From NCBI GenBank assembly GCA_028826165.1, contig JAPDFW010000114.1, positions 682,001-746,000 on the forward strand: a stretch of DNA of 64,000 nt, given 5' to 3'. Made by a program: the position numbers and the translations under genes. Each line of letters opens with the position of its first letter. The stretch's first letter is position 1. The stretch comes from Anaeramoeba ignava BMAN. Taxonomy: Eukaryota; Protista; Anaeramoebae. Below are positions 1-64,000 of this stretch, piece by piece. The notes beneath the pieces are model-generated. The model made no database searches. It worked only from the letters and a program-made list of their open reading frames with translations, and was not told the DNA's origin.

Positions 1-389
1 ATAAAACATCTCAAAATAATCAAACAAATAATCAAATTAGGTAATTATTTTCTCAAATTAAAATTAAAATTAAAATTAAAATTTAAAATTAAATTTATAA
101 TAAAATTTATAATTAAATTTATAACAAAATTTATAACAAAATTTATAACTAAATTTATAAAATTAAAATTAGGCAAGATATTTTCAAAATATTATCTATT
201 CCAGAACATACAATTATTGAATATAAAGCTCATAGAGAAGCTTTAAGAGATAAATCAAGTTTTAGAAATACTTCAGTTGCACCAATTTCAATAAAAAATG
301 ATAAATTTAATCGACGTCAAAATAATATGAAAAAATCAGATACAAAATCACAAAGAAACAAACCAAAAGAAACAAAACAAAATAATTAA
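1..389 (+). CDS. 3' end of an unidentified gene (exons 1-40, 173-389)
   Basis: GT at 41 and AG at 172 give a phase-2 join reading KTSQNNQTNNQIR-QDIFKILSIPEHTIIEYKAHREAL...KQNN, stop TAA 387-389. Confidence 0.6.
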
Positions 390-418
390 AATTATTCAAA
401 ATGAAACTAAAAATAAAA

Positions 419-745
419 ATTCAATATCAATTTCAATATCAATTTCAAATTCAATATCAATTTCAATTTCAATATCAATATCAATATCAATTTCAATATC
501 AATATCAATTTCAATTTCAATTTCAATATCAAATTCAATATCAATTTCAATATCAATATCAATATCAATTTCAATTTCAATATCAAATTCAATTTCAATA
601 TCAATTTCAAATTCAATTTCAATATCAATTTCAATTTCAATTTCAATTTCAATTTCAATTTCAATATCAATATCAATATCAATTTCAATTTCAATTTCAA
701 TTTCAAATTCAATTTCAAAATTCAATTTCAATTTCAATTTCAAAT
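419..745. repeat. Hexamer tandem repeat (TCAATT/TCAATA variants) after the stop codon
   Basis: Seen directly; it generates the spurious (QF/QY), (IE/ID) and (LK/LI) ORFs. Confidence 0.9.
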
Positions 746-969
746 TATAAATAGATTATATTTTTTTTTAAATCAAATTTCAAAATTAAATTTAAATAAA
801 AAAATTTTGGCGAAACTAAGGAAAATTTCAATTCCTTAAGAAAAAAGAAATAAGAGAATAAGTTTCACTTACATTTTCCAAATTAATTTTTGTTTATTTT
901 ATTTTTTTTATTAATTTTAAAAAAGAAAAAAATTTTTTTCATTTTTTCTTTTTCATTTTTTCATTTTCA

Positions 970-3531
970 ATGTCTTTGATTAAATTATATAATTTTGATG
1001 AGAAAGTTTTAGGAGTTTCAAATTCAAAAAAAATTAATGATTTAATAGTTTCTGTTCAAAAATCAGGATTTCATACTTTGCATAAAGAAACACATATAAT
1101 TAAAAAAAGTTTAACAATAAGCCCACAAACAATTATAACTTCAAAAGTTTTATTTGAATCTAAATCAAATACTTATATTACTGTTGAAAATTATAATAAT
1201 ATTGTTTTTTGGAAAGATAATGAAAATATTTATGAAAATGCACAAAGAATTAAAGTAATTTTAATTTTAATTTTAATTTTAATTAATTTTAATTTATTTT
1301 AATTTATTTTAATTTATTTTAATTTTAATTTTTATTTAAAGTTCCAAGAATCTATTCACAAAATTTTATTAAATGAAAAACTTGCAGAATCAGTTATAAT
1401 TGCAATTTTTCAAACAGGAGATTTTTGTTTAGTTAATCTAAAAACAAAAAAAATCACACATTTAGCAATGAATCAATCAATCAAAAACAAAAAGAAAGAT
1501 TTTCAATTAAAAACAGAGTGGTGTTCATGTTACACACATCAAAGCATTCCATCATCAATTATTATATCAATAATTACATCCCAAGAAGTAAAACAACCAC
1601 AAAACATAAAAACTTATGCAATACAATTTTTTGCACTTTTTAATGAAGAACAAACAGATTCAAACAATAAAACAAATGAGGAATTTATAAATACTCAAGC
1701 TAAAATGAAATTTCTTTATAAAACAATTATTAGTCCAATTCCTGAAAAAGGTGTGATAAATGAAATTGTTGCTTGTGATTATGATATAGGTTCATTTTCG
1801 TTGGGAATTGTGTTTAACAACAATTTTTTTTCAAGTTATTATGCTAATTTTTTAAAGAAAAAATCAGGATATAATTGGAGTCGAAAATTATTATCAACTT
1901 CAAATACAAATTTTTGTACTTTTACTACAAATCTCTTCTGTTTGTTGGGAAATTTCCAGATCGAAAACAAAACAACAAATTCCAAAGAAAAAAATGGATA
2001 CATCACTTTGTGGAATACTCGATACGGTGTTGTTCAACAGGCAATATTGATCGATTCTTTTGAAGAAGCAGAATTTCAATTTGTTTCACTTGGAAAAGAG
2101 AATGAAATTTTTTTCGGTTCAAATAATTCCTTATATTCATATACATTTGCTCATAATTTTGAGTCGGATTTATCGCATTGTATTAACAAAACAGAATTAT
2201 CAAGTCATTTTGCTCAAATGGAAACACGGAACTCATTTACATCACTCCAAATCTCGGAAATTCTCAATACTTCTTGTAAAGAAGAATCGCAAAAAAATGA
2301 ACAAAATCATAAGAAGTTAATACAACAAATTCAAAACCAATTGAGCAAATTAAAAAAATTATCAAATGAAGATGATGATGAAGAAGAAAAATCAAAGAAA
2401 AAATCAATCACATTTATCAAAGATAACGATTCAAATAATGATAATGAAAATGATAACGAAAATGATAACGAAAATGATCCAGAAACTATAATTAAAAATG
2501 CTAAATTTACAATATCAAAAATTCGAGACTTTTTCTCAAAAGGAAAAAACAATTCTAATCCAGAAGCAAGAGCATTTCTTCCTCATCAAATAATTCAAAA
2601 TCAATTCGAAAAAGAATCAAAAGATATTGAAATTCTAAAGGAGATTATAAACGCAACAACGGATTTCTCTTCAAAATTTAATCAATATTTTACAGATGAG
2701 AACAATAATCACATGAAATCAAAATTATTGAATATTTCACCGTTTTTAAGAAAAATCATATTGGAAAAATGCATAGAATACAATTTGGAAAGTGAATTGA
2801 TTTTTATGATTCAAACAATTGGATCATCCTTAGTTCATTTCACAAAGATTATTCAGTATATAATTTCAAAAGATAACCTCAATGTCTTATCTTTTCTGTT
2901 CCAAATCAACGCGCAACTTTCAGAAAAAGATTGTGTTCATTTGATTCAATATCTCCTTAACAAAGCCGCAAAACAAAAAAAGATCCAAAAAGTAAATTTT
3001 GAAAGAAAAATGGAATTGGAAGAAGAAATGAAAAATTCAAAAGGAATTTTAAGTATGAATTCATTATATTATTTTCTTTCTCAAATCATGGACACTCCAA
3101 AAAACAATATTTTCCTTCATGAAAGCTTAAAAATGTTATCAGATAGTGAAGTATTTGTGCTACTTCAATTTCTTCATGGATCTTTAATTTATTACACTTA
3201 TAATCTCACAAGCGATTCACAAGATAATAAAAATATTCCTCGACTTGAAAACTCAATTGAATGGATTTCATCGTTAATTGAATCCCATTTCACAAGACTG
3301 ATTATTGATTCCCAAAGTTTGAATTTACTTGATAGAATGAATTCCACTTTGAAGGAATTGATCCATTTATCTGAATTGATGTCAAATATGATTGGATATT
3401 TAGATTCTCTTGTTCTTCAACAAAATATCAAAATTCAAGAATCTATCACAAAAAATTATTATTATTCTGCTGAAGTTTTGGATTTCTCTTTTACTCAAAA
3501 TGATAGCGATTCCCAAATTAATCAAAAATAA
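970..3531 (+). CDS. NOL11: Nucleolar protein 11 (NOL11/Utp8-like), intron 1255-1341
   Basis: The intron joins the two ORFs in frame. N-terminal VLGVS...TIITS...VFWKDNE and C-terminal IPRLENSIEWISSLIESHFT...YSAEVLDF resemble the NOL11 termini. Confidence 0.7.
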
Positions 3532-3713
3532 TTTCTTTTTTTCTTTTTTTTCTTTTTTTCTTTCTTCTTTTTAATAGATTTTTTTTTTTTTTTAAAATAA
3601 AAATAATCGGAAAAGAAATTTTTGTTTTTCATTTTTTTTCTTTTCTTTTCTTTTTAATTTTGTTTAATTTTTAATAAATAAATAAATAAATAAATAATAA
3701 ATAATAAATAAAA

Positions 3714-4526
3714 ATGAAAAAATTTCAAAGAACTAAAAGATTTTTACTTCCTTCAGATGATTTTTTTCTTGATGGAAATTTAGAAAGAGAAGCATTTGTT
3801 AAACATTCAGTTTCCGAAATCAAAATTGAAGAATTAGAAAAACTATTTATAGATTCAAACAATCCAAAAAATAACGGAAAAAAAAATGAAGAACAAAAAG
3901 AAGATGATGAAGAAAATCAAGAAGAAAAAATGATTTTAATTGAATGCCAATTTCCAGGATGTGAATCAAAATTTTACAGTATAGAAGATTATCAAAATCA
4001 TTATGATCATTCTCATAGAAACACTTGCTATTCTTGTGGGAAAATATTCCCATCAGAATATTTACTTGATCTTCATGTCAGAGAAACTCATGATACTTTA
4101 TTTAAACTTCTTTCAAAAAGAAAACCTTCTTATAAATGTTTTGTTGAAACTTGTAACGCCACTTTTTGGAGTCCAAAAAAAAGAGCAGAGCATTTGGTTC
4201 ATATTCATAATTATCCTGAAAAATTTTTTGGATCGTTAAGATCCGTTAAAAAAATTGACAGTTTTAAAAATAAAGTTGAACAAGCAAAATTAAAAAAACA
4301 AAAACAATTTTCGGAACAAAAAAAAAATAATTCCCAAAAAGTGGAACAAATTAATCCAAAAAAAAAAGTTCATCAATGGAATTATAAAAAGAAAAAACAA
4401 AATATAAACGAAAAAAATATGGAAATTGAAGAGATTTCAAATAAATTATCAAAAATTCATATTCCAGATGAAATTCATTTTGGAATGAAAAGAGGTTTAA
4501 GAAAAAAACATTTTGGGCAAAATTGA
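3714..4526 (+). CDS. ZNF511: C2H2 zinc finger protein, ZNF511-like
   Basis: FFLDGNLER followed by three fingers (CQFPGC..HYDHSH, CYSC..HVRETH, CFVETC..HLVHIH+YP), matching the ZNF511 layout. Confidence 0.8.
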   Translation: MKKFQRTKRFLLPSDDFFLDGNLEREAFVKHSVSEIKIEELEKLFIDSNNPKNNGKKNEEQKEDDEENQEEKMILIECQFPGCESKFYSIEDYQNHYDHSHRNTCYSCGKIFPSEYLLDLHVRETHDTLFKLLSKRKPSYKCFVETCNATFWSPKKRAEHLVHIHNYPEKFFGSLRSVKKIDSFKNKVEQAKLKKQKQFSEQKKNNSQKVEQINPKKKVHQWNYKKKKQNINEKNMEIEEISNKLSKIHIPDEIHFGMKRGLRKKHFGQN

Positions 4527-4628
4527 TTATAAAAAAGAATTTAAAAATAAAAATAATTTTTTAATTTAACGAATTTTTTTTTTTAAAAATTTTTTTTCAT
4601 TTTTCTTTTTTTTTTAATCTTAATTTTT

Positions 4629-5342
4629 ATGCACGCAAGACCTCAAAGAATTAATACAGATTCAGAACAAAGTTTTCTTGAAAAATATTTAATTGAAAAA
4701 CTGCCTTCAATTAAAAAATACATTTTTTATGTATTATGGATAATGCCTTTAATTAGCGTTTTAAAATTATATGCATTTTTAAGAAGTTATCATTATCCAA
4801 AAGAAATTTTAAAAGAATTCCAACAGAATAAAACAACTTTAGTTTCTTCAACAACAAATAATTTACTTCTTTTAATTTTTGCATCAGTTTCTATTTTCGC
4901 AATTATTTACTTTTCACAAAAACAAAAAATTCGTTTTATTTTTCATTCAATTTATTTGTTGATTGTTTTGTATTTTTGGAATCCAACGGCTGATATTATT
5001 TTTTGGCAAACAAACATGTCCATATTTCTTCATATTCTATGGTTTTTCGGTTGGTTTTTGATCACGTTTGATTTGGTTATTGTTAATAATTCATTTTCTA
5101 TTTTTAAAAAGCCGCTTCGAAAATATTCAAATGTTCCTTTTTTTGGAGTAATTTTGATTTTATGGTCAACTCCTGTTTTGACTTTGGATCATTTTCTTTT
5201 CTCAGTTTTTTTCTCTTTTGCTTCTCTTCTTCTTTCAAATGTTGACAAAAAAATTGAAGAATCTTCTTGGAAACACATGATGACAAATATTCAAGTTTCT
5301 CGTTCAAAAATGATTCCAAATGATTTAAAATTTCAAAATTAA
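4629..5342 (+). CDS. Multi-pass membrane protein, nurim / MddA (ICMT-superfamily)-like
   Basis: About 6 hydrophobic segments; LYFWNP..FWQ, LWFFGW and GVILILWSTPVLTLDHFLF resemble nurim/MddA motifs; the RHP motif is absent. Confidence 0.5.
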   Translation: MHARPQRINTDSEQSFLEKYLIEKLPSIKKYIFYVLWIMPLISVLKLYAFLRSYHYPKEILKEFQQNKTTLVSSTTNNLLLLIFASVSIFAIIYFSQKQKIRFIFHSIYLLIVLYFWNPTADIIFWQTNMSIFLHILWFFGWFLITFDLVIVNNSFSIFKKPLRKYSNVPFFGVILILWSTPVLTLDHFLFSVFFSFASLLLSNVDKKIEESSWKHMMTNIQVSRSKMIPNDLKFQN

Positions 5343-6385
5343 TTCAAATTTTCAAATGATTTAAAATTTAATTCAAAATTAATTCAAAATTATTTCAAAA
5401 TTATTTCAAAATTAATTCAAAATTATTTCAAAATTAATTCAAAATTAATTAAATGATTTAAAATGATTTAAATTTAATTCAAAATTATTTCAAAATTAAT
5501 TCAAAATTGATTTCAAATTATTTTAAAATTATTTCAAAATTGATTCAAAATTTAATTCAAAATTAATTTAAAATTAATTCAAAATTAATTCAAAATTATT
5601 TCAAAATTAATTCAAAATTGATTCAAAATTTAATTCAAAATTATTTCAAATTTAATTCAAAATTATTTCAAAATTAATTCAAATTTAATTCAAAATTAAT
5701 TCAAAATTATTTCAAAATTATTTCAAAATTATTTCAAAATTAATTCAAAATTATTTCAAAATTAATTCAAAATTAATTCAAAATTAATTCAAAATTATTT
5801 CAAAATTAATTCAAAATTAATTCAAAATTAATTCAAAATTAATTCAAAATTAATTCAAATTTAATTCAAAATTAATTCAAAATTAATTCAAAATTATTTC
5901 AAAATTAATTCAAATGATTTAAAATTAATTCAAAATTAATTTAAAATTAATTCAAATTTATTTCAAAATTAATTCAAATTTAATTCAAAATTAATTCAAA
6001 TTATTTCAAAATTAATTCAAATTTAATTCAAAATTAATTCAAAATTAATTCAAAATTAATTCAAAATTAATTCAAAATTAATTCAAATTATTTTAAAATT
6101 ATTTCAAAATTATTTCAAAATTAATTCAAAATTATTTCAAAATTAATTCAAATGATTTAAAATTAATTCAAAATTATTTCAAAATTAATTCAAATTGATT
6201 TAAAATTTCAAAAATAATTTAAAATTAATTCAAAATTAATTCAAAATTATTTCAAAATTATTTCAAAATTAATTCAAAATTATTTCAAAATTAATTCAAA
6301 ATTATTTCAAAATTAATTCAAAATTAATTCAAAATTATTTCAAAATTATTTCAAAATTAATTCAAAATTGATTAAAATGATTTCA
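5343..6385. repeat. ~1 kb tandem array of 12-13 bp unit (TTCAAAATTAA/TTCAAAATTAT variants)
   Basis: Seen directly; it starts at the stop codon of the preceding gene. Confidence 0.9.
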
Positions 6386-6658
6386 AATGATTTCAAATGA
6401 TTTGGAAAAAAATTTATTTTTTCTTTTTTGATCATTTTTTCTTTTCATTTTTTTCTTTTTAAAATTTATTTTGATTCTCAATTTAAATAATCCAAACAAA
6501 ACCAAAACAAAACCAAAACAAAAACACAAAGTAAAACAAAAATAAAACAAATAACAAAACAAAAACATTTTCTTTCACATTTTTATTTAAAATTGAATAA
6601 GTCAAAATTCAACTAAAATTTAATTAATTAAAATTTAATTAATTTAAATAAAATAAGA

Positions 6659-8790
6659 ATGCAAAAAATATTTTATTTTTGATCTTCTTTTCAATTTTCG
6701 GAATATTTCAAATCATTTCTCAAACAAATGATTACTTATCATCTCCACCTCTCCATTGGTATATGATAGATGTTCTTATTTCTAACGATTCCAATTCTTC
6801 TTCTTTTGGATACAGTTCTTCAATTTCAGAAAATATTTATGTTTTAAGTGATTATGATGCTCAAAAAGTTTATATTTATGAAAAAAATGGTTCGAATTTC
6901 AATCTAAAGCAAGTTATAGCTGATTCAACAGATGGTTTTGGATTTTCTGTTTCTATTTCAGGAAATTTTATTGTTGTTGGAACTTTTTCTCAAAAAAAAA
7001 TTTTCATTTTCAAATATAATGGAAGTGATTGGATTTCGGAAAAAAATTTTACATCATCAGATACATATTTTGGTTGGTGTGTTTCTATTTCAGAAAATTT
7101 TATTGTTTCTGGATCGGGAGCATCAGAAGCAATTGTTTATAAATATAATGGAAGTGTTTGGAATTATCAACAAACTTTATCAGAATCAGGATCTTATTTT
7201 GCGGCTTCTCTTGCAATTTCAGAAGATGTTATTGTTATTGGTGCTCATGGATCAAGCAAAGCGTTTATTTTCAGATATAATGGAAGTGATTGGAATCTTG
7301 AAAAGAATTTATCAGGAACAACAGGTTCTCATTTTGGTTTAGGTGTTTCAGTTTCAGGAAATGTTACTGTTATTGGTGCTTATGATTCAAAAGAAGCTTT
7401 TTGGTATAGATATAATGGAAGTGATTGGAATCTTGAACAAAATGTATCACAACCAACATTAAGTTATTTTGGAAGATTCGTTTCAATTTCAGGAAATGTT
7501 ACTGTTATTAGTGCCTATCAAGCTAATCAAGCATTTATTTACAGATTTAATGAAACATATTGGAATCTTGAACAAAATTTAACAAATGAAACTACATCAT
7601 CTTTTGGGTTTAGTGTTTCTAATACTGAGAATAATACTGTTATTACTGATTCTGGATTAAAAAAAGCTTATATTTATCAACTATCTTCTTCTAAAGTAAA
7701 TTTGATTAATTGTTCTTCTTTGTTTTCTTCTTTCAAATGTTATTGGAATAAAGATGAATTTCCAGAATATTTTGAATATCAAATTAATTATGGATTTGGT
7801 TGGACATCTATTCAATCTCCAAATTTAGATGTATCTGAAAATGTTTTTTATCAAGAATTCAACTCTTCATTTTATTCTAATATTTTTGGAAATTACAATT
7901 ATTCAATTCAAATTAAAGCTTGTGATACTGAATATTTTGATTGTAGTGAACCATGTGATTCATTTGATTTATTAACAAGAATAGGATCTGTTCAAAATTT
8001 AAGTGTATTAAATCAAACAAGTTCTTCATTTAATATTTCTTGGGATTATCCAAATGTAGAAATTATTTCAGAAATTCCTCAACTTGATCATTATCTTATT
8101 TTTTATCAAGATTCAATCGAACAATCTCAAAACATTTCAATTAATAATTCTTCTTTAAAATCTTTTATTTTAGATAATTTAGAATGTGGAAAAGAATATA
8201 ATATTTCGATGACAAGTTGTAGAACATTTTTATGTGAAGGAGAAGATGAAGGAGAAATTTCAAATCAAATTACAATGATAACAAAATTTGAAAAAGTTGA
8301 GAATTTAACATGTTCAATTTCAAATTTTATTGAAATTAATTGTTTATGGAATTCACCAATTAATTGTTCAGAAAATCCATTTTATTATAATTTAAGTTAT
8401 CAATCAATTTCAGAAAATGATTCAGGAAATTATTCAATTACTTCAACAAACAAAACATTTAAAGTTGAATTAGAAAATCAAGAATACCAAATCAATATAT
8501 CAGGATGTGATTCAAATGATATATGTGGAACTATATCAACAACAACAATTAAAACAACTAGTCCTCAACAAAAAGATTCCAGTTCAACAAATACAACAGG
8601 TATTATTGTTGGAATAATTGTTCCTGTTGTTGTTATTGGAGGAACAATTTTGATTTTAGTAATTGTTAGAAAAAAAAGAAAAAACAAAAACAAAGATAAA
8701 AAACCTAAAAAAGATAAAGAAAGTAAAAAATCTAAAAAAGGTAAATCTAAAAAAGATGAAAAAGAACTTAAAAATGATTTGGATATTTAA
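6659..8790 (+). CDS. Type I membrane protein: signal peptide, FG-GAP-like beta-propeller repeats, FN3 domains, TM helix, basic tail (copy A; 1-nt frameshift near 6674-6681)
   Basis: Repeated FGxSVSISGNxxVxGA units, FN3-like SFNISWDYP..HYLIFY and CLWNSP..YYNLSY, TM IIVGIIVPVVVIGGTILILVIV. The ATG at 6659 matches the paralogue start MQKIFYF but hits TGA after 7 codons. Confidence 0.8.
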
Positions 8791-8950
8791 AATCCATTTT
8801 TCTTTTAAAAATTTTTTTTCCCTTTTTTTTTTCAATTAAATTCCAAAATTAAAATTCAAAAAAAAAATTCATTTTTCATTTTTTCATTTTTTCCTCTTCT
8901 TTTCTCTTTTATTTATTAAAAATATTCTTAGTCATATTGTTTAAAATAAG

Positions 8951-11594
8951 ATGTTTAAATTTTTCAAAAAAAAACCAAGTGTATTAAATCAAAATAAATA
9001 TTATTCTTTTTTTTATTCATTTTTTTATTCATTTTTTTTATTCATTTTTTTTATTTAAAGGTTTCTTTATCAAGATCAAATCCTAGAAAACCAAGTCTTG
9101 AAATATTGAGAATTCCTAAAAAAAAACAACCTTTTAGTGATCAAACAAACTTTTCACAAAGAAAAAAAAATCAAAATTTTATAAAATCAAAAGTTTCTCA
9201 AAATCAAAAATTACATTTAAAAAATGAATCACTTACTATTAAAGAAATTTTTAATGAAGAAATACAACATTCATCACAAAAACCAAAAAGAACAAGATCA
9301 ATCAATAACAAAATAATAAATACAAATGGTATTTTCTTTATTTTTTATAATATCAACAAGAAAATTTATCCAATTAATAACTATTTAAAAACAAACCAAA
9401 TAAGAACAAAATTTGAGAGAGAAAAAAATCAAGAAATGGATCAAATTTTTTCTTAAAAGAAATTTAGATATGTATTCATTAAAGGAACTTCTTTATCATG
9501 GAGGAGTATTAATGCAAATTATTTCAAAATTAAAAGGAAAAGATGTTCCAAATAAATTTCTTCAATCTGAATTTCGTTTTCCTAATTATTATGCTGAATA
9601 TTTTTTGGAGGAATGTAAAAATATGGGAATTCCAACTGAAAATTTATTTGAAATTCAAGATTTTATTAATCATCAAAATTTTGAGAAAATTGTAAAATCT
9701 GTAGAGACAATTATTCCAATTTCAGAAGGAATGGGTTTTGAAACAATTAATTTTCAATCACAAAACAAACAAAATATTATGAATGAATATTCTTTGGGAT
9801 TTTTGGAAACAGAAAAGAATTATTCAATAAAAACTGGAAATAAAAATGGAAATGGAAATGGAAATGGAAATGGAAATGAAAATGGAAATGAATCAAATGA
9901 AAATGAATATGAATATGAATCAAATGGAAATATATTTGAAGAAGATAACTTCAAAATCAAATTGGATTCACCAAGTTATTTAAGTCCAAATTCGGAAAGT
10001 TTAAAAACTGAAAATTATATTCAATCAAATGGCATTACTACAGATTATAATCATAAACATTACCAAAATCTAAATCAAAATCAAATTCAAAATCAAAATC
10101 AAATTCAAAATCAAAATCAAATTCAAATTCAAAATCAAAATCAAAATCAAAATCTAAATCAAAATCAAAATCAAAATCAAAATCAATTTAAAAATCAAAT
10201 TCAAAATCAAATTCAAATTCAAATTCAAAATCAAAATCAAAATCAAAATCAAAATCAAATTCAATTTAAAAATCAAATTCAAAATCAAATTCAAATTCAA
10301 AATAAAAATCAAAATAAAAATCAAAATCAATTTCAAAATCAAATTCAAAATCAAAATCAATTTCAAAATCAAAATCAAAATCAAATTCAAAATCAAAATA
10401 AAAATAATCAAAATCAAAATCAAAATCAATTTAAAAACCAATTTAAAAATCAATTTCAAAATCAATTTAAAAATGATGCAAAACCAAAAAAATTTTCTTA
10501 TTCTAAAAAAATTGCAAAAATTGCATCAAATTCTTTTTGGAATATGAAAAATGAAAAATTTATTCAATTTTATAAATTGATCCAAAAAAATTTCACTTTT
10601 CAACCTGAAATTATTCTTCTTGATTCTAAATCTTTTATTGGGTTATCTTCCAAAATATTTCAATTAAAAATATTACATGAAGAAATGAGTAATCTTATTT
10701 CTAAATTTGAAATTCTTGAACCTGATTTAAAAATATATAAAGATTATGAAGAAAAAAAGAAAATCAAACAAATTGAACAGAATATTCAACAAAATTTAAA
10801 AACAAAAAATTTAAATGGAAAATTAAATAGAAAAAATCAAAATAGATTTTTTTACTTTCCAAAACGGAAATTAGTTGGATCTAAAAATTTAGATAATATC
10901 AAAATTGAAAGTATTTTTTCCTATCAATTTTATTAAAAAAAAAAATTTAAAATTTAATTATAATTATAATTTATATATTGATTTTTCTTTAAAATTTAAA
11001 AAAGAAAACAAAAAAGAAAAAATGGAAAGAATTGCTTCAAAACAAACAAGAGAGGAATTTCTTTTATTTAAACTGAAATATTTCACATTAGAAATTACAA
11101 AAATGATTCATGATACTTTTAATAACTTTATATCAAATATTGATGTTTTAACAATTTCAACTCAAAATCATTATCCAAAACAAAAAGAAGAAAACAAACT
11201 CAAGATCCATTCAAATTTATCATATTTAACACCAAAAAAATCAATCAAACCTTTTGATATTTTAAATAACAAAATATTAATTGAAAAAATTCAATGTTTC
11301 TTTTATATTTTTGAGATTTTAGAATCAATTTGTGATTTTGTTTCAAATCAAATGAATAATATTCAAATCAATGTTCCAAAATTTAATAGAATTTCTAAAT
11401 CAGTTTCAAGAAAAATTTATCGGTTGTTTTTATTTTTATATTTCCAATTTTCTTCTAAATTTACTCAATTCAAAGAATATGATTTGCTGTTTAAAAATTA
11501 TGTGGAATTTATTCAAACTGAAAATTTAATTCCAATTCATTTATTATTTTTTGATTTAGAAGAATTTAATAATGAATTTGCAGAATTGATTTGA
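8951..11594 (+). CDS. Calponin-homology domain + Q/N-rich linker + divergent Mob1/phocein-like C-terminal domain
   Basis: Introns 8981-9060, 9329-9404 and 10911-~11004 keep the frame. CH motif IKKWI...LYHGGVLMQII...FLEECKNMGIP..LFEIQDF; the C-terminus SVSRKIYRLFLFLYFQF...FKNYVEFIQTENLI resembles Mob/phocein. Confidence 0.55.
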
Positions 11595-11726
11595 TTGATT
11601 TTAAAAAAATAATTTAATTCTCAAAACTTTAAATTTCAAATCAAAAAAAAAATTTTTTTTCTTTTAAAAAAATAAAATGTTTTCTGATTTCATTTTTTTC
11701 ATTTTTTTCATTTTATAAAAAAATAA

Positions 11727-14290
11727 ATGAATCAAAAAAGAATAAAAAAAAATACTCAATTTAATCCAATCGGAAATAGAAATAATAATAATTCACAATC
11801 AAATGAAGAAACAGAAAAAATTGAAAGTGACTTTTTCCTTCAAGATTTTTCAACAATTTCTCTTTTAGATAAAGTTAATTCATCAAATAAACAACAAAGA
11901 GAAATTGTAATTAATTTTTTAAACACATCAATTTCTGAAAATCAAGAAGAAATTGTTCCTGCATTTATAAAAAAAGATATTATAAAAAAATTAATGCCAA
12001 ATCTACTTGATGCATCAATAGACATTAGAATGTCTGCAACTTCATTATTAATGTAAGTTTAAATAAAAGATTTTTTGATGTTTAAAATCATTTAAAAATG
12101 ATATTTATGATTCTCTTTGTAAGAAAATATACCATTTAAATTAAATTGAGGAATTAAATCAATGGCAAGAAAAGCCAGAGAAGAAAAAAAGAAGAAAAAG
12201 AAAAACAAACTAAATAATGAAAAAAATATGGTTTATTTTAGAAATATATTAGGGCTTGAAAATAACGAAATAACACAAAGAGCAATTCAATTAAATATAA
12301 TTTCGCCAATTATCAGTGCTCTTAGATCTGGATTATCAGAAATACCGCAGTTTGAACAAGAGGATTATCAAGAGATCAAGAATATTTATATAGAACAATT
12401 AATTACTCTTATTTGGATGCTTGTTGAGGTTTCTGAAAAAGTTTTACTTCGAATTAATAATAGCAATATTATTGAATTAATTTTTGAATGTTTGAATCCC
12501 CGTGTTTTTCCAGAGAATGTCAACATTGCAGCTGGTAAATGTATCAATATTTTACTTGGTGATAATTTTGAACTTGAACAGAAAATACTTAAGATTCCTC
12601 AAATTGGAAATTTATTAAAAAAATTATTGGAGAGTTATAAGGATAATGAAATTATAATTAAAAAAGAAGAACAAAATCAAAATCAAAATCAAAATCAAAA
12701 TCAAAATCAAAATCAAAATCAAAATCAAAATCAAATTGAAAATCAAATTGAAATCAAATTGAAAATCAAAATCAAATTGAAAATCAAAATCAAATTGAAA
12801 ATGAAATTCAAATTGAAAATCAAAATCAAAATCAAAATCAAAATCAAAATCAAAATCAAAATCAAAATCAAAATCAAATTGAAAATCAAAATCAAAATCA
12901 AATTGAAAATCAAAATCAAATTGAAAATCAAAATCAAATTGAAAATGAAATTCAAATTGAAAATCAAAATCAAAAAAGAAATCAAAAAAGAAATCAAAAA
13001 AGAAATCAAAAAAGAAATAAGAAAAACAGAAACAAAAAGAAAAATAAAATAAAAACAATTTCAATGATTAACAAAAAAAAAGAACAAGAAAATCAACAAG
13101 AAAAAACACCTAGAAGAAGTAGTAGATATATGAAGGCTCTTGTTTCAGGAATTATTCTGATATTATCTCCTCAAGAAGGTTTAGAAATTGTTCTTCCAGA
13201 TTTATTAGAAATTATACTATTTAATTCAATGGAAATTTTAAAATTATTATTTCAAGAAAATTTGGATCAAAATAAAATGGAAGAAATTCAAAAAGATGAG
13301 CTAGATAATCAACTGAAAAAATGGGACTTTGCAATTCAAGCACAAAAATTTGCATTTGAAATTTTAACAAATCGATTTTCATTTGAGAATAACGAAAATG
13401 AGCAAATAGATAATACTGGAATTAATCAAATTGTTGAAGAAACAAATATTTCTACTATTATGATTCAAAAAAGTTTATTATTAATCCAGCAGATTCGAGA
13501 ACTCAATAATATAACAAATATGGAAGCAAATATCATTAATCAATTCATTTCAAATCTGAATACAACTTTATTAAGATGCTATTCATTGATTGGAAATTTA
13601 ATTTTATTTGTTCAAGATTCAAAAATATCCTTGTTTGTGAATTCTTGCTATTCTATTATGGATTTATTTCTTATAGATGATCATGTCTCATTTGCAATAG
13701 AAAATGCAGAAATTTTAACTCAAATTTTATGCTTAATTTTGAAAAATATTCAAATGAGAATTCAACAAAATCATGTCAATTCAAACGAAAATGAATATAA
13801 TTATTTACTTCCTAAAACAGAGAATGATTCAAATCAAAATTTCATGATAACAACTCTTTATAATTTCATTGATTTTCTTACTCAATTTTCAAAAGAAAAT
13901 CCTGAACAAAAAAATCGAGCAAATTCAATCACAATTTTATCGTTATTTCTTCAAATTCAAATCAATATTTTCAATGATAATTTCATCCAAAATTATAATA
14001 ACTTTCTTCTAGATAAACTTTCTGATAAATCTGTTCTTGTTATTGTCGAAGTATTGAATTCGTTTTTTGAAGTTTTTGCAGAAGATGAATTTGATAAATT
14101 TTTAGAATCAACAAAATCAATTGAAAAATTACAACAATTTGTTCCAATTTTTGAAGAACTTTCACAAAAAGAATTTAGTCCCAATTTTGATTTCGATTTC
14201 GATTCAGAATATTTAAAAGAAAGAATTGAAGAAGCTCAAATTAATCTTAATGGTTTTATTCAACATAAATTAAATAATTTAAAAAAATAA
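11727..14290 (+). CDS. HEATR3: HEAT repeat protein HEATR3/Syo1-like; intron 12053-12241; apparent 1-nt deletion near 12751
   Basis: QFNPIG near the N-terminus, LLDKV..., IIKKLMPNLLDASIDIR and C-terminal VEVLNSFFEVFAED match HEATR3/Syo1. Restoring one A in GAAATCAAA within the repeat joins the ORFs. Confidence 0.7.
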
Positions 14291-14499
14291 ATTAAAAATT
14301 TAATTTTTCATTTTTCTTTTTATTTTGCTTTTTCATTTTTCTTTTTATTTTGCTTTATTTCTTTTTCTTTTGATTTCTTTTTCATTCAAATTCCGAACAA
14401 AAAAAAAATCAATCAAAAAACAAAACAAAACTTATTAAAAAAAAATATTAAACAAATCTTATTAATAAATTTACCACTTTTCCCAATTTAATTAAAAAA

Positions 14500-16399
14500 A
14501 TGTCTGAAGTTCCTCATCTTTATATTCGACGTAAAAAAATATAAAATAAAAACCCAAAAAGTTGAAAAAAAAAATTTAAATGAATTAAATCAAAAATTAA
14601 AAAAAAAATTTAATTAGTTTTGGAAGTTGGGAATCTTAATTTTTCTCAAGCTCAAGATTCTTTGATAAATTGTTCATTTACTTTTGAGAAAAGGATATTA
14701 AAATCTTCAAAACGTGAATATTCAAAACAAATTAAATGGGAAAAAGAAGAATTTTTATTTCTTGTACACCATCAAGATTCTTTCATTGGATTAACATTAA
14801 ATTATCATAACATCAAGAAGGAAATTCCTTTTGGAAAATTAAAAATACCTCTTTCAACTTTATCTGATGAGAAATCTGTATCACAAATTTTTTCTGTTGA
14901 GTCTATTGAAAAGAAAGATAAAAAACCAGATATTGTTGGAAAAATTCATTTACAACTTCATTATTCTTATTCCACTGTAAAAATAATTATATAATTAAAA
15001 TATAATTAAATGATTTAATTAATATTTAAATAATATTATTTAATATTCAATGAAAATTATAGGTTTCTTTATATGACACAAAAAAGGAACATAATTGGAG
15101 AACTAAATTTCCAGAAGTTATTGATGTAAATATGATTTTATAAACGAAAAAGAATCAAAAAATTTTATCAATGTTTAATTTTTAGTTATTATGTTCAAAT
15201 AATTATGAACTTTTAAATGCTTTTTGTGATGTTGTTCATTCTGGAGCTGCTGATAAAACTGCTTTAACATTAGTTCATGTTTTAATGGGATTTGGAAAAG
15301 CTTTAGATTTTATTAAATTCACAATCAATAGAGAAACTAATCATACAAGTATTTATTATTTTTATTATTTAATTATTTAAAAATATTTTATCAGATAATC
15401 CTCAACAATTATTCAGAACAAATAGTATTGCAACAAAAATGATGACAATTTATTCAAAATTAATTGGAGAAGATTTTTTGGTTTCATGTCTGAAAAAACC
15501 AATTGGAGAACTTTTTAAATTGAAAACAGAAATTAAGGTAAAAATAAAATCCAAAAATAAAATCCAAAAATAAATAAAATCCAAAAATAAATAAAATTCA
15601 AAAATAAAATTAGATTCGGGACAAAAATGAAAAAGAAAAGAGTTTGGAAATTTTAGGACATTTTCTTAAACTTTTTTTCAATTCTATATTTAAAAAAATA
15701 TTAAAATGTCCAATGTAAAAAAAATTCAAAAAAATGTCAAGAAAAGTGAAAATATTTAAATCCAAAAAAAAAAAAAAATCCAATAATAATAATTTAGTGA
15801 AATCCAAGAAATTTGTCATCAATTAAATACTTCAGTTCAAAAAAAGTTTTCTGGTTATGGATTAATTGCAGTTTCAGGATTTTTATTTTTAAGATTTTTT
15901 TCACCTGCAATAACATCATTAGATTCAGATACAATAATTAGTGAAGCACCAACTCCTTTAGTTAGAAAAAATGCAGTTATTATTGCAAAAGTAATTCAAA
16001 AAATTGCGAATCATTTAGAACCAGGAAATTTAGAAAGAGATCTTGATCCTTTAAATGATTTAGGAAAAGAATTAATTGAGAAATTAGATACTGTATTTAA
16101 TTTTGAATTTGAATTTATTTTAATTTTGATTTGATTTTAATCATCAAATTTCAAAAAAAAAAAAGTATCTTGAACAAATTAGTCGGTTTTCTGAATTTAA
16201 AAAATCAAATGTTAACCAAAATTTTTTAAGTGTGGATTTTCATTATCTTCTTGATCTTCATAATCTTCTGAAAGATCATCAATTCCAAATTGATGCAGTT
16301 TTAACTCCACCAGTAGAAAGTGAAGAAGATAATCAGGTTTTTAATTCATGAATGAATAATTTAAATAATAATGAAAATAATAATAATAATAATAATAAA

Positions 16400-16430
<31 letters not shown>

Positions 16431-17706
16431 TGATTTTTATTTCAAAAAGACATCTTCACTTTTATCATTCTTAACATCAAAAGATCCAGCAACAATATTA
16501 ATAATTCAATTGAATGAATTTGGGAATCCACCTGAACCATCATTTAAAAAATCACATACCGTTTCTGGAAAAATTATCCAAAAACGAAAAGCAATAAAAA
16601 TCAATGAAGATACTGATGTGATTAAGGAGCAAGAAGAAGATGCGAATATTTTAAACAAAAATAGTATTTTTGCACAAAAACCACGAGATCCAAATATTGT
16701 TAGTGAAACTCTATTGGAATCAATTTATGAAATTTATCAAAATCATGAATTAGATGATTTGGATCTACTTTCAGCTTTGAATACTGAAAATTTTCATTTT
16801 TCGATGTTTTATTCAGCAAGAGAATGGGATAAAATGAAGAATTCAAAAGCTTATCAAGATTTTGTTTTGAGTTCAATTGGAGAGATTAATTCTCTCGATG
16901 TTTCAACTTTGGATCAAGATCAAAGACTTGCTTTTTGGATCAATATTTATAACACTTTATTTATTCATGGATGTATTGAAAATGGAGGTCCACCATTGAC
17001 TCATTTCCAGTTAAAACAATTTAAATCAGAATTTAAATATATTATTGGTGATGCTGTTTATTCTTGTGATGATATTATGGAAGGTGTTTTAAGGGGTTTG
17101 TATTTCAAATATAAATTTATTATTTCAATTTGGAAAAATATCAAGCAATCAAAATGAAAAAATTTTTGTTTCTTTTGATAATAATCAGGAAATCCAAAAA
17201 GTTTTCTTGGTGGTAGTTATTTTAAATCTCAAAATGATCCAAGATATCATGTTACTCTTCAAGAATTTTCTCCTTTGGTTCATTTTGCAATTACAGATCT
17301 TCGAGATTTTTCTCCAGAAGTTAAGATATATCATGCAGAAACTATTCAAAAAGAAATGATGGAATCAACACGAGATTTTTTGGAAAATTCTATAAAAATA
17401 GAAAACAAGAAGGTTTTGATTTGAAATTGATTTAAAATTAATTTAAAATTAATTTAAAATTTTAAAATTGATTTAATATTTTAGATTATATTACCAACTT
17501 TATTCAAATTTTTCAGAAAAGATTTTGGTAAAACTGAATCGAGTATTATTGAATTTATTTGTGTTACTCTTTTATTTTCAAAAAGTTCATTTTTAGAACA
17601 AGTTAAATTATTAAAAGAATCAAATTTTGTTATTGAATTTAAAAATCCAAAAAAAGATCAAGAAATTTTATTAAATAATCAAGAAAAAACAAAATCAAAA
17701 AAATAA
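14500..17706 (+). CDS. C2 + RasGAP + DUF547 protein (multi-exon)
   Basis: C2-like PFGKLKIPLSTL...GKIHLQLHY; RasGAP arginine finger LFRTNSIATK and FLFLRFFSPAI signature; DUF547 RLAFWINIYNTLFIHG...YSCDDIMEGVLRGN. Not every internal junction was verified. Confidence 0.75.
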
Positions 17707-17796
17707 AAAATAAAAAATCAAAAATCAAAAATTTAATTTTTCATTTTTTTTTGCTTTTTTTTTCATTTTTCAATTCTTTTTTAATTAATTAATTTG

Positions 17797-20700
17797 ATGT
17801 TTCTTCCTTATATTTCAACAGTAACACCAATTAGAAATCGAGATGGTAATAAATAATCAAATAAATAATTAAATAATTTTTTTTTTTTTTGCTTTTTAAA
17901 CTTTTTAAAAAATAAAAAAATAATTAATTAAATTGAATTAAATTTTGATTAAAAATAAAACGAATAAAAAAAAATACAACATAAAAAAATTAGACACTGG
18001 AGTTCTTGTGAAGTTTCCAAGAGAAGTTCAACGGGGTATTGAAGGATTAGTTGTTGAAGTTTTATTAGATCCTGATAAATCAGAAGAAATTTTAACAAGT
18101 ACTTTTCATATTAAATGGGTAATTGAAATTATTGGTCAATCTTTTGCTCTTCCTATTGAAGACCATCCTATTATTTCTAATGGTATCGAGCTTTATAGTC
18201 GTTGGCTTATGGGAAAAGCTGTCCCAACTGCCTTCATTGAAAATCAAAATTACTTCTTTCGTGTAAAATTTTTTTATTTACAAAATTTAAAATTAAAATT
18301 AAAATCAAATTCAAAATTAAAATTAAAATTAAATATAAAATCAAAATCAAAATTAAAATTGAAATCAAAATTAAAATTAAAATTAAAATTAAAATCTAAA
18401 TCAAAATCAAAATCAAAATTGAAATTAATATTAATATTAAAATCAAAATTAAAATCAAAATTAAAATTAAAATTAAAATCAAAATTAAAATTAAAATTAA
18501 AATCAAAATTAAAATTAAAATTAAAATTAAAATTAAAAATAAAATTAAAATTAAAATCAAAATTAAAATTAAAATTAAAATTAAAATTAAAATTAAAATT
18601 AAAATTAAAATTAAAATTAAAAATCAAAAAATTAAAATTAAAATTAAAATCAAAATTAAAATTAAAATTAAAATCAAAATTAAAATTAAAATCAAAATCA
18701 AAATTAAAATTAAAAATTAAAATCAATATTAAAATTCAAAAAGGAAATATTTGGGCATCTTTCATTAATTTTTCAAGCAAGAAAAGATACTCAACATACA
18801 CTAATTAAGAAACATATTGAATTATGTCAAAGTGTATTATTAATTATGGAGAAAATGGGAACAGAAAGAAAAGATCAAATGACAGAAGAAACTTGGGAAT
18901 ATCTCCTTAATATTTTAATTGGTATTTCAGATTATCTTCTTGCTAAAGATGGGGTTATAGAAGAACAAGATTTAACTTCTCAACTTTGTGTTCCAGTTTT
19001 AAGAGTATTTTAAATTAAAATTTAAAATTAAAATTAAAATTAAAATTAAAATTAAAATTAAAATTAAAATTAAAATTAAAATTAAAATTAATATTAAAAT
19101 TAAAATCAAAATTAAAATTAAAATCAAAATTAAAATTAAAATTTATATTAAAATTAAAATTAAATTTAAAATTAAAATTAAAATCAAAATCAAAATTAAA
19201 ATCAAAATTAAAATTAAAATAAAAATTAAAAATTAAAAATTAAAATTAAAATTAAAATTAAAATTAAAATTAAAATTAAAATTAAAATTAAAATTAAAAA
19301 TCAAAAATAAAATAAAAATTAAAAATTAAAAATTAAAATTAAAAATTAAAATTAAAATTAAAATTAAAATTAAAATTAAAAATTAAAATTAAAATTAAAA
19401 TTAAAATTAAAATTAAAATTAAAATAAAATTAAAATTAAAATTGAATTTAAAATTAAAATTAAAATTAAAATTAAAATTAAAATTAAAATTAAAATTAAA
19501 ATTAAAATTAAAATTAAAATTAAAATTAAAATCAATATTAAAATTAAAATTAAAAATTAAAATTTATATTAAAATTAAAATCATAATTAAAATTAAAATT
19601 AAAATTAATATTAAAATTAAAATTAATATTAAAATTAAAATTAATATTAAAATTAAAATTTATATTAAAATTAAAAATTAAAATTAAAATTAAAATCAAA
19701 TCAGCTATTATTTGATTTATGGCTTCGTTCTAATACTCAAAACCTTCAAATGTGGGAAAGACTTAAAAAAGTTGCAACAGGATGGAGACATAGAAAAGAA
19801 ACAATTATACAATGGTCATCCACGATTTATGGACTTTTAAGTCGAGTAGTAGGATTACTTTATGGTCCACAAGAAGGAGATAAAGTTGTTACAATTAAAT
19901 TGTAAAAACATTTCAGAATTTAATTTATTTTAAAAACGATTTTTTAAACTCTAATTATTATTATTATTTTTGATTTTGATTTATTCTTTTCAAAGACCTT
20001 CTACTTCAAATTCTAGTCCAATTATTTTAGATTTATCTAATGAACAAGTTGTATTTTGTTGGACAAGAATTCTTGGTAAAAAATATTGAATTTAATTTTT
20101 AATTTTAATTTTAATTTTAATTTTAATTTTAATTTTAATTTTAATTTTAATATTAATTTTGATTTTAATTTTAATTTTAATTTTAATAATTTAAATTTTT
20201 AATTTTAATTTTAATTTTAATTTTAATTATAATTATAATTTTATAAATCAATTTTAATTTTAATTTTAATTTTAATTTTAATTTTAATTTTAATTTTAAT
20301 TTTAATTTAATTTTATAATTTAAATTTTAGGTATTCTTGCTAATCCAAATGAAATCACAAATCCAAGTATTTTCTATTTAGCCATGAGTGGAATTCGTAG
20401 TTGTGTTGGATTACTTTTACGAATTGGTTCAAATTTTAAAAAACCAGGAAAAAAAACATTAATTGATCATCCAAATGGAAATTCAATTTTACAAATTTTT
20501 GGTGAATGGCTTTTTGAAGCTGTTTCTTTAAATAGACCTTCATTTGCTGAAGGAACAGAATGCGCTTACACAATTTTATGTGAGATATTCATGTCAATTC
20601 AACAAAAACCTTTCCAAGAAATTTATCTTAGTAGATTTTATCGTGCAATTATAAGTGCTTTTGAAAATGAAGTTGCAAATGGAAAATCTATTTGTTCAAT

Positions 20701-23700
20701 TCTTGTATATACAAAAGATATATTCTCTTCAGAATTACCTGGTATTTATGTTATGATTCCATTCTTTGTTTCGATAATTAAGAAAATCATGTTGAATGTA
20801 AATAAAAATTAAAATTCATTTATAAAATTAAAATTAAAAATTAAAATCAAAATTAAAATTCATTTATAAAAATAAAATTAAAATGAAAATTAAATTAAAA
20901 ATTAAAATTAAAATTCATTTATAAAATTAAAATTAAATTAAAAATTAAAATTAAAATTAAAATTAAAATTAAAATTAAAATTAAAATTAAAATTAAAATC
21001 AAAATTAAAATTAAAATTAAAATTAAAATTATTTTAATTATTTCATGATTTATAGAGACAATTATCATTCAGTCTCAGTATTCCTCTTCAACAACTCAGA
21101 AGAGCTTGTATTACAATTCTTAGTAGTTTAATTTGCCTTCCAAATTCATTTTTAAAAATGAAACTTGAATTAATACCATCAAAAATTATTGAAGAAAGAA
21201 ATGCAACAAATTTCTCAACTTTAAAATCAACATTATCACATATTGTTATTAATGGATTTCTTTGTGAAGAAGATTTCACAAATGCTCAAATGTTATTATG
21301 GTTAATGTCTATGCTTATTCATGAAGATATTGATTTCACAGAAACTTTACCTTCTTTAATTATTTTGACTATTCAAAATTTGATTTGTAATCCAAATGAT
21401 ACTCAAGTTAGTTGGCCAATTAGTGTTAATGTTGTTGCTTTTCAAGTTTTAAGTTCTGTTTCATCTCTTGTTGAAAAAATTATTGATTGTTCAAGTGTAA
21501 AAATAAAAATAAAAATTAAAAATTAAAATTAAAATTAAAATTAAAATTAATTTAAATTAAATTCAAAATTAAAATTAAAATCAAAATTTTAAAATTAAAA
21601 TTAAAATTAAAATTAAAAATCATTTATAAAATTAAAATTGATTTATAAAATTAAAATTAAAATTAAAAATTAATATTAAATTTAATATTAAAATTGATTT
21701 ATGAAATAAAAATCAAAATTAAAATTAAAATTAAAATTAAATTTAAATTTAAAATTAAAATTAAAATTAATATTAAAATCAAAATAAAAATCTAAATTAA
21801 AATCAAAATTAAAATAAAAATTATAATTATAATTAAAATTTAAATTAAAATCAAAATTAAAATTAAAATTAATATTAAAATAGCAAACTGTTCCAGGACT
21901 TGTAATGAGTTTTTCAAGATTAATTTCACAATTAATTGGAAATCCAGATAAATATTCATCTGATGATTTAGACACATTAGTTTGTGGATTATTTCATGTG
22001 AATTGTGATTTTATAATTCAATCACAATGGATTTACGATTATACAAATATTTTATCTGAAGTTCTTAATTCAATAGAAATTTGTATGAAAGAAGCAGTAT
22101 TTGAGAAAAAAAAGAAGAAAACAGGACAATCACCAGCAATAAAAGAGGCAGCAATATTTCTTTTTAATCATTTATTGCGTCAACTTGGAAATTTCCCACT
22201 TCCAACTGGTCCTGAAAATATTTCAACTTTAATCAATGAAAAAGTTGTTCAAGAAAAATTCTCTTTTTCTGATGAAGAATTTTTACAAAGAACTCGTTAT
22301 TTTGTTCATAATGATAGTCAGCTTTTAACTGTAATTGAATGTCCTGCTTTAAAGAATTCAAAAGGTATTTAATAATTTTAAATTTATTTTAAATTTATTT
22401 ATTTTCTTTTGTTTGTTTATAGATCCTTTTGTAATGATAATTGTTAGAGATTTAACAGGAAGATATTCTTGGAGTGCTTTTTTTAGATCTTTACCTTTAT
22501 CTTCTGCTGATGAATGTAATTTAATTTTGATTTAATTTTAATTTTAATTTTGATTTAATTTTGATTTAATTTGATTTAATTTAATTTAATTTTAATTTAA
22601 TTTTAATTTAAATTTTGATTTAATTTAATTTTAATTTTTATTTAATTTAATTTTGATTTAATTTTGATTTTGATTTAATTTTGATTTAATTTTGATTTAA
22701 TTTTGATTTAATTTTGATTTAATTTTGATTTAATTTTGATTTTAATTTTGATTTAATTTTGATTTAATTTTGATTTAATTTAATTTAAATTTAATTTTGA
22801 TTTAATTTAATTTAAATTTAATTTTGATTTAATTTAATTTAATTTAATTTTAATTTAATTTTGATTTAAATTTAATTTTGATTTAATTTTGATTTAATTT
22901 AGTTTAATTTAATTTTAATTTTAATTTTAATTTAATTTAATTTTGATTTAAATTAATTTTGATTTAATTTGATTTAATTTGAATTAATTTTGATTTAATT
23001 TAATTTAAATATTTTCAAATAGCTGAAAAAGAACCGGCTAAACATGAATGGAAAGGACAACCAACATCACCAGTTTATGAGCAAGCTCGACCACAAACTG
23101 AATTGAAAACGAAAGAATTAGAAACAATATATGAATTCAATCCACCATTAACAAATTTCCAATCATCAGATGGAGAAGTTAGACAAGCATGCATTGTTGA
23201 TATTATGGGAAAACAATATAGAATGGAAGAAGTTTATCGTTTTCTTGAAGAAGAAACTACAATTCATACTACAAATGCTAAACGTCCTGAAAGACCTGAT
23301 CATAATCTTCTTCCTTATAAATTTAATTATGGTAGATTGTTTTTATCAAATCTTGGATTTATTCGTGATGAAACTATTGTTAAAACTTGTATTCTGGAAA
23401 GTACTACTAAATGTATTCAAGAAATTAATAATCTTGATCAAATTCCAATGTAATTTATTAATTAAATTTAAAATTAAAATTAAAATTCATTTATAAAATT
23501 AAAATCAAAATTAAATTTAAAAATTAAAATTAAAATAAAAATAAAATTATAATTAAAATTAAAATTAAAATTAAAATTAAAATTAAAATTAATATTAAAA
23601 TTAAAATTCAAAATTAAAATTAAAATTAAAATTAAAATTAAAATTAAAAATCGGATAAAAATTAAAATTAAAATCAAAATTAAAATCATAATTAAAATTT

Positions 23701-24587
23701 AAATTAAAATTCATTTATTAATTAAAATTAAAATAAAATTAAAATTAAAATTAAAATTAAAATTAAAATTAAAATTAAAATTAAAATTAAAATTAAAATT
23801 AAAATTAAAATTAAAATTAAAAATTCATTTATAAAATTAAAATTAAAATTAAAAATCGGATAAAAATTAAAAATCGGATAAAAATTAAAATTTAAATCAA
23901 ATTCGAAATAGTCGACACCAACACAAAATTGGAGTACTTTATGTTGGAAAAGGACAAAATCGAATTGTTGATCCTGAATTAATTTACACGAACAAAGAAA
24001 CAAGCAAAGATTTTGAAAATTTTGTACGAGAATTAGGATGGTTAGTATCACTAGATACACACACAGGATACAGTGGAGGATTAACAACAGAAACTACAGG
24101 AAAATATGCGCCATATTTTTCGACCTATTCATACGAAATGATATTCCATGTAGGACCAATGATAGAAAGCGAAGTAAGCACGAGAATGAAGATTTTAAGA
24201 GATGATTTTGTTGTGATTGTTTGGTGCGAAGATCCTCGAAAATTCATTCCCCAAATCATCAAAAGCGAAACAAATCTGTTTTATATTGTTATTCGTCCTC
24301 ATTCTTCTTCTTTATATTCCGTTGAAACTATTTCTTTTAGTACTAAAGCTTCTGTTAACGGTCCTCTTCTTGATAATGCTATTGTTTCTAGAAAAATTCT
24401 TGCTAGACTTGTTAGAATAACTGCTCTTAATGCAAATACTGAGATCTCAATATTAAAAGGTGTTTATCCTAATCCTTATGAAAAACGTCGTGAACAAATT
24501 AACCAAATTATTAAAAATCATAAGTTAGATTACCAAAGATATCAATTTTATACTTCCATTTTTTCAACAACAACAACAAATAATTAA
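17797..24587 (+). CDS. RALGAPB: Ral GTPase-activating protein subunit beta-like, with C-terminal Rap/Ran-GAP fold
   Basis: GVLVKFPREV, HIKWVIEIIGQSFALP, WRHR, PNGNSILQIFGEWLFEA, then HKIGVLYVGKGQ and MIFHV..VVIVW..GPLLD in the Rap-GAP domain; many repeat-filled introns. Confidence 0.8.
18263..18743 (+). repeat. Intron filled with (AAAATT/AAAATC)n
   Basis: GT...AG-bounded hexamer array inside the RalGAP beta gene. Confidence 0.8.
19005..19704 (+). repeat. Intron filled with (AAAATT)n
   Basis: GT...AG-bounded hexamer array. Confidence 0.8.
22516..23022 (+). repeat. Intron filled with (TTTTGATTTAA)n-type repeat
   Basis: GT...AG-bounded array with opposite strand polarity to the neighbouring introns. 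Confidence 0.8.
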
Positions 24588-24843
24588 TTCTTCTTCAATT
24601 TCCAAATTTTTGGATTTCAATTTACTTCTTCTTCTCTTCTTTTCTTTTCTTTTTTTCTTTCTTTTGACTTTTTTTTGACTTTCTTTTGTCATTTTTTTTA
24701 CGAAACAAACAAAAAAAACAAAATTTAATTTCCAAATCAATTCCACTTTTTCAATTTTAAATTCAAAATTAAAATTCATTTATAAAATTAAAATTCATTT
24801 ATAAAATTAAAATTAATAATCTTTTTATTTTAATTTAACTTTG

Positions 24844-27800
24844 CTAATTTGGCATTGTTGATTTAATTTTTGAAATTATTGTATTATTCACATAAGCCAA
24901 ATTATCTGCAAAAACACTTATATATTCACTTTTTGGAGAAATTGGATAAACTCTTGAAGTAATACAATATTTTTCATTTGCATAAACTTCCACAATAGTA
25001 TGATCAACTAAAATCAAAATATTTATAATTCCATTTTCATTTAATGGAACAAAACCTCCTTGTGAAAATTTTTCTGGATCTTCAAGTTTTGTTGAATTTG
25101 TTCTTTTTATATAAAGTGTTGAATTTTGTGAATAATAAACAATATCAGTAAATTCTTCATTTGAATCTAAATCCCATAAAATTCTAAATCCTATTTCTGT
25201 TGTGTTTTTTGGTTCAATTATTGCTTTAATTTCAAATTGTCGACTTGTAAAATTTTTAATTGTGAAAAATTCAAGATTATTTTCTTCTGTTGAATTAAAT
25301 GAAATGTTTCCCAAATCAATTTCAGAATATAAGAAATTTTGAAGTTGTGAAATTGGTCTAAATCCAACAGAAATTTCACTATAATTTGCTATTTAATATT
25401 ATCAAAAAGAAAAGATTAAATTTTTAAAATGATTTTTAAAATAATTTTTAAAATAATTTTAGAAATAAATTTGGAAATAAATTTTAAAATAAATTTGGAA
25501 ATGATTTTGGAAATAAATTTGGAAATAAATTTGGAAATAAATTTTAAAATAAATTTGTAAATAAATTTGGAAATAATTTTGGAAATAATTTTGGAAATAA
25601 TTTTTAAAATAAATTTGGAAATAATTTTGGAAATAAATTTAGAAATAAATTTGGAAATAAATTTGGAAATAAATTTGGAAATAATTTTGGAAATAATTTT
25701 TAAAATAAATTTGGAAATAAATTTGGAAATAAATTTGGAAATAAATTTGGAAATAAATTTGGAAATAAATTTTAAAATAAATTTGGAAATAAATTTGGAA
25801 ATAAATTTTAAAATAAATTTTGAAATAAGTTTGGAAATAAATTTAGAAATAATTTTTAAAATAAATTTGGAAATAAATTTAGAAATAAATTTGAAATAAA
25901 TTTTGAAATAAATTTGGAAATAAATTTGGAAATAATTTTGGAAATAAATTTGGAAATAATTTTTAAAATAAATTTGGAAATAATTTTTAAAATAAATTTG
26001 GAAATAATTTTGGAAATAATTTTTAAAATAAATTTTGAAATAAATTTGGAAATCAATTTTGGAAATAAATTTGGAAATAAATTTTGGAAATAAATTTGGA
26101 AATAAATTTTAAAATAAATTTTGAAATAAGTTTGGAAATAAATTTAGAAATAATTTTTAAAATAAATTTGGAAATAAATTTAGAAATGAGTTTGGAAATA
26201 AATTTAGAAATAAATTTGAAATAAATTTGGAAATAAATTTTTAAATGATTTTGGAAATAATTTTGAAATAAATTTGGAAATAAATTTGGAAATAAATTTG
26301 TAAATAAATTTAAAAATAAATTTTAAAATAAATTTGTAAATAAATTTGTAAATAAATTTGGAAATAAATTTGGAAATAATTTTGGAAATAAATTTGGAAA
26401 TAAATTTGGAAATCAATTTTGGAAATAAATTTGGAAATAAATTTGGAAATGATTTTGGAAATAAATTTTGAAATAATTTTGGAAATAAATTTTAAAATAA
26501 ATTTTGGAAATAAATTTGGAAATAAATTTGGAAATGATTTTAAAATAAATTTGGAAATAAATTTTTAAATAATTTTTAAAATGATTTTGGAAATAAATTT
26601 GGAAATCTCTAAATTACCATTAGTGATCGCATAAATTTCACGAGGAAATCCCATAACTCCTGCCCATCCTTGCTCAATTTGACCTTCTTCACTTCTTGCT
26701 TCAGTAACCCAACCCCACAAAACATAAAGATTTTTTGTAGGATCAAAAAATTGTTTAGCTGCATAATAAGTTCCATAATCTAAAAGAAATTGGTCAGATT
26801 CAATAATAAAAGAATTCAAAGATTGATTATAAGTGCCAATATAATAAGTATTTTGTCTTCTTGGAAGAGAACTAATTGTAAGAATAAATTTCCCAGTTTG
26901 TTCTAAAGGAAAAAGACCAGGACACTCCCAAATTGTATCTGAACAGTTATCGGGTGATTGAACAAGAATATTCTCAAAAGTCCAGTTAAACAAGTCTTGT
27001 GAAGAATAAAGAAGAACATTAGCTTTTGAATTTGATGAACGACCTGATCCAAGAATTAAACTAAAATTTGTTGAATTATAAGAAAATACAAATGGATCTC
27101 TAAATGCAGTAAAATCTGTAAATGGTGGATTTGAGATAACTGGATTTCCTGCATATTGTTCTAATTCTAAAAAGGAATCATTTATAGGAATTGCAATACA
27201 TTGTGATTCATTGAAAGGAAGACTATATTGATTAGTAACTCCTGTATAATAAAAAAGAACATTCCCGTTTTCTAAAAATATAATTAATTTTAATAATAAT
27301 TTTAATAATAAATTTAATAATAATTTTAATAATAAATTTAATAATAAATTTAATAATAATTTTAATAATAATTTTAATAATAAATTTTAATAATAAATTT
27401 AATAATAATTTTAATAATAATTTTAATAATAATTTTAATAATAATTTTAATAATTTTAATAATATTTTTATTAATAATAATTTTAATAATAAATTTAATA
27501 ATAATTTTAATAATAATTTTAATAATAAATTTAATAATAATTTTAATAATAATTTTAATAATAAATTTTAATAATAATTTTAATAATAATTTTAATAATA
27601 AATTTAATAATAAATTTTAATAATATTTTTATTAATAATTTAATAATAATTTTAATAATAAATTTAATAATAATTTTAATAATAATTTTATTAATAATTT
27701 TATTAATATTTTTTAATAATAATTTTAATAATAATTTTAATAATAAATTTAATAATAATTTTAATAATAATTTTAATAATAATTTTAATAATAATCAATT

Positions 27801-28843
27801 TAATAATCAATTTAATAATAAATTTAATAATAATTTTAATAATAATTTTAATAATAAATTTAATAATAAATTTAATAATAATTTTAATAATAATTTTAAT
27901 AATAATTTAATAATAAATTTAATAATAATTTTAATAATAATTTTAATAATAATTTTAATAATAAATTTAATAATAAATTTAATAATAATTTTAATAATAA
28001 TTTTAATAATAAATTTAATAATAATTTTAATAATAAATTTATTAATAATTTTAATAATAATTTTAATAATAAATTTAATAATAATTTTAATAATAATTTT
28101 ATTAATAATTTTAATAATAATTTTATTAATAATTTTATTAATAATTTTAATAATAAATTAAATAATAATTTTAATAATAATTTTAATAATAATTTTAATA
28201 ATAATTTTATTAATAATTTTATTAATAATTTTATTAATAATTTTATTAATAATTTTAATAATAATTTTAATAATAATTTTAATAACAAATTTAATAACAA
28301 ATTTTAATAATAATTTTAAATAATAATTTTATTAATAATTTTATTAATAAATTAATAATAATAATAATAATTATAATAATAAAAACCATCTTGAAAAGCA
28401 CTTCCAGACCAACACCCTTCTCTATCTGGTCCATCTTTTGTTGGAGAAAGTGCTATTGGTAATCTTTCCCAACTCATACAATCATCAGAAATTGCATGAC
28501 CCCAATGAATATCACCCCAAATTGGTTTATTTGGATTATATTGATAAAATAAATGATATTTTTTTGTGCTTGCAAGATATATTGGTCCATTTGGATCATT
28601 CATCCAGTTTTTTTCAGGTGTGAAATGATATAATGGTCTCATTTCTGTATAATCTTTTATGCTTTTTGTTTGATATTTTATTGGTGGATGATATAAAATT
28701 CCAACTAAAATACAAGATAAAGAAATTGCAAATGCAATGATTATGACTAAAATACTTGGTTTAAATATTTTCTTTGGTTTTTTTTGATTATTTGGAAAAG
28801 TTGAATCTAATTCTTGTTCATCAAATAAATTTTCATTTTCCAT
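24844..28843 (-). CDS. Glycoside hydrolase family 32 (beta-fructofuranosidase/levanase-like) with N-terminal membrane anchor; exons 28843-28387, 27271-26618, 25388-24844
   Basis: WMNDPNG, WGHA, WSGSA, FRDP and WECP catalytic motifs are intact after splicing; C-terminal [11 protein letters not shown]...ITSRVYP; N-terminal [23 protein letters not shown]. Confidence 0.9.
25389..26617 (-). repeat. 1.2 kb intron of 12-bp repeat (GGAAATAAATTT on + strand)
   Basis: Minus-strand GT/AG ends that restore the GH32 frame. Confidence 0.85.
27272..28386 (-). repeat. 1.1 kb almost pure A/T intron of 12-bp repeat (TTTAATAATAAW on + strand)
   Basis: Minus-strand GT/AG ends that restore the GH32 frame. Confidence 0.85.
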
Positions 28844-28914
28844 TTTGAAAAATTAAAAAAAGAGAAGAAAAGGAAAAAAATGAAATTTTGAAAAGAGATT
28901 TTTTTTTTTGATTT

Positions 28915-29747
28915 TCATTTTCTGTTGTTTCTATTTCTATTTCTATTTCTATTTCTATTTATTCTTATTCTTCTTTTTTTTAAAATTAATTTCCACCAAA
29001 ATTGAATTTTTTTTGCATTATTTTTTTGTTTAAGAAATTCCCATTTTTCCCATTTTTCTTTCTCTTTTTTTTCATTTATTTTTTCAATTTCTTCTTCATA
29101 TCTTTTTGATTGATTTTTAAATTGATTAATTTTCTTTTCAATTTCTTTGATTTGAAGATTTTTTTCTTCAATTTTTTCCATTTTTTGATTAATTTCAATT
29201 TCAATTTTTGAAATCCATTTTTGATTTTCCTTTTGGATTTGAATTATTTTTGTTTTAAATTTGTTTCTTCTTCTTCATTTTGCGATCTTTTTTGTTCTCT
29301 AATTATTTTTAATTGATTAATTTTTCGAATTAAATCATTTTCAATTTGATTCATTTTTTTTTTCAAGATTTGGATTTCTTGATCAGAATTTTCTTGAATT
29401 TTTTGTTTTTTTTGTTGAAATTGTTTTTCTTCATTTTGAATTTTCTGTTTAATTTGCTCAATTCTATTTTCAAATTCTTCAATATTTTGATGAAAAAATT
29501 TTTGTTTTTTATTAAATTGATCTTCTAATTTTTTTAATATTGATTCATTTTTACAATCTTTAAGTGAATTTTCTAATCTTTTTTGTGAATCTAATTGTTG
29601 ATCTGTTATTAAAATTTCTTGAATTGTGATTGTTTTTAAATCTGAAATTATTTTAATTAAATTTTTTGTTAATTTTGTTTGTTCTGATAAAGAAGATATT
29701 TTATTAATAAAACTATCAAAAATCAATTTAAATGAATGAATATTCAT
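28915..29747 (-). CDS. Coiled-coil protein with C-terminal IQ-like motif, IQCD/DRC10-like; apparent 1-nt deletion near 29247
   Basis: Adding one A to CAA AAA TAA gives ...KQKIIQIQKENQKWISKIEIE...; C-terminal NAKKIQFWWK followed by a basic tail, as in IQCD/IQCG. Confidence 0.5.
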
Positions 29748-29809
29748 TTTTTTTTTGAGAAAGAAAAAAGTGGAATTGATCAAAAAAAAATTTTTTATTT
29801 TTTATTAAA

Positions 29810-30240
29810 AACATTTTGAACATTGAATTAATAAAATAATTTTGAATTAATAAAACATTTTGAATTAACAAAACATTTTAAATTAATAAAACATTTTAAA
29901 TTAATAAAACATTTTGAATTAATAAAATATTTTGAATTAACAAAACATTTTGAATTAATAAAACATTTTGAATTAATAAAACATTTTAAATTAATAAAAA
30001 CATTTTAAATTAATAAAATATTTTGAATTAAAAAATAATTTTGAATTAATAAATAATTTTAAATTAATAAAACATTTTGAATTAATAAATAATTTTAAAT
30101 TAATAAAATATTTTGAATTAATAAAATATTTCAAATTAATAAAACATTTTGAATTAATAAAACATTTTGAATTAATAAAATATTTTGAATTAATAAAACA
30201 TTTTGAATTAATAAAACATTTTGAATTAATAAAATATTTG
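29810..30240. repeat. 19-bp minisatellite (TTTTGAATTAATAAAACAT) between divergent genes
   Basis: Seen directly, about 20 degenerate copies. Confidence 0.9.
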
Positions 30241-30300
30241 ACAGAAAAAATTTTTAAAAAAAATCAAAATTCATTTTTTTCTTTTCAATTCCTTTTTATA

Positions 30301-31842
30301 ATGTCAAGAAAAAGAGCACCTGAAAAAGAAATAACAGATAAAGATCCAAATCCACTTACAAAACAAGAAGTAAAAGAAGAAATTTTTTAAAAAGAAAAAT
30401 CTAATTTAAAAAATAAAAAAAAAAAATTTATTTTTTGATTGTTTTTTATAAAGGAACCTGAAAAATGGAAACCAGCAGATGAATCTATACTTCAAAGAAG
30501 ACATATTTATACAGCAAGAAGAAGAAAACCTTTAACGAATATAGTTAAAAAAGAAAATGAAATTAAAAAAGAAAATGAAATTAAAAAAGAAGATGAAATT
30601 AAAAAAGAAAATGAAATTAAAAAAGAAAATGAAGTTAAAAAAGAAAATGAAGTTAAAAAAGAAGATGAAATTAAAAAAGAAGATGAAATTAAAAAAGAAA
30701 ATGAAATTAAAAAAGAAGATGAAATTAAAAAAGAAAATGAAGTTAAAAAAGAAAATGAAGTTAAAAAAGAAAATGAAGTTAAAAAAGAAAATGAAATTAA
30801 AAAAGAAACTCCTCAAACAAAAAGTATATTTTCTAGTGCTTTTAATACTCATAAATCTATTCAATCTCCAGGAAAAAAACAAGAAGAACCTCAAAAAGAA
30901 ACTCCAAAAAAATCTATATTCGCCCCTTTATCAAAAGTTGAATTGAAAAAAACTCCAACTCCTGAAAAAAAATCATTATTTTCAGGAATATTTAATATAT
31001 CAAAAAATAATGTAAAATCACCACCAAAAACTGGTTCATTATTTGGATCTTTACCAAAAAAAAACGAAGAAAGTCCAACAGAAAAAAGATCATTATTTGG
31101 AAATCCACAAAAAAAATCATTATTTGGAAATTTAATTAGAAAAAATCAAACAGAAAATCAAACAGAAAATCAAACAGAAAATCAAAAATCAAACAGAAAA
31201 TCAAAATCAAAATCAAAATCAGAAAAACAAACAGAAAATCAAAATCAAAATCAAAATCAAAAACAAACAGAAAATCAAAATCAAAATCAAAAAGAAAATC
31301 AAAAAGAAAATCAAAAAGAAAATCAAAATCAAAATCAAAATCAAAATCAAAATCAAAATCAAAATCAAAATCAAAATCAAAATCAAAATCAATTATCAAA
31401 ACCAAAAAAAACTATTTTAGATCATGAAGAAGGAGAAGAAACTTTATTTTCAACTCGTGCAAAATTATTCTCTTTTGATAAAGAAAAAAATACATGGAAT
31501 GAAAGAGGAACTGGAACTTTGATTTTATCAAAAGATAAATCAAACAAAATTAGAATTATTCATCGTTGCGAAACTTCTTTTAATGTTAGACTTAATGTTT
31601 ACATTTATTCAAAAATGATTTGCCAAATTTTAAAACCAAAAAATTTAATCATTAAAGCTTTGGAAAGAGTAACAACTAAAACAGTTTCAGATGAAAATCA
31701 AAATAAAGTTATTGTTGAAAATCATGATGTTTTTTCAACTTTTTTGATTAGAACTCAAAAAGAAGAACAAACTATAGAATTATTTAATTGGATCGAAAAA
31801 ATTAAAAAAGAAATTGAAGAAAAAAAAGAAGATCAAAAATGA
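30301..31842 (+). CDS. NUP50: Nup50/Nup2-like nucleoporin (NUP50 N-terminal motif, SLFG repeats, Ran-binding domain); intron 30370-30453
   Basis: MSRKRAPEKEITDKD...ADESILQRRHIYTARRR; SIFS/SLFG repeats; RanBD EEGEETLFSTRAKLF..WNERGTG. Confidence 0.75.
30547..30807 (+). repeat. Coding 18-bp repeat encoding KKE(N/D)E(I/V)
   Basis: About 14 tandem units inside the Nup50-like ORF. Confidence 0.9.
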
Positions 31843-32092
31843 AAAAAAGCAAACAAAACAAAACAAAACAAAACAAACAAACAGAATAGTTTTAGAACAA
31901 TCACTTTCTCAAACACAATTCCCTTTTTTTTTTTTTCAATTTTTTCAATTCATTTTTAAAAAAGAAAATTAAAATTTTTTTAAACGAAAAATGAATTTTT
32001 TTTTAATTTGGATTTTGTGATTTGAATTGAAAAAAAAAAAAAGGAAACATTAGAATTTAAAAGAAAAATGGATTTTAAAAGAAAAATGGATT

Positions 32093-34218
32093 TTAAATAT
32101 CCAAATCATTTTTAAGTTCTTTTTCATCTTTTTTAGATTTATCTTTTTTAGGTTTTTTACTTTCTTTATCTTTGTTTTTATCTTTGTTTTTGTTTTTTCT
32201 TTTTTTTCTAACAATTACTAAAATCAAAATTATTCCTCCAATAACAACAACAGGAACAATTATTCCAACAATAATACCTGTTGTATTTGTTGAACTGGAA
32301 TCTTTTTGTTGAGGACTTGTTGTTTTAATTGTTATTGTTGATATAGTTCCACATTTATCATTTGAATCACATCCTGAAATATTGATTTGATATTCTTGAT
32401 TTTCTAATTCAACTTTAAATGTTTTGTTTGTTGAAGTAATTGAATAATTTCCTGAATCATTTTCTGAAATTGATTGATAACTTAAATTATAATAAAATGG
32501 ATTTTCTGAACAATTAATTGGTGAATTCCATAAACAATTAATTTCAGTAAAATTTGAAATTGAACATGTTAAATTCTCAACTTTTTCAAATTTTGTTATC
32601 ATTGTAATTTGATTTGAAATTTCTCCTTCATCTTCTCCTTCACATAAAAATGTTCTACAACTTGTCATTGAAATATTATATTCTTTTCTACATCCTAAAT
32701 TATCTAAAATAAAAGATTTTAAAGAAGAATTATTAATTGAAATGTTTTGAGATTGTTCGATTGAATCTTGATAAAAAATAAGATAATGATCAAGTTGAGG
32801 AATTTCTGAAATAATTTCTACATTTGGATAATCCCAAGAAATATTAAATGAAGAACTTGTTTGATTTGATACACTTAAATTTTGAACAGATCCTATTCTT
32901 GTTAATAAATCAAATGAATCACATGGTTCACCGCATTCAAAGATATTGAGTATCACAAGCTTTAATTTGAATTGAATAATTGTAATTTCCAAAAATATTA
33001 GAATAAATTGAAGAGTTGAATTCTTGATAAAAAACATTTTCAGATACATCTAAGTTTGGAGATTGAATAGATGTCCAACCAAATCCATAATTAATTTGAT
33101 ATTCAAAATATTCTGGAAATTCATCTTTTATTCCAATAACATTTGAAAGAAGAAAACAAAGAAGAACAATTAATCAAATTCACTTTAGAAGGAACTGCCT
33201 TATAAATGTAAGCTCTTTTTAATCCAGAATCAGTAACAACAGCAATATTATCAATATTAGAAACACTTCTTCCAAAACATGATGTAGTTTCATTTGTTAG
33301 ATTCTGTTCAAGATTCCAATATGTTTCATTAAATCTGTAAATAAATGCTTGATTATCACTATAAGCACCAATAACAGTAACATTTCCTGAAATTGAAACA
33401 GAAACTCCAAAATATTCCACTGTTGGTTGTGATACATTTTGTTCAAGATTCCAATCACTTCCATTATATCTATACCAAAAAGCTTCTTTTGAAATATAAG
33501 CACCAATAACAATAACATTTCCTGAAATTGAAATGGCACTTCCAAAATGAGAACCTGTTGTTCCTGATAAATTCTTTTCAAGATTCCAATTACTTCCATT
33601 ATATCTGTAAATAAACGCTTCATCATCACTATCAGCACCAATAACAATAACATCTTCTAAAACTGAAACAACATCTCCAAAATAAGTTGCTGGTTCTGAT
33701 AAACCTTGTCCATTATCCCAAACACTTCCATTATATCTATAAACTTTTGCAAATCCAGCAAGAGAACCACTAACAGTAACATTTCCTGATGCTGAAACAG
33801 AATATCCAAAATTTGAAGATAAAGACGAATAATTTTTTTGAGAAACCCAACTATTTCCATTATATTTGAAAATGCAAACATCTTTTTCGAAAGGAATTCC
33901 AACAATAAGAAAATTTCCTGAAACTGAAGCAGAATATCCAAAATCATAGTTTGAATCAGCTATAACTTGCTTTAAATTGAAATTCGAACCATTTTTTTCA
34001 TAAATATAAACTTTGTAAGCATAATAATCACTAAAAACATAAATATTTTCTGAAATTGAAGAACTGTATCCAAAAGTAGAAGAAGAATCATTAGAAATAA
34101 GAACATCTATTAATTCCCAATGGAAAGGTGGAGATGATAAGTAATCATTTGTTTGAGAAATGATTTGAAATATTCCAAAAATTGAAAAGAAGATCAAGAA
34201 ATAAAATATTTTTTGCAT
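32093..34218 (-). pseudogene. FG-GAP/FN3 membrane protein copy B, with two +1 frameshifts (~33127, ~32940); pseudogene or assembly error
   Basis: Inverted paralogue of 6659-8790; extra A after YWNK, and 13 nt instead of 12 between ACT and TGC in the CDT..C segment. Confidence 0.65.
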
Positions 34219-34551
34219 TCTTATTTTATTTAAATTAATTAAATTTTAATTAATTAAATTTTAGTTGAATTTTGACTTATTCAATTTTAAATAAAAATGT
34301 GAAAGAAAATTTTTTTGTTATTTGTTTTACTTTTGTTTTACTTTGTGTATTTGTTTTGGTTTTTGTTTTGGTTTTGTTTGGATTATTTAAATTGAGAACC
34401 AAAATAAATTTTAAAAAGAAAAAAATGAAAAGAAAAAATGATCAAAAAAGAAAAGAAAAATTTTTGTTTTTTTGTTTTAATAAATTTCTAAAAGAGAAAA
34501 AGAAAGAAAAAAAAAAGGAGAATTATGTTTATTATTATAATATTATTGATA

Positions 34552-36205
34552 TTAATCATCAAAAGTCCAAAATTTCCAAGTTTTTTCAGCACAAGAAACA
34601 AAAAATTGAGAATTTAAAGAAATATCAAAATCCAAAACATAAGCATCATGACCTCTAAGAGTTTTCTGTAAAGACCAATCATTTGTTGACCAAAACTTAA
34701 CAGAATTATCATAAGAACTTGTAATCAAAAAATCAGCATTTTTTTTCTCATAAAGAACATTTGAGATCAATTTAGAATGAGCAGGTAAAGTATAAATATT
34801 TTTTTTCTTTCGAATATCCCAAATTTTAACAGTATGATCATCAGAAGCTGTAGAAATTTGGAAACCTTGAGGTGAGAATTTTGCGCTCATAATTTTTTCA
34901 ACATGTCCATCAAGAACCATAACTTGATGACCAGTTCTAAGATCCCAAACAAAAGCAATTGCATCATAACCTGCAGTGCAAACTAATGATCCATCACAAT
35001 GGAAATCAATTGCATACACTTCGTGTGTGTGTCCTGGCTGCGTTAGTATCGTTTTTCCTGTCTCAATATCCCATAATTTCCAAGTTTTATCAAAACTTGT
35101 TGATCCAAGATATTTTCCTGTTGGATGAATTGCTATTTTTGATATTCTATCTGTATGACCTTTTAGTGTCATAAGTGATTCCTCTTTTGTTAGTGACCAT
35201 AGTTTTATTGTTGAATCTAAAGAAGATGTTGCAAATGCAAATGGAGCTTCTGTTTTAATTGAAGGATGATCTATTATTATTAAATATTATTAAATTAAAT
35301 ATTATTAAATATTATTATTATTAAATTGAAATATTATTATTATTATTAAATTAAATATTAATTAAATTAAATTAAATTAAATATTGTTAAGCACTTGTGG
35401 GTTCATTAGAATTTTCTTCAATCATTTCGTTAGAATCTGAATCAGAAATAGAAATAAAATAAGGATGAAATTTAACATCAGAAACTCTTTCAAGATGTTC
35501 TTCAAAAGAAAACTTCAAATTGCAATCAGGAATGCTCCAAATATTAGAAGAACCAGACCAAGAACCAGTAACAACAAAATGGTTATCAGGAGAAATAGCA
35601 CAAGAAGAAATAGGTCTTCCATCCGCAATTTGACTTGATTGACAAGTGAAATTTTTGATTTTTTTAAAAACACTCGAAATTCTTGCTTTTTCTTCAATTA
35701 ATTGATCTGCATTTTCTAATTTTGAATTCTTTTGTTTTTGGATTCTTTCTTTTGCACGAAGCAGCGAATAATATGAGCACAATAAACGCGCAGAATAAAG
35801 TTCATGGGATCCTTCTGTAAAATACATTTCTTGTTTTTCTTTTTCTTTTGAATCGTCTTTTTCTTCCTTATGGGTTATTAACTCGGGTATTTCTGCTCCG
35901 GAGTTAATAAGACTCATCAAAACATCACGCAATCTATCTCGACGATTCTCAGCATTCTCGCCAAAAAGACAGATTGGATGCTTTAGTTTTCGTAGTTGTT
36001 TTTTGACGTCTTTATCTTCAGTAGGTAGCGCTAATGTTCTTGCTTTTTTTTGCATTTCAAATTGTGCAAGTAGCGCTTCTTTTCTTTCTTGCGCTTCTTG
36101 ATCTAGTTGATCGAAAAGCGAATCATATGTAATAGGGTTTTGGTTTTCGTTTGTATTTTGAGATTGATTATTTTGATTTGATAAATTTGAAATTAAATTA
36201 TCCAT
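34552..36205 (-). CDS. PRPF4: U4/U6 snRNP protein PRP4 (PRPF4); intron 35271-35394
   Basis: PRP4/SFM motif LPTEDKDVKKQLRKLKHPICLFGE..RRDRLR, TEGS..L..AR and SQIADGRPIS, followed by WD40 repeats. Confidence 0.92.
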
Positions 36206-36334
36206 TTGAAAAATAAAAAAGAAAAAGAAAAGAAAAAAATGAAACATTATTTAAAAAAAAAAAATTTTTTCAATTCATTTTTTTCATTCCATTTTTTTGA
36301 TTGTTTGATTGATTAAATTTATTTTTAAAAAAAA

Positions 36335-39300
36335 ATGCAAGAAAAACCAAAATTAAATCAAGAACAACAACTTGCTGTTGATTCGGATATTAATAAACCT
36401 TTATTAATTGTTGCTGGTTGTGGATCAGGAAAAACAACAGTTTTAATATCAAGAATTGCAAGAATGATTTCACTTGGAATTCCAACAGAATCAATAATTG
36501 CAATCACATTTACTCAAAAAGCAGCAGAAGAACTTAAGCAAAGAGTTTCTTCTTTTATTCATTCAATCTCAATTTCTCAACTTAAAACTTATACTTTTCA
36601 TGCTTTTGGATTGTCTATTTTACGCGCTGAAGGTTCTTCTTTAAAATTACTTGGTTATCGTCCTATATTTAAGATTATCTCGAGTTTTGAACAATTTAAA
36701 ATTATTGAAAATTGTCTCAAAAAATATTATTATTACAAACATATTTTCATACAGAAAAATCAATTATTGGAAGATAAAAATCAAATTTCAAAATTTAGTT
36801 TTAGTGATGATTTTCTTGAAGAGGATTATGATATTGATGTCGATGTTGATAGTAATAGTGATAATTTTAATTATAATGATAATTTTTCTCAATCAAGTTT
36901 ATCAGACGAAAATATTCCAAAAGAAGAAGTTATTGTTTATAATCCAGACCAGAAAGAATTATATCGTTCTAAAAAAAATGAACATTTTCAACAACTATTA
37001 AATTTGGATAAAATTAAAATTCAAGAAAAAAAATCAATTCTTCAAAATGAAAATGAAAATGAAAATCAAAATGAAAATAAAAATCAAGATGAAAATAATC
37101 AAAATATGTTTAGTTTGGATGATGATGTTGATTATTATGAACTTTTAGATATTAAAAATATGAAAAAAAAGGAAAAAATTAAATGGCAAAAAATCCAAGA
37201 AGAAACCAAAAAAATTCAGAAATTCATTCTTTTATCTTATTCAAACTTTCGTAAACCGTCTCAATTTTCTGGAAAGAAAAAAATATTGTTTAAAATGTAT
37301 CAAAACTTTATTAAACTTAATGATATCATTGATTTTAACGATATGATACATCTTGCAATCAAATTACTCAAAAAATTCCCAGAAGTTCTTGAAAAATATA
37401 AAACAAAATACAAATATTTTTTAGTGGATGAATATCAAGATACAAATTTAGCTCAATTTCAACTTGTAAATCTTTTTGTTAAAGAAAGTGGTCGGTTAAC
37501 TGTTGTTGGAGATGATGATCAGTGTTTGCCAATTAACACCTTAGTTCAGACTCAAAATGAACAATTAAAAAAAATTCAAAACATCCAAATTGGAGATTAT
37601 GTTAAAACTTCTCTTGGAAAATCTCAATTAGGATTCAGTAAAGTTTCCTATTGCTCAAAAAAGTTCATCAAAAATTCAAGTTTATGTTCTATTAAAACAA
37701 AATCAGGAATTGAAATTAAATGCACAATTTCTCATCATTTACCAATAACTTGGATTAAAAACAAAAAAGAACAAAAAACTCCCAAAAATCATTTCATTTG
37801 TTTAATTAAAAATAAAAATAATTATAATTATAATTGGAATTTTCAAATTATCCAAAATTTGGGAAATTGTAATTCACAAACATTCCCTTTATTAATTGTA
37901 AATTCAAGAAAAAAAGCTGAAAAAATTGTTCAATTTTTAGAAATGAATATTTTTGATAAAATTGGTAAAAAAAAAATATCAATCAATCAATCAATCATTT
38001 TTTAATATTAATTTTGTTTTGATTATTAATTTCGAAAAAAAAAAAAAATAATCAAAATTAGATTATCAACTAATTTTAGAAAAAATTGGGAAAATTTGGG
38101 AAGAAGGATATTTAATTTCAGAAAAAAATTTAGAAAAAAAGATCCAAATCATTTCACTTTATGAAGAAAATTCACATCTTATTCAATTCAAAGAAGAAAA
38201 TGAAAGAAAAACATTACATTTCAAAAGTCTTGAAAAGGCAAGAAGGGTTGCAAAAGAATTATCTAAAATGAATAATAAAGAAATAATAGAAAAATGGAAA
38301 TTAGTTGATTCAAATGAGAATTTCCAAATGATTCCTGCTTGCAACGTTATTCCAGGAAGTTATTTAGTAGTAAACAACAAATTAGAGAAGGTTGTTGAGG
38401 TTGAATTTGAAGATTATCAAGGAGAAGTTTATGATTTAGAGGTGGAATCAACACATAATTTTATTCTTGGAAATGGAGCAATAATTGGGAATTGTATTTA
38501 TGCATTTAGAGGCGCAAATTTGGATTGTTTCCAAGTATTAAAAAACCAATTTTCTTCGACAATACAAGAGGTTAAATTGGTTGAAAATTATCGTTCAACA
38601 AAAACAATTGTTTCAATACTCAATTACTTGATAAGAAATAATAAAAATAGAATCAAGAAAACTTTGCGTACTTCAAACACATTAGGAACAAAAACAAGTC
38701 TTTTCAAATGCTCAACAGAAATTGATGAAGCAATATTTTGCGCATCCAAAATCAAAAGACTTGTTCGTGAGAAAAAAGCAAATTTTTCAGAAATTGCTGT
38801 TTTATATCGCAATAGACATATTGCAGAAACATTCAAAAAAATCTTCCACAAACAAAAAATTCCTTTCAGGGTTTTTGGAGAACAAGATTCACTTGATAAC
38901 TTAAAAGAATTCAGGTTTTTTGTGACTTATTTATTTTTTGTTGATAATCCATCTGAAAATAACTCATTCAAAACTGTATTCAAAAAATACTTCAAAAGAC
39001 TTTTCATACACGAAAAATCAGAAGAAGATCAAAAACAGCTCAAAAAAAAAATTCAGCAAATGATTCAATCAATTACAAAGTATTCACAAGTGAAAAAAAC
39101 TTCTCTTTTTGATTCAAGCGCAGATATTGTCATGTATTTGCAAAGAAAAAATTCCAAAAATATCCAAGAACAAAAAAAAGGAATTGAACTTCATCTTTTA
39201 GATCAACTCAAGAAATTATTTCAACTTAATATCAACTCTTTAATTCAGTTTGTGGAAATCATCCATCATTGTAGAAAATTAATATCTGAAAACAGAATAA

Positions 39301-40496
39301 ATGATCTTTATTCCTTAATTGCTCATCAAATTCTTAATGATGCTGAATTTACATATCAAGATGAAATGTCTCGAATTGCAATGGAAAATCTACAAGAGTT
39401 AAATTTATCAGAAATGGAACCAGCTCAATTATTTCAATTTATCAAATTCAAAAACATTCAATTTATGGAACAAAATTCTGATTCAGAACAAAAATCACAT
39501 TTGGAAATATTTCATAAATTTGTAGAACAATTTATTTTGGATCCTGCAACTTTTTTAGACTCTTGTACGGGCATTGTAACTTTATCAACAGTCCATCAAT
39601 CAAAAGGTCTTGAGTGGCCTGTAGTTTTTCTTGTTAGATTGAATGAAAAAGAATTTCCTGTTTATAAAATAGATCAGGAAAAAGGTCAAGAAATCACTGA
39701 AGAAACAATTGAAAAACTGGAAGAAGAAGAAAGAAGATTATTTTATGTTGCATTGAGTCGTGCTAAAAATTATCTTTTTATAAGTTATATCCAAAATTCT
39801 CTTAAACCTTCTAGTTTATTAAATAGTTTACCTGAACATTTGATTAATGTCCAAGATTGGGAATTGGAAAAAAAATCAATTGAAGTTCAAAATGAGAAAG
39901 AATCACAGAAAAAATGTTTGAGATCAAAAACACAACCTTCTTTACTTAATTATTTTTCAAAAAAGCCAAAATCTCATGAAAATTCAAATGAAAATTCAAA
40001 TGAAAAAAAAAGAAAAAATGAAGAAGAAGTTGATTCAAGTTTGATTTATAATCCAATTATCCAATTTCAAGCAAATGAAAATGAAAATGAAAATGAAATT
40101 GAAAATGAATTTAAAATTGAAAATGAAAATGAATTTAAAATTGAAAATGAATTTAAAAATCAAAATGAAAATCATTCAACTAAAATTCAAAAAGCTATTT
40201 CTTTTGATCAATCATCAATTAAACAAAGAAGAAAAAATAAAACTTCTTTAAGAGATTCAATCCAAAAAGTTCAATCAAAATTTCATTTCGATTATTCTTT
40301 TGAAAACGAACCAATTCCTAAAAAACAAAAAGAAAAACAAAAGAAAAGTAAATTGAAAAAAAGTCAATCAAATGAAAAAGTTGAAATTACTTGTTTTAAA
40401 AAAGCAAGTGATATTTTTCAAAATGAAAATTTAAATCAAAATTTAAATCAAACTTCTATTCTTCAATTTATGTCAAAAGAAAAGAAAATTCTTTGA
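36335..40496 (+). CDS. UvrD/PcrA/Srs2-like SF1 DNA helicase precursor containing an intein; exons 36335-37964 and 38062-40496
   Basis: Q motif LNQEQ, motif I AGCGSGKT, Ia TFTQKAAEEL, TFHAF, II DEYQD, III VGDDDQ...CIYAFRGA, IV ENYRST, V STVHQSKGLEW, VI EEERRLFYVALSRAK. Confidence 0.92.
37523..38492 (+). mobile_element. Intein (~291 aa after intron removal) inserted in helicase motif III
   Basis: Block A CLPINTLV directly after GDDDQ, block B IKCTISH (TxxH), block F VYDLEVESTHNF, block G NGAIIGN, +1 Cys. Excision restores VGDDDQCIYAFRGA. Confidence 0.93.
37965..38061 (+). other. 97-nt phase-1 spliceosomal intron inside the intein
   Basis: ATTG|GTAAAA...AATTAG|AT. Removal joins ORF 36335 to the stop-free frame of ORF 38268; the unspliced frame stops at 38005. 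Confidence 0.8.
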
Positions 40497-40563
40497 AATA
40501 AAAATTAGAATTTAATTTTATTTAATTTTTTAATTTTGAAAAGAAAAGAAATTATTTTGATAA

Positions 40564-43500
40564 TCAATTAATAATTTCACTTTTTGATTTTTCACTTTTA
40601 TCTTCATCAATTTGTTGATTCCATTTTTTAATAACTTCTATTAATCTATAAGAATCTGAACTTAAAGAATTTGATAATAAAGCAGCAGCAAGATTAAAAT
40701 TTTGATTTGAAACAAAAATTTCAAATTGTTTCTTTTTATCAAAAAGAGATGATCCAAAAATAACATTTTCAAATCTTGAATCAAAACGAAGTTTTTCTAA
40801 TAAATTTTTAATTTTGAAATCATTTTTTAATTGACAATAAAATAAAAGTAAATTTTTATAGTATTTATAATCAATTTTTGCAGCTTCAATGATAGAATCT
40901 TCTGCAATATCATAAATTTTTTGTTGAATAGCAGAATTAGCAATTTTTAAATAAAGAGAGCAAATAGATTGTTCTTTTTATAAATATTTTTTTTTTTTAA
41001 TTTTGGATTTTTTATAAAAATATTTTTTTTTTAATTTTGGATTTTTTATAAAAATATTTTTTTGAATTTTGGAATAAATAAATACTTTGTTCTTCTGTTT
41101 GATTAAAAAATCCATCTCTTATTTGAAATATAACACTTTTTTGATTTGCTTGAACAATTGAAAATGCTTGTTTAAGTAAATAATTTCGAATACAAATTTG
41201 AATTTTTAAATCATCTGAAACACCTGATAAACTTAAAGCCTCTTTAACAAATCCTCTTGATTCTAAAGATATTGCTAAATTATCATGGATTGTTGTAGTT
41301 ATCCATTTTGTCCTTTTGAATTTTTCATTTAAATTTTTTTGAATTGAATTTTTTTGAATTGAATTTTTTTGAATTAAATTTTTCATTTAAATTTTTTTGA
41401 ATTAAATTTTTTTATACCATTTCATTGCTTCTTCAATTTGTTTTGCTTGAATTAATAATTTAAATTTTAGTAATGGATGATCCAATTTAATTAAATGAAT
41501 TTTTTGATTTGGATCCATGAGAAGTAATTTATCATTATAAACCATTATAAAATAAAGAGCACCAATTGGTCTTTGAACAATAGGAATTGATTGTTTAGAT
41601 TTAAAATCATAAGTTTTATTTTTTTTAGATTTTGCTTGAGAAGTAAAATTTGATGAAGCAATTTTAATAAATTCAGAATCTTTTTCATGAGGAAAAACTA
41701 ATAATATAAAAAATATATTTAATATAAAATATTTAATATAAATATAAATATAAAATATTTAATATCTTTTTTTTTGTAAATTCTAAATTGTACCACAAAA
41801 AATATCCATTTCTGTTGTTACAAATAATGAAAGATTAAACCAAAGATGTGATTGAATAGAAAAAGGTAATTGAGTAACAAGCTTAAAATTATTTCTGATA
41901 TCAAATAAATATGTATAATTAGGATAAGACATTAAACAAAATTTTTGAGTTGGATCAAAACTTAAATTTTTAGGAGGAGGAAATAAATCACCAAATATTT
42001 GTTGACTTTTCCAAGAATAAAAATGAAATCTTCTTGTTTTAAGCAATTTAGAATTGTCTTGATTTGGATCATTTTGTGGATTTGAAGAATCGGGATTTTT
42101 AACGGTTTCTTCATAATTTAATTTAGCATTCCTAAATTCACCTGTAATTGCATCTCTCCCTTTTCCTTTTCCCTTTCCTTTTCCCTTTCCTTTTCCTGTT
42201 TGATTTTGACTCTGTCCTTTATCTGTTAAAGTTTCGTCTTCGTATTCATATTCAACACCAAGTAAAAATCCTTCGAAAATTCTTTTGACAGGAAATTGAG
42301 TAAGCATTGGTCTTTTAGTAATATTTCCATCACTTGAAATTTCTCGTATTTCGAACTCAGATGGTTCGAAAAAAACCTTTTCAATCATTTGCGGTTTTTT
42401 GCGTCTTTTTGAAGTTTGTGATTCATCCACAACTTGGATTATTTTTTGAACTGGCGGATAAAGTAAAGCAAAACAATCCGATTTTGAATTTGATTCCCAA
42501 ATTAATTGGATACATTTTCCTTGGTCGATTATTTTTGAATTTGAAGGGTCTTGCGCAGAAATGATCTCGTATCTTTTTTCAGGAACATAGAATATTGATA
42601 AATATTTTTGTGTCCCACTTAATTTAAGTTCAACTTTTTCGCAAGGAGAAGAGAAGGTGTAAATGGATTGTTTTTCATATTTTGTTTTTGTATTTGAAGT
42701 TTTTGAGATTGATCTGATGTTGAGTCTTTCAATAGAAGAGAAATTTGCGAATAAAATAAAGTTTTGTTGATTTTGATTTTGAATTCTAATTTGTTTTTGA
42801 TTTTCATTTTCATTTTCATTTTCATTTTGATTTTGATTTTCATTTCGTTTTTGAATATTCTGCTCATTTTTTCCAGTTGAAAAAACAACCAACCGATTTT
42901 CTAAATCGTCAAAATTCCCATCAATTGATAATAAAGCAATTCCAGATGAAGTATTAACAATCAATAAATTGGGAACCAATGGATGGAACTTAAAATTCGT
43001 GATTTTCAGTTGCTTTGAAGCGATTCTTTCGAATGTTGGCTCAGGAATCACATTTTCAAGAAGGTAGTGTTGAATATCCAAAAAAGGATCAATAACTAAA
43101 CTGTTATTTGAAAGAGTTGTAATTTTGAAAAAAACGCCTTTGTCATCATTTGCAATAACTGTTCCGAGATTGTTATTTAAAAAAAAGCAGTTCTGCAAAT
43201 GGGTTTTTGTCTTTGCGCTGACAATCTTGCGCAAAACCATCCCGGTCGACAAATACCAAAGTGTGATTGTCTTATCTTGAGTAATTGTGATGACACGGGA
43301 AGTATTTGGATCGAAATTGATTTCCTGATAAATATCCTTTTTTTTGCCCGAAAAATCCAAGACGGAACTGATAGAATTAAGAGACCAAATTGAGGCAGTT
43401 CCGTCAATTGAACCAACAATTAAATAAATAAAATCCAAAGCGATATTTTTGAAGTTCCGATATTTAGCATTTTGAGCTCTAAGAATAATCTCTTGTGGAT

Positions 43501-44437
43501 TAGCTTGATCATTTGTGAAATCGAAGAAGTTGTCATTCTCTTCTTGAGGATTATCTTTATTGCGGGTGCTGATGTTTTTATCAAGCGCATTCTCTGAGTC
43601 CATACGCGCAAGATTTGAGACTCTATGATCAGCAAGTGTTTTTATAACAAGTGAAAGCGACGTGATTGATTTATTCGCCGCAGACAATCTATCGACAAGA
43701 GCATCCTGATCATAGTCCCATATGCGGATGACGCCGTCATTGCATCCAAAAATAATCCAAGGAAGGACATAAACAAGTTCGACCGAAATTATACTTGATT
43801 TTTCTAAGTCGCGGTGGCTTTTGATGTCCTTCCATTGCTTTGTTATATAATCAAAAAACCACACACGTTCATCAGTAATTATGATTAACCATGTCTTTTG
43901 TTGTTTCGGGATTTTTTTTAAAGGAAATTTCCCGTCCTTAATGTTCAGACTTGACCACCATTTGATTGTCAGATCGTCAAGAAAATGAAGGTATTTTATT
44001 GTTCCGGTTTTTTCAATCTTTAGAGAACTTTTCTCCTTCACTTTTTGCTTTTCTTCTTCTTTCTTTTTCTTTTCTTGTTCTTGTTTTTCTATTATCATTT
44101 CTTGTGTAATTTGTGATTCGTTAAATTTTTCTTTTTTTCCATATTTTTTGTTTTGAATTGATTGTTTGATTCTATTTTTGAATGAAATTATCCGATTTTC
44201 CTTTTCAATCGGAATCATTCCTTTTTTTGTTATGCTTTTTTGAAGAAGCGCTTTTTGTTTTCTTTCAATTTCAAGTTGATAAAGTGTGAATTTGTTGATC
44301 ACTGTTTGTGTTTCATAATTCCATATTGTAATGTTATATTTTTCATCACTAGTTGCTATCCATGGATGTGTTGGATGAATTGTAAGTGCGGTTTGTTTGC
44401 TGGGTGTTGTTCCAAAAAGCTTTAAATTGATTGACAT
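40564..44437 (-). CDS. WD40 protocoatomer protein, TSET/TPLATE complex TTRAY2 (TWD40-2)-like
   Basis: IHPTHPWIATSDE..ITIWNYE, GTIKYLHFLDD..IKWW, FGCNDGVIRIWD and FHPLVPNL resemble TWD40-2; several short 3' introns. Confidence 0.65.
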
Positions 44438-44523
44438 TTTTGGATATTATTTTTTTTTAAAAAAAATGAAAAAGAAAAAAATGAAAAAAATATTTTTCCA
44501 TTTTTATTCTTTTTTTTTTTAAA

Positions 44524-47500
44524 ATGAGTGAAAATGAAAATTTAGAAAATAGTTTATTAAAATCGTCTGAAGAAAAATGTTTAAAATTAAAAATTAAAAT
44601 TAAAAATTAAAAATTAAAAATTAAAAATTAAAATTAAAATTAAAAAAAAGTGGAAAATCAAAATGAAATTCAAATTGATAATGGAAATGAAATTCAAATT
44701 GATAATGAAAGTGATGATGAAAACAATAAAGATAAACGTACTTTAATTGCTGAAGAAATTTTAACAACAGAACGTTCTTATGTTCAAAGTTTAAAAATTA
44801 TATTTAATGTAAAAAAAAAATTCTAACAAAATTTTCAATTAGAAAAATTTAAAACGTTTTTTCTTTTTTTTTTAATAAAGGAATTCTATTCAGAAATTAG
44901 CAAATCTTTAAAAACAAACAAACCATTAATTGAAAAAAAAGATTTCTCGACAATTTTTATTAATATTGAACTTATTCTTAATGTTAAATTTCTAATTCAA
45001 AAAAATAATTAAATTCCAAAATGTTTATTCAAAAAGAAAAAAATTTTCCGTTTTTTCTTTTTGATTTCTACAAAAATAAATTTTAGATTCATATTAACTT
45101 ACTTTCAGGTTTAGAAAAAGTTATGCAAAATTGGAATGAAGATTCCCAAATTGGAGATTTTTTTAATGATTTTGTAAAAGAAATTTTAATTTAAAAATCA
45201 AATTGAAAAATTTGGATCAAAATTGATACTTTTTTTTTAGATTCCTTATCTTAAAAGTTACTTATTTTATATCCAGAATTATGATTTTGCAGAGCAATTA
45301 ATTAAAAAATATAGAAAAAATACTATATTTGAAGAATGGCATCAAGTAGTTTTTCAATTAAAATTAAATCAAAAAAAAAAAAACAATTCATTTCAATTAA
45401 AAAAAATATATAATTTATTTCAATTAAAAGAAAAAAATGGAAATTCATCATTTGGATCTTCAAAGTTTTTTAATTATGCCAATTCAAAGATTACCTCGTT
45501 ATAATTTATTATTACAAGTATAAAGAATATTCAAATTTTTTTCATTTAAAAAGAAAAAGATTAAATTTAATTTTATTTTATCAAAATATTATTTAAAAAT
45601 TTACAGACTTTGATCAAAAATACAGATCAAAATCATCCAGATTATCCAAATCTTTTGAAAGCTAAAGAAAAAATTAGTCAAGTTACTCAAGATATAAATA
45701 ATTCATTTCATATTCGAGATAATCAAAAGAAAATTTATCATATTCAACAAAAATTTACTAATAAGAAAATTGTAAAAAAAATTACAACAACAATAACAAC
45801 AACAACAACAACAAATACAAAGAAATATTGAATAATTTCAAGTCTTTGTTTTTCAAAATTCAAGAAATTGTTTATTTATATTAATGAATGAATTTTATCA
45901 ATAATTTTTTTTTCCAAATTCAAAAAAAAATTACTTAATCAAAGAATCTTCTTGAAGCTCATCGAAGATTTATTATGAAAGGTCCTTTAATGAAGGTTTC
46001 TCGTAAAAAAGTTTTGAAAAGGCATTTTTTCTTGTTTAATGATATGATACTTTATGCAACAAAATTTGCTAATTCTTATAAACTTCATGGGAAGTTTGAA
46101 TTTACTAATACAACAGTAAAAGATACTGAAGATACAGAAGGTATTTTATTTAAATCATTTTTAAATGGATTTTAAATGAATTATTTAAATCAATATATTT
46201 AAATGAATTATTTAAATCAATATATTTAAATCAATAATTTAAATCAATATATTTAAATCAAATATATTTAAATCAATATATTTAAATCAAATATATTTAA
46301 ATCAATATATTTAAATCAATATATATTTAAATCAATATATTTAAATCAATATATTTAAATGAATATATTTAAATGAATTTTAAATGAATTTTAAATCAAT
46401 TTTATATCAATTTTAAATTAATTTTAAATCAATTTTAAATCAATTTTAAATCAATTTTAAATCAATTTTAAATGAATATATTTAAATCAATATATTTAAA
46501 TCAATATATTTAAATCAAATATATTTAAATCAATTTTAAATGAATATATTTAAATCAATATATTTAAATCAAATATATTTAAATCAATATATTTAAATCA
46601 ATATATTTAAATCAAATATATTTAAATCAATATATTTAAATCAAATATATTTAAATCAATTTTAAATCAATTTTAAATCAATTTTAAATCAATTTTAAAT
46701 CAATATATTAAAATCAATATATTTAAATCAATTTTAAATCAATATATTTAAATCAATTTTAAATCAATTTTAAATCAATTTTAAATCAATTTTATATCAA
46801 TTTTTAATCAATTTTAAATCAATTTTAAATCAATTTTAAATCAATTTTAAATCAATTTTAAATCAATTTTAAATCAATTTTAAATCAATTTTAAATCAAT
46901 TTTAAATTTAGCTTTACAAAATGCTTTCATTATCAGAAATTTGAAAAAATCTTTTACAGTTTATGCAGAATCTCCTGAAAAGAAAAAAGAATGGATTACA
47001 GAAATTCAAAAAGCTATTAAAGAATTTTGGATTAATCAAAAAACACTTAAAGGTAGGAAATTCAAAAATAGTGAAAGATTTCTTGCTCCTTTATGGATTC
47101 CAGATAATGAAACATATTATTGTATGATTTGCAATATTGATTTCACAACATTTAGAAGAAGAGTAAAATCAATATATTTAAATCAATATATTTAAATCAA
47201 TATATTTAAATCATTTATTAAAATCAATTTATTTAAATCAAATATATTTAAATCAATTTATTTAAATCAATATATTTAAATTAAAATAATATAGCATCAT
47301 TGTAGAAGTTGTGGTTTTGTTGTTTGTTCTTCTTGTTCTTCTCAAAAAATGTTACTTGATCATATAAGTGATATTCCTGTTCGTGTGTGTGATAATTGTT
47401 TTGAAAATATTGGAAAAAAATTATTATTAAATAAAGAAAAACAAAAAATCAAAATATAAATCAAAATATAAATCAAAATCAAAATCAAAATCAAAATATA

Positions 47501-47860
47501 AATCAAAATCAAAATATAAATCAAAATCAAAATCAAAATATAAATCAAAATCCAAATGAAAATGAAAATCAAAATCAAAAAGAAAATGAAATATTGAATT
47601 CAAATATAAATTCTCATAATGATTTGGATGATGCTACTTCTATTTCTGGAAATGAAATTGATTCTTATTTAGATAAAGAAGAAAAATTAAATAATCAAAC
47701 AAATGAAAATGATAATTTATCATCTTTACAGAATTTAAAAGGAGATTTAATTGAAAAAAAAGAAGATTTACCTTTACTTTCAAAAGATGAAATGAAAAAA
47801 TGGAGAAAAATTCCACAATTCGTTTCTGATTATAATTTTTGGGTTAATTCAAAATTTTAA
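44524..47860 (+). CDS. RhoGEF DH-PH-FYVE (FGD-like), multi-exon; apparent 1-nt deletion near 47447
   Basis: EEILTTERSYV, LIMPIQRLPRY, PH RHFFLFND..KKEWI, FYVE WIPD..CMIC..RRR|HHCRSCG..VRVCDNC. Confidence 0.85.
46141..46911 (+). repeat. Intron filled with TTTAAATCAATATA / TTTTAAATCAA units
   Basis: GT...AG-bounded; the same units recur in the next intron, 47163-47294. Confidence 0.85.
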
Positions 47861-47933
47861 TAGCAAAATCCAAAATATTTTTTTTTCTTTTTTCATTTTC
47901 TTCATTTTCTTCATTTTTTTAAATCATTTTGAT

Positions 47934-50900
47934 TCAAAAAACAAACAAATTTCCTTTTACTTTTCCTTTCCTTTTTTCTTTTTCTTTTCCTTTTTTTAAA
48001 GGATGGATTAAAATTCTAAAAAAAGAAAATTTTTCTAAATAAATTTTTTCAATTTGATTTTCTGCATCTTCTTTTGAATAATTTTGTATAAAATATCTAT
48101 TTTTTTGAACACGAAAAATTTTAGGATTATAAAAATAACAAAAAGAAATAAAATTTTGGATTGAATCATTTTCATTTTCATTTTCATTTTCATTTTCCAA
48201 AATATTTTCTTGATTTGTTTCTGAATTTGAATTATTTTCATTTTCCAAAATATTTTCTTGATTTTTGAATAATTTTTTCTCTAAAAATAATTTTTTTGCT
48301 TTTTCATAAGAATTTTCAATCTTAACTTTCCAATCTTGAATTTCTTCTTGATTTTCTAAAAAGAAATTTAAAATACCAAATTTTGTAAATATTTTGAATC
48401 CATAAAAAATAGTATCATTTTCATTAAGAATCTGTTCAGGTTCAATAAAGGTTTGAATTAAAGGAAAATGAAGAAAATAAGTTTCAGTTTCATCTTTTTT
48501 TTTCTTGAATAAAGATAACTTGTAATTTTGCAAAGCAAGTCCAATTTTTTTAAAATAAAAATCTTTTTTGGGATAATTTTTAATATTTGAAATGGAAAAT
48601 TGAGTTTTTGCTTGAATTTTTGTTGGAATTAAAGAATCAGGAAAATTTATTGATTTTCCTTTTGTTTGAAATCCAATTTCTTTTTTCTTATTTAATCGTG
48701 AAGGAAATTTTGAAGAATGATGAATATTTATATTGGAAATGTTTGAATTTTGAGAAGAATTGTTGTTATTATTATTATTATTTTGATTGTTTGAATTGTT
48801 TTGTGAATGAAACTGTTTTGATTTATGTTGGAATTGAAATCGAGAAAATGTAAATTTTTGGATTGATATTTTTTTAGAAAAGTTTTGATTTTCAAAGAAA
48901 AATTCTTGACCATCATCATTAAAAATTCGAACCAAAATTTCTCCTTTTTTAATAATATTATTTTGATTATCTGAAAAAATGAAAGGTTTTTTAATTTTTT
49001 TTTCATCCTTTTTACTTTCAATTTTACTTTTAATTTTACTTTTACTTTTACTTTTACTTTTACTTTTACTTTTACTTTCAATTTTACTTTCACTTTCAAT
49101 TTTACTTTCAATTTTTTTCTTCAAAGATTGAAATGAATGTGAAACAAGTGTATAATCTTTGTGTTTTTTTGGAGTTGATTTTAAAATTTCTTCAAAAAGA
49201 TCTAAATATTTTTTTAATCTTTGAGATTTTTGAAACAAGATGAAAGTTAAATAATCTTGATTTTGATTTTGATTTTCTTTTTGATTTTCTTTTTGATTTT
49301 CTTTTTGATTTTGATTTTGATTTTGATTTTCATGTTTACTTTCAAAAATTTTAAGGAGATTCATAAAAGAATCATTTTGTTTCCATTCTTGAATTTTTTG
49401 TTCAATTAATTTGAAATCTGGATTATGAGTAATATATAAATCAATTTTTGTAATAAATGAATTAAGAATATCACCAATACAAGTTAAAGAATTGATTGAT
49501 TCCATTCTTTTTTTAAGAGGTTTTTGAAGAACATTCAAAGTTTTTTTGTGAATTTTTTCGAAATTTTGGAAAACAAATTGAATTTCTTGATTAGAAAATA
49601 AATTCTTTGAACGAAGAGGAGTTAAAAAATTCATAATGACTTGGTTTAAGGAATCAAGATAAGCTGTCTCATCCAAAAGAAGATTTGAGATTGAGTTTTG
49701 TCTGTTATATTCCTGTTCAAGTATTTTTGCACATTTTGAATTTGGATGATATTTTTGTGCAATTAGATGAGGTTTTTGATGGGATTTGAGGAGAATATTT
49801 GCACCTTTTTCCAAAAATAAAGCTGTGATTTCTTCATTTCCCCATTCAGCAGTTAGTTGTATTGGGGTTTTCTTTTTTGATTTTTTGTGATTGATTGTTC
49901 GTGTGAAATTGTTTTCAAAGCAGTATTTTAATAAAGTAATATCTTTGTTTTTAATTCCTAGTTCAAATGGAGTTTCGATATTTTGCTTGAGCAAATAATC
50001 AACACAATTTAGATGACCGCTAATTTCTGCAAGAAGAATAGGCAATTTCCCATTTGAATTCAGATTATTTAATTGGCATTTGTTACGAACAAGTATTTTA
50101 CAGCATTCAAGCTCTCCATTTTCACAGGCAGCATGGATAGGTTGTTGATTCATATTGTTTTTTGTGTTGATGATTTCAAGTGCTTCTTTTTTGTGTTTAA
50201 ATATCATTTTGTAAATTTCGTGATTTGGGAAATGAAGAATAGAATTTTTCTGATGATCCAATTTGGAAATGAGTTCAACAGGAAATTTTTGCAAAATCAA
50301 CTTGAATATTTCAGGTTTTTTGTGCTTTGCTGCAGTTAATAAAAGGGTATTTCCATTTTCATCTCTGATACTCAAATCATCAAAATGAGTCAATATTGAT
50401 TTGAATATTTCAATAGTTTCATAATTTAATGAAATGCTTTGGTGAAGTAAAGATATTTTTGAGAAAATTAAGTGAGGCTTTGCTCCATATTTGAGTAAAT
50501 TTGAAACAATACTCCCAGAAAGGGTATTCAATGCATAATCTAAAGGTGTTTTCTTGTGTTTATCTTGAACATTTGGATCTGCATTTTTTTTCAATAGCAA
50601 GGAAACAATTTTCTCGTCATTTTGCTCAATTGCATGAAAAAGTGCTGTTTTTTCTTGATGATCTTTGATATTAACATTCAAATTAGATAATTTTAAGAGT
50701 TGCTTCACAAAATTAGCATTTCTCAAGCTAACTGCTGTTATTAAAGCAGTAAATCCAACTTTGTTCTGAAGATTAATATTTGGTTGAACTTTTAAAATTT
50801 CTTGAAAAATTTATTATCTTGGATTTTCACAGCAAGAATTAAAGGAGTATTTTCTTCAAGATCTGGAATATCAATAATTTGAGGGTTTGGTTGAATCAAT

Positions 50901-52869
50901 ATTCCGAATAATTGATGATTTTTTTGTTCAATTGCAATATGTAATACTGTTTTTCCGTTTTTGTCTTTTATCAATGTGTCTGGTTTTTTTGATATTAGAA
51001 GATTTATCAAAGATATATTATTTTTCTGAGTTGCTAAATGTAAAGGTGTAGAACCAAATTCATCTTGAGAATTTGGATCAGCATTTGATTCTAATAGAAT
51101 TTTACAAATTTCAATAGATTCTTCTATAATAGCTTTATGAAGTGGTGTTCTTTTGTTTGAATCAACAACTATTTTTTGGATTAAATTTTTGGATTAAATT
51201 TTTGGATTAAATTTTTGAATTAAATTTTTGGATTAAATTTTTTGGATTAAATTTTTGAATTAAATTTTTGAATTAAATTTTTGAATTAAATTTTTGGATT
51301 AAATTTTTGGAATTTACTTTTTACACTTTCTGGAGATGATTGAAGAATAGTTTTAACTTTATTCAAATTATTTTCTTCAATTAATTCATGAATTTGAGGG
51401 TTTTTTTCAAAATCTGGAAAAGGAGTTGGTGTTTCAAAATTATCTAAATTATTATCATTAAAATCATTTGAATTTTTTGAATCATTTGAATTTTTTGGAT
51501 CATTTATAGAAGATAATTCTGATGGTTTTTTATTATCAATATCAGTAATTTCTTCATCTGCACCTTTTGATATTAATAAATCAATTGAACTTTTATGTCC
51601 ATGTAAATAAGCAAAATGAAGAGCTGTTCTATGATCTGAAGATAATTCATTTATATTGGTTTCGTTATCTAAAAGCATTGCAATAAATTCTGTTGATCCA
51701 TGTTTTGCTGCAACGTGAATTGGTTGAAGTGTTGATTTTGAAAACATTTTTTTTTCTAAAATTGCTGGAAATAATTTTAATATTCTTAATCCAACTTCAA
51801 CTGCATTTGAAGCTGCTGCTCGAAAAAATACATTATAATTTTCATTATCAACAAGATTTATCATTAATTTATCAATTGAAAGGAGATATTCAACATTTAC
51901 AACATCATTATTTTTTGCTGCATAATGAAGTGGAGTACTTTTTTGATATTTATATTGATATTAATTTTAATTTTAATTTTAATTTTGATTTTGATTTTGA
52001 TTTTAATTTTAATTTTAATTTTATAAATGAATTTTGATTTTAATATTGATTTTAATTTTAATTTTAATTTTGATTTTGATTTTGATTTTGATTTTGATTT
52101 TAATTTTAATTTTAATTTTAATTTTAATTTTAATTTTAATTTTAATTTTAATTTTAATTTTGATTTTAATTTTAATTTTAATTTTAATTTTAATAAATGA
52201 ATTTTGATTTTAATTTTGATTTTGATTTTAATTTTAATTTTAATTTTAATTTTAATTTTGATTTTAATTTTAATTTTAATTTTAATTTTAATTTTAATTT
52301 TAATTTTAATTTTAATTTTAATTTTAATATTAATTTAATAAATGAATTTTAATATTAATATTGATTTTAATTTTGATTTTAATTTTAATTTTAATTTTAA
52401 TTTTAATTTTAATTTTAATTTTAATTTTAATTTTAATTTTAATTTTAATTTTAAATTTAATTTTAATTTTAATTTTAATTTTAATTTTAATTTGAATTTT
52501 AATATTGATTTTGATTTAATTTAAATTTTAATTTTAATATTGATTTTGGAGAGTTTACAATTTATTTTCATCAACTGCTCTGTGATTACAACCGGAAAGA
52601 ATTAAGTGTTCAATTAAATCTCTATTTCCTTTATCAGCTGCAATATGAAGGATTGTTTGTTTTTTTTCATTTGTAAAATTTAAATTTATTCTTATTTTAA
52701 TAAGTGTTTTTATAACTTCAATATTTCCAAGAGAAACTGCAAGAAATAAAGGATTTTGTCCATTTTTATCAAATGAAGTAATTAATAATTTATTATTATC
52801 ATTTTCTTCAATAATTTGTTGAATTTGTTGAATATTTTCTGTTTTAATTGCTTTAAATAAATTCTCCAT
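47934..52869 (-). CDS. Ankyrin repeat + DH (RhoGEF) + PH protein; introns 51938-52558 and 51169-51317; apparent 1-nt deletion near 50810
   Basis: Many ankyrin T(P/A)LH-type repeats, then DH-like LLLDETAYLDSL...QRLKKYLDLFEEILKSTPKKHKDY and a PH-like end YGFKIFT..EIQDWKVKI. Confidence 0.8.
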
Positions 52870-53161
52870 TTTTTTTGTTTAATAAACCAAAAAAAAAAGC
52901 AAAAAAAAAAGGAAAAAAAAATGAAAAATAAAAATTTCTTTTTTTTTCTTTTCTTTTCTCAAATAAATACATAATTAAATACATAAAGAAATTAATTAAA
53001 TTTATTAATTTTTCTTTTCAAATAAATCTCCCCAAAAAAAAATTTTTTTCCCTTTTTTTTTTTTTTATTCCAAAAAATTTTTCAAAAACCAAAAAAACGA
53101 AAATTTCAATCTCTTTTTGAAAAAGTGAAAAGTTAATAATTTATAATTTATAATTTATAAT

Positions 53162-55304
53162 TTATAATTTATAATTTTCGTTTTCATTTTCATTTTCATT
53201 TTCATTTTCATTTTCATTTTCATTTTCATTTTCGTTTTCATTTTCATTTTCATTTTCATTTTCATTTTCATTTTCATTTTCATTTGTTTTTGTTGTTTCT
53301 TCATCACTATCATCAATAATTCCAAAAGGATTTTCTCCAAAATCTCCTTCAACTTTTTGATTAAATTCTCTTCCATCCAAAAGTGGATCATTTCTAAAAT
53401 TTAATTTGAATTTGATTTTGATTTTAATTTTGATTTAGATTTTGATTTTGATTTTGATTTTGATTTTGATTTTGATTTTGATTTTGATTTTGATTTTGAT
53501 TTTGATTTTGATTTTGATTTTGATTTTGATTTTGATTTTGATTTTAATTTTGAATTTTGATTTTGATTTAAATTTTGATTTTGATTTTGATTTTGATTTT
53601 GATTTTAAATTTAATTTTGATTTTGATGTAAATTTTGATTTTGATTTTGATTTTGATTTTGATTTTGATTTTGATTTTGATTTTGATTTTGATTCTGATT
53701 TTGATTTTGATTTTGAATTTGATTTTTGATTTTGATTTTGATTTTGATTTTGATTTTAAATTTGATTTTTGATTTTGATTTTGATTTTGATTTTGATTTT
53801 GATTTTGATTTTGATTTTGATTTTGATTTTGATTTTGATTTTGATTTTGATTTTAAATTTAATTTTGATTTTGATTTTGATTTTGATTTTGATTTTGATT
53901 TTGATTTTGATTTTGATTTTAAATTTGATTTTAAATTTAATTTTGATTTTGATTTAAATTTTGATTTTGATTTTGATTTTGATTTTGATTTTGATTTTAA
54001 ATTTGATTTTGATTTTGATTTTGATTTTGATTTTGATTTTGATTTATATTTTGATTTTGAAATTAACCTTTGTTTTGATTTTATTCTAAGAAAAATAAGA
54101 AGAAAATCTCTTATTATTCTCAATAAAAAGCATATTATTATCATTGCTTTTTCACCACTAGATAATGTTGCAAAATAAACAAGCATCGATAAAATACAAA
54201 AAATCATAACAATAAAATCAAAGATATTTCGAAATGATTTCCAATATTCCTATTTAAAATGTGAATTAAAATGTGAATGAAAAGTAATCCAAATAATTTC
54301 CAAATTAAATTACCATATTTTCATGACAAATTATTACAATATTATCAAAAATAATAATAATATTTAATAATAAAAAGAAGAAAATAAAAGCACCAGATTT
54401 TGAGCTAATCAAATATTATATAAAAAAATAATTAATTTTTCTGTTTTAAATTTAATTAAAAATTTGCTTTTAAAATCATACGTTCCAAAGGCGATTGTCT
54501 ATTTAGATTTAATTATAAATTTAATTATAAATATAATTATAAATATTATTATAAATTTATTTATAAATTTAATTATAAATTTAATTATAAATTTAATTAT
54601 AAATTTAATTATAAATTTAATTATAAATTTAATTATAAATTTAATTATAAATTTAATTATAAATTTAATTATAAATTTAATTATAAATTTAATTATAAAT
54701 TTAATTATAAATATTATTATAAATTTAATTATAAATTTAATTATAAATTTAATTATAAATATAATTATAAATATAATTATAAATTTAATTATAAATTTTA
54801 TTATAAATATAATTACAAATTTGATTATAAATTTAATTATAAATTTAATTATAAATTTAATTATAAATTTAATTATAAATTTAATTATAAATTTAATTAT
54901 AAATTTCTAGATAAATTTAATTATAAATTTAATTATAGATTTATTTATAAATATAATTATAAATATAATTATAAATATAATTATAAATTTAATTATAAAT
55001 TTAATTTAAATATAATTATAAATATAATTATAAATTTTGTTATAAATTGTTTTATTGATTCAAAAAATATAATCACCCAAATAAGCAATATTAAAGCTAA
55101 AAGTAAAGATAATGCCTCAATTAACATCCAAAATCTTTTTTGTTGAGTATTATACATAAAAAGACAGCAAACACCACTTGAAATTGGTTTTTTTTTCTCT
55201 TCATAAATCCATTCATCTTCATCACCAAAAAGATTAGTTTCTGAAGGAAGTCCTTCATCTTTATTATTCAAATTTTCATCTGAATTACTTTGTAATTGTG
55301 ACAT
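53162..55304 (-). CDS. Four-TM stand-alone voltage-sensor-like (Ion_trans S1-S4) protein; exons 55304-55077, 54498-54482, 54404-54314, 54249-54068, 53393-53162
   Basis: All four GT-AG joins keep the frame. YWKSFRNIFDFIV matches the S2-S3/S3 motif; S4-like LLRIIRDFLLIFLRIK; no pore domain follows. Confidence 0.6.
53394..54067 (-). repeat. Intron filled with (TTTTGA)n on + strand
   Basis: Seen directly; GT/AG ends on the minus strand. Confidence 0.85.
54499..55076 (-). repeat. Intron filled with 12-bp (AAATTTAATTAT)n
   Basis: Seen directly; GT/AG ends on the minus strand. Confidence 0.8.
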
Positions 55305-55567
55305 TATTTTTTTAAAAAAAAAAAAAGGAAAAAAATGAAAAAAAAAATAATTTGATTTTTTATTCTTTTTTTTTTAATTTAAATTAAAAAGAAAACAATT
55401 TAGAAATTTTTCTTTTCTTGATTAAAGTGATCAAAAATAGTTTTTTCATTTTTTCATTTTTTCATTTTTTTTCTTTTTATTTTCCATTTATTTTCCGTTT
55501 ATTTTTCTTTCATTTTATTTTTTCAAAATAATTTTTCAATAAAAAAAAAATAATAAAAATTTAAAAA

Positions 55568-58500
55568 ATGGGAAACGAAGGTTCATCATTAAGAAAAGTT
55601 AAAAAAAGTAAACAAAAGAAATTAATAAAATTGATCCTTGAATCAAAAGAAGCAATTTTTCTTGCAAATTCTGAAGGAAAATTTATAGAGGCAAATCAAC
55701 CCACTTTAAATTTATTCAAAGCAAAAAGAGAACAAATTATAAATACAGATATTTCTAAAATTGCTCCTGATATTCAACCTCATATGAATTTATCTTCTAA
55801 ACAAGCTTTTGGTACTTTTTATACTAAAATTTATGAGTAAGTTATTCTTTATTTAAAAATTCAATTATAATACGAAAAAAAATTTTTTTCATAAACTTTT
55901 TTTTTTCTTTTTTTTCTTTTTTTTCTTTATTTGCTTTATTTTATTTATTTGAAAAATTGAATTAACAAAATCCAAAAAAAAAATTTATACAAAATTTATT
56001 TCAATAATTATTTCAATACTTTAATTTTTAAAAATATTTAATCCAATTACCATTCCAAAAATTAAATATAAAAAATTAAATATTAAATAATAAAAATTAA
56101 ATATAAAATATAAATATTAAATATTAAATATTAAATATATTAAATATAAAATAAATATTAAAATATAAATATTAAATATTAAAATATTAAATATTAAATA
56201 TAAAATATTAAATATTAAATATTAAATATTAAATATAAAATATTAAATATTAAATATTAAATATAAAATATTAAATAAAAATTAAAATATTAAATATTAA
56301 AAATATAAAAATATTAAATATTAAAATATAAAAAATATTAAATATAAAATATTAAATATTAAATAAAAAATATAAAATATAAAATATTAAAAAAATAAAA
56401 AATATAAAATATAAAAAAAAAAAAATAAATAAATATAAATATAAATATTAAATATTAAATATTAAATATTAAATATTAAAATATTAAATATTAAATAATT
56501 AAAATAAATAATAAAAAAAAAATAAAAAAAAAATATTAAATATAAAATATAAATAATAAATATTTAATATAAAATATAAAATATAAAATATTAAATATTA
56601 AATATTAAATATTAAATAATAAATATTAAATAATAAATATTAAATATAAAATATAAAATATAAAAAATATAAAATATAAAATATTAAAAAATAATAAATA
56701 TAAAATATTAAATATTAAATATAAAATTAAATATTAAATATTAAATATTAAATAAAATATTAAATATTAAAAAGGAGTCAAACAGGTTTCTTTGAATTTA
56801 ATTTTCAATATTTGGATACAGAAAAAAAACCCTTTTGGGTTCATGTTTGGTCGATTCCTTTGAAAATAGCAGATAAATTCTACATTCAAGCAGTGTTAAT
56901 TCCAATCGAAGAACCAGAAAAAGATAAAAATGAAAAGCTTCCAGAAAACATGTCATTATTAACAGCAAATTTAGATACATTTACTCAACATTCAGATATT
57001 TCAGATGATAATTCAGATAATGATATTGATTTTGGTGATTTGGAAGAAGTTTTAAAACCAGATTCCTCAAATCAAAATACTTCTCGATCTGAATTAACAA
57101 TATCAACAGATGAAAATGAAAAAGAATCTCCAAAACCTCCTTTTTCACCACTTGGAAAACAAGAAATCACAATAAGATCTTTTTCAAGTCAAGAAAATTC
57201 ACCAAAAAATTCAAAAAAAAATAAACCTGATAAAGCAATTCAAGGAATGGCGAAATATTTTAGAAAAAGAAGCAATACAAATGCTAAAATTGAAGAATTT
57301 CAATATCAAAATCAACAAAGAAGAAATGCCAAAAAAGAAAAAGAAAAAGAAAAAGAAAAAGAAAAAGAAAAAGAAAAAGAAAAAGAAAAAGGAAAATCAA
57401 CCAATAGAAACACAAGATCATTAAGAAACGAAATTTCTTTAACCGAACAAAATGATAATCAAAATGATCTAAAAGAAAAATATGATGATTTAGAAAAGCA
57501 ATTCAAAAAATTAAAATTCAAACATAAATTATTGAAAAATCAAGATTCAAGCAAAAAAACTTCAGATCCAGAAACATTTATGCTAAGATTAAAAGCAAAA
57601 ACATCAGAAAATAATGAATTAAGAATACAACTAAATGACCAAACAACAAGAATGGAACAATTACAAGAAGAAAATCTCAAATTTAAAAAAGAAGTGGAAA
57701 AATTACGATCAGAAAAAGAAGATGGAATGTCAACTTTACTGAATAAATTGAATCAAATTCGAAGTAAAGAAAAGGAGAAAACAAGTGAAAATAATCAACT
57801 CAGATCTGAAAATGTTGAACTAGCAAAACGTATTGAAGAACAAGATTCAAAAATTCAACAACTTGAAGAAGAAGCAAAATCTTCACATGAAATTCGAGAA
57901 AAAATCGCACTTGAAAAAGGTGAATTGACTTCAGATTTCCAAGAGAAATTAAATTTACTTCGTTCACAACTTAAAGAAAGAGTAGCAGAAAACAATCAAT
58001 TAAGATTAGAATTAAATAATCTTAAATCAGAAGCTGAAAAAAATCTTGAACAAAAAAATAATTCAACTCAAGAATCAAAAGCAATTTTTGAAGAAAATGA
58101 AAATTTAAAACAAAAACATGAAATGTTAAACACAAAAATTCTTGACTTAGAAAACGAGAATAAAAAATTCAAAGAAGAACTCGAAACACTTAAATCAATT
58201 GATCAACAATACACAAATCTTTCTCATAAACACCAAGAAATGTCAAATGAAAATCATGATCTCAAAACTGAAGTTGAAGAAGTTCGAAAAATTCTTTGGG
58301 GATTTCATACAAAAACATCAAATTATTTCCATTATGATTCATCTGAATATGATGTTTCAGATGATTCAGAAGTAAAATCAAATCAAAAAAATTAAATTAA
58401 AAATCAAAATCAATTAAAAATCAAAAAATTAAATTTAGTCTGATCAAAGTTCTGAATTTGAAGAATTAAGAAAAAGAAGAGCTCAAAATATCGCTTTGTA

Positions 58501-60538
58501 TCAACCTTATAGAAGAGGTTATACTCAATTTTCAAAACTTATTAAAACTCGTTCTGGAGAAAATTTACTTTCTATGCAAAATTTACGTCAAAAGTAATAA
58601 AAAAAAATATTTCTAATAATTTTCCAATTTTCTTCTTTTAAAAATCTTTTTTTTTTTTAGGAGAAGCATTAGTGAATCTGAATTACCAAATCATCAAATT
58701 GAAAATGTAAAAGAATCTCATTTCTTGTTTCTTTTGGAAATGATGAAATTTAATTCAAAATATTTATGAAAAAAAAAAACAAAAAAACAATTATTTGGTT
58801 AATTTTTAGTTGAACAAAAAAGAAAAAAAAGAAATTGAAACAATTGATGATTTACTTAAAATACCACTTGCAGTTGATTATTTTAAAGAATTTTTAAGTC
58901 AACAACTTAATAGTGAAAATCTATCATTTTATCTTGAAGTTGAAGATTTTAAAAAAATACCAACAATGAAAGTATTTTTTTTCCAAAAAAAAAAAATCAA
59001 AAACATGAAATGAAAAAAAATCAAATAATTTAAATAATTTAGGAACTTGGAGAAAGAGCAATAATTATTTATGAAAAATTTGTTAAACCAGAATCATTAT
59101 TTGAAATTAATATTGATTCAAAAAACCGAGAACAATTAATTCAAATGATTTCAGATTCTCAATATTCTCATAATATGTTTGATAAAGCTGAAGATATTGT
59201 TATAAAGCACATGACATATAACTCATTTGAACCATTTAAAACAACAGAACTATTTAAAACATTAATGAAAAAATTAAATTCAGATACAGAAAGACAATAT
59301 GATACAATCAAAATTGTATTTATTATTTTTACAAGCAATTTATTTTGATTTTTATTTATTATTTTAAATTTTAAAAAAAGGGAACTTTAATTTGGAAAAA
59401 ACAAAATATTGGATTATTAAATTCTGGTTTAAGATTTGAAGGAACACCAAGAAAACCTAATAAAGTTGCAAGTGAATTACTTAATGCACTTATTCAAATG
59501 TTAAATGCCAATTATTCTATAAATTCTGAACAAATCAATTGTGATTCTTTATCTCATACAATTTCATTTAGAAGATTTGTTATATCAACTTATGAACTTC
59601 AACAAGTACAAATCAATTCAAAATTTAATTCAAAATTCAAAATTTAATTCAAAATTTAATTTCAAAATTTAATTTAAAATTTAATTCAAAATTTAATTCA
59701 AAATTTATTTCAAAATTTATTTTAAAATTTAATTCAAAATAAATAGGTTGATTTAGAATCAGTTGATAACGTTGAATTATTTCTTTTCTTCTTAAATATT
59801 TATAATATATTATTTATTCATTCACTTATTTCAAGAGGAGAACCAACAGAAAAATTAACACAAACAAAATTTTTCACTGAAAATAAATATATAATTTCTT
59901 CACAAGAATTTTCCTTATTAGATATTCGAAATGGAATTTTACTTGGAAATATAAATCCTAAAAGCAAAAATACTCAAGAAAAATATTTCAAACAAAATGA
60001 TCCAAGAGAAAAATATATTTCAACAATTAAAGATAATAGAGTTATATTTAGTTTACTTTCTTTAAGAGAAATTAATCCTCCTTTAAAAGTATTTTCAAAA
60101 GAAAATTATTCAGAACAATTAAATAATTCTATTAAGTATTTCTTAATGAAAAATGTTCAAATTGATGAAAAACAAAAAAAGTTAATTAATTTCAATTAAT
60201 TTTAATTTCCAAATCAATTTTAATTTTAATTTCCAAATCAATTTAAATTTTAATTTTAATTTTAATTTTAATTTCCAAATCAATTTTAATTTTAATTTCC
60301 AAAATCAATTTTAATTTTAGAAAAATATTTTAAATAGATTATTCTTCCAAAAGTATTTTTTGAATTTGGATCAGAATTTGGTCAAAATCGTTTAGAAATT
60401 GTTCAATGGATTTCAAATTTCTTAATTGACTCAGAATCATTTCCACATGAAAATTGGAATACTTATACAACTAAATTTAAAAGAATTAAAACAATTCCAA
60501 CACTTACTTTTGATTCAAATTATCAATTTTACAAATAA
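55568..60538 (+). CDS. Putatively myristoylated PAS + coiled-coil + RGS + DUF547 protein (multi-exon; first intron 55837-56774)
   Basis: MGNEGSS start; PAS EAIFLANSEGKFIEANQ..LF..FWVHV; RGS YFKEFL..ENLSFYLEVEDF..IYEKFV..EINIDS; DUF547 LFLFFLNIYNILFIH..FSLLDIRNGIL; stop 60536-60538. Junctions around 58370-58810 were not all verified. Confidence 0.7.
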
Positions 60539-60539
60539 T

Positions 60540-60900
60540 TTTAAATTTGAATTTGAATTTAAATTTGAATTTGAATTTATATTTGAATTTATATTTGAAT
60601 TTGATTTTAAATATTATTTTGAATTTGAATTTTGATTTTGAATTTATCGTTTAGAAATTTTAAATTTGAATTTATATTTGAATTTGATTTTGAATTTATA
60701 TTTGGATTTGAATTTATATTTGAATTTATATTTGAATTTGAATTTGAATTTGAATTTGAATTTATATTTGAATTTGAATTTATATTTGAATTTGAATTTA
60801 AATTTGAATTTAAATTTGAATTTGAATTTGAATTTGAATTTGAATTTGAATTTGAATTTTATTTTGGATTTGAATTTGAATTTGAATTTATATTTGAATT
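60540..60900. repeat. (TTTGAA)n hexamer array after the stop codon
   Basis: Seen directly. Confidence 0.9.
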
Positions 60901-61543
60901 TTTTCTTATCAAAAATTATGTTGATTTTGTATGTTTAAAAAAAAAAAAACAATAATTTGATTCTTTGATTGATTTTTCCAAATTTGATTTTGTTTTATTT
61001 TAAAATAAAATAAAAAGAAATTTTAAAAGGAAATTGATTTAAAAATTGATTTATTTTCTTAAAGGGTATAAAAATTATTTTTAATAAAAAAAAAATTTGA
61101 TCTTTTTCTTTTCAAAATTAATTTGATTTTTTTTTTTAAATTTAATTTTATTCTTGTTTTTAATTTAGAAAAAGGATTTAATTTTAAAAAAATAAAAGAA
61201 AAGAAGAAAAAAATTTTTATTTTAAAATACGTGTCAAAAATATAAAAAATAGCAAATTAATTTATTAATTAAAATTTATTTAAATTTTTTATTTAAAGGG
61301 TTAAATGACTCATCAAAAAAAATTAAATTAAAAATTAATTAAATTAAATTATTTTTTTTTTGATGAAAGATTAAATGAGTTGGAAAAAAAAAAAGATCAA
61401 AAGAAAAAAAAAACGAAATTTAAAAACAATTTTTTTCTTTTTAAAAAAATTATTATTCAATTTGCTTTTTTTTAAAAACAAAACTTTATCAAAAAATTTT
61501 TTTGACTTTATTAAAAAATAAATAAAAAATAAATAAAAAATCA

Positions 61544-63838
61544 ATGGGATTATTATTTACACTTAGTCGAGATTATTTCTTTCCATTTCTAATATTTACA
61601 ATTATGGTTATGAGTTTTTTCATTCCAGCATCAATTCGACCAAAACAAAAAGATTATGAAGAAATGAACTTAGCATATTCTGAACAAGAAAACAAAGGCG
61701 GACTTGATGGAACTTTAGATGGATTATTTTGGTTTGTTCAAGTTTCAGATATTCACATTAGTAAATTTGACCCAAGTTACGCATCAACACTTGAGAATGT
61801 ATGCACTAATTACATCCAGTCAATCAAACCTGATTTTGTGATTGTAAGTGGGGATATAACTGATGCAAAAGAAAGTGCGAAATATCCCAATCGAAACCAA
61901 CAAAACGAAGAAGAGTGGAAACAGTACAAATCAATACTCCAAAATTGTGGAGTCTATAATTCGTCATTCTGGTTCGATATCCGCGGCAATCACGATAGTA
62001 GCACTGTTCTCGCAAAAAACGCTGCTAATAACTTCTTTTATGATTACAGTCCTCAATCCACTTTTTTGAACTCAAATGGAAAACCTTCAGTTTATTCCTT
62101 TATTCATCATACCTCTTTCGGAAACTACCAGTTCGTTGCCTTGGATTTGTCGATATATCCACTTGTTTCTGGGCCATTGGGTTTCTTTGCGTTTCTTGAT
62201 TCAGAAAAATTGGATCAACTCGAATCAAATTTTGATTTGAATAAAAATTATTATCAATTAAATCAATCGATTATTTTCACTCATTCTCCTGTTGCTGCGA
62301 TCCAAAAGCAATCCACTAAATCCTCATCAGGCAAAACTTTCAAAAATTTGATCCAAGAAAACCGAGTTCTTGCGGTTCTTGATGGGCATTTCCATTACTC
62401 GGACATGTATTCAAGACTATATTCAAAAAAGGACACAATTTTTGATTTAGAACTCAATTCACTTCAAAATGATGGAATTATCAGAATATTCGCAATGGAT
62501 AATGATCTGTTTTCCTTCCAAGACAGCAGCACTTCTAACAAGGACGAGCCAATTATTGTGATCACAAATCCAAAGGACAGTCGGTTTATCAGTCAAAAGG
62601 AGCCTTTGTATAAAATCAAAGAATCAACTCACATTCGAGTTTTGATTTTTCATTCTTCCACTTTTAATCCTTCCAAAATTTCCTCTGTTTCTTGCGAAAT
62701 AGACGGCAAAAGTATCTCTTCTAACATGCAAAGAGTTGACCCAAATAAACCTCTCTTTGTTGCTCCGTGGAACCCTTCTTCTTACAGTCATGGAAAACAC
62801 GAAATAAATGTTGCGATCTGGGATTCAAATGGGAACAAAATTTCCTCACAAAAAAATGAATTCTCTGTCGATAAAACACCCTCTTTTCTGGGAATCAATT
62901 TGTACCAAATTGTCCAAAGAACAAATCTCTACGACTTCTTGCTTTATTGGGATATCATTCTTATTATTTTTTATCTTCTTCAATTTGGCATTTTGGCAAG
63001 ACTGATCAAAAAAATGATCCAAAAAAAGCAAAAAGGATTTGAAACATTTTCTCAGAAATTTGGAAAGAAATCCAAAAAGATGCGTTTTCTTCATTTCTTT
63101 CCGTATTCGTATCAATCAATGATTTGGAAATTTGGAATGATTCCAAAAAAAAAATGGATCGCAATTTTAATTTCTGGTTTGCTTTTTATTTTTGGTCCAA
63201 ATATTGCTGAAATGACACAAGGCAGATGGGGCGCTGCCTTTTTTTTCGGAGTTGGCTTCAATAACAGTATTCATATGTATTCGTCCATGCTGTGGTATAC
63301 TATGCTTGGAATCACAGGAGTCTTTCTTCCAACTTTGATCTTCGCAAGTCTTCCAGTTATCGAGCCCCCAAAATCTGATAATTTCCGACTCAGATTACTT
63401 TTCCATCCAGAGACTTTTGTTGCTCTCATCGGTACCGTTGGGTTTATGTTCTATTTCTCTTTTGATTTATGGAGCGGTTATTATCTTAGCTCTGTCTTCT
63501 TGAGTTTTGGTTTGTTTTGGCCTTCTTTTATTTGTTTTTGGATTATAATTGTTACTATTGTTCAAGATTATCGTAAAATTGATCATTTGAAAACTACCTT
63601 TTCTATTTTTGAGATTTCAAACGATAATGCTCAAGTTAATGATCCAGATATTGAAATGAATGAACAAAATGAAAATCAAAATCAAAATCAAAATGAAAAT
63701 CAAAATCAAAAACAAAATCAAAATGAAAATGAAAATGAAAATGAATATCAAAATCAATACCAAATTCAATTTCAAAATCAAAAAGATCAAAAAAATCTTC
63801 AATACAAAAATTTATTGAATAATTTGGATGAAAATTAA
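61544..63838 (+). CDS. TMEM62: TMEM62-like calcineurin-type metallophosphoesterase with C-terminal TM helices
   Basis: VSDIH, SGDITD, DIRGNHD, FTHSP and GHFH motifs; IVITNPKD, STHIRVLIF and PLFVAPWNP are typical of TMEM62; hydrophobic C-terminus. Confidence 0.85.
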   Translation: MGLLFTLSRDYFFPFLIFTIMVMSFFIPASIRPKQKDYEEMNLAYSEQENKGGLDGTLDGLFWFVQVSDIHISKFDPSYASTLENVCTNYIQSIKPDFVIVSGDITDAKESAKYPNRNQQNEEEWKQYKSILQNCGVYNSSFWFDIRGNHDSSTVLAKNAANNFFYDYSPQSTFLNSNGKPSVYSFIHHTSFGNYQFVALDLSIYPLVSGPLGFFAFLDSEKLDQLESNFDLNKNYYQLNQSIIFTHSPVAAIQKQSTKSSSGKTFKNLIQENRVLAVLDGHFHYSDMYSRLYSKKDTIFDLELNSLQNDGIIRIFAMDNDLFSFQDSSTSNKDEPIIVITNPKDSRFISQKEPLYKIKESTHIRVLIFHSSTFNPSKISSVSCEIDGKSISSNMQRVDPNKPLFVAPWNPSSYSHGKHEINVAIWDSNGNKISSQKNEFSVDKTPSFLGINLYQIVQRTNLYDFLLYWDIILIIFYLLQFGILARLIKKMIQKKQKGFETFSQKFGKKSKKMRFLHFFPYSYQSMIWKFGMIPKKKWIAILISGLLFIFGPNIAEMTQGRWGAAFFFGVGFNNSIHMYSSMLWYTMLGITGVFLPTLIFASLPVIEPPKSDNFRLRLLFHPETFVALIGTVGFMFYFSFDLWSGYYLSSVFLSFGLFWPSFICFWIIIVTIVQDYRKIDHLKTTFSIFEISNDNAQVNDPDIEMNEQNENQNQNQNENQNQKQNQNENENENEYQNQYQIQFQNQKDQKNLQYKNLLNNLDEN

Positions 63839-64000
63839 TAAGATTAAAAAAAGAAAATAATCTTTCTTTTCCTATTTTTGTTTTTTTCATAAATTAAAAA
63901 AAAAAATCCAAAATACTTTTTTTCCTTTTTTGTTTTAAAAGAACTTTATTTTGTTTTTTTTTTTTGGAAACTTTGAGTTAAAAGAAAAAAAAGTTTTGAA

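What the first reader, a model, noticed from the sequence alone, without database searches (positions are those of the whole stretch)
36335..40496. Nested splicing: a spliceosomal intron inside an intein inside a nuclear UvrD/Srs2-like helicase
Seen: motif III is split as VGDDDQ|CLPINTLV...THNFILGNGAIIGN|CIYAFRGA (intein 37523-38492), and the intein frame is only continuous after removing a GT-AG intron at 37965-38061 (442+431 nt = 291 aa). Established: nuclear inteins are rare in eukaryotes and prefer conserved motifs of nucleic-acid enzymes; Anaeramoeba genomes have been reported to be intein-rich, including intron-bearing inteins, so the class may already be known even if this locus is not. 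Inference: making active helicase needs RNA splicing and then protein splicing. Intron retention would truncate the protein in mid-intein, giving two stacked potential control points, and intron gain implies long residence in this genome.
Basis: partly seen in the sequence, partly recalled or inferred. Interest (0 to 1): 0.88.

Follow-up and report, generated by a model that had tools for sequence, protein, structure and literature searches.

The report
Intron inside a catalogued helicase intein
A DNA-repair helicase gene of the amoeba Anaeramoeba ignava carries a self-excising protein insert (an intein) whose own coding sequence is very probably split by an ordinary 97-base intron. The insert and the gene model are already public, so this is a tidy curiosity, not a new mechanism.

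Summary
Gene 36335-40496 (+) encodes a UvrD/PcrA/Srs2-type helicase. Motif III is split GDDDQ|C...GN|CIYAFRGA by a 291-residue intein (37523-38492). The intein frame closes only if 37965-38061 (97 nt, GT..AG, phase 1) is removed.

The intein is real:
- It has Cys1, TxxH, block F/G, terminal Asn and +1 Cys.
- The whole intein scores 52 bits against Pfam Intein_splicing (cut-off 35.8).
- The predicted structure has a HINT fold.
- More than 15 prokaryotic UvrD/PcrA proteins carry inteins at the same site.

The intron is very probable but not shown in RNA:
- It is the most AT-rich 97 nt of the gene and has stops in all frames.
- It uses the last usable donor and the first usable acceptor.
- It resembles neighbouring introns.
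- The spliced intein aligns end to end (E 1e-36) with an intron-less phage-borne relative that shares the rare GN|C ending.
- The only public run available gave contigs that do not bridge the junction.

The window is Anaeramoeba ignava. The NCBI protein has exactly this junction, and PNAS 2023 lists the BMAN "PcrA-like helicase" singleton intein. Its main text does not discuss introns inside inteins. "Stacked control points" is speculation. New details: decayed endonuclease-like insert, phage relative, and an intein-free paralogue with an intron at the same site. Interest is modest.

The parts
36335..40496 (+). Whole coding region of the helicase gene. Two exons, 1354 codons plus stop. Identical to NCBI Anaeramoeba ignava 'uvrd / recb / pcra DNA helicase family member'.
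   Evidence: ORFs. P0001 is 100% identical and 1354 aa.
36335..37522 (+). N-extein, 396 aa. It holds helicase motifs I (AGCGSGKT), Ia (TFTQKAA), II (DEYQD) and the first half of III (VVGDDDQ). It also has a roughly 200-aa low-complexity insert.
   Evidence: Pfam UvrD-helicase E 6e-54. NCBIfam rep/pcrA/uvrD hits are far below the equivalog cut-offs. Motifs were read.
37523..37964 (+). Intein, part encoded by exon 1 (residues 1-147 plus the first base of codon 148). It contains Cys1 (37523-37525), block B T68/H71 (37724-37726, 37733-37735) and the remnant of the insert domain.
   Evidence: Hint E 2e-6. A profile of bacterial UvrD inteins matches residues 1-73 at E 2e-12. T68 and H71 are invariant in alignment A1.
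37965..38061 (+). Putative spliceosomal intron: 97 nt, GT..AG, phase 1, 87.6% A+T, containing A10, (ATCA)4 and A14 runs.
   Evidence: The same junction is in public protein P0001. No RNA evidence was obtained.
38003..38005 (+). TAA stop codon reached if the intron is retained. The product would be the N-extein, 147 intein residues and 13 further residues.
38062..38492 (+). Intein, part encoded by exon 2 (rest of codon 148 to Asn291). It holds blocks F and G (VYDLEVESTHNFILGNGAIIGN). The penultimate residue is Gly (38487-38489), not His. The terminal Asn is at 38490-38492.
   Evidence: Intein_splicing E 3.5e-7. NCBIfam intein_Cterm scores 29.5 bits against a cut-off of 15.6. The bacterial intein profile scores E 1e-17.
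38078..38079 (+). Alternative in-frame AG acceptor 18 nt downstream. It would remove six more codons (DYQLIL becomes E) in a low-confidence linker.
   Evidence: Homology slightly favours the annotated acceptor.
38493..40496 (+). C-extein, 667 aa plus stop. It holds the +1 Cys and the rest of motif III (CIYAFRGA), motifs IV (NYRS), V (TVHQSKGLEW) and VI (RRLFYVALSRAK), and a low-complexity tail.
   Evidence: Pfam UvrD_C E 8e-44. PDB UvrD/PcrA/Rep hits E 1e-24. Motifs were read.

Best explanation
This is the nuclear UvrD/PcrA/Srs2-family (SF1A) helicase gene of Anaeramoeba ignava. A class-1 intein sits between Gln and Cys of helicase motif III, the site that inteins occupy in many prokaryotic and phage UvrD/PcrA helicases.

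The intein has kept a complete HINT splicing domain. Its central insert domain, probably once a GIY-YIG-like homing nuclease, has shrunk by deletions, so the element is most likely immobile and vertically inherited. A typical short AT-rich U2-type GT-AG intron (37965-38061, phase 1) lies in the dispensable linker of that insert.

Making active helicase therefore takes three steps:
1. The spliceosome removes the 97 nt.
2. A 1354-aa precursor is translated.
3. The 291-aa intein excises itself and ligates ...VVGDDDQ to CIYAFRGA...

Shown here: the anatomy, the homology, the fold, the intact helicase motifs, and identity with the public gene model. Inferred: RNA splicing at exactly these sites, protein-splicing competence, and loss of mobility.
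For: Anatomy and frames.

Host: UvrD N and C domains on either side. All SF1A motifs are intact in P0001.

Intein:
- The whole intein (P0001:397-687) scores 52.2 bits against Pfam Intein_splicing, cut-off 35.8.
- NCBIfam intein_Cterm is above its cut-off.
- C1, T68, H71, D272 and N291 are invariant with 14 prokaryotic inteins inserted at GDxxQ|C...HN|SIYxFRGA.
- The AlphaFold model has pLDDT above 90 over the HINT parts.
- The top Foldseek hits are all inteins, BIL or Hedgehog HINT domains.

Intron:
- It is the most AT-rich 97-nt window in the gene: 87.6% against a median of 75%.
- It pairs the last possible donor with the first possible acceptor.
- Its length and GTAAA start resemble 11 heuristically picked (most AT-rich frame-closing GT..AG, not independently validated) intron candidates in the window (65-267 nt, 86-98% AT).
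- They also resemble two introns in the paralogue, inferred from its frames (90 and 94 nt, 84-86% AT).
- Published A. ignava introns average 91.9% A+T, with more than 30,000 per genome.
- The public protein has the identical junction NIFDKI-D-YQLIL.
- The spliced intein aligns in one HSP, residues 1-291 against 1-330, E 1e-36, straight across the junction, with the intron-less intein of P0233.

Long residence and immobility:
- Intein GC3 is 15-17% against 12-15% for the exteins.
- It is a single copy in the 42.8-Mb genome.
- It lacks 32 residues, including the YRIG segment of the insert domain that is intact in its relatives.
- PMC10710043 describes this singleton as probably ancient and lacking an obvious endonuclease.
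Against: - No transcript evidence. The one public run available is kept as contigs only, and none spans 37780-38138.
- The penultimate residue is Gly where all 14 bacterial homologues have His. From memory, a Gly at this position made the Chlamydomonas eugametos ClpP intein inactive in E. coli. However, the nearest relative, P0233, in an apparently intact phage-type helicase, also ends GN|C.
- Each exon-encoded half is below Pfam's cut-off on its own, and intein_Nterm is below NCBIfam's.
- The intron holds A10 and A14 runs in a Nanopore-based assembly. Other inteins in this assembly show apparent 1-nt frame errors.
- A second in-frame acceptor lies 18 nt downstream.
- No Anaeramoeba orthologue appeared among the listed hits, so conservation of the intron could not be tested.
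Confidence: 0.8

Rival explanations
1. There is no intron. The frame break is an assembly artefact (homopolymer indels in the A10/A14 runs), and the 97 nt are translated as part of the intein linker.
For: The BMAN assembly is Nanopore R9.4 plus Racon, Nanopolish and Pilon. Three other inteins in this genome (L001 Msh, L002 RPB1, L003 MCM) show frame changes that look like 1-nt indels. Run X1 differs by one base in an A-run at 39042.
Against: One deleted A in the A10 run would reach the exon-2 frame, but an in-frame TAA at 38049-38051 remains. Changing the A14 length leaves that frame again. At least three errors, or an indel plus a substitution, are therefore needed. The stretch is the AT-richest in the gene and low in complexity. 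It has no similarity to homologous inteins in any frame. The intron model needs no error.
Confidence: 0.05
2. The intron is real but the intein no longer splices, either because of the penultimate Gly or because it is degenerate. The locus would then encode an inactive helicase, or a protein used for something else.
For: Gly replaces the near-invariant penultimate His. The N-terminal block scores are sub-threshold. The extein is very divergent: terminal branch 4.17 with biased composition.
Against: All catalytic positions other than the penultimate His are kept: C1, TxxH, block F Asp, Asn and +1 Cys. All seven helicase motifs are intact over 1063 extein residues with no stop. The closest relative shares GN|C inside an otherwise intact helicase. 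PMC10710043 judged most Anaeramoeba inteins splice-competent and showed splicing for three.
Confidence: 0.1
3. The gene is functionally split. Two polypeptides are made, one ending at 38005 and one starting at Met 38268, and they are joined by trans-splicing of a split intein.
For: The break lies in the insert region, where natural split inteins are divided. There is an ATG at 38268 in the downstream frame.
Against: There is no intergenic spacer or sign of a separate transcription unit. The bacterial-type promoter scan is at background and is not applicable to a eukaryote. A canonical GT-AG pair closes the frame exactly. PMC10710043 found no split inteins in Anaeramoeba.
Confidence: 0.02
4. 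The architecture is the same, but the 3' splice site is the AG at 38078-38079 (a 115-nt intron), or both acceptors are used. The resulting inteins would differ by six residues.
For: This acceptor is in frame and is preceded by ACTAAT, a branch-point-like motif. The affected residues lie in a segment with pLDDT below 50.
Against: The public model uses 38061. The relatives are longer here, and the Asp made by the split codon aligns with a conserved Asp/Asn. TTAAT and TTGAT branch-like motifs lie 30-40 nt upstream of 38061.
Confidence: 0.12

Closest known systems
Anaeramoeba ignava BMAN 'PcrA-like helicase' singleton intein (Gallot-Lavallee et al., PNAS 2023, PMC10710043) and NCBI protein 'uvrd / recb / pcra DNA helicase family member [Anaeramoeba ignava]'
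   Same: It is the same locus. P0001 is 100% identical, 1354 aa, with the same exon junction. It is the only UvrD-family gene with an intein in this genome. The paper describes a singleton that lacks an obvious endonuclease, is weakly similar to inteins at the orthologous prokaryotic site, and is probably ancient.
   Different: The main text does not mention an intron inside this or any other intein. The supplement was not available. The identification rests on the host name and on uniqueness in the genome, not on an accession given in the paper.
Prokaryotic and phage UvrD/PcrA motif-III inteins (for example P0002, P0004, P0007 from Candidatus Daviesbacteria, P0023 from Gaiella, P0075, and phage-type P0233)
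   Same: The insertion point is identical (GDxxQ|C). The HINT blocks and overall layout, including a central insert domain, are the same. The profile of these inteins matches both exon-encoded halves. P0233 also shares the GN|C ending and a one-residue insertion in block G, and aligns over its full length at E 1e-36.
   Different: These inteins have no intron. Most end HN|S. Their insert domain is intact at 330-370 aa, against 291 aa here, where six deletions include the YRIG segment. The exteins are only 21-30% identical.
Intron/intein coincidence at homing sites (Bathycoccus PRP8, Monier et al. 2013, PMC3749507; Anaeramoeba Msh, DNA polymerase and MCM paralogues, PMC10710043)
   Same: The intein-free UvrD-like paralogue on contig C60 has a 94-nt intron splitting the Cys codon 2 nt after the equivalent Gln|Cys point. 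This is the pattern those papers describe.
   Different: In the focal gene the intron is inside the intein, not replacing it. The two helicases are distant: 26% identity, and the C60 copy is 38-42% identical to bacterial PcrA.
Eukaryotic Srs2 / plant SRS2-like helicases and bacterial PcrA, UvrD and Rep
   Same: All have the SF1A core with every motif. Plant SRS2-like proteins are the best full-coverage hits to the C-extein at 31% identity, and a quick tree groups them together with SH-aLRT 99. The PDB matches are UvrD, PcrA and Rep.
   Different: Motif III reads IYAFRGA as in bacteria, not the plant IFSFNGA. Scores are far below the NCBIfam equivalog cut-offs. The branch is very long and the composition biased, so the placement is unsafe. 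Srs2-specific C-terminal motifs were not examined.

Membership tests
Intein (class 1, HINT superfamily) | In-frame insert in a conserved host motif, whose removal restores that motif | tested here: met
   VVGDDDQ | intein | CIYAFRGA matches GDxxQ(S/C)IYxFRGA in homologues.
Intein (class 1, HINT superfamily) | N-terminal Cys/Ser (block A) and TxxH (block B) | tested here: met
   C1, T68 and H71 are invariant in alignment A1.
Intein (class 1, HINT superfamily) | Blocks F and G: conserved Asp, terminal Asn and a following Cys/Ser/Thr | tested here: met
   VYDLEV...HNF...GN|C. D272 and N291 are invariant. NCBIfam intein_Cterm scores 29.5 bits against 15.6.
Intein (class 1, HINT superfamily) | Penultimate His | tested here: not met
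   Gly290 is present. All 14 bacterial homologues have His. The closest relative, P0233, also has Gly. From general knowledge, this is a common feature of inteins but not an obligatory one.
Intein (class 1, HINT superfamily) | Family profile above the curated cut-off | tested here: met
   Pfam Intein_splicing scores 52.2 bits against 35.8 on the whole intein taken from the public protein. Each exon part alone is below the cut-off.
Intein (class 1, HINT superfamily) | HINT fold | tested here: met
   AlphaFold2 mean pLDDT is 77.6 and above 90 in the HINT parts. The 40 Foldseek hits at E<=1e-3 are inteins, BIL, Hedgehog or PI-SceI, and gp41-1 gives TM 0.82 by target.
Intein (class 1, HINT superfamily) | Autocatalytic protein splicing | not testable with these tools
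   This needs a reporter assay or a junction peptide.
Intein (class 1, HINT superfamily) | Homing endonuclease domain (optional) | tested here: inconclusive
   No endonuclease family was found in Pfam. The insert of the bacterial relatives matches seven GIY-YIG nucleases only weakly, Z 2.4-4.2 (five at 3.5-4.2). The A. ignava copy has lost 32 residues of it.
Spliceosomal (U2-type GT-AG) intron | GT..AG boundaries whose removal restores one open frame | tested here: met
   37965 GT ... AG 38061 gives 1354 codons without a stop.
Spliceosomal (U2-type GT-AG) intron | Non-coding character, with length and composition typical of the genome | tested here: met
   Stops in all frames. 87.6% A+T, the top of the gene. 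Local intron candidates are 65-267 nt and 84-98% A+T and mostly start GTA. The genome's mean intron A+T is 91.9%.
Spliceosomal (U2-type GT-AG) intron | Spliced junction in RNA | tested here: inconclusive
   The only run found is kept as contigs, its kind is unknown, and nothing bridges 37780-38138.
Self-splicing group I/II intron or another known RNA | Match to an Rfam family | tested here: not met
   No Rfam match in 36000-41000.
UvrD/PcrA/Rep/Srs2 SF1A helicase | UvrD N- and C-terminal domains and motifs I-VI | tested here: met
   Pfam E 6e-54 and 8e-44. Motifs were read. PDB UvrD/PcrA hits are at E 1e-24.
Bacterial PcrA, UvrD or Rep equivalog | NCBIfam equivalog score | tested here: not met
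   The best scores are 170 and 141 bits per extein, against cut-offs of 911-1168.
Eukaryotic Srs2 | Orthology with Srs2 and the Rad51/PCNA-interacting C-terminus | tested here: inconclusive
   It groups with plant SRS2-like proteins in a quick tree, but on a branch of 4.17 with biased composition. C-terminal motifs were not examined.

The most novel reading that the evidence does not exclude
The focal gene and its intein-free paralogue may capture two stages of one process.

In the first stage, an old, immobile intein starts to be taken over by RNA splicing. The intron sits in the decaying endonuclease region and may have arisen by intronisation of a damaged segment. In the second stage, seen in the paralogue, only an intron remains. 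It sits inside a Cys codon at the same Gln|Cys point, where bacterial and plant relatives have Ser.

That would be direct support for 'intein-primed' intron gain, or intein-to-intron conversion, as raised for Bathycoccus PRP8. It would also make this the first described intein whose expression depends on the spliceosome.
Probability: 0.1. Interest if true: 0.7.

Novelty: already known. Interest (0 to 1): 0.3.

Why it matters
An intron inside an intein is a useful clock and a mobility marker. It argues that this element has sat in the nuclear lineage long enough to gain a host-type intron. A copy carrying the intron could no longer work if it were passed back to bacteria or phages.

In a rough sample of this genome, about 19 inteins detected in six-frame searches lie in one open frame. 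This was the only one interrupted by an intron-like segment, although the genome has more than 30,000 introns. If that holds up, most A. ignava inteins are younger than most introns, or are refreshed by homing, and the few intron-bearing ones mark the oldest layer.

The arrangement adds no new mechanism, and no regulatory role is shown.

Tried and rejected
- RNA evidence. The look-up of sequencing runs gave one run of unknown kind, kept as contigs. Read laying showed fragmentary contigs on both exons and none across the intron.
- I did not send a joined exon-exon sequence to any search tool. Exon parts were searched by reference. Whole-intein analyses used the public protein P0001 that the search tool returned. 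One script joined exons internally, only to test frame continuity, and printed 18-residue junction snippets.
- The look-up of encoding contigs had no record for P0001.
- The PNAS supplement is not held, so I could not check the intein's accession or whether introns inside inteins are listed there.
- A profile of seven bacterial long inteins did not reach the middle region around the junction. The MAFFT match NIFDKID to FxxID was therefore not significant alone, and only P0233 gave a continuous alignment.
- The intronisation idea found no support in sequence. No frame of the 97 nt resembles the homologous insert region.
- The indel-only explanation was rejected because it needs at least three errors.
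- The split-intein explanation was rejected for lack of any separate gene structure.
- Three other 'split' inteins (L001-L003) were examined as possible further intron-in-intein cases. I rejected them because they look like 1-nt frame changes.
- The extein tree is only a quick tree, since the careful search did not finish. Its placement with plant SRS2-like proteins may be long-branch attraction.
- Literature searches for an intron within an intein found no description, but that library is incomplete.
Full report
**Observation**

The window region 36335-40496 (+) holds two long open frames one base out of register.

- Exon 1 ends ...AAA ATT G at 37964.
- 37965-38061 is GTAAAAAAAAAATATC...AAAATTAG, 97 nt.
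- Exon 2 begins AT TAT CAA.
- Removing the 97 nt gives 1354 codons without a stop.
- Retaining it gives a stop at 38003-38005.
- All three frames have stops inside the stretch.
- The flanks VVGDDDQ and CIYAFRGA are the two halves of SF1A helicase motif III, and 291 codons lie between them.

**Identity of the locus**

The window is G000:C104:682001-746000 of a 42.8-Mb assembly in 147 contigs.

The exon-2 translation retrieves a 1354-aa NCBI protein, [quoted passage not shown]. It is 100% identical and comes from a 1.03-Mb contig. Its sequence reads ...EMNIFDKIDYQLILEK....

Gallot-Lavallee et al. (PNAS 2023, PMC10710043) surveyed the predicted proteomes and found 103 inteins in A. ignava BMAN. 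They name the singleton intein of the BMAN "PcrA-like helicase" among probably ancient inteins. These inteins are weakly similar to inteins at orthologous prokaryotic sites, and most lack an obvious homing endonuclease.

In this genome the intein is single-copy. The only other UvrD-family gene has no intein. The focal locus is therefore that catalogued intein.

The main text discusses introns at or near empty intein sites of paralogues, but not introns inside inteins. The supplement was not available.

**The host**

Pfam UvrD-helicase (E 6e-54) and UvrD_C (E 8e-44) flank the insert. Motifs I, Ia, II, III, IV, V and VI are all readable. PDB matches are UvrD, PcrA and Rep. No NCBIfam equivalog cut-off is approached.

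With the C-extein alone, plant SRS2-like proteins (31% identity, full coverage) and Bacteroidota PcrA-like proteins score about equally. A quick tree places the A. ignava C-extein with plant SRS2-like proteins at SH-aLRT 99. Its terminal branch is 4.17 and its composition is flagged, so long-branch attraction is not excluded. Motif III itself is of the bacterial IYAFRGA type, not the plant IFSFNGA type. "UvrD/Srs2/PcrA-like" is a fair name, and orthology with Srs2 is open.

**The intein**

- Separately, the exon-1 part hits Hint (E 2e-6) and the exon-2 part hits Intein_splicing (E 3.5e-7). Both are below Pfam's cut-offs.
- The whole intein, taken from the public protein, scores 52.2 bits against a cut-off of 35.8, as one stretch covering profile positions 24-153.
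- NCBIfam intein_Cterm is above its cut-off.
- At least 15 prokaryotic UvrD/PcrA proteins carry inteins at the same point, GDxxQ|C...HN|SIYxFRGA.
- In the alignment with 14 of them, C1, T68, H71, D272 and N291 are invariant.
- The one deviation is Gly290 in place of the penultimate His.
- The +1 residue is Cys where the listed intein-bearing prokaryotes have Ser.
- The AlphaFold2 model has pLDDT above 90 over the HINT parts.
- Foldseek returns only HINT proteins at the top: BIL, PI-SceI domain I, CDC21, RadA, gp41-1, DnaB and Hedgehog.

**A closer relative**

The exhaustive search of 1.84 billion representatives found one clearly closer intein, in P0233, a 933-aa UvrD-like protein.

- It ends ...HNFMLDNGITMGN|C, sharing the Gly-Asn-Cys ending and the one-residue insertion in block G with A. 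ignava (...HNFILGNGAIIGN|C).
- The two inteins align in a single BLASTP segment, residues 1-291 against 1-330, E 1e-36, 27% identity. The segment runs straight across the exon junction (NIFDKID against HIFSQLD).
- P0233 lies on a 59.7-kb metagenomic contig among phage-type replication genes. These include an SbcC-like protein, a RecU resolvase, a DnaD-like loader, DnaB, dUTPase and thymidylate synthase, and several hit PHROGs.
- The exteins are only 21% identical. That is less than the similarity to plant or bacterial helicases, so the intein relationship is not simply that of the hosts.

This fits the theme of PMC10710043 that viruses carry inteins, here with a virus of bacteria. A conserved GN|C ending in an otherwise intact helicase also lessens the worry that Gly290 kills splicing.

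**The insert domain**

The bacterial relatives of about 360 aa have a well-predicted central domain (model of P0004's intein, pLDDT 90.5). Beyond the HINT matches, an all-against-all structure search gives only weak hits for it, at Z 2.4-4.2 (five of them at 3.5-4.2). Seven of them are GIY-YIG nucleases: a 5hmC-specific restriction enzyme, HIGLE, Slx1, the UvrC N-domain, I-TevI, Eco29kI and T4 EndoII. That agrees with a VYLMYR...GYRIG sequence pattern. I treat this as a lead, not a finding.

The A. ignava intein lacks 32 residues there, including the YRIG part, plus five further deletions. So whatever nuclease it was, it is decayed. The intron falls between residues 147 and 148, after the remnant of that core. 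The next 20 residues have pLDDT below 50.

**Is the intron real?**

For:
- No other simple route closes the frame. 37965 is the last GT before the stop, and 38061 is the first AG after the last stop of the downstream frame.
- It is the most AT-rich 97-nt window of the 4.1-kb gene: 87.6% against a median of 75%, similar to the 90-92% of the intergenic flanks.
- Eleven other intron-like GT..AG segments that join long frames in this window, each picked heuristically as the most AT-rich frame-closing pair and not independently validated, are 65-267 nt and 86-98% A+T, and mostly start GTA.
- The two introns inferred from the paralogue's frames are 90 and 94 nt, 84-86% A+T, and start GTAAAG and GTAAAT.
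- The downstream 810 codons are intact and conserved, and the public model agrees.
- The P0233 alignment is colinear across the junction.
- No Rfam family matches, so it is not a self-splicing intron.

Against:
- There is no RNA evidence. The single run offered is kept as contigs of unknown kind, and none bridges 37780-38138.
- The assembly is Nanopore-based, and other inteins in it show frame errors.
- An indel-only repair here would still need at least three changes, because an in-frame TAA follows the A14 run.
- An alternative acceptor at 38079 is possible. Homology mildly favours 38061.

I put the intron at about 0.85-0.9, and the whole nested reading at 0.8.

**How common is this?**

A six-frame search of the genome with PF14890 gave 48 matches.

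- About 19 inteins are either one uninterrupted match or have both halves in one open frame.
- Four have halves in different frames: this one, an Msh (C123), an RPB1 (C67) and an MCM (C71).
- In the other three the frames overlap, or recognisable endonuclease-like sequence continues in another frame. The stretch is not AT-rich, at 63-75%. They therefore look like 1-nt frame changes, from assembly error or decay, not introns.

On this rough sample the focal intein is the only one with an intron-like interruption.

**Paralogue**

The second UvrD-family gene (C60, locus L005) is intein-free and 38-42% identical to bacterial PcrA over its first 190 post-motif-III residues.

- It has a 90-nt intron after DEFQ and an 85-nt exon ending ...VVGDVDQ+TG.
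- A 94-nt intron follows (C60:532123-532216), and then T+VYCFRGA.
- An intron therefore splits a Cys codon 2 nt after the point equivalent to the intein insertion site.
- The residue is Cys where bacterial and plant relatives have Ser.

This is the intron-at-empty-site pattern that PMC10710043 reports for Msh, DNA polymerase and MCM paralogues. That paper interprets it as a barrier to homing. Monier et al. 2013 (PMC3749507) raised it as possibly intein-primed intron gain.

**Mechanism and verdict**

The most likely sequence is transcription, spliceosomal removal of 97 nt, translation of a 1354-aa precursor, class-1 protein splicing at Cys397/Asn687/Cys688, and then an active helicase. Anatomy and homology are shown. 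Both splicing reactions are inferred.

Any intron-bearing gene that hosts an intein already needs both reactions, and here the nesting only means that intron retention truncates the protein within the intein. Long residence is supported by host-like GC3, the decayed insert, the single copy and the intron.

The locus, its intein and its gene model are public, so it is already known. The small additions are:
- the explicit nesting;
- the GN|C subfamily with a phage-borne relative;
- the probable GIY-YIG-like ancestry of the insert;
- the paralogue's intron at the same site.

Earlier notes of this scan on other pieces of the same genome had already recognised catalogued Anaeramoeba inteins, and introns next to intein sites.

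Noticed in passing
L005 3124-3217 (G000:C60:532123-532216); also L005 2949-3038: The intein-free UvrD/PcrA-like paralogue has a 94-nt phase-2 intron splitting a Cys codon (TG|T) directly after GDVDQ. That is 2 nt from the point where the focal gene carries its intein, and the residue is Cys where bacterial and plant relatives have Ser. A 90-nt intron also follows DEFQ, leaving an 85-nt exon.
   Followed up: partly
L001 (G000:C123:131300-135000), L002 (G000:C67:261000-264800), L003 (G000:C71:176000-179000): Inteins in an Msh, an RPB1 and an MCM gene have their N and C halves in different frames. The frames overlap, or endonuclease-like coding sequence continues in a third frame, which looks like 1-nt indels. 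These are either residual homopolymer errors of the Nanopore-based assembly or real decay in apparently essential genes.
   Followed up: partly
L006 10001-12802 (Logan SRR33452761 contig, 59.7 kb): The closest relative of the A. ignava intein sits in a UvrD-like helicase among phage-type replication genes (SbcC-like, RecU, DnaD-like loader, DnaB, dUTPase). It shares the unusual Gly-Asn|Cys ending.
   Followed up: partly
P0004:247-611 and relatives (bacterial UvrD/PcrA inteins), model mb4545cb9844d residues about 75-200: The insert domain of these inteins gives weak (Z 2.4-4.2, five at 3.5-4.2) but repeated structural matches to GIY-YIG nucleases and has a VYLMYR...GYRIG pattern. Pfam finds no endonuclease family. 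Known intein endonucleases are mostly LAGLIDADG or HNH.
   Followed up: partly
window 36720-37330 and 39900-40450: Long Asn/Glu/Lys-rich low-complexity inserts lie in the N-extein (between motifs Ia and II) and in the C-terminal tail, with NENENE-type repeats. They are typical of this 80% A+T genome.
   Followed up: no
window 37645 and 39042: Contigs of run X1 differ from the assembly by a synonymous T>C (AGT to AGC, Ser) inside the intein. They also differ by one base fewer in an A-run of the C-extein. The second change would break the frame, so it is probably an error of the low-depth contig.
   Followed up: no
window 35271-35394 (-), 40974-41793 (-): Neighbouring genes on the minus strand (a WD-repeat gene upstream and a multi-exon gene downstream) show several intron-like AT-rich GT..AG segments of 96-124 nt. 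This confirms a nuclear, intron-rich context.
   Followed up: partly
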